A stretch of 59,420 nt of DNA, counting the filler, from Sphacelaria rigidula (lineage: Eukaryota), in assembly GCA_964200075.2 (NCBI GenBank). It is 3 parts of 3 records of this genome, joined end to end, with 100 filler letters (N's around TTAATTAATTAA, not from the genome) between each part and the next. Parts side by side here need not be neighbours in the genome. Positions count along the whole stretch, not along the records: positions 39,683 to 59,420 come from CAXNAA020000621.1; 2 more parts are not named here. One strand, written 5' to 3'. This document shows positions 1 through 59,420 of this stretch, piece after piece. Position 1 is the stretch's first letter; each line of letters starts with the position of its first letter. The notes below the pieces were generated by a model. The model was given only the letters and a program-made list of their open reading frames with translations, ran no database searches and was not told the origin of the DNA. The translations under genes were made by a program, and so were the position numbers.

Positions 1-27
1 GGGAGAAAAGGGGGTGCGGGACCCGCG

Positions 28-60
<33 letters not shown>

Positions 61-3000
61 GGCACGTATACCCAGTGCGGTGTGCCAGGTATGATGTGAC
101 ACTGCTTGCGATTAGAGAAGCAACGCAGGCTCGGCCTGAACGTAACAAGCATCGAAAGTAATCCGAATGGATTATTTTGTTCGGAGAAGAGGTTACCTCG
201 AGCCGATGTATGCCAATGCACTTTTCAGGGTACGGAATATACGAATATACGGAATATTCCGCAGTGAAGCGCCCAAAATAATTGCCGCCGAATGCATTCA
301 GCTATGAAACGAAAAAGACAAACCACAATGAAGACACCTGAAAAAAAGGAGGAGACACGGACGTCACCGTAGTTCAAAGTCAAGGAACGAGAATGAATAG
401 TTACACTGTTTCGAATGTGTTTCGTGTGTGCCATACCATGTTGAGGCGCACGCACGGCCACAGCCCCGGGGGGATGCCGGACGATGAAAGTACTACGATG
501 TCTTGAGCCATTGTACTTTCAGGCTTCGAGGCAGTACAGCTACCCATTGGTCGTAAAACTGGTCGATGTCGATCACTCGCTGCTAGGGTGAAAACATATA
601 TTCGGATTTTCACGGTGGTTGACAGTCCTACGTGCTCCTAGCTCGCCCAGAATGTCTTACTCATCCAAGTCGGCATCGCAGGCGTTGATTTGAAGTGTGC
701 CAACGCGTACTCTGCCTGTAGCAACCTGTAGGCTTTCCTTGCTCTCACATTCTCGTACGCCTTGGTCGAGGTCAAGGTTAGGATTGAGGTTACCGTCAGC
801 ATTAGTTCAAAATAAACATTTCCAAGAATGCTCTGTCAACCATTCTCACGACCACATGGTGAACACTTATTTGTGGGCATGATACAAATATATAGTCAGT
901 TCGCACATACAATACCCAGCAAGTCATTGTGGAATGAACTCGACAACAAAAATACGCTTCTTTCGTTCAACGTGTTTATTCCATATACAGTATAAACAAA
1001 AAGTGTTCGCAAGAGGACCAACACAAGATACCGATTTGCTCTAATCTCGTGTTGCTCCCGAGTCAACATGTCATTTCGATTCTTTGAAGGAGACACGTTC
1101 ACATGTTATGGTACCGTAAACGTTGTAGGCTTCAGCACAAACCGACTCTTTTCTCTCGAGGCAAGCGTCGACCCAGAAAAGCGGGGATAGCGGACGTATT
1201 TGACGTGCTTATTATCTACTGGGAAATTTGAAAATGCACAATTGAGTGTGCACTGTCGTGCGGTTCATGAGGTGTACACAAACAAAAGCACAAGAGCCAA
1301 GAAGTCGCGTCCACTGTCAAAGTTCCTCTGGTACGAATGAATAGGCAGGTAGATATACCGGATTGTTGAAATCAGATGGAAACCACTCCCATACTATGCC
1401 ATCCCATGTTCATCGGGACGCACCAAGTGCCCGGCTCTTGCAGCCCTTCACCATTGCTCATCACAACGGGCGGCTGACCTACTCCTCTTCATACTCCTAG
1501 GACTAGAGTTACGTTGGCGCTTTCACACATAGAGACGCCAAGGAGCGAGTCACGGGTTGGTTGTGCGGTGGCAATTCGGGTGCAAGTTGCGCGTAGAGCG
1601 TCGACTTCCACTGGTGTCTCCACTATAATATTCAGTATTTATCATGGTTTCGTCTTCTCTCCCATAACACAGGAGCTTCAGACTACAGTCCCCATTACTA
1701 TACATGCATGCACACAACAGAACAGAACACATGAATACGACCACACCATTTATGATGTAAATGCAAACCGTTTCTAGTTTGGTTGAGATAGCAAACAGCC
1801 AGAAAAATGACTGTTGTTGCCTGCCCAAGGAAAGCCAGACAAAACAGCCCGTTGCATCAGGCCGTGGATCGTGGAATTGCGTGGGCGTATGAACGCCGAA
1901 AGTATTTAACTCACCCACGCCCCTCCCCCAACCTAACCAGCTCATGACCAGCCAATTTTTTGCTCATGTATATCCTTTTCACTGTTCATCAGAGGGAGCG
2001 AACGAGAAAACACATTCCGACCAAGACATTCCGTCCGGTCTTCAACCACAGGCATCCTTATTTCGTTTTTCTTGGAGATTCATAACACAAGGGGGAAAGT
2101 GAAAAACAGTGAGTGCGCAAGAGACCTCAAGCGGAAAGGAAATACAAGAACAACACGCACGACTGATGGCGTTTCATCTCGTTACACGTACAAGACACCA
2201 CGAGACACCCTCACCTCCATCGAGGAAGCAGCCCTCTTGGACTGTGCAGTGATGCTCCTGCTGCTGCTTCCTTGACGACAGATGTTGTTCATGAAAATCA
2301 CCCCCCCTGGTCAGGTGCTGCCCGAAAAATACCCCGTGTTTTTTCTGTTGGGTAGGCAAAAGTTTCGATTCACTAAAAAAACTCGCGTGTGAAGGGTGGG
2401 GAGAGCTCCGGTGCGTGTCGCCGTTTGTTTGCTGCGAGTGTCCCTACATAACATCGAGCGAACGCGACAGACAATACCACCAAAAGCACAATGAATACCG
2501 CGAGAAGGGGAGTTGGCTTCACGTAACGACCCATCTGCGTCTGCGAACGTATGAGTTACGTACAACAGTAGTAAGACTGCTTATCGGCTGACAATTGTGT
2601 GGGTTGCATGTTCTCGCTATCGTCGTCTCTTCCCCGCAGCGTGTTTACCGAAAATGGTCAACTCCCAGATATTTGCTACTGGAAAGAAGTTAACAACCAA
2701 CCAGCCCTTGCGCATGCAACAGACAGATGACAAGCGTGACGAACCCGCTAGCTCCTCGCTCCCCTGCACCCCATCGCTTCTACCCCCCGGGGGGACATCC
2801 ATGAATGAAATGAAGTACGTTCAAGCCCCGGTGGGTGTGCTTGACGGTAGAGACGCACAGCCAACAACAATCAGACTGGACATGTGAAATAGTTTTTCCG
2901 CAACAACTTTATCTGGCAGAGGGAGTCGCTCGATTTTCTCCATGACAATCTCTCACGCACGAAGGACCAGGGGAACAAACAGAAAACTATCGCAAGGGTT

Positions 3001-3698
3001 CCCTTCAATCAAGCCCGTCTTCGCCGTCTATCTTTCCTCCGTTTGCGGGAACACACCTGGTGAACACAAGACACTTTTGTCGAAGGCAGTGAGCCATATA
3101 ACACGAGTTTGTACACTACATGATTGCTAAGCCGCGCCTGCTGGCTTCGTTGTTTTTTTGCATCATGACAACGAGAACAAAAAAACGGTATGATACATAG
3201 AGGTACGCCGAGCCCGCTCCTGTCGCCTCCCCTGCGCGAATTCAAAAAAACGTACGCGTACCTTGCTTTCAGGTTACTTCTGCAAGGCCCCAGCACTCGC
3301 TTTTGGCATTAGTTGCAAGCCGTTCCTAGCCGCTGCGTGGATTGCTGTGCAGTTCCGGTTTGTGTCTGGCTGGTAAATATGCGCGCATAGCCACGACTTG
3401 GGTCTAAAGAGAGGGTTCTAAATCACTTGATTTCAGAGATCTAGACATGTGCATCTCAATTTTCTAGTTTTTTCATTGGTGTATTAGATTACATCACGGG
3501 GGTAGATCCCGTTGGTCATGAAGGAGGGCCTCCCCTCTTGCTTGACGATGTACTAGTATAGTGTCCTATTATTTTTAGTTGCTCTACAACTATACTGCTT
3601 TCCTGCAGTACTCTGCACAGTTGCCCGCCTCTATAATTATAATATGAATCATACTCACTGCGTGTCCATCAACATCCTTTTCCCGAAGAAATAACCAT

Positions 3699-3850
3699 AG
3701 ATTGATTGATTGATTGATTGATGATCTCACATTAGCTGGCTGCAACAATCCAGCCCGAGGTCAGGAGCAGCAAAAACGAACAGAATAATAGTAAGAAAAA
3801 GAAAAGAAGGAAAGACACAGAAACAGGCGTTCCCAAGATGCTCCGTAACG
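3699..3850 (-). mobile_element. 3' end of a retroposon with a (TCAA)n tail; related copy at 33750-33890
   Basis: (GATT)n followed by atctcacattagctgg(c/t)tgcaacaa...ggtcaggagcagcaaaaa, shared by both copies. Confidence 0.6.
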
Positions 3851-6800
3851 ATAGCCCCCAGAACTTACTCTATACGGATTATCAATTATTCGTATTTTTA
3901 GTACAGCTCGGCATTGGATGATAAAATGTGAAATATCAAAATATCGTAAACCAAATCTCTCCCCCCGTCTCATCCTCTAGTGACTTATGAAATACTTGGC
4001 TACAGGGCAGCAGATACCCCCATCGACTGGTGATGGTTTGCAGCTGATGGCTGTCGATCGTCTCATTTCTTAAGATTGTGCAGAAAACTACTGTATTCAA
4101 AGCGTTCAGTCAAATGATACCAATACATATACAGTATATATCCGGCAACAAAGTACATGCGTGCTGGCGGGTATGTCAACGCATGTATTGTCGAGATGGG
4201 AATGTTATCACCGAGCGTATTATGTGTTATGTGGCACCGACTTCAGCAATACGTTCGTTGTTTCCATGATTTTTTCACGGATTTTCCACGGATTCTGGTG
4301 GATTCACGCGTGCTACTATTGTACTGACTGTACTGATTGTACTCAATCTATCTGCCCCCAAACAGCGAGTCATATGTGTGTACGCCTTACGCTTTGTGTG
4401 CCGCAGAGAACACAGAAAGATTATTGCGCTATTATAGTATTTGTTTTCTTGGCCTGGTCTGGGCTCAATATCCCGTGGTTACCTTGCTTCAGGCCAGAGC
4501 AGTAGCAGCATTGGGGCCAGTATATCCCACAAGCACCGAGCCATGAAATCGAGCCAGCGTACTTCTTTGTGTACAAACCTTCGGAAGGAAGCGGCGCCCT
4601 AATCACATGAGTAGTCGGACAAACAAGAGATATGACTGAATGTCAACGTTTTCTGTCTGCCACCTCGTGTGTAGAGTGTGTGGTTATCTCCGCCGTTATA
4701 CTTGAACAACTTTCCGTCGGGGTACCGACTGTATCTGTACCGCCAGATGCATTAGCCCTGGCCAGCCGATGGGCGCCGCGTTGGTACTGTAGTCTGTACG
4801 GTGCCGATCAGCACGAAGCATCCAACCTAAGACAGCACGGTCGATACGAGGTCGATACCCCGTCGGAGTCATCGTTTTTTTTAATTCCTTGTCATTCTGT
4901 ATCACTCGTACAGACAGCCCTTGCTTGTGTCAGATCCGCTGTCGGTAAAACAAAACGCCTTCAAGATGTGTCGTTTCGTGTAAACCCCGGTGCAATACGG
5001 GACCCCACGAAACCAGTGTGCAACGGATCATAGCACTATCCTGCCCCCATTATAGAGCACTCTTCATTTAGCAAGAGCTCTATCCAGAGTACTGATAGTG
5101 GCCACCCAAATCTCCATCACGTGTTGCCCCTGCTGTTCACTTTTCTTTGGTGAAAAGCTTCACGGCTAGTACTCCGCTACCTCCAAGTCTATATCTTGCT
5201 CTAGGACATACAATCAAAGCGAGAGGAAACTTGCAGGCAGGCAAGCGATCGGACTCGTCGACTTACACGTGCAGCCAGCTACCAGGAGCGACCACGATGG
5301 ACCACTGGAAGCGCAGCAGGTATAGCACTTGATATTCCGAGTGCTGCCGTGAGACGGCACGTGTGTTGCTCGTAATGGTCTAGCGAAGCAGGTGGTTGCA
5401 GTACAGGACCGTGGTGAAATCTCGTGATGTCTGAAGGTGGCCAAACAAAGCACTCGTGCTGCTGGTGTCTGCTGCTGGTGTGAAAAACGACCAGCTTGCA
5501 TCGAGGTGCAGCCGGAGTTTCTTAGCTGTTCGACCCAAATACTTTTACAGTCATGTACAAAACACATCGCCCCATGCACCCCGTGAAGACCCTGAAATCA
5601 CGACAAGTCGCATGTAAAGATGCAGTAGCATTCTTCTCGTGCTGGTCAAGTATTGCTGTGCTCTGGTGGTGCTGTGTAGCTTGTATCCCCTTCCCCCCCC
5701 CGTGTGTGTCAGGGGATGCATTTATGATTGCTATTTTTTGTAGTGTACTCTTCAATCTACATCAGTCCCGACGATGAAGTCGGTCCCATTTCCCAAGTTC
5801 AAAAAGTAATCGAGCCGAAAAGTATCTTTCGACAGTTCCAGGCTGTTTCGGAAGACTCGGTCAGACTTGCTTAGCAAAACTCGAAGTGTACTCCTGTTGT
5901 CGAACCTTTTAATGGATTGATAATGTACGGTGCCGTGTCACATCTTACGGATACCCGTAGAGGTACATGGATCATCGTGTCGTTCCTGGTGACTGCTGAC
6001 AGAGAGAGGACGCTGATAACATTACCCTCCAACGTGTGAAATATGCTCCTGCTCGTGAAATAACTTTTTTTAGTACTCTGGCACGATTTTTGCACAAATG
6101 ATGCACCCACACGATTTCAGTCGGCCCAACCCGCCAGCCCACTCTAGCCTTGAATGAAACTCCAAACTACGCTGTATCTGTCGTGGGGTGTCGTGCACTG
6201 TCTGCAGCCTTTATGCTGCTCTGTGCGTTTACTGCGGTGGATACGATGATCCATTACTCGCCACGACCAAACAAATGGCTGCGGGGCTTCCTCCCAGTGG
6301 AGGGAGAGATGCGTCACAGAAGTATGGAAGAAATTCCCAGGGTTGATTCCTTTGTGACATTTGATCCTTGACATTCTTCGGTATGCTGGATCCAGGTACA
6401 TTAGTGCAGGGTATGCAGTCGAGAAGACTCACCATCAATCGCGTCAGTCGGGTGAGCGTCTGTGTGAAATAGGTTCGCACGACGTTGGAAGGTAGCATCT
6501 CGTCCGGACCAGGATACATCCGAGTACCAATCCTCACACCCCGACAGAGGTGAAGGGCTCCCATACGTGAGGAAGACCACAGACGCGACTTCAGCCTCCA
6601 GTTTTCCGACTTCCGATCACACTCCTCCATGTCTGTACATATGCGGGCGTCCTGAGACAGACAACACAGATGTAATCGCCCGAGTGCTGTTTCCTTGCTT
6701 GTTGAAAAAGTGATTCTTTCCATGCTAGACTGCAACAAGGGAGAGGCTAACTTGGCAAACTATGAAATCATCCCTGCTAGAGGGGCAAAAACCAACCTCC

Positions 6801-9800
6801 ACCATCAGTCACTCGAAGCGTATCCCACCGCCTTCATCCCCACACGTTGCATGCATGATGCAGCCCGCGAGCATCGGCGGATGGACCACAACAGCAGCAG
6901 CAGCACCGGCGGCGCAATGGCCGGTTTATCGGCGCCGCTTCAGTATGCCTTGCTCTTGTTGGCATGGGATCGCTTCCCGACACCTTCGCTTTCTTCACGG
7001 GCGAGCCGATTGAAGTGAGTCCGAGAATAAAATCAACCTACATGTGAAGCGGGCGGTATGTACTAGTTTGTACAGGCCTTTGGCTATTGGGAACAATTGA
7101 CGGGTCTGCCACCTCCCTTGGCAGGAGCGTTTTTCTGGTTTTTACCCAGCAGTCTAGTATGTGTCCTGTGTGTCTTCGCTGGAAGTCAGGCTGGCTAAAA
7201 ATGCGACTGTGCCCATGCATCCCACCCTCAAACACGTCGTCTTTGTAGGGGGTGGAAGATGGGAGGTACGTAGTCTTGGTCATGGGCGATGCATGCAACA
7301 TGCTTCGTCTAACTCGGCATTTTCCCCGGGAGATGCATGCTCCCTGAAAAGGCGCTAATGGAGCGCAACGCGTTTGCAGAGTCTGCGTCGATCCGAGCCC
7401 TGGCGTCGAAGAGAGTGTCTCGAGTTGAACTTTGGAAATTTCTCATGTTGTTTGAGCGATTTACTACAAATGAAGAATCCTCCTCTTGGGTGAGTGCCCC
7501 TTTTACCATTCCGCGACGTTTTCCCCCCTGGAGGAGGGTTGAGCGAATTCTGCCACTTCGGAAAGATTTGGTCGCCCTTCCGAGAGGACGCCGGCACAGT
7601 TTCGTGTTTCCACGAGCACACACGTTGACAGTGATGACCGGAAAACATTAGGTGCACAGAATAAGTACGAACACCAGAGTTTTCCTGAACTTCGACGGCG
7701 CGTCGAAAGTAGTCGCTGGTCTGGGCGGAAATTTTGCTCCGGACATGGGAAAGCGCAAAGGTGCCCTGCAACTGTCTCGGTCATTCCGGGGTGTCAGACA
7801 CCGCCCATCCCTCATCATGAACGCACATAAGAGCCGAAGGGACACTTCTCCGGGAATTTGTTTTCGGATTAGGGGAACCGGCTTCAAGTGTGGTTGCCCT
7901 GGAAAATGCACAGCGGTACTGTAGTGTCGTGGAGTGTCGGGGGAGTCATGCACGAGGAACGGCGATCGGAGGGGCGTTAGTAAAGTGTTGGCTGCGTTCA
8001 TTTCATGCGCCGACTTTGACGTGGTCGTCAGAAGTCTTCCTGGGTGGTTCCGTATGTTCGTCCAGTGTGTGGAATCTACGGACCCTTGTTACAACATTTG
8101 AAAAAATCAAGGCTAGGCTCTCTAACGCACATGTGCTCTGTGAAATCATCCCCGGCCTTGTGCGCGCGGTGCGGGCGGGCGGTGAGGAAAGGGTTCGGTT
8201 GTGCCATCCGCTGTGCCTTGCGCTTCATCCTAAGCCGTCTCGGAACCCCTTTTTTTATGAAAGTTGGTGTGCTCGCGGGCCAGCGGTGCTTGAATCGAGT
8301 TGCTCCTGTAAATGCCTCGGGTACGGAGCATGGCGCAGAGTTTTCGGTACGGTGGACGTTCATGCAAGTACGTACCGAAGGCGTGAATTATCTCGGTTGA
8401 ATTATTCGTCAATATTTCGATAAACCAAAGTTTCTCGGGCTATCGCAGACTTGGTAAGGTGAGCCTCGAACAGGGAGGCTTGAGGAGGCTTCTTCACTCT
8501 CTGTGCGCGCTTCGCTTGGGACGTTGAACAACGACCACGAGCGTGCTCTATCCATCGCTGTGGTGCAGGACGGGGTGCTGGGCGTGTTCGTTGCTGAACT
8601 CCCTTGCGTTGATAAATTCGATATATTGAAGCCTGTCGCTATCGAAGACATCAGGTAATGGAACAGACACATTGCGGACATGTGACGTTGAATGTAATCT
8701 TCTCCAAAATTGCTTGGATACGAAACACGGCTCCTCGCAGGGACACGGGGGCAAGTGAAAAAAAATTTGGGAGGAAGTTCACGAGAAACCTGTTGCGGAT
8801 AGCAGTCACGCTGTCGAGCAAGAACATATTTTTGCCATGTGATACCATGTTCATGCACTCCAAGTCGTGAGCGCCAGGCTATCCTCACCTTGAGACCCTG
8901 CAATGCATGTCAAGTATTCTCTTCTGCCTTTGCTGTGTCGAAGAAAAATTGCTACTTCCTGCGGTTGTTTTTGGTACACCTTGGCGTTGTGTTTCGTGGC
9001 GTACTGCACACGGCACATGTCTCTTTTTTCCAGCCAAGACTGTCCCGTACGAAGATGATTTCACGACTCGGTAAAATTTATCGGAAATCTGTCATCTCGA
9101 ACTAACCCCTACCCTAACCCCACCCCAACCGGAGGCATACCAAAAATCCTTGGGCGAGGAGGGTGCAAAGTGTTTGCTAGACGAAATGTGGCGTTGGTAG
9201 ACTCCATATCGGCGCCGCGGGCGCCGAATCATTCAAGAACGCGTTCTGCTCACGCCAGGAGCATTTCGGACTGTCGGCTTTACTAAACATACGAAAATCG
9301 GTGTCCACACTGACCTCATGTGACTTACATCCGACCAAGTGAAGTCTACCGCCCGTACAGCAGACACTGCACTGCCCCGTCGCTGATCAACGTCTACATG
9401 AAGCAGTTGCGTAATTCAGCGTGCTATCGGTCTCCAAGTACCGTCTTTCATACTTCGGCACATGCCCACATGCACTGCACTTCGTTGTCTACCCCATGGC
9501 GGGCAGCCCCTCCTTGTGTGGCAGCCTGGCATCTTGTCATCTTGAAGAAAATTGTCCTGGCCCATCAGCCGACCATATGAACACTGTCCTGAATCGCGTG
9601 TAAATATGACGATCGCACTTGGAACCGTCATTTTCCATCGCTAGATAATGTCAAGCCCCATGAGGTAATAAAACGGACGAAAAAAAGTCAAGACGCCTAC
9701 CGGTAGTCATCCTCCACTGCGTACCCATTTTCCGGCAGCAACACCATTCACATGGGTCTTGTCATCTAGTGCGCCCAAAAGTGTTCACATGAAGCTTCTT

Positions 9801-10316
9801 TAGTGTGGTAGAGTCTACTACCGATATATGCGCCGTAGTCATCCTCCACTATGTTCTCCAAGAGTCATGCATCAGAAGGGGGCGTGGGCAGCATCTTTTG
9901 CAGTACTGGTCCGTATCTTCGCCACTCCTCGTGTTACAGTCCACAGTCGGTACTACTACGCTGTGACTAGACTGGAAGTGCGCATCGCCTTCGCCTCACC
10001 CGCCTGTGCGCCGGCCACGAATGCGAGCCCTTGGCGCGCTGTGGACTACCTATGCGCTCGCTGCTCCACTGTAGCCTAGCTCACACAGCAGCTGCGGGTG
10101 CTACTGCTGCTTGCTCAGGCAGCATAGCAGAGAAAAAAGTGCCGGAAAAGCGCTTCTCCTCTCTTTCGACTTCGCCCCCTTCCAAAGAACAACGTGTGTC
10201 AATGGCACCGTGCTTGTTTCCCTGGCTATTTGTACGTGTGCGCACCGAGTACCAACATTCAAATTTGTTACGCTGATTTCCCCCCCCCCCCCCAAGGTAT
10301 ATGCTCCGTCTCGACA

Positions 10317-11470
10317 GAGAGATGTAAAAAAACTGTTCTTGGGATGCACACATGATCAAAGTATTAGAGAAGGGTAAGACCCACTTTTATGGCAACGACT
10401 CCCGATTTTTACATTTATGAGGATTTCAGCCCATCTACAGGCGATATTCTCCCGTGGATTGATTTTTCGGATCCCAGTCCGTTGGACAATGTCTTTCGGC
10501 TAGCTGTGAGCAAACCAGACCATTTCTCCGATTCTATGGACGTTGACTTTTAGTTTCACATTTCTGCCCAAATCGGGACACTCCCGCATCTCCCCCGATT
10601 TTTCAAAAAAATCGGGGGAGATGCGGGAGTGTCCTGATTTCAGCAGAATGATGTACGGAAATTCAACGCCCAGAAAATCGGAGAAATGATCTAGTTTGCT
10701 CACAGCTAGCCGAAAAACATTGCCCAATTGACTGGGGTGCGGTAAATCAATCCATTGGAGAAAATCGCCTGTAGACAGACTGGAATCCTCCTATTTGTAA
10801 AAATCGGGATTCGTTCCCATAAAAGTCGGTCTAAGGCACAGATAGGCAGGTCGGACGTGAATCTCAGAGACCCGCACCTAAAGACTAGGATTAAGAGATG
10901 CATCCGGATGAACGTGGTCGTACCAAAGCTGGAATATGCAGGAGAAGTGTGGGGAGGGAACGTACAGATGGCAGCAGCTAAGAAGATACTTGCATGCTCG
11001 AAAACGATGAGTAGTACAGTTTTGGGAGCAGAGTTAGGGATGTACTCACTTGAAACAAACAGGGACATGAGGAAATTGAGATGGCAATGTAGCGTGAAGA
11101 ACATGCCGAGAAAGAGACTGCCAGCTGTAGTTGATGGGGCTGTATGGAAGAAGAGTACGGAAGGGCGTGCTAAATGTGGGATAAAGGAGTCGAGAAAGTG
11201 TGGAAGGAGATAGGCGGGAATCAACACGAAATGCTGTCCATAGATATGGACGCGGGGTACAAGGCAATAGTAAGAGACATGATGAAAAAAGGGAAAAAAG
11301 AAGCGCTCAGGCGAAAAGTAGACGAGGAAAAATACCTGGAGGTATACGGGTCGTTGAGAGAGGGGATCGGAATAAAAGCGTACTTGCATGACCCAATGGA
11401 CCCTGCGAAAAATATAAAATTGCGATTTCGGGTGGGAGACTCCAACCTGCCAGAGAGAAGAAAGAAATAC
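10317..11470 (+). mobile_element. Decayed LINE (non-LTR retrotransposon) ORF2 C-terminal fragment, interrupted by a MITE
   Basis: CSWDAHMIKVLEKG|KAQIGRSDVNLRDPHLKTRIKRCIRMNVVVPKLEYAGEVW...LGAELGMYSL...RKLRW...RKRLP, then after a frameshift WDKGVEKVWKEIG...KYLEVYGSLREGIGIKAYLHDP...KLRFRVGD. This resembles the post-RT region of LINE ORF2. Confidence 0.8.
10378..10831. mobile_element. 454-bp foldback MITE with TAA target-site duplication (PIF/Harbinger, Tourist-like)
   Basis: The two halves are reverse complements around 10604/10605. TAA occurs at 10375-10377 and 10832-10834. Removing the element restores the LINE reading frame. Confidence 0.9.
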
Positions 11471-13984
11471 TTCCTCTGCCCCATAGGTAAAGGTACCTAA
11501 CGGCGATACATTGTCTAGATACGCCAGTGGTGGCGACAATGTTGTGGTTGGGTTTGTTAGAGAGGCAAAGCGCAGACGAAGCTAGTCGAGAAAATAAAAC
11601 CGAAGCTATATTTTTATACAATGGTGGGAGGAAAATGGATCAAAAAGGGCCAAAATCGGGTCACTGGTCGAACGACCAAGGCAAGCAACAATGGACTACG
11701 CCCTCCGCCCCCTCCCCCCCAATCTGACGGATGACCTGTACCTGCTCCGAAGTTCGAATTTCGAAAAAATCATCCGCTCGGCGACGGTTATGCTTGAAGC
11801 TTTGGACGCTTTCTCAGCGCGTCCAGCGTGAGCGTTCAACGCTTGCTCCATGTATCCAAGTTATATTATAGTGTGCTGTCGATGGAACTGACAGTTGGGG
11901 TGTACCTCACTGCTACGGCTATGACGTAGTCACACCGTCTTGTACCCGTTCGTCACTGTTACCTAAGCGCACAGGCGGAGACGCCAAGGGATGGTGATTT
12001 GATTTAGACCAGGATGAGGGGTAGGTAGGTGGGTAGGCAGGTGGTGGTGGTGAATATGAGTGAAGCAACGTACATCTGACGATTGGTTTCAGAGGGCGTA
12101 TGTCGCTTTTCGACACCAATATCTAGGCTGCGGTATGAGCATGTTGTTGGTTATCGTGGTTGTGTTCGTCGTGACCGAGGAGGAGTGGATGCCGACAACG
12201 TGTTCTCCCTTCCGTTATTGCCTAAATGCAATTCAGGTCGTCGGTATTTACCAGAGTGGTACACGTCTGCAGCCAGAGAAATCCTGGAGTCAGCCTCAGC
12301 TGTAACACCCTCTGCCGTGAAGGAACGTACACACGACTCTAGTTGCGAGACAGCACGGGATGGGATACCTCAATGGTACAGACCCGGCTACGTTTACTGA
12401 CACACCCTGCGTGACTATGAAGCAACTCCGTGTCAGGATAGGTCAGGGGTTCTTTGAATAAAACCTAACCACCTTCGCGTAACTCACTGTGCGTGTCATA
12501 TCCGGTTGCGTAGCCTCCAAACGAACATGGTCAAGGGTTGGTCGACCGCAGGATTTCAACGAGAGCGGCGACCGTTTCGTGTACATGCACGATTGCAACC
12601 AAGTGGTTCAACCCTGCCTCGGTAGCATATTGACGCTGCCGAAAGGACAGATATGACGTTTCGACTGACGTCACGATCGTGATGCCGAAACGCCTCCCCT
12701 ATTATAGCATTGTTGTTCTCGGAAGGGTACCCGCTTGACTGGACGCTATACATTTGACGATTTGAAACCAAGACGATATTCATGTGGGGGGACACCATAC
12801 GCATGCATGAGCTGACTGACGGATGGCTGCGGAGTGAAGTGTTTCAAGGGCAGGTCGAGTAGAGTATACCCAATACACGGTATTTTGAAAAATCATACTC
12901 TTGGTACCCGGACATTATCGTAGAGTATTTAAGTCGAGCCCGGTCTACTCAAAAATTGAGTAGATTATTTTAGGCGGAACTTTTATGGGAACAAATTTCG
13001 ATTCTGTGGGGACCCCAATCTGTACAACACCGGGGGGACTCATACTTGCGAAAGCCAGATCGACGGGGATGGTTTTATAGTCTAACAGATTTGTGAAGAT
13101 TTGTACACGGACGGTCATTTTCTGCATGAGAGTGTTATCGCGTACTAATGAAGGTGAAGGGCAGGCAGGTTGTGAATAATCCTTCTAGTACAATATCGTA
13201 CCGTGGTACCGTGTGGTGATGCAGTGCAGGACACTCCATCATCACCGTACACGATAATGCTGTGTCGTGATATATGATAGCACAGTCGGTATTTTCGAGA
13301 TCAGTGAACAGTGTACGGTGACGGTTCAGTAGTGCAGTGTCATGCATCACCTTGCAAGCAAAGCGACAACAGAGTACAGGCTAGGCCGGCCAAGACGCGA
13401 ATTTGTGGTTTACAGACTCCGTCTCTCCTCAATTTTACGACTTGGACTTGGAAATTTGGTGCGGAGGGAGAAGGGGGTATGCTAAAATGAAACGCTGCCG
13501 CTCGGGACGAGCAGATATTTTTTTTCGTGAGTTAATGGCAACAATCAGTACATCATCTAGATATCAGGAGAAAACGGTTTACTCACGAGAAGGAGAAAAA
13601 ATTGCTTGTGGATCGTTTTCCGTGAAATTTTGCACACTCTAGACAATGGACACAACAGTAGTTCATTGCTTCAGCAAAAGACACGGGGGAAAATCCATCG
13701 ATATATATGATCGAACACGATGGATGGTGAAGAACATCTATTGGTATGTATTGCAAGGGACAACAGATGTTGCAGTAGTCGATCGATAACCTTTGGCAAT
13801 TACAATAGATAAAGATCACTAGCCACCGATGGACATCGTGTACCACAAGAGATTCTGGGTTGTATACATCGATAGCCATTGTCGTAATCACTAGGTTTGG
13901 TGAGCCATCCATCGATAGTCATTGCCGTTATCAGTAGATTAAGTGAGTTGTCCATCTATGCCTATTACCGCAATCAATAGATAA

Positions 13985-14439
13985 CACTATATTCGTGAGA
14001 TTCAGAGTGTAACATCGAATTCAGAGTGAGACCCGAAACAATCGACTTTGCCGTCGATTTTGACATCGCCACAGTTCGAGGAGGAATGCGTCCAGCTGGT
14101 GAAGCGGTGGCTTAATGGAAGCTGTCACCTACACGATCAATTTGACACATCACTTAGTCGCAACGACGTAGTCCATTGCAACAAAAGATGCCCTCTTTCA
14201 GGAAAAATCCATTAGTGCCTGAAACAGTTTCAGTTCCGAAATGCCCCCCCCAGGCGTCAAAATGCTTTGTGCGGTGTCTCACCAACCAGACCGTCGAATT
14301 CCTCGAATGGGGTAGTGTACGGTAGCTGCATGCACAGGACGTGTGCTCAAGCAAAAAAAAAGAAGTTGCCTATTAGGAACGCTAGAGCATCCACTCTGAA
14401 TCTGAAACTACCGACGTTCTGAATTTCACGAATATAGTG
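13985..14439 (+). mobile_element. MITE copy 1 (~450 bp), TIR ctatattcgtgagattcagag
   Basis: Terminal inverted repeats at both ends; near-identical inverted copy at 16504-16930. Confidence 0.85.
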
Positions 14440-14483
14440 CCGGATCTGGTGAGCCGTGTCTGGGTAGTCTCTGCCGCCAACAG

Positions 14484-15858
14484 CACGAATATTGCATACG
14501 TAGGACAGCTCATGAGCTACCTCATCTGCGGGCGGTAGCTCACTTGTAGTCAAACATGTACATGTGAGCTACGTCCGATAGCTAAACACAAGGTGAACGT
14601 GCGCTGATGAGCTACGAGTTGGTAGCTCACCAAGGACGAAAATGAGCTGATGAGCTGCGGGTTGGTAGCTCATGTAGCTCTCATAGCTCACCCAGGACGA
14701 ATCTGAGCTGATGAGCTACGGGTTGGTAGCTCACCTATCGCAAACGTGCGTAGCTCATGAAGCTCTCATAGCTCACCCAGAGAAAACATGCGCGGATGAG
14801 CTACGTCCGGTAGCTCACCCAAGGCAAACATGTCTAGCTCACCTAGCTCTCATAGCTCACTCCGGAAAAACGTGTGTAGCTCACGCACTTGTTACATTCA
14901 CTCAGGGAAAACACATGCGGATAAGCTACGTTCGATAGCTCACCCAAGGCAAACATGTCCTTCTGTGAGTAAGTGTAATCCTGTCTTCCACATCGACTGC
15001 CTGTTGCGAAGGATCTAGATCCACGGCATTATTTCCGACCGAAGCGCGGCTAGAGCTGCTGCCCCCCGCGGTCACCATGCAGAGCGAATTGTGTGCGTGT
15101 GTGCGGTTGTGTGTATATGTGGTGGCTATGACGCGGATGACTTCTGATGCGCCATGTTAATTGTTGATGTTTACAAAAAGCAAATTCATCGCTACACGAA
15201 ACGGAACAGGTGTGTGCACATCTAACCCTTGTCACGTACTTACAATATCAACGTGCATGAGCATGGGAACAGAAATAACTCCAAGATCGGCGTGGCTCCC
15301 GTACCTCTTAAGCTCAACCAGCGCAATCATGCGTAGGTCCCGATGCTCTTATAGCTCATGAAAAGCAAATATGTGTAGTTCATGCATCTCTCATAGCTCA
15401 TCCAGGGCAAACATGCATAGCTCCTGCATCCCTCATAGCTCATCCGAAGCAAACATGCATAGCTCATGCATCCCTCATAGCTCACCCAGGGCGAATATGA
15501 GCTAGCGAGCTACGGGGTGGTAGCTCATGCAGGGCAAACATGCGTAGCTCATGCAGCTCTCATAGCTCACCCAGGACGAATATGAGCTGATCAGCTACGG
15601 ATTGGTAGCTCATCCAGGGGAAACGTGCGTAGCCCATACAGCTCCCACAGCTCTCCCAGGACGAATATGAGCTGATGAGCCATGGGTTGGTAGCTCATGC
15701 AGGGGAAACATGAGTAGTTCATACAGCTCTCATAGCTCACACCAGAAAAAACATGCGTAGCTCATGTAGCTCTCATAGCTCACTAGAGAGCTACGCTATA
15801 AAAGAGCTAGCTCGAGCTATAGGGAGCTGACCTGTCCGACGTGTGGAATATTGTGTTA
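14484..15858. mobile_element. AGCT (tagctca/tgagcta)-rich subrepeat element with imperfect TIRs, interrupted at ~14960-15350
   Basis: Dozens of tagctca/tgagcta motifs; ends cacgaatattgcatacgtaggacag and ctgtccgacgtgtggaatattgtg; flanked by a 41-bp direct repeat. Confidence 0.7.
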
Positions 15859-16503
15859 GATCTGGTGAGCCGTCTATGGGTAGTCTCTGCCGCCAACAGT
15901 GCATTTTTTGGTATCTACTACTATGGGCATTGCCGTCAACAATCGATTGCTCTCGGGAGCACCTACCGACAGCCAGTGACGCCAACGATAGGTTTTGAAA
16001 AATAAATTGCTCACTGCAGTTTCATGACATCAACAGCAATACCCCTTACACATGAACACGCAACGACCTCAGGCGATAGCTGGCCATGACTTCTGTGGAA
16101 TAAGGCAGAAACATATATCGAAAAATGCAGCCACCTTAGTGGTCAGCAAAAGATATTGGTGGCCGCGATTTAGATTCTAAAGTGACCCTAAATAGACATT
16201 ATTGGGCGCAATTGGTATCCTCTTGTGACCAACAATATGTACTGGTGGCCGCGTGGTAAATCCTATTTTGATTGGCAATAAACATTGGTGGCCCTGATTC
16301 AGAGCATATTTTAACGAATAAAATGTATCGAAAGACAACTGAGCCCCTTCATTGTCACGGCAATGATACATTAACATCATGTCCCTTATCCCTAATCTAT
16401 TGTCGCCTACAATAGTTATCGATGGACTTTGATGCCAGTCGATTATGAGTGACAATGAACATTGATACGTCAAATTTCCGGGGCTATCGCAGCGCCAATA
16501 ACA

Positions 16504-16930
16504 ACATATTCATGAGATTCCGAGCGTAATATCGGATTCAGAGTGGATGCTCTAGCGTTCCTAATAGGCAACTTTTTTGTTGTTTTTGCTTGAGCACACG
16601 TCCTGTGCATGCAGCTACCGTACACTACCCCTTTCGAGGAATTCGACGGTCTGGTTGGTGAGACACCGCACAAAGCATTTTTACTGTTTCAGGCACTAAT
16701 CGATTTTTCCTGAAAGGGGGCATCTTTTGTTGCAATGGACTGACTACGTCGTTGCAATCAAGTGATGTGTCAAATTGATCGTGTAGTTGACAGGTTCCAT
16801 TGAAGCCACCGCTTCACCAGCTGGGCGCATTCCTCCTCGAACTGTGGCGATGTCAAAATCGACGGCAAAGTCGATTGTTTCGGGTCTCACTCTGAATCCG
16901 ATGTTACACTCTGAATCTCACGAATATAGT
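16504..16930 (-). mobile_element. MITE copy 2, inverted relative to 13985-14439
   Basis: Reverse complement matches copy 1 along its whole length except for a short indel. Confidence 0.85.
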
Positions 16931-18119
16931 AGAGGGATAACCATAAGTACCAACACCACAGCAACAACAAGAAGTTGTAAACTTTTGTCTCACATGTTGC
17001 CGATTCCTACAAGATGCAAGCGTTCCAAAATTGTAAAAACGTGATGTCATGTGTTCACAAGTACATATTCACAAGTATTGTCATTATATACCCACCGTAT
17101 GTCCACCTGCGGCTTCTCTACCGTACCTCAACGGAGTATAGTATTCTCTATACGTAGAGTGTTGCGATGTAGGTGTGGCAACAGACGACAGACAACTGTC
17201 GACAGGCATTATAAGAACAGAAATGCTGTGTTTTTTTATACACGGGTATCCTGAAGAGAAGACAAGAATTACCGAAGGAGCAAGGAGCCGAGAATAGGAA
17301 GCTATTTTTTCAATTTTATAATGCACTAGCAATTCTTCGCACAAGATCTCGAAGCACAGCTCTCGAAAACTGAGACGCGATTTTCAGGTTTGGTGCAATC
17401 AGTGCGTACATGTCTTTCGTATATGTGTGCGCATCTGCGGGGGTCACAGGAGAAAGGCCAGCGCAGGAGTTCTTTCTTTTTCCTTTCGCTTTGGTACTCC
17501 GTTCCCTCTGCGGTGCATGCCTTATTTCTTACATCTTGCGTCTAGTTTTAAATCTTACCCGTCCCACATCTCTGTATAAAACGAATTTGGTGAAGGTGAG
17601 GATATCCACCGTTTCCCCTTACTCCAGGAAATTTCTACCAAATATCGTAATCATACGCCTCACCTACCATTCGAAGTTTTGCATCTCCCTGAGTCTGGAC
17701 CATATATTCGAACGTCATGATATTTTATGACGTTTAAATCAACGAGTGAAATTCGCCCAGGCTATACGAGGAGCAGATCGGCATTTGCCCCTTGATAACA
17801 CGATTCATGAGATGTGCGGACAACGGCCCAAATTCGTCTGCGTCGATGGGATGAGGGTGTGAGGGCGTAAACCCGTTTTTCAGGCTGGCCCAGCTCGTAG
17901 AGACGCCCGCCGTTGTCCCTTCTTCGCAAGCAGATCCTGTCATGTACGGTGGGCGCTCCAATATCAGGTCCCTGAAGCGCGCGCACGCGCGCGCGCACAC
18001 ACATACACAAAGCATCCCAGTAAACTTCCTCGTGTTGTCTGCGTTGTTATTTTTCTGACCCTTGTGCTGCCTTTGCCCTTGCGGTCATGTTCCATGTGTG
18101 TTGACTTTTTTTTTGTCAG

Positions 18120-19647
18120 GTGAAGGTGACGGAAGGTGATACTCTCGACATCGCTTTCGAAGGCGTGAATACGGACGCTCTCGCCATTTCGTTCATGCAG
18201 TGTAGCGGCGACTCGTATCTCAGAATGAGCCTCAAGTACAACGACACCACCGTGGGATTCAGCACGCTGTACAACAACGAGTGCAACAGGGTGAGAATTG
18301 GGTTGAATCCTGTTGACTCATTGATTCGCCACCCGTGATGATGAGCAAGTTCCAACCTCTTACGAGGCGGTAACCCAAGCAACTATGATGTACTCTGCCG
18401 GTATGATGAGATTCTCATGCCCGTAAACGTCCCTGCATGCTCGACAAGGGTTTCGCAGATATTGTACTTCTCGTTTTCTGGGGGTACTGATAGTTGAGAA
18501 CTGGCGCGATCCTCTTGAGACTTCGTACAAGGAGGTTAGGGTGCCCCCCCCCCCCCCCCCCCCCCCCCCATCACTCGTGCCCATCGAGTGCCCCGCTTTC
18601 TTGAATTGGGGTGCTGTGGGTCGCTTTTTTCCTGGCTTCATGTGCCCATATCTATTGCATTCGTCGGACAGAGGAATAAATCAGCGATGCAAGAAGAGGC
18701 GATTGTTCAAAGGAATGCATCACGTATGGTGGCAGATGGTCGAAGTATCTCTCCGCGGATGTTTGGAGGATGACAGACTACTGCAGACGTACACGACCGC
18801 TAGTCGGCCCGATGGGCAGTTGTTGACACGAAAGTATGTCGAACCCTAGTTTTTTGGTCAAATCAAGTTTGCAGCAGTCTGGTATACCTTTTGGGAGGGC
18901 GAGGGGGGGTTTGTGCTTTTGTTCTTGTGCTTATGCTCGACGCATAAGTCTTCGTAGTGTCCACCACAGTCGAACTGTCTCAAGATGACCGCACTCTTCA
19001 AATGGCCGCATGCGTCCCATCTGGGCGCATCCTGTATGCTACACGCGACGGTGCGCGACCACCGCTTATTATGATCAAGAACAGTTGACACGCTCCCTCG
19101 TGCTTGGTAACTCACTAGACGCGGTTTCTCGGACCTAGACCCCGTTTATTCTTATTACGTGAGTTGTTTCGACTTACAACAACTATCCCAAATGTCCCCC
19201 AAATACAGGCGGTCATCGGGTGACTGTGTGTACGGAGTTGATGGAAAAAAATCTCAATCTTTTTCTGACCTGAAACATACAGCTGAGGACCTCCCTTTTG
19301 AAATTGATTTTATACCTATGATGAAATGTACCTTTTTTATTTTTTTTATATTTCCTACATCAATAATTTTTGCTTTTTTTCATGTGGTACATGTGTTGAC
19401 GTTTCATTGTTGGTAGTTTATTCATTTTTTTCCCGTCGTGGTTTCCGGTGGAAATGTTTCGCGTCTTGCTGTGAAAAGTTCCTTGCCAGTGACGCCACGG
19501 CGAGCGACGAGGAGGTCTCGTACGGGAATCTATGCGCGTTCCGATCGTCAGCCGCCGTGGGTGAAGGCTACACCGAGAACACCATCATCGTCAACGATAC
19601 GTCCTACGTCCAGCCCAGTCTCGTCGGCGTTGTCTTGGAGAACAGGG
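18120..19647 (+). CDS. Two internal exons (18120-18290, 19479-19647) of an unidentified protein; gene truncated by the contig end
   Basis: Strong acceptor ttttttttgtcag, donors GTGAGA (twice), phase-0 join: VKVTEGDTLDIAFEGVNTDALAISFMQCSGDSYLRMSLKYNDTTVGFSTLYNNECNR|FLASDATASDEEVSYGNLCAFRSSAAVGEGYTENTIIVNDTSYVQPSLVGVVLENR. C/G-ending codon bias and two NDT sequons. Confidence 0.7.
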
Positions 19648-19744
19648 GTGAGAAGGGAAGACCAAGGGTGGGGAAGGTGGGGGGGGGGGGGGGGTTGAAA
19701 GGACGACCCCGGCTCGGGGCAAACGTGAGGGCTCAGGGACTCGC

Positions 19745-19844
19745 NNNNNNNNNNNNNNNNNNNNNNNNNNNNNNNNNNNNNNNNNNNNTTAATTAATTAA
19801 NNNNNNNNNNNNNNNNNNNNNNNNNNNNNNNNNNNNNNNNNNNN
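19745..19844. other. Artificial 100-nt contig spacer N44-TTAATTAATTAA-N44
   Basis: Seen directly; the 12-mer puts stop codons in all six frames. Confidence 0.97.

Positions 19845-19907
<63 letters not shown>
19845..19907. repeat. (TAA)21 microsatellite at contig start, possibly the tail of a minus-strand retroelement
   Basis: Seen directly. Confidence 0.9.
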
Positions 19908-19908
<1 letters not shown>

Positions 19909-21692
19909 TGAAAACGATCCCAGCGCATCATCTTTTTGAGTTGCGACACAAAGCTTCATAAACATGCTCCGTGGACTGCCCCAGGACGCGTACATTTTTC
20001 TTCACCTTTACTTTGAGGCTCTTTTGACCGCCTTCCGGACGTCTTGCCACCGGAACCCCCCGAAGCCGGAAAAAAGCAGAGAATCTATGATGATGGATTC
20101 TTTCGAAAAACATTTTTTGTTTATGCGCCAATACCTACTGGCTGCCAAGTTTGGGGTTTTACTAAGACGGGTCTTCTATGCATATCATAAGTGTAAATGC
20201 GACGACGCCAAAACCCCACATCACCGAAATATTACGGTTTGGGGTATTGTTCGATCTCATGGTAATCGTGTTTCATACATGATTTTTTCCCCGCCAGATT
20301 CACTAGCTGATGTCGGTTAAACGAGTAACGATTTGAAGGATATGTGGACATGTAGTCAAAATTGGGCTGGGAATTCGTACTTTAATGATCAGAGCAACTC
20401 GGACGGCGCTGGTTGGTCGACATGCCTTTTCGCCCTCAGCGCCACCGCTACGTCCTCAAGTAAACAAATCCGGCTATGCTACCCTCCTCAGTTGTCCATG
20501 ATGATCAGTATGATACCGTGTACGGTATGCGACTTTATGGAGTAGGAATTGCGGAAGATATACGCTGATGAGTGAATTTTGGGTCAAAACCGTGAACCAG
20601 CCTTCATCGACAAACAGGACCCGACGCTCTCGAGAGATATCACCTATCCGATTTCTTGATTTATTCTTAAAGCCACCGTTTTGTCTGCATGAGATCAGAG
20701 GTTTCCGAGTTTATCAGTGAAGAAAAATTGCCTCCTGTGAGGGTGCTATACACCGTCATCTACATTAGCACTGTGGAAGTAGCACGATACTGCCAGTACT
20801 ACAGCACGGTAGAGTAATATCAACATACAGATGGTGTGGCTGCTCGACCGTAGGCCTTTGCGCACCAACGGGCATTAGCTAGTCTGAGACTACAACTGAA
20901 TGCGACTACACTCTTTGATGCGCCTTACTGTGATAACAGGTTGGCGAGAGGTTTGGTCGTCCATCTGCTCAAGTCACCGTTCGCAGAGTCGAACCGGTGA
21001 ACCTCAGCGTACAAGAACAATCAACCCTCAACTCTGCCTACGCGACAATACTGTGTTGTTTCTGCAGCTACCGTAGTTGTAGTATCGAACACGGGAGAAA
21101 ACGCCGCACCTTGTTATTGTAGCATACACAGCACGTTGCACGACTGTTAAAGCAAACATCTGGCAATCAATGTCTATGACTCCAACCAGAGTGGATGAGA
21201 TTGTACCCATACCCGTGGCAATCACAACATCAGCGTATCTACTTTTCAACTGCCGTCACCACAGCCTGGCCAAAGCTTACCCTTCCCCCGCGATTGCCAG
21301 CAAAGTGTCCATCTCCGTCCGCTAGTCGCTCCTCGGCTCGCTCCAAGTCCTTACGTTTGTAGAAAGCGAATATTTTCAGATGGTATATGCGAATTGAAGA
21401 ACAATAAGCCAATCGGACTTTCTCCCACACACCCTCAAGTAAACGCGGCAGGTGAGAGATGCTCTACGGTCTTCGCGGGGGACGAAGCTCGAAGCCCTCA
21501 AGGATCATGCAAGAATTGATGTCTTTATTTAGTTTTGGAAACTAAAAATAATCATGATCTAACTGTATTTTTTTTTTCCATTAGATTTTGTTTTGCAGTT
21601 TCGCAGATCTCAGCGGGTAAAGGAAAGAGTGAATCCTCATCCTTTGATCACCGCCGCCAGCTGTGAGTCAAGTGTCGAGTGAAGGACTGAGC

Positions 21693-21785
21693 ATGGATAC
21701 AAATGAAAGGAACAGGCTAAATTTCCAGGCTCGACGATCCCCTGTACTGGGCACCCATGCTGCAGTGTCTACTCCCCAGCCTCTG
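21693..21785 (+). CDS. GGT-family gene exon 1 ([31 protein letters not shown])
   Basis: ATG at 21693, RRSPV...QPL N-terminal GGT motif, donor GTAAGC at 21786. Confidence 0.85.
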
Positions 21786-24700
21786 GTAAGCATCATGACC
21801 ATCATAACACAATTGTATCCGCTCACACCATCGTTGTATGTCAGTGAGTGTATGAGACATGAAGAACGTACCGCAGCGTACCATGTCAACCTCGGCTGCC
21901 AGGCTTGGTGCCCGTGTGAACGGATGATGAGGTGGTATGGTTGTGTATTGCTCTTGAGCAATTTCTTGGTTTAAGGGTGTGGGCGTGCGGATGATTCCCC
22001 ATAATGAAAATGACAAAGCATACGATCATGAGAGACGACAGTTGTCATCATGTCGCGGTCCTCTTGACAAACGCGCTCATGTGTCGGGCAGGTATCTTTG
22101 TACCGCAGACCATATCCGAATCCTCCGCACCACGCCTGACCACGATAATAATACACTTGGCAGAGAGGATCGTGATAATTTTGCCCAAAGATTCGACTAA
22201 TGAGGATGCATGGACTTGATCGCTACGCTTCAGGAGGGAAATGTTTGTGCTGCTGTCATGAATGCGGATCCTCCATCCCAGGATGTATCCTGCTACTTGC
22301 CTCACTGTACTGCAACATGCGCGTTGGGCCGAGGACTTTTCACCGTACCGACCAGTGGGTCTCGGATGACACGGGGAGGACGAAGATGAGCGTGGATATG
22401 CCTGAGCGCACGAGTAGCATGTTGGAGTTTTAGACTCGCGCTGCTCTCCTGTACTAGATACCCAACACTGTCGATATAATTTGAGCATGCTGTAGTATGG
22501 CCACGGGCCACAAACAAAGCTCAGCATACTTGACGGATAAGTTAGGCTCCTGCAGTCTTGTACGTCCTCCACGTGTGTGTGTGTGTGGTAACGTTCGCAT
22601 GTGTGCGTGGTGATATGTCGAGCACCCTACCTCGTACCTTGGTATCGTACTTCCATGAACGCATTTGAGTCGCTTTCTTGAGTCCCCTTCAGTCACAAAA
22701 TGCTGTGGGATCGAAGGCAATTTCTTTTAAACAAACCCAAGCCCACCTATATACGAGTAGAGAATTGTGTTACACTTAGGCCGGATGTTACGGCAAACAG
22801 ATTTTTGGCCCATGGATTGTTCGCTCTTGGGACGTTTGACCCACTGTTTGATCCCCAAATAGGGAAAATCGCCAACACACGTCTCGGACACGTTGCATCA
22901 ACCCACAGGAGGGAGTCAAGCCTGCTTTTCAGATTCGCTTGGCTCCGAGGTTCCGAGATCGGCCGCTGAACAAAAATCCGTGTGCAATAATCTGTACTTG
23001 CCAACATACGACAGTTTCCCCAATAATCTGTGGAGATCGCCGTAGATTTTATTGCACACGGATTATTGTTCGCGTTGATGGATGTTCTCGCGTGAACTCC
23101 TTCGATATTTGACGCTTTCCGACAACGCCTAATTCCGAGTCTGTAATTTGGAGGAAGGGAAATAACATACTGCAGTCAAGACACACACGCGGCCATTTGG
23201 CTACCCCCAAAATTCCTCCAGCAGAGCAATCAACTTTCGAGCCTCCCGAGGGTTGGAACGTCTCCAGAGGAATTAAGCATCTCCAGGGGGGTAGTTTTTG
23301 GTTTCCTCCAGAGGGACGAAACGCTTCCGGAGGCTTGTTTTTGCCTCTGGAGGGCCGCGCATCCCTTCGGAGGAATTTTGGGGTAACGAAATGCCTGCGG
23401 AGGGGTGCGCGGCCATCCAAAGCGGTACTTTTTGGTTCCCTCCATAGGGATTAAGAGTATCCGGGGGCTTGTTTCGTCTTTAGAGGGCCGCGCATCCATC
23501 CGGAGGCATTTTGGGGGGTAGAAAAATGGCCGCGTGTGCAGAATGTTGTCGGGAAGAGTTAACGTTAACGTCTGGCTCGTGCAGCATTTGTTCCTGTGAA
23601 AAGGATAATCAGTACGGTCTACGGTGCTGGGTCTATGACAGCCCTGAGGCAATTGTGCTCAATCTTGTGACCGTTACACGCGGGGGGATTCATGATCCTA
23701 GTTGACGTGTTTCAGGATCCATGTACGTAACTTCATGGTCGAGCGTGAGTCTCTGCTTACTCGCTCAATCTCATCTATTTGCGTTGCCTGACTGTACGAT
23801 ACTGCACTTCTACACTATACTGATCGGTTGACAGCAGTGTCCTCTGATCGATCATCACAATTGCGATCATTAAACTGACTCATCGGATCACAGACCAAGA
23901 TACGCTCTAGAGGACTCGTGGTTCATCACACGGTATTTTGTAATGCACTCACGAGGAGGCAGGCAGAAGCGACGCGGTGATATTTCCGACTGCGGTCGGG
24001 AGCACACCATCAGTGATCGAGCCCGCGGACATCATAGAGAGTATAAGTAACGTCAAAGGTAGCAGTGTCCCAAGTAGTGCCAGGGACACCACCTGCAGGG
24101 CTGCGGGTCTCAGCAGGTGGGGAAGATGAGTCATGTAGCGGGCCGCACCCCGCCACGGGTGTGGGATCTGCAGGATCCAGGCACCAGACGATCAAGATAG
24201 TTCGGCCAGCTCTGCGGAGTGGGTCTTATTCTTGAAGAATCCATGGCACCTGTGGGGGACGTGTTGCGCGGAGCGCTGTCACCACTCAGCGGCAACACTG
24301 TGGAGGGGGCGGGTGCCGTTTAGCTTGCCCGTGGAGAAGGGTTACTCAAGATTCATCGCGGGGCACATGCCCCAGAAGTGAGTACTAGACTTACTGGCGT
24401 GCTGCCGTGGATTTTCATGGATATTGTCAACATGTTTCTAGTCCCCATGATGATCCGCGTGATGATGGGTTTGATTTTGTGGGGGGAGCCATATCAGTGA
24501 CGCGACTTTCATAGGAAGGAAACATAATAGTGGCAGTAGGCGTGTCTGCAGGTGGTTGCCCATCATTGTGTTCCGGATGGGCATGGGGCCGCGATTTGTG
24601 GCCCTGTTATATACCAATCATGTTTCAACAATAGGGCGAGAATTTCGAAAGATCTGAGTTGAAGGATTGAAAGGACGAAAGCTTGGTACATTTTCCTATC

Positions 24701-27700
24701 TCGGCGGAACGAAGCGTCTCTGAGGATAATTCTATGATATCCCGACGTGTGAAGTGCTGTGCATATAAAAAAAAATGAGCCAACATGATAATCCAGAGCG
24801 TGTTCGTATGGCGATATATGGTGAAAAGATGCCCGATCGAACCTCGCGTTAGTTGCAAAATATGGAAGACTACTGGGCTTGAGTGTGTGGATAATCTTTT
24901 CCCCCAGTCATGAGATCACATTCTACGGGGTATTTCGTTCTTGACGTCAGTGTGTCGCACTTTGAATCTTTCTAAGCACTGTCGGCCACAAGGCATTGTT
25001 TTCTGGCTGGGTTGGTTGACGATGAAATGTACTTGTCATCACGATGAATGCGGGTAGATGTGGCCTGACTTGATCGAATGATGATGTCGGTTTTTGAAGC
25101 TATCTGCGGATAGACTCGTCTTTTGGTTCCAGGACCATAGCACATGACAAACCGACTCAGATCTAAGGCGTTGCATATTGCGTCACCTGTTAAGTGTGGG
25201 TCACGGGGCACCATTTCCCAACTGGATTAGTTGCTGATGAGTTAGGTTGGTCGTCTCGATACGTGCAGTGTGAATGTGGGACGCCACCAGCTGGCTTGGT
25301 TGCGAAGGTGATATCGGTGTTCAGTTATCTCAGTAGAGTACAGAAAGCTACGGGGCACTGAAAACTATGAGTATGTGATCGATAACCACCAGTGTAATCC
25401 CAAAATTATATTCCGGAGAGGAGTTTTTTCGTATGATGACACTGGTTGGTCTTTCATTTTTTACAGAGTCAAGAGGGGCATCTCTACTACTAAACGTGCT
25501 GGACTGCCCTTTAATTTCGGTTCCCAAAGAGTGAAAACACCAGAGGTGCCGAAGTACGGTCGGTCACGACTTGTGGTATTGTCTGCTAGAGGAGAAGTCC
25601 AAGAAGAGGGACGCTGTTCGAAAAGGGGGAGCGAGGAAAATTTCCCGACGCTATCACGCAGTACCGGTTGCTAGTTGAGTTGAATTGTCGATAAGAGCTG
25701 AAACCATACTAGGTGTGCACACAAGTTTTTCACGACGTGCCTGAGGAAGGATTGTATCTGACATCACCCGTTTCGGTTGCTGGTCGAGCTGCACACTGGC
25801 AGAACTGGATCTATTGTGAGAAATTCAAGCATCTTTCACACATGTCTCAGGAAGAGGTGTATCTGGTATCACCCGATTCGATTGTTGGTCGAGCTGTAAG
25901 CTGACAGAACTGGGTGTTCAAGCATGTTTCGCACGACATGCCCAAACAAGGAGTGTATCTGGTATCACCCGTTGTGGTTATCCATCGAGCTGGAAGCTGA
26001 CATAACTGGATCTATCATGAGGTATGCAAACATGTTCACACGACATGTCTAAACAAGAAGTACATCTGATTCCACATAATGTATCGATAACTGGGACGTA
26101 AACGTCTGACAACCTGTGAGATAATATATTGAACTGTTGAGATGTAAATGGTTTGCGGAAAATATATGTTTCTGGCGTTTGAGACATGGTGACTGATATA
26201 TATCTGGATCTTTCCATCCCCCATGTTCCCGGTCGAGCCTCACTCTTCGGTGAGGCGCAATCCCCAAAATCGTTTTTCCAATAGGTCTCCGGCTTGATGT
26301 TGGGGGGGATCGCGAGTAGCGACGAGCACAAACCCTCCGCTGCAAAGATCTCCTCTCGATGGACAGTGGTGGTAATGGAGGGAGAGGACAATGCCTGTGA
26401 TGCAGCAACCCCATTTCCGTGGCTCGAGACAGGGGGGGCTGTTCATGATCTTGCATGCCGTAGTCGTATGACCATTGACCTCGCATCCCTACAAAGCCGG
26501 GACGCAGCACGCCAGGTTCTCGCCGGAACAGGCTCGGGACGAGGGAGGGAAGAGCAAAAAGAAAGGGGGGGAGGGGAGGCGTACCTATTTGTTGCTTGCC
26601 TGAGTCGTTGACCATTGATCACGCATCCCTTTCGAGACGGAGCAAGAAGAAGGGGGAGTGGATGATGGTGATTTTGTGCTTACTTGTGCTTCTTGAGAGG
26701 CGCCGAGCAACATCGCTCCGCCGGGCGCGAAGTAGGTGTTCGATAGATGGATGGCGCGCTTGAACTTGGTTTGATTTGAGTAAATTTGGAGTATTTCGTG
26801 TTCTGAAGAATTGTGTGTTGAGGCTCTGGAAAATGGGACATGTGTACTGCGTGATACGTACCGTCTTGTTGACATGATGCGGGCGCACAAAATGGATACG
26901 AGCCAAACGAGTCGTTTTGAGAGACATGACTTCGTACTGAGTTTCACGCATGGCGTGAAATTGCCTGAACCGACGTTCAGTATGCGCTGTAGTGATTGTA
27001 GTAGTCGATGGGACATAGTGTGCCCATAGATGTTTCTGTTCTTGAAATGTGGAATACTTTGGACCTGTCACCGAGTTTTCGGAGAATATTCCAGTAATAT
27101 ATACAGGTGCGACCTTTTCAAAATGGGACGAACCTATTGCACGCATTTTTGGAATTTTCCTGGATGAGAACAGGTGTGACATTTCAAAGCGACCGCACCT
27201 GCAGAATGATGGCGTGGCGATAAAAGGGTGTTTGCTCGAGGGTTGAGTTTTGCCTTCAACGTTTTTTACAAGTCCACCTCCTGATGTGCCAAGTTAAGGG
27301 GACGTGTTCCTGTGAACAGGATAACCAGTAGAGTCTATGGTGCTGGGTCTACACTGTAGTGAAGCATCCGTGTTCTCTCTTTTGACCGTTACACGGGGCA
27401 GGGTTTACTACCGTAGTTGGCGTGTTGTGGGACCCAGGTACGAATAGCCTTGACGGTCGAGCGTGAGGCTCTGCCTACTCGCTCACTCCCTTCTCTTTGC
27501 CTCGCCTGGCTCTACGATACTACACTTCTACACCATACTGATCGGTTGACACCCGTATCCTCTGATCGATTATCATAGTCGTGTCCATTAAACCGAACCG
27601 CTGGATTACAGACGAAGAAACAGCATTGCAATACGAATAACACCTCCTCAGTATCATAATCAACAATGGCCGGTTTCCCGCACGAGACCCGCTCCTACAG

Positions 27701-30700
27701 CAGAACAGCACAGCTCTTGGCTCACTCGCGCCGAAATTTTGCATATACGCGGCATGAGTGCGTTCTCCTTGTTCTGACTGCTGTATGTCGCGTGATTGCT
27801 GCTCTGAGCCTTGAATCTCGAAGTACACGACCCACCCCACTGTGTGTTCAGGCAACGGATATTGGAGCGAGGATCCTGCGATCCGGAGGTAATGCTGTGG
27901 ACGCTGCGATCGCCACCTCGGCAGCTCTTTGCGGTAAGCGCTCGCATGAACTTCGCACGCAATCCATTGGGGAACTTTACTAGTGCAAGAAGGAATGATA
28001 CCCATCGCCATCACTCACGAGAAACAACAGTCAAACATTGATGTGACACACAAGTGAAAAATTGTCGTTTTTTAATATTATTTCGTGGGTCGCCCGAGCA
28101 TAACTACGGGGTTTTGATTTTGATTTTGATTGATTGATTGTCGCACTTTAAGGACCCCCCTGGGATCCAGCCGTGGTCCCATGATAGACGCACCCGAGAC
28201 CAAACAACACTGAAGCACTCGCTGAAGAAAAGTGAAGGGCAACAGAAAAGGTAGAACAGAACAACAGAGTAGACTGAATTCAAAAAGAAAAAAAGAAACA
28301 GAAATTAGAAATAACCAGAAATGACCGGCCTCTGCCACATGGCTTCGGTTGAAAAGATGGCGGCTCATCTACTACATCACTCTTTTGGGTACGAACCCTC
28401 TCATCCATGGGATCTACGGAAGCGAGGCACCAAACTGCTGTGGCATACACCGGCAGGAAAGAACACATAGGTAGAGAGAAAGATGAGGAAAGGGAGAGCA
28501 GAGAGGGAGACTACAGAAATGGTAAAGCCCAAAGGATTCAGGGCAGCAGAGCAGATAACGACACACACCAGGGGGACACCGCAGAAGCACCGACTGAGGA
28601 CACATTTAACAACCGATAGTGGTGGACATAATTTTTCGATTGGCGGCTCTCGACGCAGCAGCCTCTCGTTTGCGACGGCGGTCCGATTCTCGTTTGTTCC
28701 CGCGTCGCCACTTGTCCTCGAACTCTTACGCTCCCTTTCCGACTCCAAGATGCCATTTGCCCATGTTCTTCGACGCAGTGATCCAATCATATGCATCGTT
28801 AACCTCTATATTGCATACGAACCATCTCCGTCGTGCTCCTTTTTGTGGAACAGCCGCTAGTACCCGTAGGTTCTCCAGGAGGTTTACCCCCCTAGTGTTT
28901 CGGGGAGCGGCCAGCCTCCATGGGTGTACGAAGCAAATGTCCCTCCGGCGCCAAGTGTAAACCGGCGACGAACAGCACCGCGACATTTGTTGTGCCAGGA
29001 CAAACACGGACATCTTAATAGAGGTATCTCAAACTCGAGATTCCTGGTATGTTTCACAGTAACGTCCAGTCAAATATACCGGGAACCTCGAGTTTGAGAT
29101 ACCTCTAACAGTCAGTGAAATTACAAGGCGCGGTAATGTTATCAAATTAGCGGGTGAACCTTCCTTCCCAGGGCTGTGTACTATTAATACCCTGTACACC
29201 CACTGTAAACGGTTGAATGGCATGTTTTGGTGTGGATTCTTATCTTGACACGGCGCAGATGGACCATTTGGTGGTTCAACGCGGAAGAGGAAATAACCTC
29301 AAGCTTCTTGGTACATTGTAGTGCAGTCGACGCCATCCTACTAGTCCGAAATATGTCGATGCGTGTTGCGCTCTATCGATCAATGCACGACCCACAGAAA
29401 GCAATGGAGCTAATGCCACCTGCACCTCCTCCACAGTCGTGCACCCACACTCTAACCAGACCTCATGTCACTACGAAACAAACAGCAGTAGCATCTCCCG
29501 TCTGCCCCCCCCCACCCCCCCCCCCCGCCCTCACGGATCCTACCACGAAAAATTTTCCAAAATACGCAGTTCTAGAGCCGTGCTCCACGGGGTTAGGGGG
29601 CGACTGCTTCATGCTGTACTACGAGGCGTCGACGAAAAAGGTACACGCGCTCAACGGGTCGGGACGAGCACCGGCAGCGCTGACCTTAGATCGTTGCCTT
29701 GCAGACCTTCGCGCAACTCAAACCCCCGCCCCCACCACGGGCCTTCCTCCTCTACTGGCAGAGATCCCCCCCCTCCATCCGCACTCCGTCACTGTACCCG
29801 GCGCCGCGGCGGGGTGGGTGGACGCCGTAACGAGATTTGGGTCGGGGGCCCTAACCATGTCGCAGCTGCTAGAACCCGCGGCTGTGTTGGCGGATGAGGG
29901 TTTTCCTGTGTCTCCAATCACAGCCTTTTGGTGGGATCGGTGCGCCTATCAGCTTGAGTCTGGTCCGCACGGGTCGGCGTTGAAGATGCCCAGTGGAAAA
30001 ACACCGGCGACAGGCGAGGTGTTTCGAAACCCTGACATGGCAGGCGTTTTGCGGGAGCTGGGGACGGGGGGTAAGAAGGCGTTTTATGAGGGAAGAATTG
30101 CAGAGGCGATGGTGGAGGTGCTCGCCGGGTTAGGAGGTGTCATGACCATGGAAGATCTAAAGGTGATGTAGATTTTTGTCGCACCCAGCGCTCTTGTTTA
30201 GTACAAAAGTCTGTCGTGGACAATGTGGGGTTCCGTTGGAAAATATCCCACGAGTTCTCAAGGTAGTCAGTGGATCAGTGTACTATGTTGTGGGTACGTA
30301 CTTGGCTAAAGTACAGTTCTAGACTTCTAATGCGCTGACCGGAGCCAGAGCACGACGTACTTTCGCAAAAAACTGAAAAATGTGTCGTGCATCCACTGCT
30401 GACATGCCTAGTTATCTGGACGGGCACATATGTGCTCAATCCGAAACCATCCCGGTTGATCCGACCGCAGACGTTTTCGTTCACAACCCACAGGCGCACG
30501 AGACGGGGTTCGTGGAATCCATCTCCACGGAATTCGCCGGCGTGCGCGTTCACGAAGTGCCGCCCAACGGCCAGGGTATCACTGCCCTCCTCGCCCTCAA
30601 TCTGCTCAAGGAAATGGGCATAGGTACCGATTCTAAATCCGCGGACATTCCCGTGTTTGAAGGCAGTCGCGACACCAGCGGCGCCAGCAAAAGCAAGGGG

Positions 30701-33700
30701 GAGGAGGGGGAATCGGCCTACTTGCACAGACTGATCGAGGTATTGCGATTGGCGTTCGCCGATACGAGGTGGTACTGCGCGGACCCTGACAAGGTGGACG
30801 TCCCGGTCGAGGAGCTATTGAGCCAGGGATACGCAGCGGAGCGTGCTCGTCTTTTTGACCCGTCGAGGTAAACGAACTTTAGTGATCTGCATCCCGTGTG
30901 TGCATATTCTGCAAGGGTACATTTACGCATCGTCTGTTGTGCTGGTGAATTCGTCCCGTGGCCATGATCCCGGGATGATTTCGTGGTGCCGATGCGTGCA
31001 CGTAGAGGGAATCGTTTGCGTCGACGCCCCGCACTCCCGGCTCCCCAATACCCGCAGTGGATACAAGAGGCACGAACGACGGAAAAGAATAAAAAGCCTT
31101 ACCGCTTACTCTGTTTTTGCGCACTTGCCTTCATTTTTCTCGGCGAATTGCATCTCGTCTGCCCTCTGTGCCCTTGCTCAATTCCCCAATTGCAGGGCAT
31201 CGGTTGACGTGGTGAAAGGCAGTCCCACCAAAAGCTCTTGTACGGTGAGCTTTCAGACCGTGGATGACGCAGGGAACGCTGTATCCTTCGTCAACTCTAA
31301 CTACTTGGGCTTCGGATCTGGCATTGTCCCGAGGGGCTGTGGCTTCACGCTGCAGAGCAGGGGCTCCAACTTTGTTCTCGACCCAGCGCATCCCAACGTC
31401 CTCGCTTCGGTATGTGTTTTGCTCATCCACGTAACGCTGTCCGCGTCTTTCGTGGCGCTGTCTTGTCTAGCGCTCGTGGAGGTTTTGTGCCTTACTTCTT
31501 GAGAGATGCTCCAATCGATTGCGCGAGAGTTTAAACTATCCCGGGAGCCAACACCCGTTGCGCAGTTTGCCATGTAGTTTACTGCGAATAGCGAGGATGC
31601 CGAGGAAAAGTGTCACAAAGGAGTGATGCTGGAAATTTCTCCGCCTCGACGTCGTTTGATGTTTCCGAAAGTGGCCCGAATTTTCTCAACAGTTTCACTC
31701 TGGTCTACCTCACTTCTGTTTTCCATGTTTCCGTTCCGACGCAAGAAATATTTCTTGACGTGTTGGCTGCTTACTTGATATACGCTGTTCTTAACCGTTC
31801 CTGTTGATTTTTCCGGCGCACAGGGCAAGCGGCCGTTTCACACGATCATACCGTGTATGATCACCAGGGAAGACACGGGGGAGTTGTGGGCGACTATGAC
31901 CAACATGGTGAGTAACGCTTGTTGCTGAACTATGCTTTGAGAGTGTCCAGTTTAACCTCTACAAAGAAGGGTACGGGCTCAGGTCAAAAGCTACTGTAAG
32001 AAAATGAAGCCCCCCACATTCTGTGTATTGCACTCTTTTGTTATTCGGCATTGCTATGGAGAAAATGAGCAATCCCCAGCGGACGCTTCAGCCGCAAAAC
32101 ACGATGTCGTCGTCAGGAGGTGTTGCGAGTAATCTTGTGGTACTGGAGTTGTATGGAAGGCATAATCTAGCGCTGCCGAGCCGAATTCGTTGTACCTTGT
32201 CCGGTGATGTTTCGTCATCCGCAATACGAAATTCCAACGACGTCTCTATACGACTTCCCTCTTCGTTCGCAGGTTGACTGAAACATTGGTGGGGAAAATA
32301 CTCCCAAGTTAATCGTGCAACAGTATTTATCGCGCTTAAAACGTGGTTGCTTGTACGTACTGTTGGTTACTTTGCCGTTTCTTTGAGGAGGTGCCACCAA
32401 CATTTGTGAAAGTGTCACTAGAACGAGGACATACTCAGTTGCGAGCACTAGTAGTGCTCCGTGGTCGAGCTCGAACTTCCATCTAAACGCAAAGCGTGAG
32501 TGCAAAGGATTGACCATAATGCTCTGGAATAGAAGTGCCACCTTCCCCCAATCTCCATGATTCTCCAACACTCTACGTGTTGCAAATACATGCGACTTGT
32601 GATAACTCTATTTTTGTCAACATGAAGCAAGGATTGACATTGCTACTTCTTCTCTTTTCACATTTAGAGGTTCTGGAGTACTTCGCTATTTCGTTATATC
32701 GAGCATAATGGTAACTGCTGACGTTGCTCTATTTTCAAATGCGTACCAAAACAGGGTGGGTTCATGCAGCCTCAAGGGCATGTGCAACTACTGATGAACA
32801 TGCTCGTGAGAGGCATGGACCCACAGGCCGCAATAGACGCCCCGCGCTTTTGCATTCGGGACGGGGCCGTAGATGCCAAAGTAGGACTCGAGCCGTGGCT
32901 ACCGCTTGACTCCAAAGGCAATGAAACGGTGGAAATAGCTGTCTCTACAGGTGGAAAGATCGGTGAAAACAAAGGTCAAGAGCGAGCGGGGGGGGAGCGC
33001 GTCGCCGAGGAACTACGTTCGAAGGGTCATGATATTGTGGTTGTAAGAGGGCATGGCCGTGCCGAGATGGGTCGAGCTCAGGTATATACTTTTGAGTTGA
33101 TTTTTTGTAGTGGACGTTTTCGGTCGTGGCACTAGCGTGCTAGTTGGCCCGGGGTATTGTCTCGATTTTCTTCCTGCCACTCAGCTTCTCTCCCTTGGAG
33201 CCCAGATATGTTTCATCTGTCTGATTTTTCGACGTATCTTTTTTCAAAAATGGTCTCCTCTTGTAACTGTTAGTTTGGGCTCGATGCCAAGAGAGAGGCG
33301 CCATCCCAAAAGCTACCGCTGTGATGATGGAGCATTTGTATGTGCGCAGATGGTGTCAGCCATCGCTAATAATATCTTCGCAACTTCCTATTTTGTTTTG
33401 AGTTTTCCTCAGCGAGTGTTTATGTATCCTCTTCAAAGAGTGTTTTCTCCAACGAGTGTTTCCGTTTTGCTTTTCCCGGGCACGTCTACCTTGTGACCAT
33501 GACTGGACTTGTCGGATCAATCAGCATCAGTCAGTGAATGCGCATCAATCAATATCAATCCATCAATCGACCGACAAACCAACCATTACTTGTTGAAGCG
33601 CATCTTCTCGAGTCTTTCACACTGTGATCGTACCTTGAATCGAGAGGATATATCTGTTGTCGAAGCTCTCTTTCCACACTGTTGAACCTTGCGTCCGAGA

Positions 33701-33903
33701 GTGGAGCTGGAGCGTGTGCTTCTACTCAATACTACGCGCATGTTGCTACTGATTGATTGATTGATTATCTCACATTAGCTGGTTGCAACAACTCAGGCCG
33801 TGGTCAGGAGCAGCAAAAAAAAAGCAGAAAAAGACGGAAGGAAAGGAACAGAAAAAGACAGAAGCAACAGCCACAGAAAGAAAAGAAGAAAGGAGGCAGC
33901 AGC

Positions 33904-33952
<49 letters not shown>

Positions 33953-34504
33953 TGCACAAACACATACAGAAACAACACAACGATATGATTATCTCGCATT
34001 ACGTAGCTGATTGCAAAAATCCAGCTCGTGATCAGAAACGGACGAAAAATTGGAGAAAAGTGAAAGAAATGAAAAAATAGAAGAATAGAATACCTGTAGC
34101 GTATGTTGCTGTAGTTCACTTCCGTTCCGCCGTCGAACATCATGCGCGTTGAGCTACATTTACTGACGATAAACATATCCATATATTATGTGTACTCGTA
34201 TGCTTCTTGGGAATGCTACAATGCCGATTTGTGGTGTATTTATCACACCGCGTGGTCTTTATTCGGCGTGGATCATGTGTTTGTGGTGCAACAGTGATCA
34301 AGATCATACAGGCAGCTCCGCCATCACTTGCGCCTCTACAGCTGACGCTTGTATATATCGTCTCCTCCTTTTCCCCGCCTTCGCGCCGTTTCTCAAAACC
34401 CCACAAAACGCCCCCAGATTATCCAGCGCAGAGTATCCGGGGACACGCAAGTTTTGTGGGCAGCTTCCGATGGCCGGGCAGACGGGTGTGCCATGGCATG
34501 GTGA
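21693..34504 (+). CDS. ggt: Gamma-glutamyltranspeptidase / Ntn-hydrolase family protein (YwrD/HpxW-like subgroup), 8 exons, 617 aa
   Basis: Exons 21693-21785, 27852-27933, 29570-30162, 30494-30867, 31196-31409, 31824-31907, 32755-33081 and 34418-34504 join through GT-AG introns with consistent phases into 1854 nt. Family motifs occur in the correct order: [173 protein letters not shown]. Confidence 0.95.
22779..23070 (+). mobile_element. Harbinger-like MITE, partial copy in GGT intron 1
   Basis: Starts tta|ggccggatgttacggcaaacagattttt; homologous to 58738-59014. Confidence 0.7.
23184..23538. mobile_element. MITE (~355 bp) with ~35-bp TIRs and internal cctcc/ggagg subrepeats
   Basis: cacacgcggccatttggctacccccaaaattcctcc ... 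ggaggcattttgggggtagaaaaatggccgcgtgtg. Confidence 0.8.
23589..27642 (+). mobile_element. Decayed LTR-type element, or two related solo LTRs (23589-23930, 27305-27642), in GGT intron 1
   Basis: Two diverged ~340-bp direct repeats, both starting TGTTCCTGTGAA and ending CA. A purine-rich aagttaaggggacg lies just before the second. No TSD or RT/integrase motif was recognised. Confidence 0.55.
25690..26100. repeat. Degenerate tandem repeat, ~4 units of ~90-105 bp
   Basis: Recurring cacgacatg...gtatctggtatcacccg...tcgagctg...ctgacagaactgg. Confidence 0.75.
27852..27933 (+). CDS. GGT-family gene exon 2 ([27 protein letters not shown])
   Basis: Acceptor ttcag, donor [14 protein letters not shown] motif. 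Confidence 0.93.
29021..29105. mobile_element. 85-bp hairpin mini-MITE flanked by TA, in GGT intron 2
   Basis: gaggtatctcaaactcgagattcctggtatgttt ... aaatataccgggaacctcgagtttgagatacctc, with TA at 29019-29020 and 29106-29107. Confidence 0.8.
29570..30162 (+). CDS. GGT-family gene exon 3
   Basis: Acceptor cgcag, phase-1 junction gives [12 protein letters not shown]; donor GTGATG at 30163. Confidence 0.95.
30494..30867 (+). CDS. GGT-family gene exon 4
   Basis: Acceptor cacag, EVPPNGQG and LAFAD motifs, donor GTAAAC. Confidence 0.95.
31196..31409 (+). CDS. GGT-family gene exon 5, containing the predicted autocleavage/catalytic Thr (codon 31242-31244, Thr397)
   Basis: Acceptor tgcag, [24 protein letters not shown], donor GTATGT. 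Confidence 0.95.
31824..31907 (+). CDS. GGT-family gene exon 6 ([28 protein letters not shown])
   Basis: Acceptor cacag, donor GTGAGT, 84 nt in frame; not in the ORF track. Confidence 0.93.
32755..33081 (+). CDS. GGT-family gene exon 7
   Basis: Acceptor aacag, [11 protein letters not shown] and DAPRF motifs, donor GTATAT. Confidence 0.93.
33750..34090 (-). mobile_element. Retroposon 3' end(s) with (TCAA)n tail and a (CAA)16 microsatellite (33903-33950), in GGT intron 7
   Basis: Homology to 3699-3850; a second degenerate start near 33987. Confidence 0.6.
34418..34504 (+). CDS. GGT-family gene exon 8 ([28 protein letters not shown])
   Basis: Acceptor cccag, C-terminal SD.RADG motif, TGA at 34502-34504. 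Confidence 0.92.
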   Translation: MIQRRVSGDTQVLWAASDGRADGCAMAW

Positions 34505-36948
34505 CACGTGTCACATTCTGCTAGCGCCACGCAAAGACTGTAAATTAGCCAGCATTGTCTACGCGTGTGTGTTGAGAGTGCGGGAGGCGCGTAAGTAGTG
34601 GATCGATCCCCTTGCTCGAAAGACGGGGGAAAGTTCTGGGACCCTTCCCTTCCACTGTGCGCTGGTCAATATCCATACACGCATTTCTATTTTTGTTTTT
34701 GTTTTTGTTTTTATTTTACTTTACTTGTCGCGCTTTGAACCGCTTCCCTTCCCTGGGACGACTCCGTGGTCTCAAGGGATCATCCCATCTCTCCCCGGTA
34801 CGCATATATGTGTGTTTGAGTGTGTGTTGTTGAAGAAAGCGGTCATAGTTCTAACGGACGGAATATCCTGCCAAGCACAGCTGTTATTGGCCAACGGGAC
34901 GTTCGAAGGTCATAGCAGTAGGCAGAAAGTACTTCACGCCGAGTTTATGAAACAGTCATGCATGTCCCTTATTCTTTAGTATGGAATGCGAATGGATTCG
35001 GTGGGTGTTGCAGGAGAGTACTTGCATGAAGTATGGCTGGAAAATAAAACAAGTCATCATTGATCCTACGCGACTGGGGTAAGTAGTATTGCTTGCTTGT
35101 CCTTGCCCTCAGGACGTACATTCACGATTTATCTGGAGGAGATGGCAAACGCCAGGATACGATTTTCGTGATTTGTGTTGCGGATTTCGTGTCGTTTTCT
35201 ATTGTTGATAATGTGCTCTCCTGTTTCAGAGGCACTATGGCTTCTTAGAACCAAACCATAATGAATGTAAGCTCATTTCTACTGCGAGCGATAAATGGGC
35301 TTCCCCCCCCCCCTCCTCCCTTAAGAAGAAACATCCCTGTCTGGCTATAATAACCTCCGTTGAAAGTAGATGTAAGAAGCACGCGTAAAAGACTCACGGG
35401 TGATGATGTGGAAAGTCCGTGGACTCAACTATTTCTTGTTCGTAGTGCGTTGCGAAGGGTTCCAAAGTGTTACGGTAGGCAATATAAATCGCTTGGGTGT
35501 TCGCGATGGTGGTATGACGTTATGTATACTAGTCACACGTGAGCGAATGGCTTACTGTGAAAGGCCCTGCGGAAAAACCCTGTAGAAACGTTTGCGCCGT
35601 TCCGTGGCGCGAGAGTGTCAAAATCTTCCCTATATCGATATCTGGCTTTCAAATCCTCTGGCGTTCCCTGTCAATCTATGAGGAAAAGATCAATACACAA
35701 CCTATGGTGAGCTCAAGTAGGTTAATGTCAACAGCTGTCCGATATAGCCCAGACCTTGTTGGTTGTTAGCTCACTCAGATTTTGATTTTTGGAAGAAAAT
35801 GGAGCGAAGCTTCATACATTGATTGATAGCGACGCGCCGGCGCTTGTTTCGGCAAGGGCTAGGCGCACTCGAGTCATTCGGATGTGACCTACTTGTTCAT
35901 ACTGATTGCGGCCGCATGCTAGCCCAATAGACGAACTATGATTGACGGTGATCGCAACACTCCGCACCATGTGATGCGTTCATTCTTGTCACACTTCCAA
36001 ATTCTTCCCTTTCTCTGGACGAGTCCCCGGGACATGTTCGTGATCACACAGGATGAACCAATCTCTTCCCCGTTATACGCCTCACATTTCCGTATCGGGG
36101 ATTGGATCATGACCAGCCGTCCCGCACCGCGTGGGCTCTCGTCAACTTGTTTTATTTTATTTTTACTTCGAAGCATCTTCCGAACGACCGACACATCGAC
36201 AGAAATGGGACACTCCTCGGGGGAAACCCAATCGCACGATCCGGAAATCGAACATGCATCCTTCTGACCTAATTACCAATAGTGTCAGTATAACCAACTA
36301 GACAACCGTGAAACTACAAATGGCTAGTTGCAGCATAGAGAAATGACAGGCCGAAGCAAGGGAACAATTCACGCAGACACGATCCATGACAAAAAGAGTC
36401 CACCCACGAGAACACACACACACACATACACACACACGCACGCACACACGACTGTCAGCATCAATATTATCCCGCTTTCTTTTTACATCTTCTTCATCTT
36501 CCCTGAGCTACTCTCTGGTCGCGGGGTTCAGCCATGTTCCTCGTGGCACTCCCCCGTTGACCATCTCTGTTGGGATTTCGTTTGCCACTCCCAAAGCCTT
36601 GCCCGCAACCGTCCTCGTCTCTTCTGGCGTCGAGTCATCATCCTCGTCGGATGTTGGGGTACCTTATGGTGGAAGTGAGTCGTTGATCCGCAACGCCCCT
36701 ATCACTTGTCCTGTGGACTTGCCAGAAAGCTTTGGAGCATAGTAGCGACTTAGAATTGGCGTTCCGCTCGTGCGCGTGTGACTGCTTGATCCATTTCATC
36801 GTTTCGGCGCTTGTTTTATGTTGTTAAACATCCATCCCCTGCCTCAACAGGGAAACTGGCGAACACAAGAGTAGTACCTATCCGAGATCGCCAGGTGTGA
36901 AACACACTGTTTGTTGTCCAGCGAAATTTTATCGTGTGCTCTTGAAAT

Positions 36949-38475
36949 TGAGCCACCTACTTCGAGACAAGTCCATCTAGAGCTCTAGATGACTCAAGCT
37001 AACCCTTTTGGAACCCTCCCTTCCTGTCCCCGGGCCAAACGCCTCATGATGAGAAGCCCTGACAAAGAGGGAAAAAAGATGAGAGCAGAAAAGGCCGACG
37101 GCAACCGTTTTATAATGGAACACCGAAGAAGAATCCAGTAGCACATGCGGCGGGTGCAGGAAAAATGTCCTCCCTGGAGAGGTCGGGTGAGGTTTGTCCA
37201 ATCATACCATGCACGCAACGGATGACGTGTCCAATTGCATCCAGCGACAATAATCGGCGAAAACACTATGAAATATTCCATTCAAAAGTCAGCAATGGGT
37301 TCCAGGGTCTGATACGGCACATCGGTAAATAGGAAACCTTTTGTTGTTCCACTCTGCACTCGCACGGGTCTAAAAAATACGCGTTTGGTGAATATTGTTG
37401 CGTCTGAGCTGTAAACCATCAGTCATATCTTGCTCAGAAACGGTCAATTGCAAATGATCTATTTTCCGTTGTGAATTCCAAAAGGGTTGAGGTTTGGTGC
37501 GGATTCTGTCCGGCGATATCCCTTCTCACGCGTTTTTTCATATTTCTAGGCATCAAGCAAACAATCAGTGACTCAGCCAATCAAGCTACCTACTTCGAGG
37601 CACGAGCTCCTAGAGCCCCAGGTGGCTCAATTTGACGTTCGATGCGGATTCCGTCGGGCAATGCTTCTTCGTTCAGCGACTATTTGTCGCATCTTTGTTT
37701 CAGCCAAGCCACTTACTTCGAGGCACGTGCTCCTGTAGCCCTAGGTTGCTACGGTTGACTATTTTCTGGGGGTTTTGGCCGGCGAACACTTTTCGGCCAT
37801 ATCGTAGTTTCTGTGTTTTCTCGAAACCAACCCACCTACTACAGTACTTTCAAGACACGTGCTTCTAGAGCTCTAGGCGACTACGGCCGAGGTCTGGTGT
37901 GGATGTCAGTAGGCGGATTTCTATTGTCTAGCAAATATATTGACCATTTTCATGAAATCACACCACCTACTCGACAGACGTGCTGCAGAAGCTTTGGGCA
38001 GCCAAAGTGGCAGTTAGATATGGCTTTTCCCGCGATGTTTTTCGGTGCAATGGCTGCTTTTTGTACAGTATTTCCTTGACATCAAGCCAGACACGTGCTC
38101 CTAGAGCTCCATGAGGCTGTAGTTGCAGCTTGGTGTGGATTTTGCCGGGCGATGTTGTAGCGTCCAGCGAAGATTTTTCGCATTTTCTCAGTATTAGGTC
38201 ACCTGCTTCGAGAGACGTGCTCCTCCCAGAGCCCTATGCGACTAAAGTAAAGGTACAATTTGGTGTGGATGTCCTCCAGCGACCACAATATTTTTTGCGA
38301 ATATTTTTGGTATCTTCTCAAGATCGAGCTGCCTACTTCGACACTCGTGCCCTCCAAGCTCTATTCATAGGTGCTTGAGGTGGAGTTTTGCTGTGGATTT
38401 TCACCCGGCAAGGTTGTTTTCTCCTGCGAATGTCTCGTATCTCCTTGATATCAAGCCACCTACTGTCGAGGTATT
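36949..38475. repeat. Diverged tandem array, ~125-bp period, 9 cores
   Basis: Core caagccacctacttcgagacacgtgctcctagagc at 36949, 37582, 37705, 37828, 37959, 38083, 38195, 38325 and 38452. Confidence 0.85.
37003..37486. mobile_element. piggyBac-like non-autonomous element inserted in the tandem array
   Basis: Ends CCCTTTTGGAA ... TTCCAAAAGGG; flanks CTAA and TTGA are each one change from TTAA. Confidence 0.6.
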
Positions 38476-39484
38476 CCCAGATTTCCAAGCGGTTTCGGCG
38501 AACCGTTCGTCTTTCCTGCGATACAAATCAATTATGGCCTATGATTCTTGTGGCAAATTGTCTTAAAATCAAAACTCGACTCAATTGAGAAGCACTACTT
38601 ATTTATATAACAGAGTTGAGTGTAACCTAATGTTGGATACATCCACTGAACAGTCACTCACAACTGTTTCCGATCCGGTAGAGAGTAGATCACCCAATGA
38701 TAAGGCAGAAGCCTGAGACGATAGCTCAAAACCCTGTCGTGGAGGTAATTTATTGATTTATACTGTTCAAGTAGGCTACTGATGCCTGAGAGGGATCGGA
38801 TGGATAATGCCAAGGGGTTGACTGCTCAACGACCCGTCGGACACATAATTCGGCAGGTCAAAGCTCAGTGGATACCCCGTGGCCGTAACGAACCACATAC
38901 GTCTTCTGAAACGATTATCCACCAGTCATGAGAAATTCCACACAACTTCGACGAGCCTTGCTGACCACAGATTTCAATGTTTCATCCTTGAACCAGGCAA
39001 CAACGAACACAACCACGCACGACTGCTTGTAGCGCACTTCTAAAAAACCAAGGTATGGTGGAGGGACATGACGACGAGCGGAGGATAGAGTTCATCGATC
39101 GGGCAGGGAAAGCGCAACCTGTGAAGTCTCGAGTACGTCGGCGTCGGAGCATAACACACGGGAGTTATCGCCGAGAGTTATCGCCAGCGAAGCGCTCGTT
39201 AATAATTCTCAACGAAGTGGTCACCACCCCGCGCGAGACCCGTAGAGGTGGGGGATACAACTCAATGCTTCAAGGCGAAAAAAGATGCCCCACCCATCTC
39301 CGGGAGAGGCACACCCCCGCATGCTCACATATCGACGTTGAGATTGTTGCAAATTTAGATAGAACAGTCTAAGCTCGTTGTGTGTGATTCAAATCGCCGC
39401 TACAAGGTTCTATACTGTATAAGCGGCACGACTTGAATGATATTTATTTGTTACGGTTCAGGTGAGACTGTAAACCACAATGCC

Positions 39485-39571
39485 GGTCGCCCCGGTGGCT
39501 CAGTTGGTAACTCGTAACCTTCTGTTGGTTGAGATGTGGAGTTCGACTCCCGGAGCGATCTGGGATTTTTT
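39485..39571 (+). other. tRNA-derived Pol III head (SINE 5' end or tRNA pseudogene)
   Basis: A box TGGCTCAGTTGG at 39496-39507, B box GTTCGACTCC at 39541-39550, anticodon-like arm TAACC-TTCTGTT-GGTTG, end pairing 39486-39495 with 39550-39559, T6 run. D and T stems are imperfect. Confidence 0.65.
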
Positions 39572-39582
39572 CTTATAGGATG

Positions 39583-39682
39583 NNNNNNNNNNNNNNNNNN
39601 NNNNNNNNNNNNNNNNNNNNNNNNNNTTAATTAATTAANNNNNNNNNNNNNNNNNNNNNNNNNNNNNNNNNNNNNNNNNNNN
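39583..39682. other. Artificial 100-nt contig spacer N44-TTAATTAATTAA-N44
   Basis: Identical to the first spacer. Confidence 0.97.
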
Positions 39683-40250
39683 CATTGACCACGCATCCCT
39701 TTCGAGACGGAGCACTGCGGAGTCGGGGGGGGGGGGGGGAGGCAGGTCCGCAGTAACCAATTTAAATTCAGTGTAGCTTGTACAAACTGTTGTACTTCAG
39801 GGCAGCTTGTGTGCAAACCACTATGGGAAGAACACGAACTTTGTCATCTTAGTGTGGGCGCTACAGTATAGTAGTACCAATAAATATTCTTGATTTCAGT
39901 TCTTCTGTGGAATGAGACCAAACTAGGACAGGCGGCTACAGGCCGAATGTTGACCTCCAAATAAATCCAACACCTTGCCATGAGTGTTGGCAGTGTTACA
40001 ATGATTAATGTTCCCGAAGACATGGGGATAGAGAGACGCGGTTCGTTCGTTGTCAAAAGCGCGAGTCAACGATTGCAGCAGCATGTTGAGGCTCGCACGA
40101 ATATCTCACGTGCGCAAATCGTGACGTTGACGTACGCGAGGATTGAACATACGCCATCATGTTGCCGGTCGGAGATTCTTCGGCGCAGCGAGATGCCAAT
40201 ACCAAGACATTTGTGGATTCAGCAGCCGGTCGGGGCGGCGCCGCTCTTCG

Positions 40251-40620
40251 ATGAAGGCTCTCGCCAAGGCAAAGGGGGCGGCCGTGAAGGTGCTGTCTGA
40301 CTGTTGCTACGCGCCAAGGGCTGACATGCGCGGTAACGACGTGTACACCTGTGCGTTTCTGCAGCACAACTCTCCAAGGAATCAATCATATCCTCCGATT
40401 TGCCCATGCAGGTGAAGGTTTTGCGATTAAGCACAGTGTGTTTGTTCGGGAGTACGACACGAGGGACCACGTCGCTGCTGAAGACGGAGACAGATCCACC
40501 TTGCGCGATCGCGACATGATGAACGCGTTTGTCGAGGAGTACACGGTGCCAAGGGAGCAAAGAAGATCTCGTAATCGCCGCTGTCTAAACGTCTTCGAAA
40601 CGGAAGTCTGGACGAGGTAG
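40251..40620 (+). pseudogene. Possible two-exon coding fragment (40251-40332, 40412-40620) at the start of a decayed coding region
   Basis: A 79-nt GT-AG intron gives the in-frame join MKALAKAKGAAVKVLSDCCYAPRADMR|GEGFAIKHSVFVREYDTRDH...; acidic low-complexity coding-like sequence with frameshifts follows at 40700-41090. Confidence 0.3.
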
Positions 40621-43600
40621 AGACAAAAAGCATAATCAGCAACGCCACGAGACGTCGGGGAGATTAGCGGGAAACCCACGGTACGGGCGGAGGAAGCCTA
40701 AGGCGGGGACTGGGAAGGTGGTACGGTGCAACGAAGATGGCACTAAGGATAGTCGTGTAGACGGTGATTATCGAGGGGGGGCGGAGACGGCCACACACAT
40801 GGACAGAGTGGTGAAGGCAAGGGGGAGGACGATGAGAAGGAGGACAACGAGGTCGAAGACGGGGAAAAGGAAACAGATGAAGTCGTGGAGCGCAGCCAGA
40901 GAGAGAGAGCATAGCCAGGGGGGGAGAAGGTGGGAGCGGACGGAAGACGACCAAAAAGCGTGTCAGGTCGTTTTCGGACGCAGGCACACGAGGGCCAGCG
41001 CCGGTGGAGCAGAAAGCTTCCGCGCCTCCTATCAAGCCAGCGCGGGTGTACGATGAGGCCGAAAAGGCGCGGTTTTCATGCGACCCGGTAATTCTTTTTC
41101 GTCTACCTAGTGGTGCGGGTTTTGTATTCGAGACGGAGGACCTCCAGAGTTATTTGACACGCTCCGATTTTGTTCACGAAGCATTTCGTCGCCTTGACCC
41201 ATTTACAGGCAGGCCCTGCTGCAAATTTGATTCCTCGAGCTTGAAATTTAGCTTCTGCAACTTCGGCGACTTGAGGGCAATCTTGGCCCCCATTTTGCTG
41301 CCACCATGTCGGCAAAATAGTCTGCTTTTATACTTGTTTTTTCAAGGACAACACAGTCCACTCCGTCTTCATGTATAGCAGTGTTCCTTCTGCATGATAA
41401 ATACGCTTTTGGGTGCTGAATGTTACGCCGGCTGTAGTGCTTAAGTTGAAGTAGTCATACTCCATAGTATCAACTATATTGAGCGCAGAGAAGGAGTCAT
41501 CCTGGGAAGAGGGGTGATCACGATCAGCACGGGCGGCTGATGCAGTAAGCGTGTGCAGGCAGTGGAGAAATCAGCATGGTGGAGGACGAACGTCACTACA
41601 CCGATTACAAGCGGTTGCTACCAAACACCTGCCCCTGTCTGGGAGTCAATGACTAGTTCGTACTGTGTTGTCAAAGCTGCTGTGCACACGAGTACTGTTT
41701 CATTGCTGCCCGCGCCTGGCGAGGAGCTAGACTTATATCATCGCATAACGTGGCAGTTGTTAGATGGTCAAATACCCAGCAAGAGCTCGGCGAATTGGAA
41801 GTTGCTCCATCACCGAAATATTCTCGACCTACAGAATCGGACAGGCCTTACGCTAACCTGATACCGGGAGAAAAATACCACAGCAACCACCTCTGTGGCT
41901 ATCAGACTGTCATCATTCCTCGCCCGGAAGCTCTACTACTTTCTGTTGGCGAAACCCACTGTTCGCGCGAGGAGGAGCGGGAGCGTTGAGGCCAGCGCCA
42001 TCAAGTATATAACAGAGCGTAGAAGGTGCTTGTTAGCTGAGTTTCTTCGATCGCTAATCCATGAACCGTCAAAGATTTATGACGCCTGGCAGAATTCGTT
42101 GCTGCTTCCGTGTCCTTTTGATATCGTGCCCCGTATAATTTCCATGAGAGAATAATCGTTGAAAAAAAAGGGCGCATCGATGGTATCCACGAAGATATAC
42201 TCGCAGGTTCGGCAATATCAGACGCGAGATGCGCTTCGCCTCGCCTCGACGCCTCCTAAAAATAGTAACAGTGCCCAGAAATAGCACTAATGGAATAGGA
42301 TGCGCTACTGGTGAACTCTCACTGGCAGCGTCGAAAAAATGCGGTGCAATCACCTTTTTTGCTGTTATTGAAAGTTTGGGGACGAGACTGTCCACTCCGT
42401 TCATAAATCAGCTTGAGAAGCTCAAGTTCGCGAGAACGGCTAAGCAGAGTATACGGCGCATTATCTGGGTACTTGGAAGATAGCGGGAATCTTGCTTGTT
42501 GTGCCACGTCAAGCTCTTACTGTTCGTGTTATGCGTCCTGGAGACATTTTTCTACATCTTGAGGCGTGGGGCCTGCTCTGAGTGCCAGGACCAGCCCCCA
42601 ACACCTAGATGACACACCATAGCGGTCAATGGGCTGGCTGATCCGCTATATACCAAGCCGCGCTCACAAGATAGGCGTAACCGACTTGAACGGACGAAAA
42701 CAGTCGCTGAAAGAAGCTCAAGAAAAGGGGAAAAGGCAAACGGAGAGAAGAGGAGCATACCGCTGAAATGAGAAGGAAGAGAAGAGAAAGAAGAGGAAGA
42801 AAAGAAAGGAAAGAAGGGGAAATCAAGAAAACGAGAGAAAAACAGCAGGCTAGGGCTGATATCTAGAACCCATTCCGGGGAGGTCCGGACAAGCCCCTGC
42901 CGAACGGTTTCCGGTGAGGAGGTGGGAACAATAAATGTGGAGATGAAGACAGCAAACAAAGTCGTGAAAGCAGGTTGCGACGATGAGTAGACTGTCTGGG
43001 GATCACATATTCTGGGCAGTAAACCTTGGCCGACGTATGATGTCTACGACGCGAAGTGAAGATACTTCATGTTTTGAGATTCAAAACTCATGTCAACTCC
43101 ACACACATGAAATTTGAAACGAAATAATCCAGTCCTTGTCGTGAGATCGTACATGTTCAACTAGATTTTTGTGTTGGACCATGCCGGTCGAACCCTGAGG
43201 TGTTGAGAGTCGAAACAGGTATTGTTGCTCTCGCCTTGGTGTCAGCAAGGCACGAACCAATATTTTCGTGGTAATAAAAATGAAGAAATAACTTCATTTA
43301 TAGGGGTCTCATTACAGACGCCATTTCTTTTTTTTTTTCTGGCTTCTCCGAAAGTTTGGATTTTCCCCCCAACTTCTCGCGAATGAAATGATTAAAATAA
43401 TCCGACGCCAGATTATCGGAGAAATCTGTAGGAAGTCAGTCTAAACTTGATGTATTGACTGACCTGACTGAGAGTGCTGAAAATTAAAACAGACGCGCTG
43501 ACCGTACCCCTTATTACACTTGTGCCCAACCATCGCTGGGAGCCCACTTCAGGTGTATGCCGCACAGAGCGAAATGATGAAAAATGCCTGAATGTCCAGT

Positions 43601-45723
43601 CGCAGCGTACGACGAAGTTCGGGATGGCCCTAGGGCTGGAGGGAATAAACATGTATATATATATATTATATATATACATGAATCTTATTTCATGGTCAAG
43701 TGCTGTAAATGTGTTGTGCCCCAGGCCATGGAGAAACCTTTTGGTGTATTTGGGGGGAACATCCCATACACAGGCTGTGCAGATCGATGTGTATCAGATC
43801 GCGTTCAGATGCCATAGTGGAAAATGACGTGGAGGTTGGTACCTTGCACTGCCTTCACCGAACTGTACTGTGCTGGCCTCGGAGGAATATGAATATACAC
43901 GAGAGTAAGCATCGCCAGGGTGAACGATGTAGTGGGGAAAGTTGAGCCAGATTTCTTCGAGCACGCAGCTAATTATATACCTGTCTTAGAGATGTGATGG
44001 AAAATCTTTGATAATCCGTGCTTCGGCATTTCGTTGACTTCACCGCGTCCTTTTGGGGGCGAAAAGTGAGGTGGTGCGATAAATGCACGAGGCTCAGTAG
44101 CTGTTGCTTTTGTTGTCTGCTCGGTACGCAGCATACCTTGACCGTGTCGTAAACCGTTGTGAAAATCGCCGCTGTAAATGTCCTCATTAATCCAAGCTAG
44201 CTCCCCTTTCCCCTCTCGAACACCTCCCTTCGTGGCTCCTTCGTAATGACCTTCCTGTAGCGCGTGGCACAGCCGACTGAGGGTGTGTGAGCTAGTGGAT
44301 CACTTTACTCGAGGATCGAGATTACACCATAGCTACAACAACAGTAGTGTACATGAGTACGGAGGAAGGAGACGAAATCACAGGTTAGTGCGTCATTTTT
44401 GCGTGCGGAACTAGGCCGCACGTGACGACGACGACCTTAAGCGTCGGTGGGAGATTGTACACAGTAGATGGCGATGGCAAGAGCTTTGACTTGCCTGTGT
44501 TGACGCATCGATATGGCATGAGTACTCGCAGCTCACGCGGTTACAAGGAAAATCCATGGCGGATTTGTGATGCACGTGGTGCGTTGACTGCTGAAATGTC
44601 GTGTCGATTCTCCGCACATGTCCTTCGTTGCTCTTTCACTGACTGCGATATATATCCACAATTCAGCAGTGCAGGCGTATCACTCACCCCCCGGTTTTAA
44701 CGCAGGCGATTATCACGCCAGGAGGATGCTGGATGGGCAGGGATCAGGCTGCCAACAATAGTCGAAGGGCCGCTTAACTCAGTAACACCCATGAAGCTCT
44801 CTGTCCGCCCGTCTGTGTGTCTCTTACGGCTATATATATATATATATATATATATACACCCAGGAGTACAGCACAGAATTAGGAACAACGATAAAACACT
44901 GCCCGGGTGTGCGGAGACACTGGGCATGTACTCATATCAGGTGCTATACTATTATACCACACAACAAAAGAACCGGGGGTCAAATGGTTGTCACCGTATG
45001 TATAGAGTTCTGGGGGCCTGTAGTTCTTCGCTACATGACAAATTGTTGTATCGTACGTATGCCTCCTGACTAGCACTTCACATGCTCTCCACTAACCATG
45101 ATAGAGCCAACGTCTGATAAGATGCGATCCCGTTGCTGCCGAGGTTGCTGCTGTGAGAGACACACCGCCACACCACGATACTACGTGGTGTCTGGCAAGA
45201 GGAAGACAAGACGAGGGAAGACAAACCGACACGTGAATCGCCGCATGCATGTTCAACTGTTTCACCTCCAACGGCCAAATGACTAGTTTTACTGATGTAG
45301 ATCTGTGGCTGATGGGGTTCGTTTTTGGATCTTTCCCGAGATTCCACAAAATTCAAAAAGAGACAAAGCTGTCGGATTTTTGTGTGGCAGAAAAAATATT
45401 CCTTTGATTTGGTGGTGCATGGTTATTTCCTCCCCAGAACCCCCCGGAAACCACTCGCACCCTTCCTACTATCAGAACTACTGCAGACAAGTTCTTCGCG
45501 CTTCACCTCTTTACACATTTTGCGTTGTTGAGGGAATAAACGAGCAGAACTACCAGGAACCGAACCAAGGTCATCGCGACTGACGGTGCGCCAGGAGCAA
45601 GCTATCGTGTGTGGCTTACGATCAAGCACGCCCGCTTCCGCTCCTTACCCACACATCACTCATATTCGGAATAATACATACTGAAACAGCAGGTCTTTTG
45701 CGCAGTGTGTGTGAGCACAAAAT

Positions 45724-46437
45724 ATGACCAACCACTTCTTCACTGGAAAAAGCTCGAAGAAATCTGAAACCCCGCGTGGCTCCGGCAACTACGCAGCGTT
45801 TGCGGCTACCTCCTCGGGTGCTCCCTCCGGATCAGGATCAGGATCGCTGCACAACCCTAACGGTTACGGGAAGACTTCGTCGCCGCAAGACACCGCACCT
45901 GAAAAGACCGGCACGGGACCTTCGCCAACAGCCATGATGCCCCCGAGCAACGGACAACACAAAGCGCCGACTTCGTCACAAAAGGCCCTCAGCCTTTTGG
46001 ATCAGGTGTGTGCACACCTCAGTGGGGTACAGCCAGTAAACAACGCCAGACATCTTTTCGAATGGTCACAACCAGTGTGCCACACAAAACCGCGCAATGC
46101 AGAGGTAGTACCGGCTTTTATTGGCGTAATGCTCGACACTGCAAAACTGGCACATGGACACCGCACTCGTAGTACGATCGCTTGCAAAGCCGCGCACATG
46201 TCGCCCGCACAGCACATTGCGAGGAGCGTCGAATATGACTTGATACATGTAGTCCTCAGAACAACTGCACCAACAGTTGCCGGGATAACCGTCGTTGAAA
46301 AATTATATCGTGATACTCTCGTCATGGAGGTGAAGATGAACTTTTGTTGCCCGCTTCGGGTGCCTTTCAGCTGTTGTGACGCTTCAGCAAGGGTATCTAC
46401 CACGAAAAGCCTACACGGTACATACATGGACACGTGA
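45724..46437 (+). CDS. Unidentified 237-aa ORF (Ser/Gly/Pro-rich N-terminal half); possibly TE-derived or a gene fragment
   Basis: ATG-initiated, longest clean ORF in piece 3, protein-like composition; no motif recognised. Confidence 0.3.
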   Translation: MTNHFFTGKSSKKSETPRGSGNYAAFAATSSGAPSGSGSGSLHNPNGYGKTSSPQDTAPEKTGTGPSPTAMMPPSNGQHKAPTSSQKALSLLDQVCAHLSGVQPVNNARHLFEWSQPVCHTKPRNAEVVPAFIGVMLDTAKLAHGHRTRSTIACKAAHMSPAQHIARSVEYDLIHVVLRTTAPTVAGITVVEKLYRDTLVMEVKMNFCCPLRVPFSCCDASARVSTTKSLHGTYMDT

Positions 46438-47579
46438 GTGAACCAGATGTTAGCCACCCCATTCCGGCTCATGACGGGTCTAGACAGCTTCCCTTCCATC
46501 AGGTTCGGACCAACTGTCTTTTTTTTGCAACCAAAATTTTGCAACTCAATAATGCTGTGGCAACGGCGACCACACGAAGGTCAACAAGATTTTCACGGCC
46601 GCGGTCCGTCTGTGGGTCATTTGCTGGCACATGATATGCATCTGTACGACGGGCGGAAGTCGTCGCACATAACGGTCTCTGGGCTATCGATCATGCTGAC
46701 CAATTTCTTCACGTGTCATCTCGGACATATCTATCCTGAGTTGGCTTCATTTAAATATATTTATATATATTGAGCACGGATTGACACCAGCACCCGTTGC
46801 CCTTTTCCCCCGGTCCGCTGCGCGGGTAAAAGTCATCTTTCTTCTCAACAACTCATGTTTTGTCCCTGAAAAATCAGGAGTGATCTTGATACAGGCAATT
46901 GTGCTTCCACCCAGCAGTGATGATGATACAGGCATCCCACCTCCTCACAGTCTCCACACTTGGCCCGTCAATCCGGGAATCGTCAGACATCCATTTCGGG
47001 CTGGGACGTCTTCATCCTCCCTCTCCGACCTCGGACGGAATCTTGGGTTACGGCCGGGGGGACCACCCCACCTTTCCTTCTACCGTAACCAGATGTGCAT
47101 GATTTCTCCAAATACTCAAAAGTTTCAAACCTCGGCACAACATACAGCAACCCATCAGCAGGGGAACGAACATGCGATCCAGTGTACACCCGGCTGTTTA
47201 AATCGCCATCTGTCACGCAGCAGCCTGTGGAGCGTAGTATTCTACAGTAAAGCAGTGAGATATATTCCAGCTTGGTCTTGAACAGCACAGGGCGAAACCA
47301 GGGGAGGGCGTAGTACGTGTGTACCTTAACCCGGCGATTACACTTGTCCACCTAAAAGAAGAATTAATGCCTGTTGACATCATGATACCCCACTCGGGTT
47401 TGATTTGCGTAGTAAATACGTGTCAGCGTCCATGTACTTGGTGGACAGGACACAGCGTCCTTGCACCAGCCTGTGTCATCATGGAACAAATTATTTTCAA
47501 GCCTTTCCGCTGTTGAACCTTGACGACCTTGTGTGATACTGTTCTTATCGCGCGCCAACAAAGAATCCGTTTCGTCCAA

Positions 47580-47581
<2 letters not shown>

Positions 47582-47615
<34 letters not shown>
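47582..47615. repeat. (TG)n microsatellite
   Basis: Seen directly. Confidence 0.9.
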
Positions 47616-47616
<1 letters not shown>

Positions 47617-49804
47617 CCTGGCCCCTGTCCCGTTTATTCACAGACGCATGCGGCTGATATCTGATACAAACTTTTTGAAACTTGGAAGAGCACAAAAATT
47701 GTCTCATACGGTCTCGTTCGACAACCCGTTTCATGTGCACAAGAACCCACCCCACCACTGTCACTTGCTGTACTGCATCTACATCATCGACAGTCTGCAC
47801 CAACAAAAGCACAAGCGCACAGATAACCTATGGCAGTAAACCGGGTAAGCGTCTAAGAACCGTAGATTATCATGAGCAGGATGTTCTCTCGTGCCTTTCC
47901 CATCTGGACAGGTCGATATGTCTGTGCACGAGGCGGGAGTAGCTTCGACGTGGTTGATTTATGCACTAAATATCTTGAGGATGAGCACACCCCTCGCGGC
48001 CCACGCTTGTGGTGATGTACTAGTGGACGACTGTGCCGTGCTGGGGTGCAAACGGCAGCCTGGGTTGGAGGATACGTTGGTGGAACAAAAAAACTGCCCG
48101 CAAACACACATCGCTACCCACGGTTGCCAAAACTCTCACATCGGTGCCTCCTCACGCCTCTTGCACAGACGGTACAACAGTAATACGGTGGTGACAGAAT
48201 TCCCACATGTATCTCGGTGTCGTGCTGTTGGACCAGATGAAAGTACCCAGGGGCAACTGAGTGCAGACATGCCCGTTTGCCTTTGATCGGCACAGTGTGC
48301 AGCGCCACACTGGCTGCATCGTACTGTTGAATGAGTCTTGGTGCCCCTGTGCCACTGAGTCGTTTCGTTCGATGCAATCTAAGAATCGGGGGGTCCAACA
48401 TTGTCTGCACAACTTTCTTGGATACGTTGAAAGCACTTCCCATCACGGGTTTGGTCTCACGTACAGCGTGAGACCTCGACTGAGTTATGCGATGCTCACT
48501 TCTGTACGCATTCGTGTACCGGTTGCTAATCAAGCGCTGGACCATGTTCCGGCACAAGTTCTGTACAGCGCTATATTCTTGCGACTGCTTTCCGCCGGAC
48601 TGTGCGCAAACCACCTCATTTTCTTTGGTAATCATGGCGCTGTGTTACACGAGGCACGTTTTGTCCCGCATGCGTGTTGTGAAACAGCCCGTCGAGCCCG
48701 CCAAACCGTCACGGTTTGGATACGCCCTCGGGATGAGGTACTGTACTTATTTTTCTGCTGAAAATTATGCCGACCAAAATGCAGTTGACAGTTGACCGAG
48801 CGTGTGGCTTACACTTGTATCGTTTGAGTACGCTATGTGGTGTTGGTTTTTCGGTGCCGAGAGCGGCACCGTAGAAAGTCCAACTGCTGTCCCTCTTGAA
48901 ACGAAGTATTTCTCCTGTCCCAAACCGATTCGTGTCAGAAGTTGTATCTAACCTACGGAACATACTTGGCCGTGTTGAGCACATCGAAAGGTGTAGGGTG
49001 GTGTTTTTTTGAGGTTCGTAGGTCCTGGTATTTGAATTCCATGTCTGTCGATTTACAGGTGTCTCGTCCCGACACCTCATGCAGACATTTTATTTGTCCG
49101 GTTGGTATTTCTCGATGTTTGCCGACACGAGAATGTTTTTGACGGCCCTGAAGCCCTGGTGTGTATGGAAATAATCTTGGAAAGACCGGACATGTATGTG
49201 TTGACGGAACATGAGCCGGCGTTATACAATTTTTACCAGGGCACTTCACCATCTCGATCATTTTCTGGGGCAGATGGCGTATTGCTGGGTACGTACAGTA
49301 CTCGTATGCTCATCACCACCGTACTCGACGTGGGTCATCACATCGTTATCTAGAATCGAGTATGCTACCTCCGCTCGGGGACGTGAAAGACAAGATATTC
49401 TTCACCGGTCAGTAATTGCGACATGATTACAGTCCCCACCCGGGAGACAAGTGTGTCGTGTTCACTAGTCGTATTTGCCTGCTGTCTGGTTCAAATATTT
49501 TACTGGCATTATTTGTTCCACAGCTTCAAAGATTTGGCACCGCCTCAAACTACTAAAATAGTTCTCTTTATCTGAGTATTATTCCACGGCTTCGAAGACT
49601 TGACATCGCCTCGAACGACTATTATAGCTTACCCCACCTCTCGAGGGTCTCGAACATCGTTAATCAAACTGGGCCGTGTCCCATCTCGCCAAGGTCGACT
49701 CTAGCGGGAGACGAACTGCATCTTGAGGAGTTGAGGCTGATTCAATCGCGGTCATTGGAGTGGGCGTGAATTCTCCGACGTGCCGTGAATTTGTACAATG
49801 GAGG

Positions 49805-50127
49805 TGGGGGTGGTGTGATCGTGGAATGTTGAGCCGTTATGCCGTGTTACTGACTGTCGCACCAAAGAAGTGTCATGACTTGTCGAGGAGATGCGGTTGC
49901 CTCGAAATGAAATCACCTCGTTTGCACGGCTCAAATGAGTGTACGGATGATATATCACTACCGCGCTGGCCGGATTCCGCACGAGTGGATGTGGGGTCGC
50001 GTGATCGTGGAATGTTGAGCCGTGTTGGCGTGTTACTGGCTGTCGCTCAAAGAAAATGTCAAGGCTTGCCAAGAAAATGCGGTTGCATCGGAATAAAATC
50101 ACCTCGTTTGCACGGCTCGCATGAACG
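49805..50127. repeat. Direct duplication, ~135-bp homologous blocks with 186-bp period
   Basis: gtgatcgtggaatgttgagccgt...aaatcacctcgtttgcacggctc occurs twice. Confidence 0.85.
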
Positions 50128-52216
50128 AACTGCATATACCGCTGTCCCGCCGGCCGGAACCAGCACGGCCAGGAGTCGAATAGCCCACAGGTCAGTGGGG
50201 AAAGCCCCGTGCCACACCCGGCGTGGTACTTGTTGTGCTTCAAAACTGACAGAACTCTAATTCCGAAGAGTAGAGGACTGAATGTATTGTAATTTCAAAC
50301 TACGCCGAATGTCTGGCACTTCCTTACGAAGCTGACTTGTTCCGAAAATCAGGGCTGTGAAGCTGACTTTGTTCACCACTTCTTTCTCCGTGACTCCACG
50401 AATCATTTTTGTCAATATCTCGAGGATTTTCCGCACGGTCTTGCCGTTGCCTGCGCAGTTCACTCACTACATGACTTCTGCTAACTGCGCTCCCCTGTAG
50501 CTGCGAGGATGCTGTGATGCACGGTGGTCATTGCTGTAAAAAGCGAAATGATCACCAAACATGTCTTCGATGCGCACTCTCTGAGATGCAGAGCCCAGAT
50601 TTCAAGTAATCTCAGGGAGATGACCAATATTCAATTGTTCAAATTCCCTGTTCGAGCGTATCTTTCCCGGGAAGACGATGATGAATTTGACACGCTTTGC
50701 GTTGGTAATCTCTAGTTGAGCACACAATCGTACGAGTCACATGTCTTGCGGGTTTGGGGGATTTATCATGTCATGTCGTGTTGAGTAGAAAAGTCCACCG
50801 ATTTAATGATCATTCAATCTACCGTTTTGTTCCATAGCAGCTCACGGATTTATGTCTGAAATTAATCAGTTCGGCGAATGATCTTGCTTGTCTCCTCCCG
50901 TCTTACCCACATCTTACTCACGGGGAAGTCACATCCAAAGCAAAAGAAATGAGACTAGTACAGTATATCGAATGAACAATCCACCCCCCCTACAAGATGG
51001 AACCTATCGGCTATTGTAATGAGCCTAGAAGTCGATACTGCACGCAGTACCCTTTTTGACAGCGTGTTCTGTTCGTATGGAATGAGTCCGTCTTGACGAC
51101 TGGCGCATGACGAGGACGTGGCTACGTTGTAAGCTTGAGGCAAAGTCTAATCTGGAATCTTGAACATGGAAATTACTGCCGATTTAACGAATGACCTACT
51201 TCCGCTGCCCGAGGGTCAACCTGCCGACGTTTGGACGGTCAACCCTTGGACGAATAGAGTGGGTCATCTAATGAATCGGCATGACTTTTCCCCGGAAAAG
51301 AATGTATGATCCAGATGGACTGTGTTCGCTGTTCGCAGTCCAAGGATGAACATGAAGGTGTCCAACCGGGAAGTTGATTCTCCTACGCTGTACGGTTTTT
51401 ATACTTTCTAACCTGATCACGAGACACTCTTGCGGAAAAGTAAATGCTGAGAGAAAATTCTCCTTCTTGGTCCCCACGGCAGCAAAATCGACGTCGGAAG
51501 CATTTGTTCGCCTTGACTCTTGTTGTACCCTTGAAATCGCGGTGCGGGTAGTTTATCTGTATTATGTACTTCGAGGTGAACTTTTTTCCAAGTAACAATT
51601 GATGATTCAGCCGTGACCTACCTCCGCGGTTCAAGGCTTAACGAACACACGAGGCGCGAAAGGTGTGGAGCGAAGAGCAACATTAGTAGCGAATAATTCA
51701 GGTGCAGTCGCCAACACTGAGGGGGATGAAGCCTTATCACGTACTCTGACAATCCGTTTTGCATGATGGTGGTACCTTCGTGTGTCTCCACGGTCTTCGA
51801 TTGATAATGTAAGCCTGTGCGCTCGCGCAAGACTTCGCTCACCTGAACCTGATGTCATGTTGCAAAGGCGGATCATGCACTATACTTTTTTCCCGTCGTC
51901 GTCGATCGTTGGTTTTTGTTCGGTCTACCTCCCTCGTGCCCGTCCAACCTTACTGTTTTATGCGCTTCCCTACAGCGACTGTTTCTTTTGTCTTGTTTGC
52001 CATGTGACCGGTGACTGTATCCCTGAGAGATCATTGCATAAGCAACATTCGTGGAATCGATCTATCAAGTGACAGTGCGGGGTGACAAAAAAAGGAACAC
52101 GGATATATCACGGACGATTTTCATTCCGCTGCCTGAAAAGTTTCTGCGCCCAGTTGGCCCCTAGACTGCGAGATTACTTTTTCTGGATGCATGCGTATTT
52201 TTTTCACTTGAAGTTG

Positions 52217-52282
52217 ATGCCGATTCAACAGAAGACTAACCTCGCGGCTGAGGGTCAAGAGCCACCTCTCATCACCCTTGAG
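52217..52282 (+). CDS. Bactofilin exon 1 (MPIQQKTNLAAEGQEPPLITLE), start tentative
   Basis: In frame with exon 2. It is preceded by a T-rich acceptor-like site ending at 52213 (alternative acceptor 52231). The donor GTTCAT is weak. Confidence 0.6.
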
Positions 52283-55200
52283 GTTCATGACACTGTTCCC
52301 GCGTAGGGTCTGTCTGTTTTTCGAGGGAAGAGGTCAGCCCACGATACGCGCCAGCTTCATTGTAGGAGCTAGGTGCACGGTGTTTTCCCGTACTTTGGAA
52401 ATCGAATGTACGATCGCAGAAGCGTCTTGGTAAACGTGAGGTGCGCGCTTCGCTCCGCATGACATCACATCGTTCGCGCAGAAACCCGAGTCCATGGTTG
52501 CGGAAACGCTGAAGATGAAGGGTGAACTTGAGTTCACCCGGCTATTGCGAGTGGATGGGCGGTTCGAGGGAGACCTCATCACTGACAACGGAAGCCTCGT
52601 CGTTGGACCCAAGGGAGAGGTTGTTGGAGACCTCAAAAATATGAAGGTGCGTGTCCCTGATGATGGCAAAGTGGGTGAGATCTTCCTGTCAACGTGTACC
52701 GTCAACCCCTCAGACCATGATGAAGACAGGTGAGCCATCTTCAAGCAAGAACACTTTTTGCCAATCCAACCAGTGAATCACTTTCTCTCTGGAAAAATGG
52801 ACATGAAGAACTTCAGAAGTGTGTGCGCTCGCTCGCTCGCCGCCTCCGGTCGGGGCGTAAGGGCGTGGACGGGGAGTACGGAAGGCTACGTTGGTACTTG
52901 ACGCAGGGTGACTGCTGGTGGGATAGCGGATGTTAACGACAAGTACCGAATTTTCATTGTGATGTATGATGGGGAATTCAGCATGCGTTTTATAGTTTTC
53001 GTGTGGGAGAATTGTTTCATCATATCGGTTACCGGGTTTGTCACATGACAGTTTTTCACGGTTTGAGGGTGATGGCGATTGGATGGATGACGATCCCAGT
53101 GCAAGCCATCTTGCCGATCCCGCTTCGTATCAAACATCGCAGCCACGCACAGTGCGGTGATGAGAATGATCGATTCCATGATTACGCACCAAAATAAGCC
53201 TTGCTAGTCGTGTGGTTGGTTTTTCTTCTCGTATGTAAAACGCTGATTCTGTTTGGCCTCCCGGATGTGTCGACTGTCGTATTATGATGACGTCTCTTAC
53301 TCGTGAAGTTGGGGGGAGGGGAGACGGGGATTGTAGCCCACGTGATCTTCTCTGGAGGTCAAACAGTTTCCCAACCAGGTGTGGTGAAACTGTTCTAGTG
53401 GTTTCTGACGTACTTTCTGACGCATTCCCCGCTAAGCCCTTTAGTACAGATCTCATCCTACCCTCAAACTGCCTTATTGACTCATCGCCAGAGAATCTCG
53501 AAGCGCTGCCAATTTGCCACCGGAGCTAGGCGCGTTTGTTAATGGTATCCCGTATGTTCCCGTGCTTCCGTCATGTTGACTTCGGGTTGGGTGAATTAAC
53601 AGGAGGTTTATGTGGAAGGTATCGTGCGCGGGAATGTGTTCGCCAGCGAAGTCAAGGTGAGGGGTCAACCTCTAGGTTGAAACAGTGAAGAGGAACAAAT
53701 GATTCAAAGCGAAACAGATAGCGGGGCGGGGGTTGTACTCATGATCATGCATATAGTCACAAGACCGTGGACCTCGCATCCCTACAAAGCCGGGACGGAG
53801 CACGCCGGGTTGTCGCCGGACCAGGCTCGCCAATACCAAGCGCGAAGCGCCGTGGTGTTATCGGCGAGACGCATGAAGGGTGAGCTGAATCCTGCTAAGA
53901 TTATTCGGTCCGAAGCCTGCATTATCTTGCATTCGAATGGCAGCCTCCAATGAGTTGCTTTATTTTCTGTTGCCCGTTTGTGGAGAGTTAGCAACCAAGG
54001 CGACGTGGCGTGTCCCAATATTCCTGTCCCCTTGCTTTTTGTGAAAGACTCGAAAATATGCAGTCGAATCGAATTGGTCGTTACGAGGCCATATCATACG
54101 TCCACGGCTTTCATGCTCTCAGGTGGTTTCAAGTCCATTTTATGAGTAGTTGCGTGTGACGGGCAGAGTCAACAACAGAAGCTCGGCTTTTTTTCGCGAA
54201 CCGAGCGGCTGAATAAACGAAGGGGCACGCAACCTCTATGTTGCTGACAACCATGCCAAATACCTCCGTTTTACAAAATTATGCAAAACCCAAATGGTCC
54301 ATTCGCAAATACGTATTCAGCCCTGTGGCATTGATCACGAACTGAGCACAGGGATTCAAACTCTGCCGACATCACCCCGTCTTTGGCATGAAGCCTATTT
54401 TTTGTCGTCGAAACTTGCGCATCTCATTCTGTGGCGGGTTCCATTGGCGGAGTTGCGTGTTGGAGTGGACAATCAAATTGCCAACGCGCTCGTGCACAGT
54501 AAAGGCGGTGCGAAAACTACATGTGGTTCAAATCTGCTTCGCATCCTGTGTGCTGAAAGTCGCTTTTCCCACTTCTAGGATAGCGCGCATCTTGAGAGTT
54601 GCTGTGCTCTCCACGCCCCATCACCATCTATACATTGAATACGGCAAGTTGACGAGACAGGACATGCGCGATTCGGCATCTGATTCAGTACTACAGTTGT
54701 CACTTACGACATATGCGTTCTGGGCGACTGTTGATCCAGCATGCTGTGCCAAACACCGACGTCATCAAGACGATGGAGGCGGCTACACTGGTACAGTCTG
54801 TACTGTCCGTGCTGAACTGTCCATTGAACATATGTGAAGGAGTTTCACTTCACGAATTTCGCGTAGTCTTGTCGATACTGGGCTTGCAAATTCGCCCGAA
54901 CCCCAACATGGCATGACGAACTGAATAAGTTCAGCCGCACGGACTCCTTCGAGTTTTTTTTTTCGATAGGACACGGCTTGAGCAAAGCAGAAGGTTTTTC
55001 ATGATGAGATCCGATTACTTACTCTTGATCGATATGATAGTTGATCGGCAGCCACCCCCACTCCCCGTCTGTTGTGCCCCGTGGTCAATCTGTCTCAGGT
55101 GAAGAACAATGGTATGCTCTTCGGTGACATCCAGTGCCTGCAACTCACTCTCGACCCGACGGCCTCTGTGAAGGTGTGGATTCTCGCGACAGCGTGGTGT

Positions 55201-55696
55201 GAAAATGATCCGGCCGGCTTGGGCTGATTCCTGAAAGAAAATGGAAATTAGTACCATTAAATCTTGACGTGAAAATGGACGCATTTTGCGTGCTGAGATT
55301 TGATGGGGTGTGGATATTTCTTGTGAAGTCATGAGTCAATTCTAGTAATGAATCAGAGGCGAATCTCGCGTGTCCCGTCTCGTCAACTTGCCGTATTCCA
55401 TGTATTGATGGTGATAGGGCGTGGCGGACACAGCAACCCTCAAGGAGCGCGCCATCCAGGAGAAGGCGGACGCCAAGAAGGCCGCTGCCGCCGCGGCCGC
55501 CGCCTCAAACGCAGCATCGTCGAACGGTGCAGTAACGAAACCTCCCTCGGCGGCACCCGTGGCATCCGCGGCGGGAGGAATGGCACCGACGTACGCATCA
55601 GGTTCGGCCGTGATGACGGCTGGCGAGCGAAGCATCGCCCCAGTTACTAAGTCACGCCCGACGAGGATCGAAACCTCGATGCCACCGCCGTCTTGA
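52217..55696 (+). CDS. Bactofilin (polymer-forming cytoskeletal, CcmA/DUF583-type) domain protein, 5 exons, ~212 aa
   Basis: Exons 52217-52282, 52482-52646, 53603-53656, 55099-55173 and 55418-55696, all joined by phase-0 GT-AG introns. Spliced core: SMVAETLKMKGELEFTR/LLRVDGRFEGDLITDNG/SLVVGPKGEVVGDLKNMK/EVYVEGIVRGNVFASE/VKVKNNGMLFGDIQCLQ/LTLDPTASVKGVA, i.e. six ~17-aa G-[DEN]-[LIV] windings. An Ala/Pro/Ser-rich tail follows. The start codon and first exon are less certain. Confidence 0.88.
52482..52646 (+). CDS. Bactofilin exon 2 (windings 1-3)
   Basis: Acceptor cgcag, 165 nt, KMKGELEFTRLLRVDGRFEGDL, donor GTGCGT. Confidence 0.92.
53603..53656 (+). CDS. Bactofilin exon 3 (EVYVEGIVRGNVFASEVK)
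   Basis: Acceptor aacag, donor GTGAGG, 54 nt; supplies the expected fourth winding; not in the ORF track. Confidence 0.88.
54572..54693 (-). repeat. Inverted copy of 55343-55465 (bactofilin last-intron 3' end plus start of exon 5)
   Basis: Core 54611-54693 versus 55343-55424 differs at about 9 of 83 positions by manual alignment; weaker similarity extends ~40 nt into the exon. Confidence 0.9.
55099..55173 (+). CDS. Bactofilin exon 4 (VKNNGMLFGDIQCLQLTLDPTASVK)
   Basis: Acceptor tctcag, donor GTGTGG, 75 nt; windings 5-6; not in the ORF track. Confidence 0.88.
55418..55696 (+). CDS. Bactofilin exon 5 (end of domain plus low-complexity tail)
   Basis: Acceptor gatag, GVADTATLKERAIQEKADAKKAAAAAAAAS...PPPS*, GC-rich coding-like composition. 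Confidence 0.8.
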   Translation, partial: GVADTATLKERAIQEKADAKKAAAAAAAASNAASSNGAVTKPPSAAPVASAAGGMAPTYASGSAVMTAGERSIAPVTKSRPTRIETSMPPPS

Positions 55697-58600
55697 GCAT
55701 CTGGCTGTTGATGCTGCTGTGCGATAAAACTGCGCAAAAAACTTTGTAGAGATTCGTTTTCTTTCGTTTCGTTTGAATTGCTTAATGTGTTGGTGCCAGG
55801 GAGATTGGAAACGGGTGAGGGAGAGGGCAGGTTTACTGTTGCCACTGCTGGGGTGTAATGTGGTACTCGTATTTTACATGTACGTTTTGGTCGCTCGTGT
55901 TGCATCGTATCCCCCTTACCTCCGGGTGCATCGACGTTTCTGGGAACAGTTTTGCCCACTCATGAAAAGTATTTGGTGATGATTCCCTTTCTTTCGATTG
56001 ACATTTCGCAATCGGCCTATTATTTTGTGGCTTGTATCAACTATATATTGGAGTTCAACACCGAAACAAACCGTGTTCCCTTGACTCGTGCGGGATTGTC
56101 GACCCAACTCTATCGTTGCCGTCATTTTACATTCTCGTTCTATGTGTGATCCTCGTTAGCTTGCAGCCAGTGGTGCAACGTAATGTGTTGGCCAGGCTCC
56201 TTACATATTCATCTACATTTTCGGCTGTTTTAATTGGTGCCCCGAGATTGGTCCGCATTCCCTAAAGGAGTGGGTTTCGCATGGGCTCATGTGCTCATTG
56301 GATCTGTGTTTGGGGCAGATGCATGCACATTCCTGGAGAATTGAGGTCACGTTCATTGTAGCGTGGGGTGTTCTTTTTCCTCGGCCTGTCTCCGCCGGGT
56401 GTCGGCGGGAAAAACGACAGTCGTGAGTGTATTTTGTCAGAGGTGAATCAATAGTCAACCAGTACAGATATTTTATCCACGTGCTGATTGCATGTCGAAC
56501 GTGGCAAATTTGGACGGGTGTGATGGGGAGTGGTGGTGCGATCTTTGATGTTTTACTGTTCTCTTGTCGGGTGATGGTGTTCTGTTTCTCCGGTGGCTTC
56601 ACTCGGTTCTTGTCGTCCCCCATTCCGAGTCTTTTCCCGAGTTTTCATGCGATTAGGTGCACCATGGAATTAAAGTGTGCGGAAATGGAGGTTGAAGGTG
56701 GTATCGTCGCTGCAGCCCCATGTGTTGAACTTGACTGCAGGCGTCGTGGAATGTACTCGGTAACGGAGAATCAATGAATAACGTACCCCGACTTGGACGT
56801 GTGCGCTGCCCTCACCCTTGTTGCGTTCTCCTATACGTCGACGTTTTCTTGAATCTGTTTACCTCTCTGCTGCGCATCCTTTACTTCAAATGTCCCTCAG
56901 GCTTGATATTGAGTTCCATAGGGTTCCTGTATTCGGGTAGTTCCGTACTTTTCTCGATCCCATACCTATTGCGGCTGAGTGATTGCACTGCGTGGTGCTG
57001 TTTGCATTTCTCTTGTCTCTTCTGGGCGAAATCTAACCTGAGTGCAGTGACGGATTCGCTTTTCTTTAGCAGTTGGGTTGATTTCGAAAGTGAAATAGTT
57101 TACTTTTGAGGAGATATTGGTGGAGCTAAGTATGATTTTTTTGTTTAATTCTGGTAATGGTTTCTCCCTTCAAGTGCCCCCCCCCCCCCCAGTCCCGACG
57201 TTTCTGTGATGTTTCATATGTGTTGTGTTGGGCTACCATTCCCCGGTATTACTGACCAGAAATCAGTCGTGAAGAGGTTGACCAATGTGTGTACCTGAAG
57301 TCCCTGTCTCGCTGGCGAAACGAGTGAAGTTCACACTATTGAAATGTACTCTATGGGAAGGTGGCGACCAGTTTATGCGGGCCTATAGTATGCCTTGCTG
57401 CCTTCTCCTGGAACCCATATCGTTATACGAGGAGCGCTGGATTTGCAGAGCGAGGAAAAGAAGCAACGGCGCTCGTGACGTGATGAACGGAAAAACATTG
57501 TTCGATTCCTCATGTCTTGACAGTTTTTGTTGGGGTCGGATGTTGGTGATTGTCGTGTATCACTGGAGACTCGTGAACAGAAAGATGAATGGTGCATGAT
57601 AGTATCGTTGTTGTTGTCCCTTGTGCTGGCTAGTACTATAACCGCTTCGATAGGAAGGCGTAGGGTCGGAGACGGTGTGTGCAGACAGGGAGGGTATAAC
57701 ATTTTGTACATCATTGTATATGCCCAATATTTTTTACTCGACCCTTGTTTTTCATCCAAATTGGTACCATTATGGTGCTTTTGTTTTCGGGACTAGATAC
57801 ATATTTATATATATTTGTGGAGCGCAGTCGCGGGACATTTCGCGAATAATTGAGGTCAACTTCACACGTGACACGTTGCCTGGGTAAGACTTTGTCCTCG
57901 TACTTGATTGATATCGAGTGTTGTGGAGGAAACGTTGAATGATAATGAAAGCATGATACGAACACAGGAGGTACCCACCATGCCGAACACACCGAAAGTG
58001 TGTGCCTTGCCCTCCCATGAGCGCACCTGAGCCTGGAGGTGGCATGATGAAAACGTGAAACTGCTGTACGGCAATCCGATACAGGACCCGGGGTTCTGGA
58101 GAGAGCGGACGAGATGTGATACATGACCAAAGTTTCCTTCGGCTCCCCTCCAGGTGAAACGATTGATGTCAGGGGTGAGCTTGACATTCATTTACGCAAG
58201 GGACACACGCCCTGGCTTTTATTTCGTGTCCCCACAAGGCAGATCGAGTACGATCCGACATCACGGTACTTGAACCGTCTCGATGATCAATCCGTTGGCT
58301 GTCGACTTACTTCAAGTAACCCGATGGAACTCGAAGGTTTCCTATGCACCGATCCGCTGTACTGTACGGTATGAAGCCCGACATATGGCGGTGTGAATAA
58401 AGCGGTATACCTAAGGTGAGGCGTCCGGAATTTGCGTCCACAACTCAAACCCGGCATATGACGGTGGCCCTCTTGAACCGGGTCGAGCCCTGTACAGTAC
58501 GGTAACCACCTGTCTTAGACCTTGTGTCAGATTGATCAATCAATCCGCTGCTAAGGCTAACTCTCACGGGAGCGTTTAAAATTTTAGTTTGCAATAATTC

Positions 58601-58737
58601 CAAATGACTTTTTTTCATATAATAGCCGCGGCTGTGTATTTTGTGCCCGTCCACGATGATGAACGAAAAAACTAGAAACTCCCCTAAAGTTATTTTTGTA
58701 AATGAAATTCCAAACGCTCCCAAACGAGTTGGCCTTG

Positions 58738-59014
58738 GGCCGGGTGTTACGGCGAACAGATTTTTGGCCCACGGATCATGTTTGGCACGTTGGCGATTTT
58801 CCCTGTTTCGTCTTGGGACACAAGCATCACCCCACAGAGAGGAGCCTAGTCTGCTTTTCAGTCTTGCTTGGTTCCGAGGTTTCGAGATCGGCCGCTGAAC
58901 AAGAATTCGTGTGCAGAAATCTGTGCTTGCCGACCCCCCCCAGTTTACCACTCGATCTGTGGAGATCGCCGTAAATTTTGTTGTGTGAAAATCTGTTTGC
59001 CACACCATCCGGCC
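58738..59014 (+). mobile_element. Harbinger-like MITE with TIRs ggccgggtgttacggcgaacagattttt / aaaatctgtttgccacaccatccggcc
   Basis: Imperfect ~27-bp TIRs, followed by TAA; second copy at 22779. Confidence 0.75.
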
Positions 59015-59420
59015 TAAGATGGAAAACGAGCACCATGTGGCGTCCACAAACCCGTTTCTCCCTGTTTCTTCGCTAGAACGCGGAATTGAATGGTACCTTC
59101 ACCACCACGATGTTGGCCTTAACCCGAGCAGCCCAAAACCGAGGAGTTTGGGCATATCTGTTGTTCTAGAAGCCACAGGGAAAAGAACTTGGAGGTTGGA
59201 CGATGACTCTCAGTCAAGGTGACTGCTGGAGAATGACTTCGGGGTAGGTATTACGGTAGTGAGGCCGCAATGCTGGAGAGGGCTGTGTGCCAAAGACGTG
59301 AGCCCGAGGGCGTTCTGTTTGTCGATCAAGGAAAGTCTACCACGAGTCATACGTGTTGCTGAATGACACAAAGAGGTATACACTACTACTACTACTATGA
59401 CTACTGTATAATTCCAACCT

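What the first reader, a model, noticed from the sequence alone, without database searches (positions are those of the whole stretch)
52217..55696. Spliced eukaryotic bactofilin: a bacterial-type cytoskeletal filament gene in an algal-looking genome
Seen: five exons with canonical splice sites assemble into a complete six-winding beta-helix pattern (KMKGELEF / LRVDGRFEGDL / LVVGPKGEVVGDL / VYVEGIVRGNV / VKNNGMLFGDI / LTLDPTASVKG), followed by an Ala/Pro/Ser-rich tail. Two of the exons are invisible in the ORF track. Known: bactofilins (CcmA/BacA, DUF583) polymerise without nucleotide into apolar filaments in bacteria; eukaryotic homologs are rare and mainly reported from stramenopiles such as oomycetes. 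Inference: the spliceosomal introns exclude bacterial contamination, so this is a domesticated nuclear gene that may encode an uncharacterised filament system in this alga. No short hydrophobic N-terminal membrane-targeting peptide like those of many bacterial bactofilins is visible.
Basis: partly seen in the sequence, partly recalled or inferred. Interest (0 to 1): 0.85.

Follow-up and report, generated by a model that had tools for sequence, protein, structure and literature searches.

The report
Spliced, expressed bactofilin gene in brown alga
This is a real, intron-containing and transcribed brown-algal gene for a bactofilin, a bacterial-type filament protein; the same gene in Ectocarpus was already noted in print in 2019, and its nearest bacterial relatives are chlamydial.

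Summary
The gene is real. The true first coding exon is 45724-46005, 6.5 kb upstream. The five exons translate exactly to a deposited 284-aa protein named 'unnamed protein product [Sphacelaria rigidula]'.

That protein scores 67.8 bits on Pfam Bactofilin, where the cut-off is 27.9. Its model has a beta-helix at pLDDT about 98 that superposes on Thermus bactofilin with TM 0.86.

It is not new. It is the ortholog of Ectocarpus D7G0L1, which Deng et al. 2019 listed among stramenopile bactofilins.

This work adds four things:
- A corrected gene model.
- A true N-terminus with a hydrophobic doublet followed by lysines.
- Three brown-algal paralog clades.
- A tree in which 40 eukaryote-type rows form one clade (98/96) inside a clade shared with Chlamydiota bactofilins (99/98).

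Polymerisation and membrane binding are inferred, not shown.

The parts
45724..46005 (+). Coding exon 1 (aa 1-94). It encodes a disordered N-terminal tail that starts MTNHFFTGKSSKK. RNA contigs begin about 45497-45527, so the 5'UTR lies upstream.
   Evidence: tblastn of P0001 is 100% over aa 1-94. ATG at 45724 and donor GT at 46006. The joint 46005|52482 stands in 3 of 3 RNA-like runs. pLDDT is about 50.
46006..52481 (+). Intron 1 (6476 nt, phase 0).
   Evidence: the skip of 6476 has GT..AG ends, and intron depth is 0-10 against exon depth of 400-1200. The joint 47844|52482 is seen in X1 only. Loose ends lie at 52198 and 52247.
52482..52646 (+). Coding exon 2 (aa 95-149). It holds the KPESMVAETL pre-domain motif and about the first half of the beta-helix.
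   Evidence: Pfam Bactofilin 35.4 bits, profile positions 2-48 of 98. Joints.
52647..53602 (+). Intron 2 (956 nt, phase 0). Its position is kept in other brown algae.
   Evidence: joint in 3 of 3 RNA-like runs. ORF fragments from other contigs break right after ..KNM[KQ] (P0021, P0044, P0062, P0066; P0006, P0015, P0018).
53603..53656 (+). Coding exon 3 (aa 150-167, EVYVEGIVRGNVFASEVK), 18 residues, about one winding.
53657..55098 (+). Intron 3 (1442 nt, phase 0). It holds a high-copy repeat at about 53723-53960 and one arm of an inverted repeat (54578-54675). This intron is absent in two Ectocarpales-like fragments.
   Evidence: joint, depth spike, loose ends; inverted repeat; in P0084 and P0105 exons 3 and 4 are contiguous.
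55099..55173 (+). Coding exon 4 (aa 168-192), the last windings, ending ..LTLDPTASVK.
55174..55417 (+). Intron 4 (244 nt, phase 0). Its last 58 nt, with the first 40 nt of exon 5, form the second arm of the inverted repeat (55360-55457).
55418..55696 (+). Coding exon 5 (aa 193-284 plus TGA). It encodes a predicted helix at aa 198-224 (TLKERAIQEKADAKK..) and then an Ala/Pro/Ser-rich disordered tail. The 3'UTR runs on past 56100.
   Evidence: tblastn 100%. Helix pLDDT 87-93, tail 53-75. RNA contigs cover 55416-56100 and continue beyond the stretch laid (table 8).

Best explanation
This is a nuclear brown-algal gene. The identical protein is deposited under the name Sphacelaria rigidula. It has five coding exons over 10 kb and encodes a 284-aa bactofilin. 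The protein has a 94-aa disordered N-terminal tail, a bactofilin beta-helix of about 100 residues (aa 95-193), a short helix, and an Ala/Pro/Ser-rich tail.

Shown: the gene is spliced and transcribed, it belongs to Pfam Bactofilin, it is predicted to adopt the bactofilin fold, and it is the ortholog of Ectocarpus D7G0L1.

More weakly inferred: the N-terminal peptide (an FF or IF doublet followed by Lys/Arg) holds the filament on a membrane, as the bacterial MFSKKKK-type peptide does. The conserved islands of the tails (TPRGSGN, PEKTG, DTATLKERA) may recruit partners.

The family probably entered stramenopiles once, from a chlamydia-like bacterium, and then split into at least three paralogs in brown algae.
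For: Gene model. The five exons translate exactly to P0001. All four introns are GT..AG and are joined in contigs of 3 of 3 RNA-like runs and 0 of 1 DNA run. Exon depth is 400-1200 against 0-10 in introns.

Family. PF04519 at 67.8 bits, E 1e-18, profile 2-95 of 98. PDB sequence hits to TtBac 6ria (E 2.2e-5) and BacA 2n3d.

Fold. pLDDT is about 98 over aa 90-195. Foldseek gives 6rib_A TM 0.86 and rmsd 2.0 over 102 columns, and 2n3d TM 0.84. The next hit has E 0.33.

Interface. TtBac F105, whose F105R change impairs polymerisation, aligns with V191. By my reading of the alignment, that column is V/I/L/F in nearly all of the 25 aligned relatives.

Orthology. UniRef100_D7G0L1 sits in the same 90% cluster as P0009. 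A stramenopile relative, PiBac, forms filaments in vitro (passages read).

N-terminus. Five of 5 clade-A proteins carry a hydrophobic doublet within 8 residues followed by K/R.

Origin. The top 150 of 3212 phmmer hits are eukaryote-type or 'MFKRY..' proteins. An alignment of 27 such proteins finds 80 prokaryotic loci, 47 of them labelled Chlamydiota. In the careful tree the 40 eukaryote-type rows are one clade (98/96) and eukaryote plus chlamydial rows are one clade (99/98).
Against: No experiment or computation here shows that this protein polymerises. [quoted passage not shown]

The N-terminal motif is only loosely like MFSKKKK. The Phe residues are at positions 5-6, not 2, and a 94-aa linker separates the motif from the domain. 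My regular expression for it was loose and was written after seeing the sequences.

The 'RNA' label of runs X1, X2 and X8 is the tool's guess. I infer RNA from the spliced contigs.

Only about half of the 40 'eukaryote' tree rows carry a eukaryote name. I assigned the rest by clade and by their low-complexity tails. The tree has 99 columns. The outgroup has 25 rows, part of which were chosen by a motif scan. The position of the eukaryote clade inside the chlamydial group is unresolved (55/82).
Confidence: 0.72

Rival explanations
1. The protein keeps the bactofilin fold but no longer polymerises. It would act as a soluble beta-helical adaptor, with its long tails doing the work.
For: Polymerisation is untested for any brown-algal bactofilin. 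A confidently predicted helix (aa 198-224) follows directly on the last winding and could in principle cap the tail-to-tail face. The tails make up about 65% of the protein.
Against: The domain covers the whole Pfam profile (2-95 of 98). The model superposes on a filament subunit at rmsd 2.0. The position aligned to the polymerisation-critical F105 stays hydrophobic. The domain is 88% identical between orders of brown algae while the tails diverge.
Confidence: 0.17
2. The filament works inside an organelle (plastid, periplastidial space or mitochondrion), as a legacy of its bacterial origin, rather than in the cytosol.
For: The nearest prokaryotic relatives are chlamydial. I recall, without testing it here, that many chlamydia-like genes in algae serve plastids. 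Gene models of paralog B (P0022, P0055) begin with a hydrophobic stretch followed by ..AVEG|F, which by eye resembles a stramenopile plastid presequence.
Against: This gene's own N-terminus (MTNHFFTGKSSKKSETPRGSG) is polar and basic, with no hydrophobic signal-peptide core (read by eye; no targeting predictor was available). The same holds for its orthologs.
Confidence: 0.07
3. The hit is bacterial contamination, a recent unexpressed insertion or a pseudogene.
For: Bactofilins are overwhelmingly bacterial.
Against: There are four spliceosomal introns with spliced transcripts and an intact frame. Orthologs occur in at least 8 brown-algal records with conserved intron 2. DNA depth is even with the flanks, about 28-30.
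Confidence: 0.01

Closest known systems
Ectocarpus siliculosus D7G0L1 (CBJ33040.1), named by Deng et al. 2019 as a putative stramenopile bactofilin
   Same: It is the direct ortholog. It lies in the same 90%-identity cluster as P0009, which is 92% identical to this gene's exon 2. It has the same N-terminal MAIFS..KRTTPRGSGN tail and the same domain.
   Different: The 210-aa D7G0L1 model runs on after ..TASIR into non-homologous sequence. It lacks the last exon (GV.DTATLKERA helix and tail) that RNA supports here. In Ectocarpales-like fragments exons 3 and 4 are one exon.
PiBac, Phytophthora infestans PITG_07992 (D0N980)
   Same: It is a stramenopile bactofilin that forms filaments when made recombinantly. 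An oomycete relative (Thraustotheca, P0188) falls in the same eukaryote clade as this gene.
   Different: I did not hold PiBac's sequence. The oomycete relative has an N-terminal Pro-rich basic motif (MRQAPPKPKR) rather than the hydrophobic doublet, and it belongs to another subclade.
Thermus thermophilus TtBac (6RIA/6RIB) and Caulobacter BacA (2N3D)
   Same: Same fold (TM 0.86 and 0.84), same Pfam family, and disordered flanking tails.
   Different: Only 22-28% identity. The bacterial tails are short and start with the membrane-targeting peptide at residue 1-8. Here the N-tail is 94 aa and sits on its own exon.
Chlamydial bactofilin BacA_CT (C. trachomatis CT276) family
   Same: This is the closest prokaryotic group by similarity and by tree. 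Both share the pre-domain motif PE[ST]x[IVL]G and F.RLLR[IV]DG.FEG. BacA_CT is membrane-associated and forms rings.
   Different: The chlamydial proteins start MF[KR][KR] in 38 of 44 rows, against 4 of 81 eukaryote-type rows. They have no introns, and identity to this protein is about 33-44%.

Membership tests
Bactofilin (Pfam PF04519 / DUF583) | Match to the family profile above the curated cut-off, over the whole domain | tested here: met
   67.8 bits against a cut-off of 27.9, E 1e-18, profile 2-95 of 98. Three of 3 other orthologs tested score 65.5-67.
Bactofilin (Pfam PF04519 / DUF583) | Right-handed beta-helix of about six windings, as in TtBac and BacA | tested here: met
   This is a prediction only. 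The AF2 domain has pLDDT about 98. Foldseek gives 6rib_A TM 0.86 with rmsd 2.0 and 2n3d TM 0.84, with the next fold at E 0.33. Handedness was not inspected.
Bactofilin (Pfam PF04519 / DUF583) | Disordered, often Pro-rich tails on both sides of the domain | tested here: met
   pLDDT is 47-55 for aa 1-80 and 53-63 for aa 240-280. The tails are Ala/Pro/Ser/Gly-rich.
Bactofilin (Pfam PF04519 / DUF583) | Nucleotide-independent polymerisation into non-polar filaments | not testable with these tools
   This needs recombinant protein and EM. The only support is that the position aligned with TtBac F105 is hydrophobic (V191).
Bactofilin (Pfam PF04519 / DUF583) | N-terminal membrane-targeting peptide (consensus MFSKKKK; a hydrophobic doublet then a basic residue) | tested here: inconclusive
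   The N-terminus MTNHFFTGKSSKK has an FF doublet and K9/K12/K13, and orthologs have MAIFSN..K..KR. This fits Deng's loose wording but not the strict consensus of PMC12448750.
Stramenopile (eukaryotic) bactofilin clade | Groups with named stramenopile proteins to the exclusion of prokaryotic ones | tested here: met
   The 40 eukaryote-type rows form one clade, UFBoot/SH-aLRT 98/96, in 96% of 200 bootstrap trees. Named members are brown algae, Chrysoparadoxa, pelagophytes and an oomycete.

The most novel reading that the evidence does not exclude
Stramenopile bactofilins stem from one ancient transfer from a chlamydia-like (PVC) bacterium. In brown algae they have become a three-paralog eukaryotic filament system whose members are steered by different N-terminal addresses. 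This gene would keep a degenerate version of the bacterial membrane-targeting peptide. Paralog C, most pelagophyte-like proteins and the oomycete relative would carry a new PPPPPR-K/R motif. Paralog B may carry an organelle presequence. That would be a bacterial cytoskeleton rewired for eukaryotic membranes.
Probability: 0.4. Interest if true: 0.6.

Novelty: already known. Interest (0 to 1): 0.33.

Why it matters
No eukaryotic bactofilin has a known cellular function. The two papers that discuss them say so.

This gene is a clean, RNA-supported full-length model of the brown-algal ortholog. By contrast, the Ectocarpus model named by Deng et al. (D7G0L1) lacks the last exon. A corrected construct could therefore be worth trying.

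The chlamydial affinity and the distinct N-terminal motif classes give testable leads on where the family came from and where the filaments sit. My six searches of the held library found neither point in print. I could not see the supplementary trees of Deng et al., which may already show the chlamydial link.

The existence of the gene itself is not news.

Tried and rejected
- Complex prediction of four copies of the domain (aa 90-200 with alignment A2) gave 'no answer' (scores 0.10 and 0.01, mark 0.42). The controls were not run. This is no evidence either way.
- The look-up of sequencing runs listed no holder on record as RNA. The kinds of X1-X4 are guesses and X8 is unknown. I treat X1, X2 and X8 as RNA-derived only because they hold the spliced forms.
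No joint starts from it, its frame ends in TAG at 52304-52306, and the only contigs over it (52218-52508, depth about 9) are at intron level.
- The genome search 'own' holds no genome for this window. Paralogs in this same genome therefore could not be counted.
- The search for related loci with the broad alignment A1 failed for lack of a conserved stretch. A closer alignment, A3, worked.
- Pfam on the short exons alone (25 aa, and the 92-aa tail) found nothing, as expected.
- ORFs of 110 aa or more around the gene (38000-59420) were only looked over by eye and not searched. I saw nothing there worth following.
- The search of earlier findings returned nothing for this genome.
- The Cavalier-Smith paper listed has no 'bactofilin' in the held part of its text.
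Full report
OBSERVATION

I read 51900-56200 and listed stop-to-stop frames. The translation of 52440-52646 alone passes Pfam Bactofilin (35.4 bits against a cut-off of 27.9, profile 2-48 of 98).

A word-indexed search with exon 2 found 18 proteins among 163 candidates. The best is a 284-aa NCBI protein, 100% identical, named 'unnamed protein product [Sphacelaria rigidula]' (P0001). The others are from Ectocarpus spp., Scytosiphon, Pylaiella and Ascophyllum, at 86-95% identity over exon 2.

A script that joins the five stretches gives exactly P0001, with all introns in phase 0. The coding region is therefore 45724-55696, with introns of 6476, 956, 1442 and 244 nt.

TRANSCRIPTS

No run is on record as RNA. 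I laid three runs guessed or unknown in kind (X1, X2, X8) and one evident DNA run (X5) on 45300-56100.

- Each of the four junctions (46005|52482, 52646|53603, 53656|55099, 55173|55418, all GT..AG) stands in one contig of each of X1, X2 and X8, and in none of X5.
- Word depth is 400-1200 on exons and 0-10 in introns in those three runs. It is flat at about 28-30 in X5 outside repeats.
That place lies in intron 1 beside a high-copy repeat (52198-52247).
- One further joint, 47844|52482, occurs in X1 only. In frame, it has a stop upstream and a Met five codons before the joint, so it would give an N-terminally truncated protein.

Contigs cannot give expression levels or strand.

FAMILY AND FOLD

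P0001 scores 67.8 bits (E 1e-18) on PF04519 over profile positions 2-95 of 98. Three orthologs score 65.5-67. Among PDB sequences, only Thermus bactofilin (6ria, E 2.2e-5) and Caulobacter BacA (2n3d, E 5.5e-4) match.

I predicted the structure with AlphaFold2, using an alignment of 136 relatives. These were 133 of the 150 listed hits, after dropping 17 fragments and read-through ORFs, plus P0001, P0009 and P0011. The model shows:

- pLDDT about 98 for aa 90-195, which is all beta;
- a helix at aa 198-224 (pLDDT 87-93);
- disordered tails.

Foldseek against the PDB puts 6rib_A first (TM 0.86 on the target, rmsd 2.0, 102 columns) and 2n3d second (TM 0.84). The next fold has E 0.33.

TtBac F105, whose F105R change impairs polymerisation, aligns with V191. 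By my reading of the alignment, that column is hydrophobic in nearly all of the 25 aligned relatives.

WHAT IS KNOWN

I read passages, not whole texts, of four papers.

- Deng et al. 2019 (bioRxiv 10.1101/617639) found bactofilins in stramenopiles and ascomycetes. They showed that P. infestans PiBac forms filaments. They tried D7G0L1 of Ectocarpus, and only D0N980 was successfully expressed. They proposed horizontal transfer, and they described the membrane-targeting motif as a hydrophobic doublet often followed by a positive residue.
- PMC12448750 gives the consensus MFSKKKK.
- PMC11459167 repeats that eukaryotic bactofilins cluster with bacterial ones.
- The Chlamydia BacA_CT preprint (10.1101/2020.10.19.346502) is covered under 'Relatives and origin'.

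An exact look-up shows UniRef100_D7G0L1 in the same 90% cluster as P0009. This window's gene is therefore the ortholog of a protein already named in print. The D7G0L1 model (210 aa) runs past ..TASIR into unrelated sequence and lacks the last exon.

Searches for bactofilin with 'brown alga', 'Ectocarpus' or 'oomycete' returned only Deng et al. or an unrelated paper.

N-TERMINUS

The true N-terminus is MTNHFFTGKSSKKSETPRGSGN. Orthologs read MAIF[SP]..K..K[RK]TTPRGS. All 5 clade-A rows have a hydrophobic doublet within the first 8 residues followed by K/R. My pattern was loose and was written after seeing the sequences.

Among the eukaryote-type rows of the first tree:

- 30 of 81 instead carry a Pro-rich basic motif (such as PPPPPRSKK);
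- 4 of 81 start MF.

Of the chlamydial-type rows, 38 of 44 start MF.

That this peptide binds membranes is only an inference.

RELATIVES AND ORIGIN

phmmer of P0001 against 1.84 billion representatives gave 3212 hits at E <= 1e-3, 213 at <= 1e-10 and 3 at <= 1e-30.

Look-ups name the nearest hits as follows:

- Chrysoparadoxa;
- further brown-algal proteins, forming paralog clades B (P0022, P0025, P0026, P0055) and C (P0185-P0187);
- pelagophytes;
- a Heterococcus transcript;
- the oomycete Thraustotheca.

A block of about 44 unnamed proteins starting MFKRYKNPFEKE was traced with an alignment of 27 of them (A3). The scan matched 118 stretches, 91 of which encode a relative, and the best 80 loci were kept. 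Their labels are 47 Chlamydiota, 10 Verrucomicrobiota, 10 Spirochaetota, 2 Acidobacteriota, 1 Thermoplasmatota and 10 with no phylum told.

I then built a careful IQ-TREE tree (LG+C20+F+G4 by PMSF; 92 rows, 99 columns). The rows were 40 eukaryote-type, 15 Chlamydiota-labelled, 12 labelled otherwise that matched strongly, and 25 others. Results:

- The 40 eukaryote-type rows form one clade (98/96).
- They sit in a 66-row clade with all Chlamydiota-labelled rows and 11 of the 12 'other-label' rows (99/98).
- The Verrucomicrobia-labelled rows mix with Rhabdochlamydiaceae rows, so they are probably chlamydial bins.
- The sister group of the eukaryote clade within that set is unresolved (55/82).

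Caveats: there are few columns, part of the outgroup was picked by a motif scan, about half of the eukaryote rows are unnamed, and the root is not inferred. The direction bacterium to eukaryote is the parsimonious reading, not a tested one.

The Chlamydia BacA_CT preprint (passages) describes membrane-associated rings and never mentions eukaryotes (0 occurrences of 'eukaryot').

MECHANISM

Shown: a spliced, transcribed gene for a protein of the bactofilin family, with the bactofilin fold by prediction.

Inferred from the family: nucleotide-independent end-to-end stacking into non-polar filaments.

More weakly inferred: membrane attachment through the N-terminal peptide, and partner binding through conserved tail islands (TPRGSGN, PEKTG, DTATLKERA).

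I put about 0.7 on polymerisation and about 0.35 on membrane binding by the N-terminal peptide.

VERDICT

The finding is real and mostly well read, with a wrong first exon. The kind of gene, and this very ortholog group, are already in the literature, and the protein is already deposited. The added value is the corrected model, the N-terminal motif classes, the paralog structure and the chlamydial affinity.

Noticed in passing
window 54578-54675 and 55360-55457: A 98-nt inverted repeat, 87% complementary, pairs the middle of intron 3 with the last 58 nt of intron 4 plus the first 40 nt of exon 5, looping out exon 4. The 911-nt stretch folds with one long closing stem (MFE -387.7 kcal/mol, z -10.6 against 20 shuffles). 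The intron copy still reads GVESTATLKMRAILE on the minus strand. No exon-4-skipping joint was listed.
   Followed up: partly
window 53657-55098 (intron 3): Intron 3 seems lineage-specific. In two ORF fragments from other brown-algal contigs (P0084, and P0105, which is Pylaiella-like) exons 3 and 4 are one uninterrupted exon flanked by acceptor- and donor-like ends. The positions of introns 2 and 4 are kept.
   Followed up: partly
window 47600-47844: A possible alternative 5' exon is joined to 52482 in run X1 only. In frame it would start at a Met five codons before the joint and remove the whole 94-aa N-terminal tail.
   Followed up: partly
window 52198-52247 and 53723-53960: These are high-copy repeats inside introns 1 and 3. 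In the bins that hold them, DNA-run word depth is about 92,000 and about 1,060,000 against about 30 elsewhere. Many loose ends and odd joints lie there. The repeats were not classified.
   Followed up: no
P0022, P0055 (brown-algal paralog B; not in the window): These gene models begin with a hydrophobic stretch (..CCCWALLLLAS..) followed by ..AVEG then F. By eye this resembles a signal peptide plus the Phe of a stramenopile plastid presequence. Other clade-B models lack it. No predictor was run.
   Followed up: no
P0205 (= UniRef100_D7G0L1, Ectocarpus siliculosus): The published Ectocarpus model ends ..LTLDPTASIR and then 23 unrelated residues. It appears to read into the intron and to miss the final exon. 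This might bear on the failed expression reported by Deng et al., which is speculation.
   Followed up: partly
L001-L068 (loci from prokaryotic genomes): The BacA_CT preprint states that Chlamydia-related bacteria lack a homolog. However, loci labelled Waddlia, Parachlamydiales, Rhabdochlamydiaceae and many Chlamydiales MAGs encode one. Several MAGs labelled Verrucomicrobia, Acidobacteria or Thermoplasmatales carry chlamydia-type copies and may be mis-binned.
   Followed up: partly
P0010, P0013, P0204 (Ectocarpus spp. orthologs): Their models contain the exon-5 start twice in direct order (GVTDTLTV.. and, about 90 residues later, GVTDTATLKERALLE). A duplication of this segment may therefore recur in the lineage: direct in Ectocarpus, inverted in this window.
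   Followed up: no

Follow-up and report, generated by a model that had tools for sequence, protein, structure and literature searches.

In single-copy Pack-TIRs, as described by Tan et al. 2021 (PMC8277862), TIR elements contain host DNA that was mostly captured from nearby (57% within 15 kb), 68% of the cases carry microhomology, and a median of 4.6% of the element is deleted. Harbinger elements have been reported in Ectocarpus, where TNA duplications are given as their classic pattern (PMC12477816). Inverted pairs within introns are described as looping out exons or covering splice sites (PMC13019027, PMC2724269, PMC8052449), and a model for the birth of microRNAs by inverted duplication has been put forward (Allen et al. 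2004, as cited in PMC4513859). According to the latter report, inverted-duplication small-RNA loci were sought in the brown-algal lineage and not found.

Here, we describe a bactofilin gene in a 59,420-nt stretch of the Sphacelaria rigidula genome (hereafter, the window), which comprises three contigs joined by N runs (19745-19844 and 39583-39682), with the gene located entirely on contig C621. Intron 3 of this gene contains an antisense copy of the gene's own last splice acceptor, lodged in the remains of a transposon. The explanation that we favor, with a probability of about three in four, is transposon insertion followed by template-switch break repair and drift, with splicing tolerating the resulting duplex. 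The copy is probably a scar of repair that is tolerated and does no harm, and not a splicing switch. The locus adds a further case to a known class of local templated insertions.

The bactofilin gene and the copy of its last acceptor

The five-exon model of the gene (Table 1) translates exactly to protein P0001 (284 aa), which is labeled as belonging to the brown alga Sphacelaria rigidula, and the product of exon 2 matches the Pfam bactofilin family (PF04519; 36.4 bits vs. a cut-off of 27.9, E 6.5e-9). Bactofilins are known in stramenopiles (10.1101/617639). Assembled contigs from runs X1 and X10 contain the GT..AG joints 52646>53603, 53656>55099, and 55173>55418, and the DNA-like run X9 shows no joints; X1 and X10 were taken as spliced RNA solely from these joints, their tissue and library type not being on record. 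In run X5 (organism B), pieces of the gene cover exon 2 and the 3' region only. Intron 1 (46006-52481; 6.5 kb) is far longer than the other introns and includes a direct repeat at 49799-50167, and the joint between exons 1 and 2 falls outside the stretch covered by read contigs.

Table 1 Coordinates of the bactofilin exons, the transposon parts, the inverted copy, and its junctions in the window
Feature	Position	Strand	Basis or remark
Bactofilin exon 1, coding part	45724..46005	+	Five-exon translation equals P0001; outside the read-covered stretch
Exon 2, start of bactofilin domain	52482..52646	+	PF04519; spliced joint to exon 3
Exon 3	53603..53656	+	Joints in runs X1 and X10; acceptor pyrimidines 5/15
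Transposon, left part	54047..54576		Aligned from reference position 26 onwards, with the outermost 25 nt of the left terminus lost; small deletion inside, near 54550
Left junction, 5-nt microhomology	54572..54576		Shared between the element and the source's minus strand (55461-55465)
Antisense copy of intron-4 end and exon-5 start	54578..54699 (fringe to 54711)	-	104/122 identical; single copy; absent at 30 sister loci
Right junction, ~24 nt	54712..54735		Filler or decayed copy; source sought, none significant found
Transposon, right part	54736..54978		Recognizable right terminal repeat, then TGA; alignment to sister copies
Exon 4 (75 nt, in frame)	55099..55173	+	Spliced joints and translation; inside the predicted duplex loop
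Source of the copy: final 81 nt of intron 4 (including the acceptor AG) and initial 40 nt of exon 5	55337..55457	+	BLASTN match
Exon 5, coding part including stop codon	55418..55696	+	Spliced contigs extend to at least 56800; translation

Using BLASTN, we found that 54578-54699 is the reverse complement of 55337-55457, with 104 of 122 positions identical (85%), one gap, and an E value of 7e-37; the ungapped core spans 98 nt at 87% identity. A looser alignment extends into a decaying fringe (54567-54711 against 55327-55470), beyond which homology is not significant (151 of 500 and 493 of 500 shuffles were as good), and the two arms are 638 nt apart. The inverted match that an earlier note had read from the sequence is therefore real, with a core identity a little lower than the ~89% it gave. 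It described the source as the last 75 nt of intron 4 and about 15 codons of exon 5, whereas the actual extents are 81 nt and 40 nt (13 codons). As the note had also observed, the acceptor AG is changed in the antisense copy, where it reads GG.

The copy and its source are unique. When either arm was used as a query, only two places in the 244-Mb genome matched, namely the arms themselves, and a longer query across the source (55200-55480) also returned two matches, so the parent is unique and not itself within a transposon. With only two genome matches, the copy cannot be a transposon in its own right, which answers the earlier note's condition that a high genomic copy number would mark it as a transposable element. 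An assembly artefact was also ruled out, in view of 18 differences between the arms in 122 positions and of contigs of run X9 over 54307-56800 that list no other letters; this run is possibly from the same strain as the assembly and thus provides no test of polymorphism. No variant letters are listed in the run contigs for either arm.

The exon-5 acceptor (AG at 55416-55417) is poor in pyrimidines, as the earlier note had stated, with six in the 15 positions from -18 to -4. The acceptor of exon 3 is poorer still, yet it splices normally, so the exon-5 acceptor is not special within this gene, acceptor strength being gauged against the gene's own acceptors only. A literature search on brown-algal splice signals returned nothing usable.

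The host transposon and the capture junctions

When the bactofilin gene was compared with 800 kb of sampled genome, the parts of intron 3 that flank the copy on either side both aligned to one other locus. The family to which this sequence belongs has 897 candidate places in the genome, of which at least 40 loci were scored (the copies there hereafter called sisters), and its full copies are 788–886 nt long with terminal inverted repeats at both ends. An exact 3-nt TNA duplication is present in 6 of 17 full sisters; the window copy retains the right end only. The longest stop-free frames in the sisters range from 102 to 153 codons. Aligned to a full copy, the window copy covers positions 26-857 of 858, with no recognizable left end. 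It differs by 15.8% from the family majority (26 sisters: 6–15.5%), and its closest relative among the 40 scored reaches about 80% identity at best. The window copy is old and cannot move.

Compared to the non-autonomous PIF/Harbinger elements described from Ectocarpus (PMC12477816), the family shares terminal inverted repeats, TNA flanks, a length of about 860 nt, and the lack of a long frame, as well as hundreds of candidate copies and an intronic, degraded state; the window copy differs in being truncated and in carrying an insert. We interpret the host as a putative decayed, ~860-base non-autonomous Harbinger-type element, a superfamily assignment made from the ends only. In six other Harbinger-type copies (L094, L099, L103, L104, L116, and L120), another terminal repeat follows directly, an arrangement that suggests that copies inserted beside, or within, the ends of one another. 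Elsewhere in intron 3, positions 53720-53972 contain a very high-copy repeat that is abundant in both the spliced-RNA and the DNA-like runs, is matched by 15 other sampled stretches, and also occurs at 26434-26536. This repeat has no Rfam match and is possibly a SINE or MITE.

The state of the transposon before capture can be read from its sisters, whose alignment to the window stops at 54561-54576 and resumes at 54736. Of 30 sister loci, 28 could be anchored, and in these the interval that measures 230 nt in the window is 106–122 nt long. Internal insertions of 40 nt or more were found in none of 29 sisters (chosen as best matches to one copy and hence leaning towards intact copies), and the window copy has gained 122 nt. 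The alignment score of the insert is at most 31 against sisters and 169 against its own source. Because the sisters align on both sides without the insert, it represents host DNA added to a pre-existing element. The alternatives in the earlier note, a neutral duplication or a transposon, thus miss the actual arrangement, in which single-copy host DNA is lodged inside a transposon.

The break is internal, at about reference positions 560-615 of 858. The microhomology at the left junction, found after the fact, arises in 0.5% of random-breakpoint draws; a 2-nt gap and a single change lie just beyond it. Set against the filters used for Pack-TIRs, the element includes a net 122 nt of internal non-transposon sequence (100–5000 nt required) with one TIR element on both sides, and the parental copy is unique and outside any transposon. 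Breakpoint microhomology, the gap-filling filter, is present on the left (5 nt; post hoc, with the 2-nt gap beside it). The left end is missing where both termini should be covered by at least 10 nt, and identity to the parent is 85%, below the 90% that serves as a filter for young cases. Owing to these last two filters, we did not file the locus as a strict Pack-TIR.

Nevertheless, the locus resembles single-copy gap-filling Pack-TIRs as described by Tan et al. (PMC8277862) in many respects, i.e., more than 100 nt of host DNA in a TIR element, a unique, nearby parent in cis (<1 kb), junction microhomology, an internal break, small element loss, and no amplification. In contrast to these, it comes from a brown alga rather than an animal, has lost its left terminus, shows no visible target duplication, and falls short in identity. 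In addition, its parent is the host gene's own splice acceptor, captured in antisense. By this analogy, the anatomy is that of a gap-filling capture of nearby DNA, similar to a single-copy Pack-TIR.

How and when the repair took place, and that its product is neutral, we infer as follows. A non-autonomous Harbinger-type transposon would have inserted in intron 3 and started to decay. At or after insertion, a break or stalled fork inside the element would have been repaired by template switching, in which a few bases of the broken end annealed to the opposite strand ~0.9 kb downstream, and about 120–145 bases were copied across the start of exon 5 and the end of intron 4. The copied end would then have rejoined the transposon with the loss of a dozen or so element bases, so that the element came to hold the gene's last acceptor in inverted form, after which the arms drifted apart.

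Predicted duplex and rival explanations

The earlier note proposed that the pre-mRNA could form a duplex of about 120 bp with exon 4 in the loop, and folding predicts this structure. The fold of 54540-55500 pairs both arms (-403.7 kcal/mol, z -10.75) and was equaled by none of 20 shuffles. The duplex itself is predicted at about -197 kcal/mol in sense and -206 kcal/mol in antisense, such that the antisense strand is as stable.

The substitutions between the arms show no sign of maintained pairing in the transcribed RNA. Among the 17 in the core, 4 give G-U pairs, 5 give A-C mismatches, and 8 are transversions on the transcribed strand, and a bias towards G-U is absent (p = 1.0; 5 vs. 6 when the fringes are included), although this comparison covers only 9–11 transitions. 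The longest perfect run is 22 nt, as expected by chance (p 0.36). In the exonic part (gene, GVADTATLKERAI; copy, GVESTATLKMRAI), five of seven mismatches alter residues that are kept by three other brown-algal genera. The A, D, and E of the gene are retained in Scytosiphon, Ascophyllum, and Pylaiella, implying that the changes arose in the copy, and each change in the copy weakens the pairing. A single result runs counter to this: the intronic parts of the arms differ at 10 of 81 sites, well below the ~29% expected for a capture of the element's own age followed by unconstrained change in both arms (p 3e-4). A later capture or a constrained acceptor region would explain this low divergence; selection on pairing or conversion between the arms would fit too. 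A metagenome scan for orthologous introns returned one distant locus (53%).

Given the same origin, the copy could have been co-opted or could exert a real side effect, with pairing in the nascent RNA over the exon-5 branch and acceptor region delaying the removal of intron 4 and lowering or timing bactofilin output (through nuclear retention or decay), or favoring an exon-4 circle. The strength of the predicted duplex over the acceptor, the closeness of the intronic arms relative to the age of the host element, the lack of single-copy inverted pairs this strong in 80 sampled stretches, and reports of inverted intronic pairs that alter splicing in animals (PMC13019027, PMC2724269) all speak for such a role. 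We nonetheless consider it unlikely, because the joints listed for the two spliced runs are all canonical, introns 2, 3, and 4 are all represented by contigs over intron sequence, G-U bias is absent, and the acceptor is not unusually weak for the gene. Neither exon-4 skipping, nor an alternative exon-5 acceptor, nor a back-splice was found among the joints listed for X1 and X10, whose assembled contigs drop rare forms. The low-depth contigs over intron sequence cover introns 2, 3, and (in X10) 4, with depths that cannot rank parts of the gene; in X1, the intron-4 bin has no cover, and contig depth yields no retention rate. A major alternative splice form is therefore unlikely in the X1 and X10 samples, and the intron retention, exon-4 skipping, or circularization raised as possible by the earlier note received no backing, its fallback of a neutral local inverted duplication fitting best. 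Exon-4 skipping would in any case be awkward and the least natural of the outcomes, because it requires the exon-5 acceptor, which would lie within the duplex. The locus shares with the known intronic pairs (PMC13019027, PMC2724269, PMC8052449) complementary arms that flank an exon in one pre-mRNA, but differs from those described there in that one arm is the downstream acceptor itself and that no alternative form occurs among the listed joints. Because the copy lies in a lineage-specific transposon insertion, any control that it exerted could not be deeply conserved.

Highly improbable, in our view, is that the duplex is diced into small RNAs (a proto-microRNA born by inverted duplication, or hairpin siRNAs) that silence the gene's own RNA or chromatin. 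The predicted duplex is long, long transcribed inverted repeats are described as a source of siRNAs and 75% of Ectocarpus microRNA loci as lying in genes, mainly in introns (PMC4513859), and Ectocarpus small RNAs are reported to associate with transposons (PMC12477816). Against this, the 638-nt loop contains a whole exon, so that the duplex would exist before splicing only, and every 21-nt exonic window has at least three mismatches to the mRNA. Furthermore, a search of Rfam gave no matches at E 0.1, the Ectocarpus report describes no microRNA derived from genes or transposons (PMC4513859), and small RNAs are said to favor intact elements (PMC12477816), which this one is not. The model of Allen et al. 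2004 (as cited in PMC4513859) likewise involves an inverted gene copy and a possible long duplex, but here the gene itself provides the second arm and the loop includes an exon, and the mechanism went undetected in Ectocarpus according to the citing report.

A further alternative, which we regard as quite improbable, concerns the route of capture and leaves the relic equally neutral: either transposition brought about the capture (through abortive excision, or through gap repair once transposase had cut), or an ordinary break repair happened to fall within the element. Chance is helped by the fact that ~22% of the sampled bases are dispersed repeats, meaning that a random insertion often lands in one, and transposase-dependent gap filling makes some single-copy cases according to Tan et al. 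(PMC8277862). However, the break is internal, where excision would predict a terminal one, and the composite was never amplified. Template-switch repair inside a resident transposon, followed by drift, is the account that we retain. Minor, nuclear, stage-specific, or small-RNA effects of the duplex may nevertheless occur, and it is doubtful that the antisense acceptor captured by this dead transposon, in the form of a 120-base duplex, would tune bactofilin in some life stage as a splice-masking antisense or a source of small RNAs.

As a relic, the locus provides a clean brown-algal example of local templated capture in a TIR transposon whose sisters still reveal the empty site. It suggests that splicing can remain apparently normal despite a predicted duplex of about -200 kcal/mol across a 3' splice site, and it cautions against calling intronic antisense copies regulatory. 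If the copy acted on splicing or yielded small RNAs, a direct path would lead from transposon repair scars to gene self-regulation; the splice-masking or small-RNA reading, if true, would mean that gap-filling capture had created cis RNA control in a single step.

Inverted pairs and related sequences elsewhere

To place the arrangement in its genomic context, inverted pairs were counted in 80 sampled stretches of 10 kb. Some inverted pair was present in 29 of them, mostly formed by repeats, so self-complementary sequence is ordinary in this genome. Strong pairs without another match in the sample occurred in three stretches; two of these (L047 and L067) proved to be dispersed repeats and the third lies within a tandem array, leaving no single-copy inverted pair of this strength after follow-up. 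Four weak pairs of 41–117 nt were also observed (L040, L042, L085, and L089). The arrangement in the bactofilin gene is uncommon, and its rarity is no sign of function.

The window includes another inverted pair, formed by two copies of a ~450-nt element (13986-14435 and 16506-16930) with terminal inverted repeats of ~43 nt and 421 candidate places in the genome. These copies bracket a tandem array at about 14600-15900. As a dispersed repeat, this pair was ruled out as a comparable case.

The genome contains at least five further bactofilin-domain loci (L003-L009; seven matches on six contigs, this gene included), which constitute a small gene family. Inverted pairs were sought in 2–3 kb around the seven matches, which include exon 2 of this gene, and none was found at any. 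In the annotated Ectocarpus orthologs (P0004, P0006, P0009, P0017, and P0019), the motif GVTDT at the start of exon 5 appears twice, about 90 residues apart, the second occurrence being preceded by Q and followed by the conserved continuation. In Ectocarpus, this acceptor region may thus have undergone a direct duplication of its own, perhaps giving two tail lengths. The motif is single in Scytosiphon, Pylaiella, and Ascophyllum.
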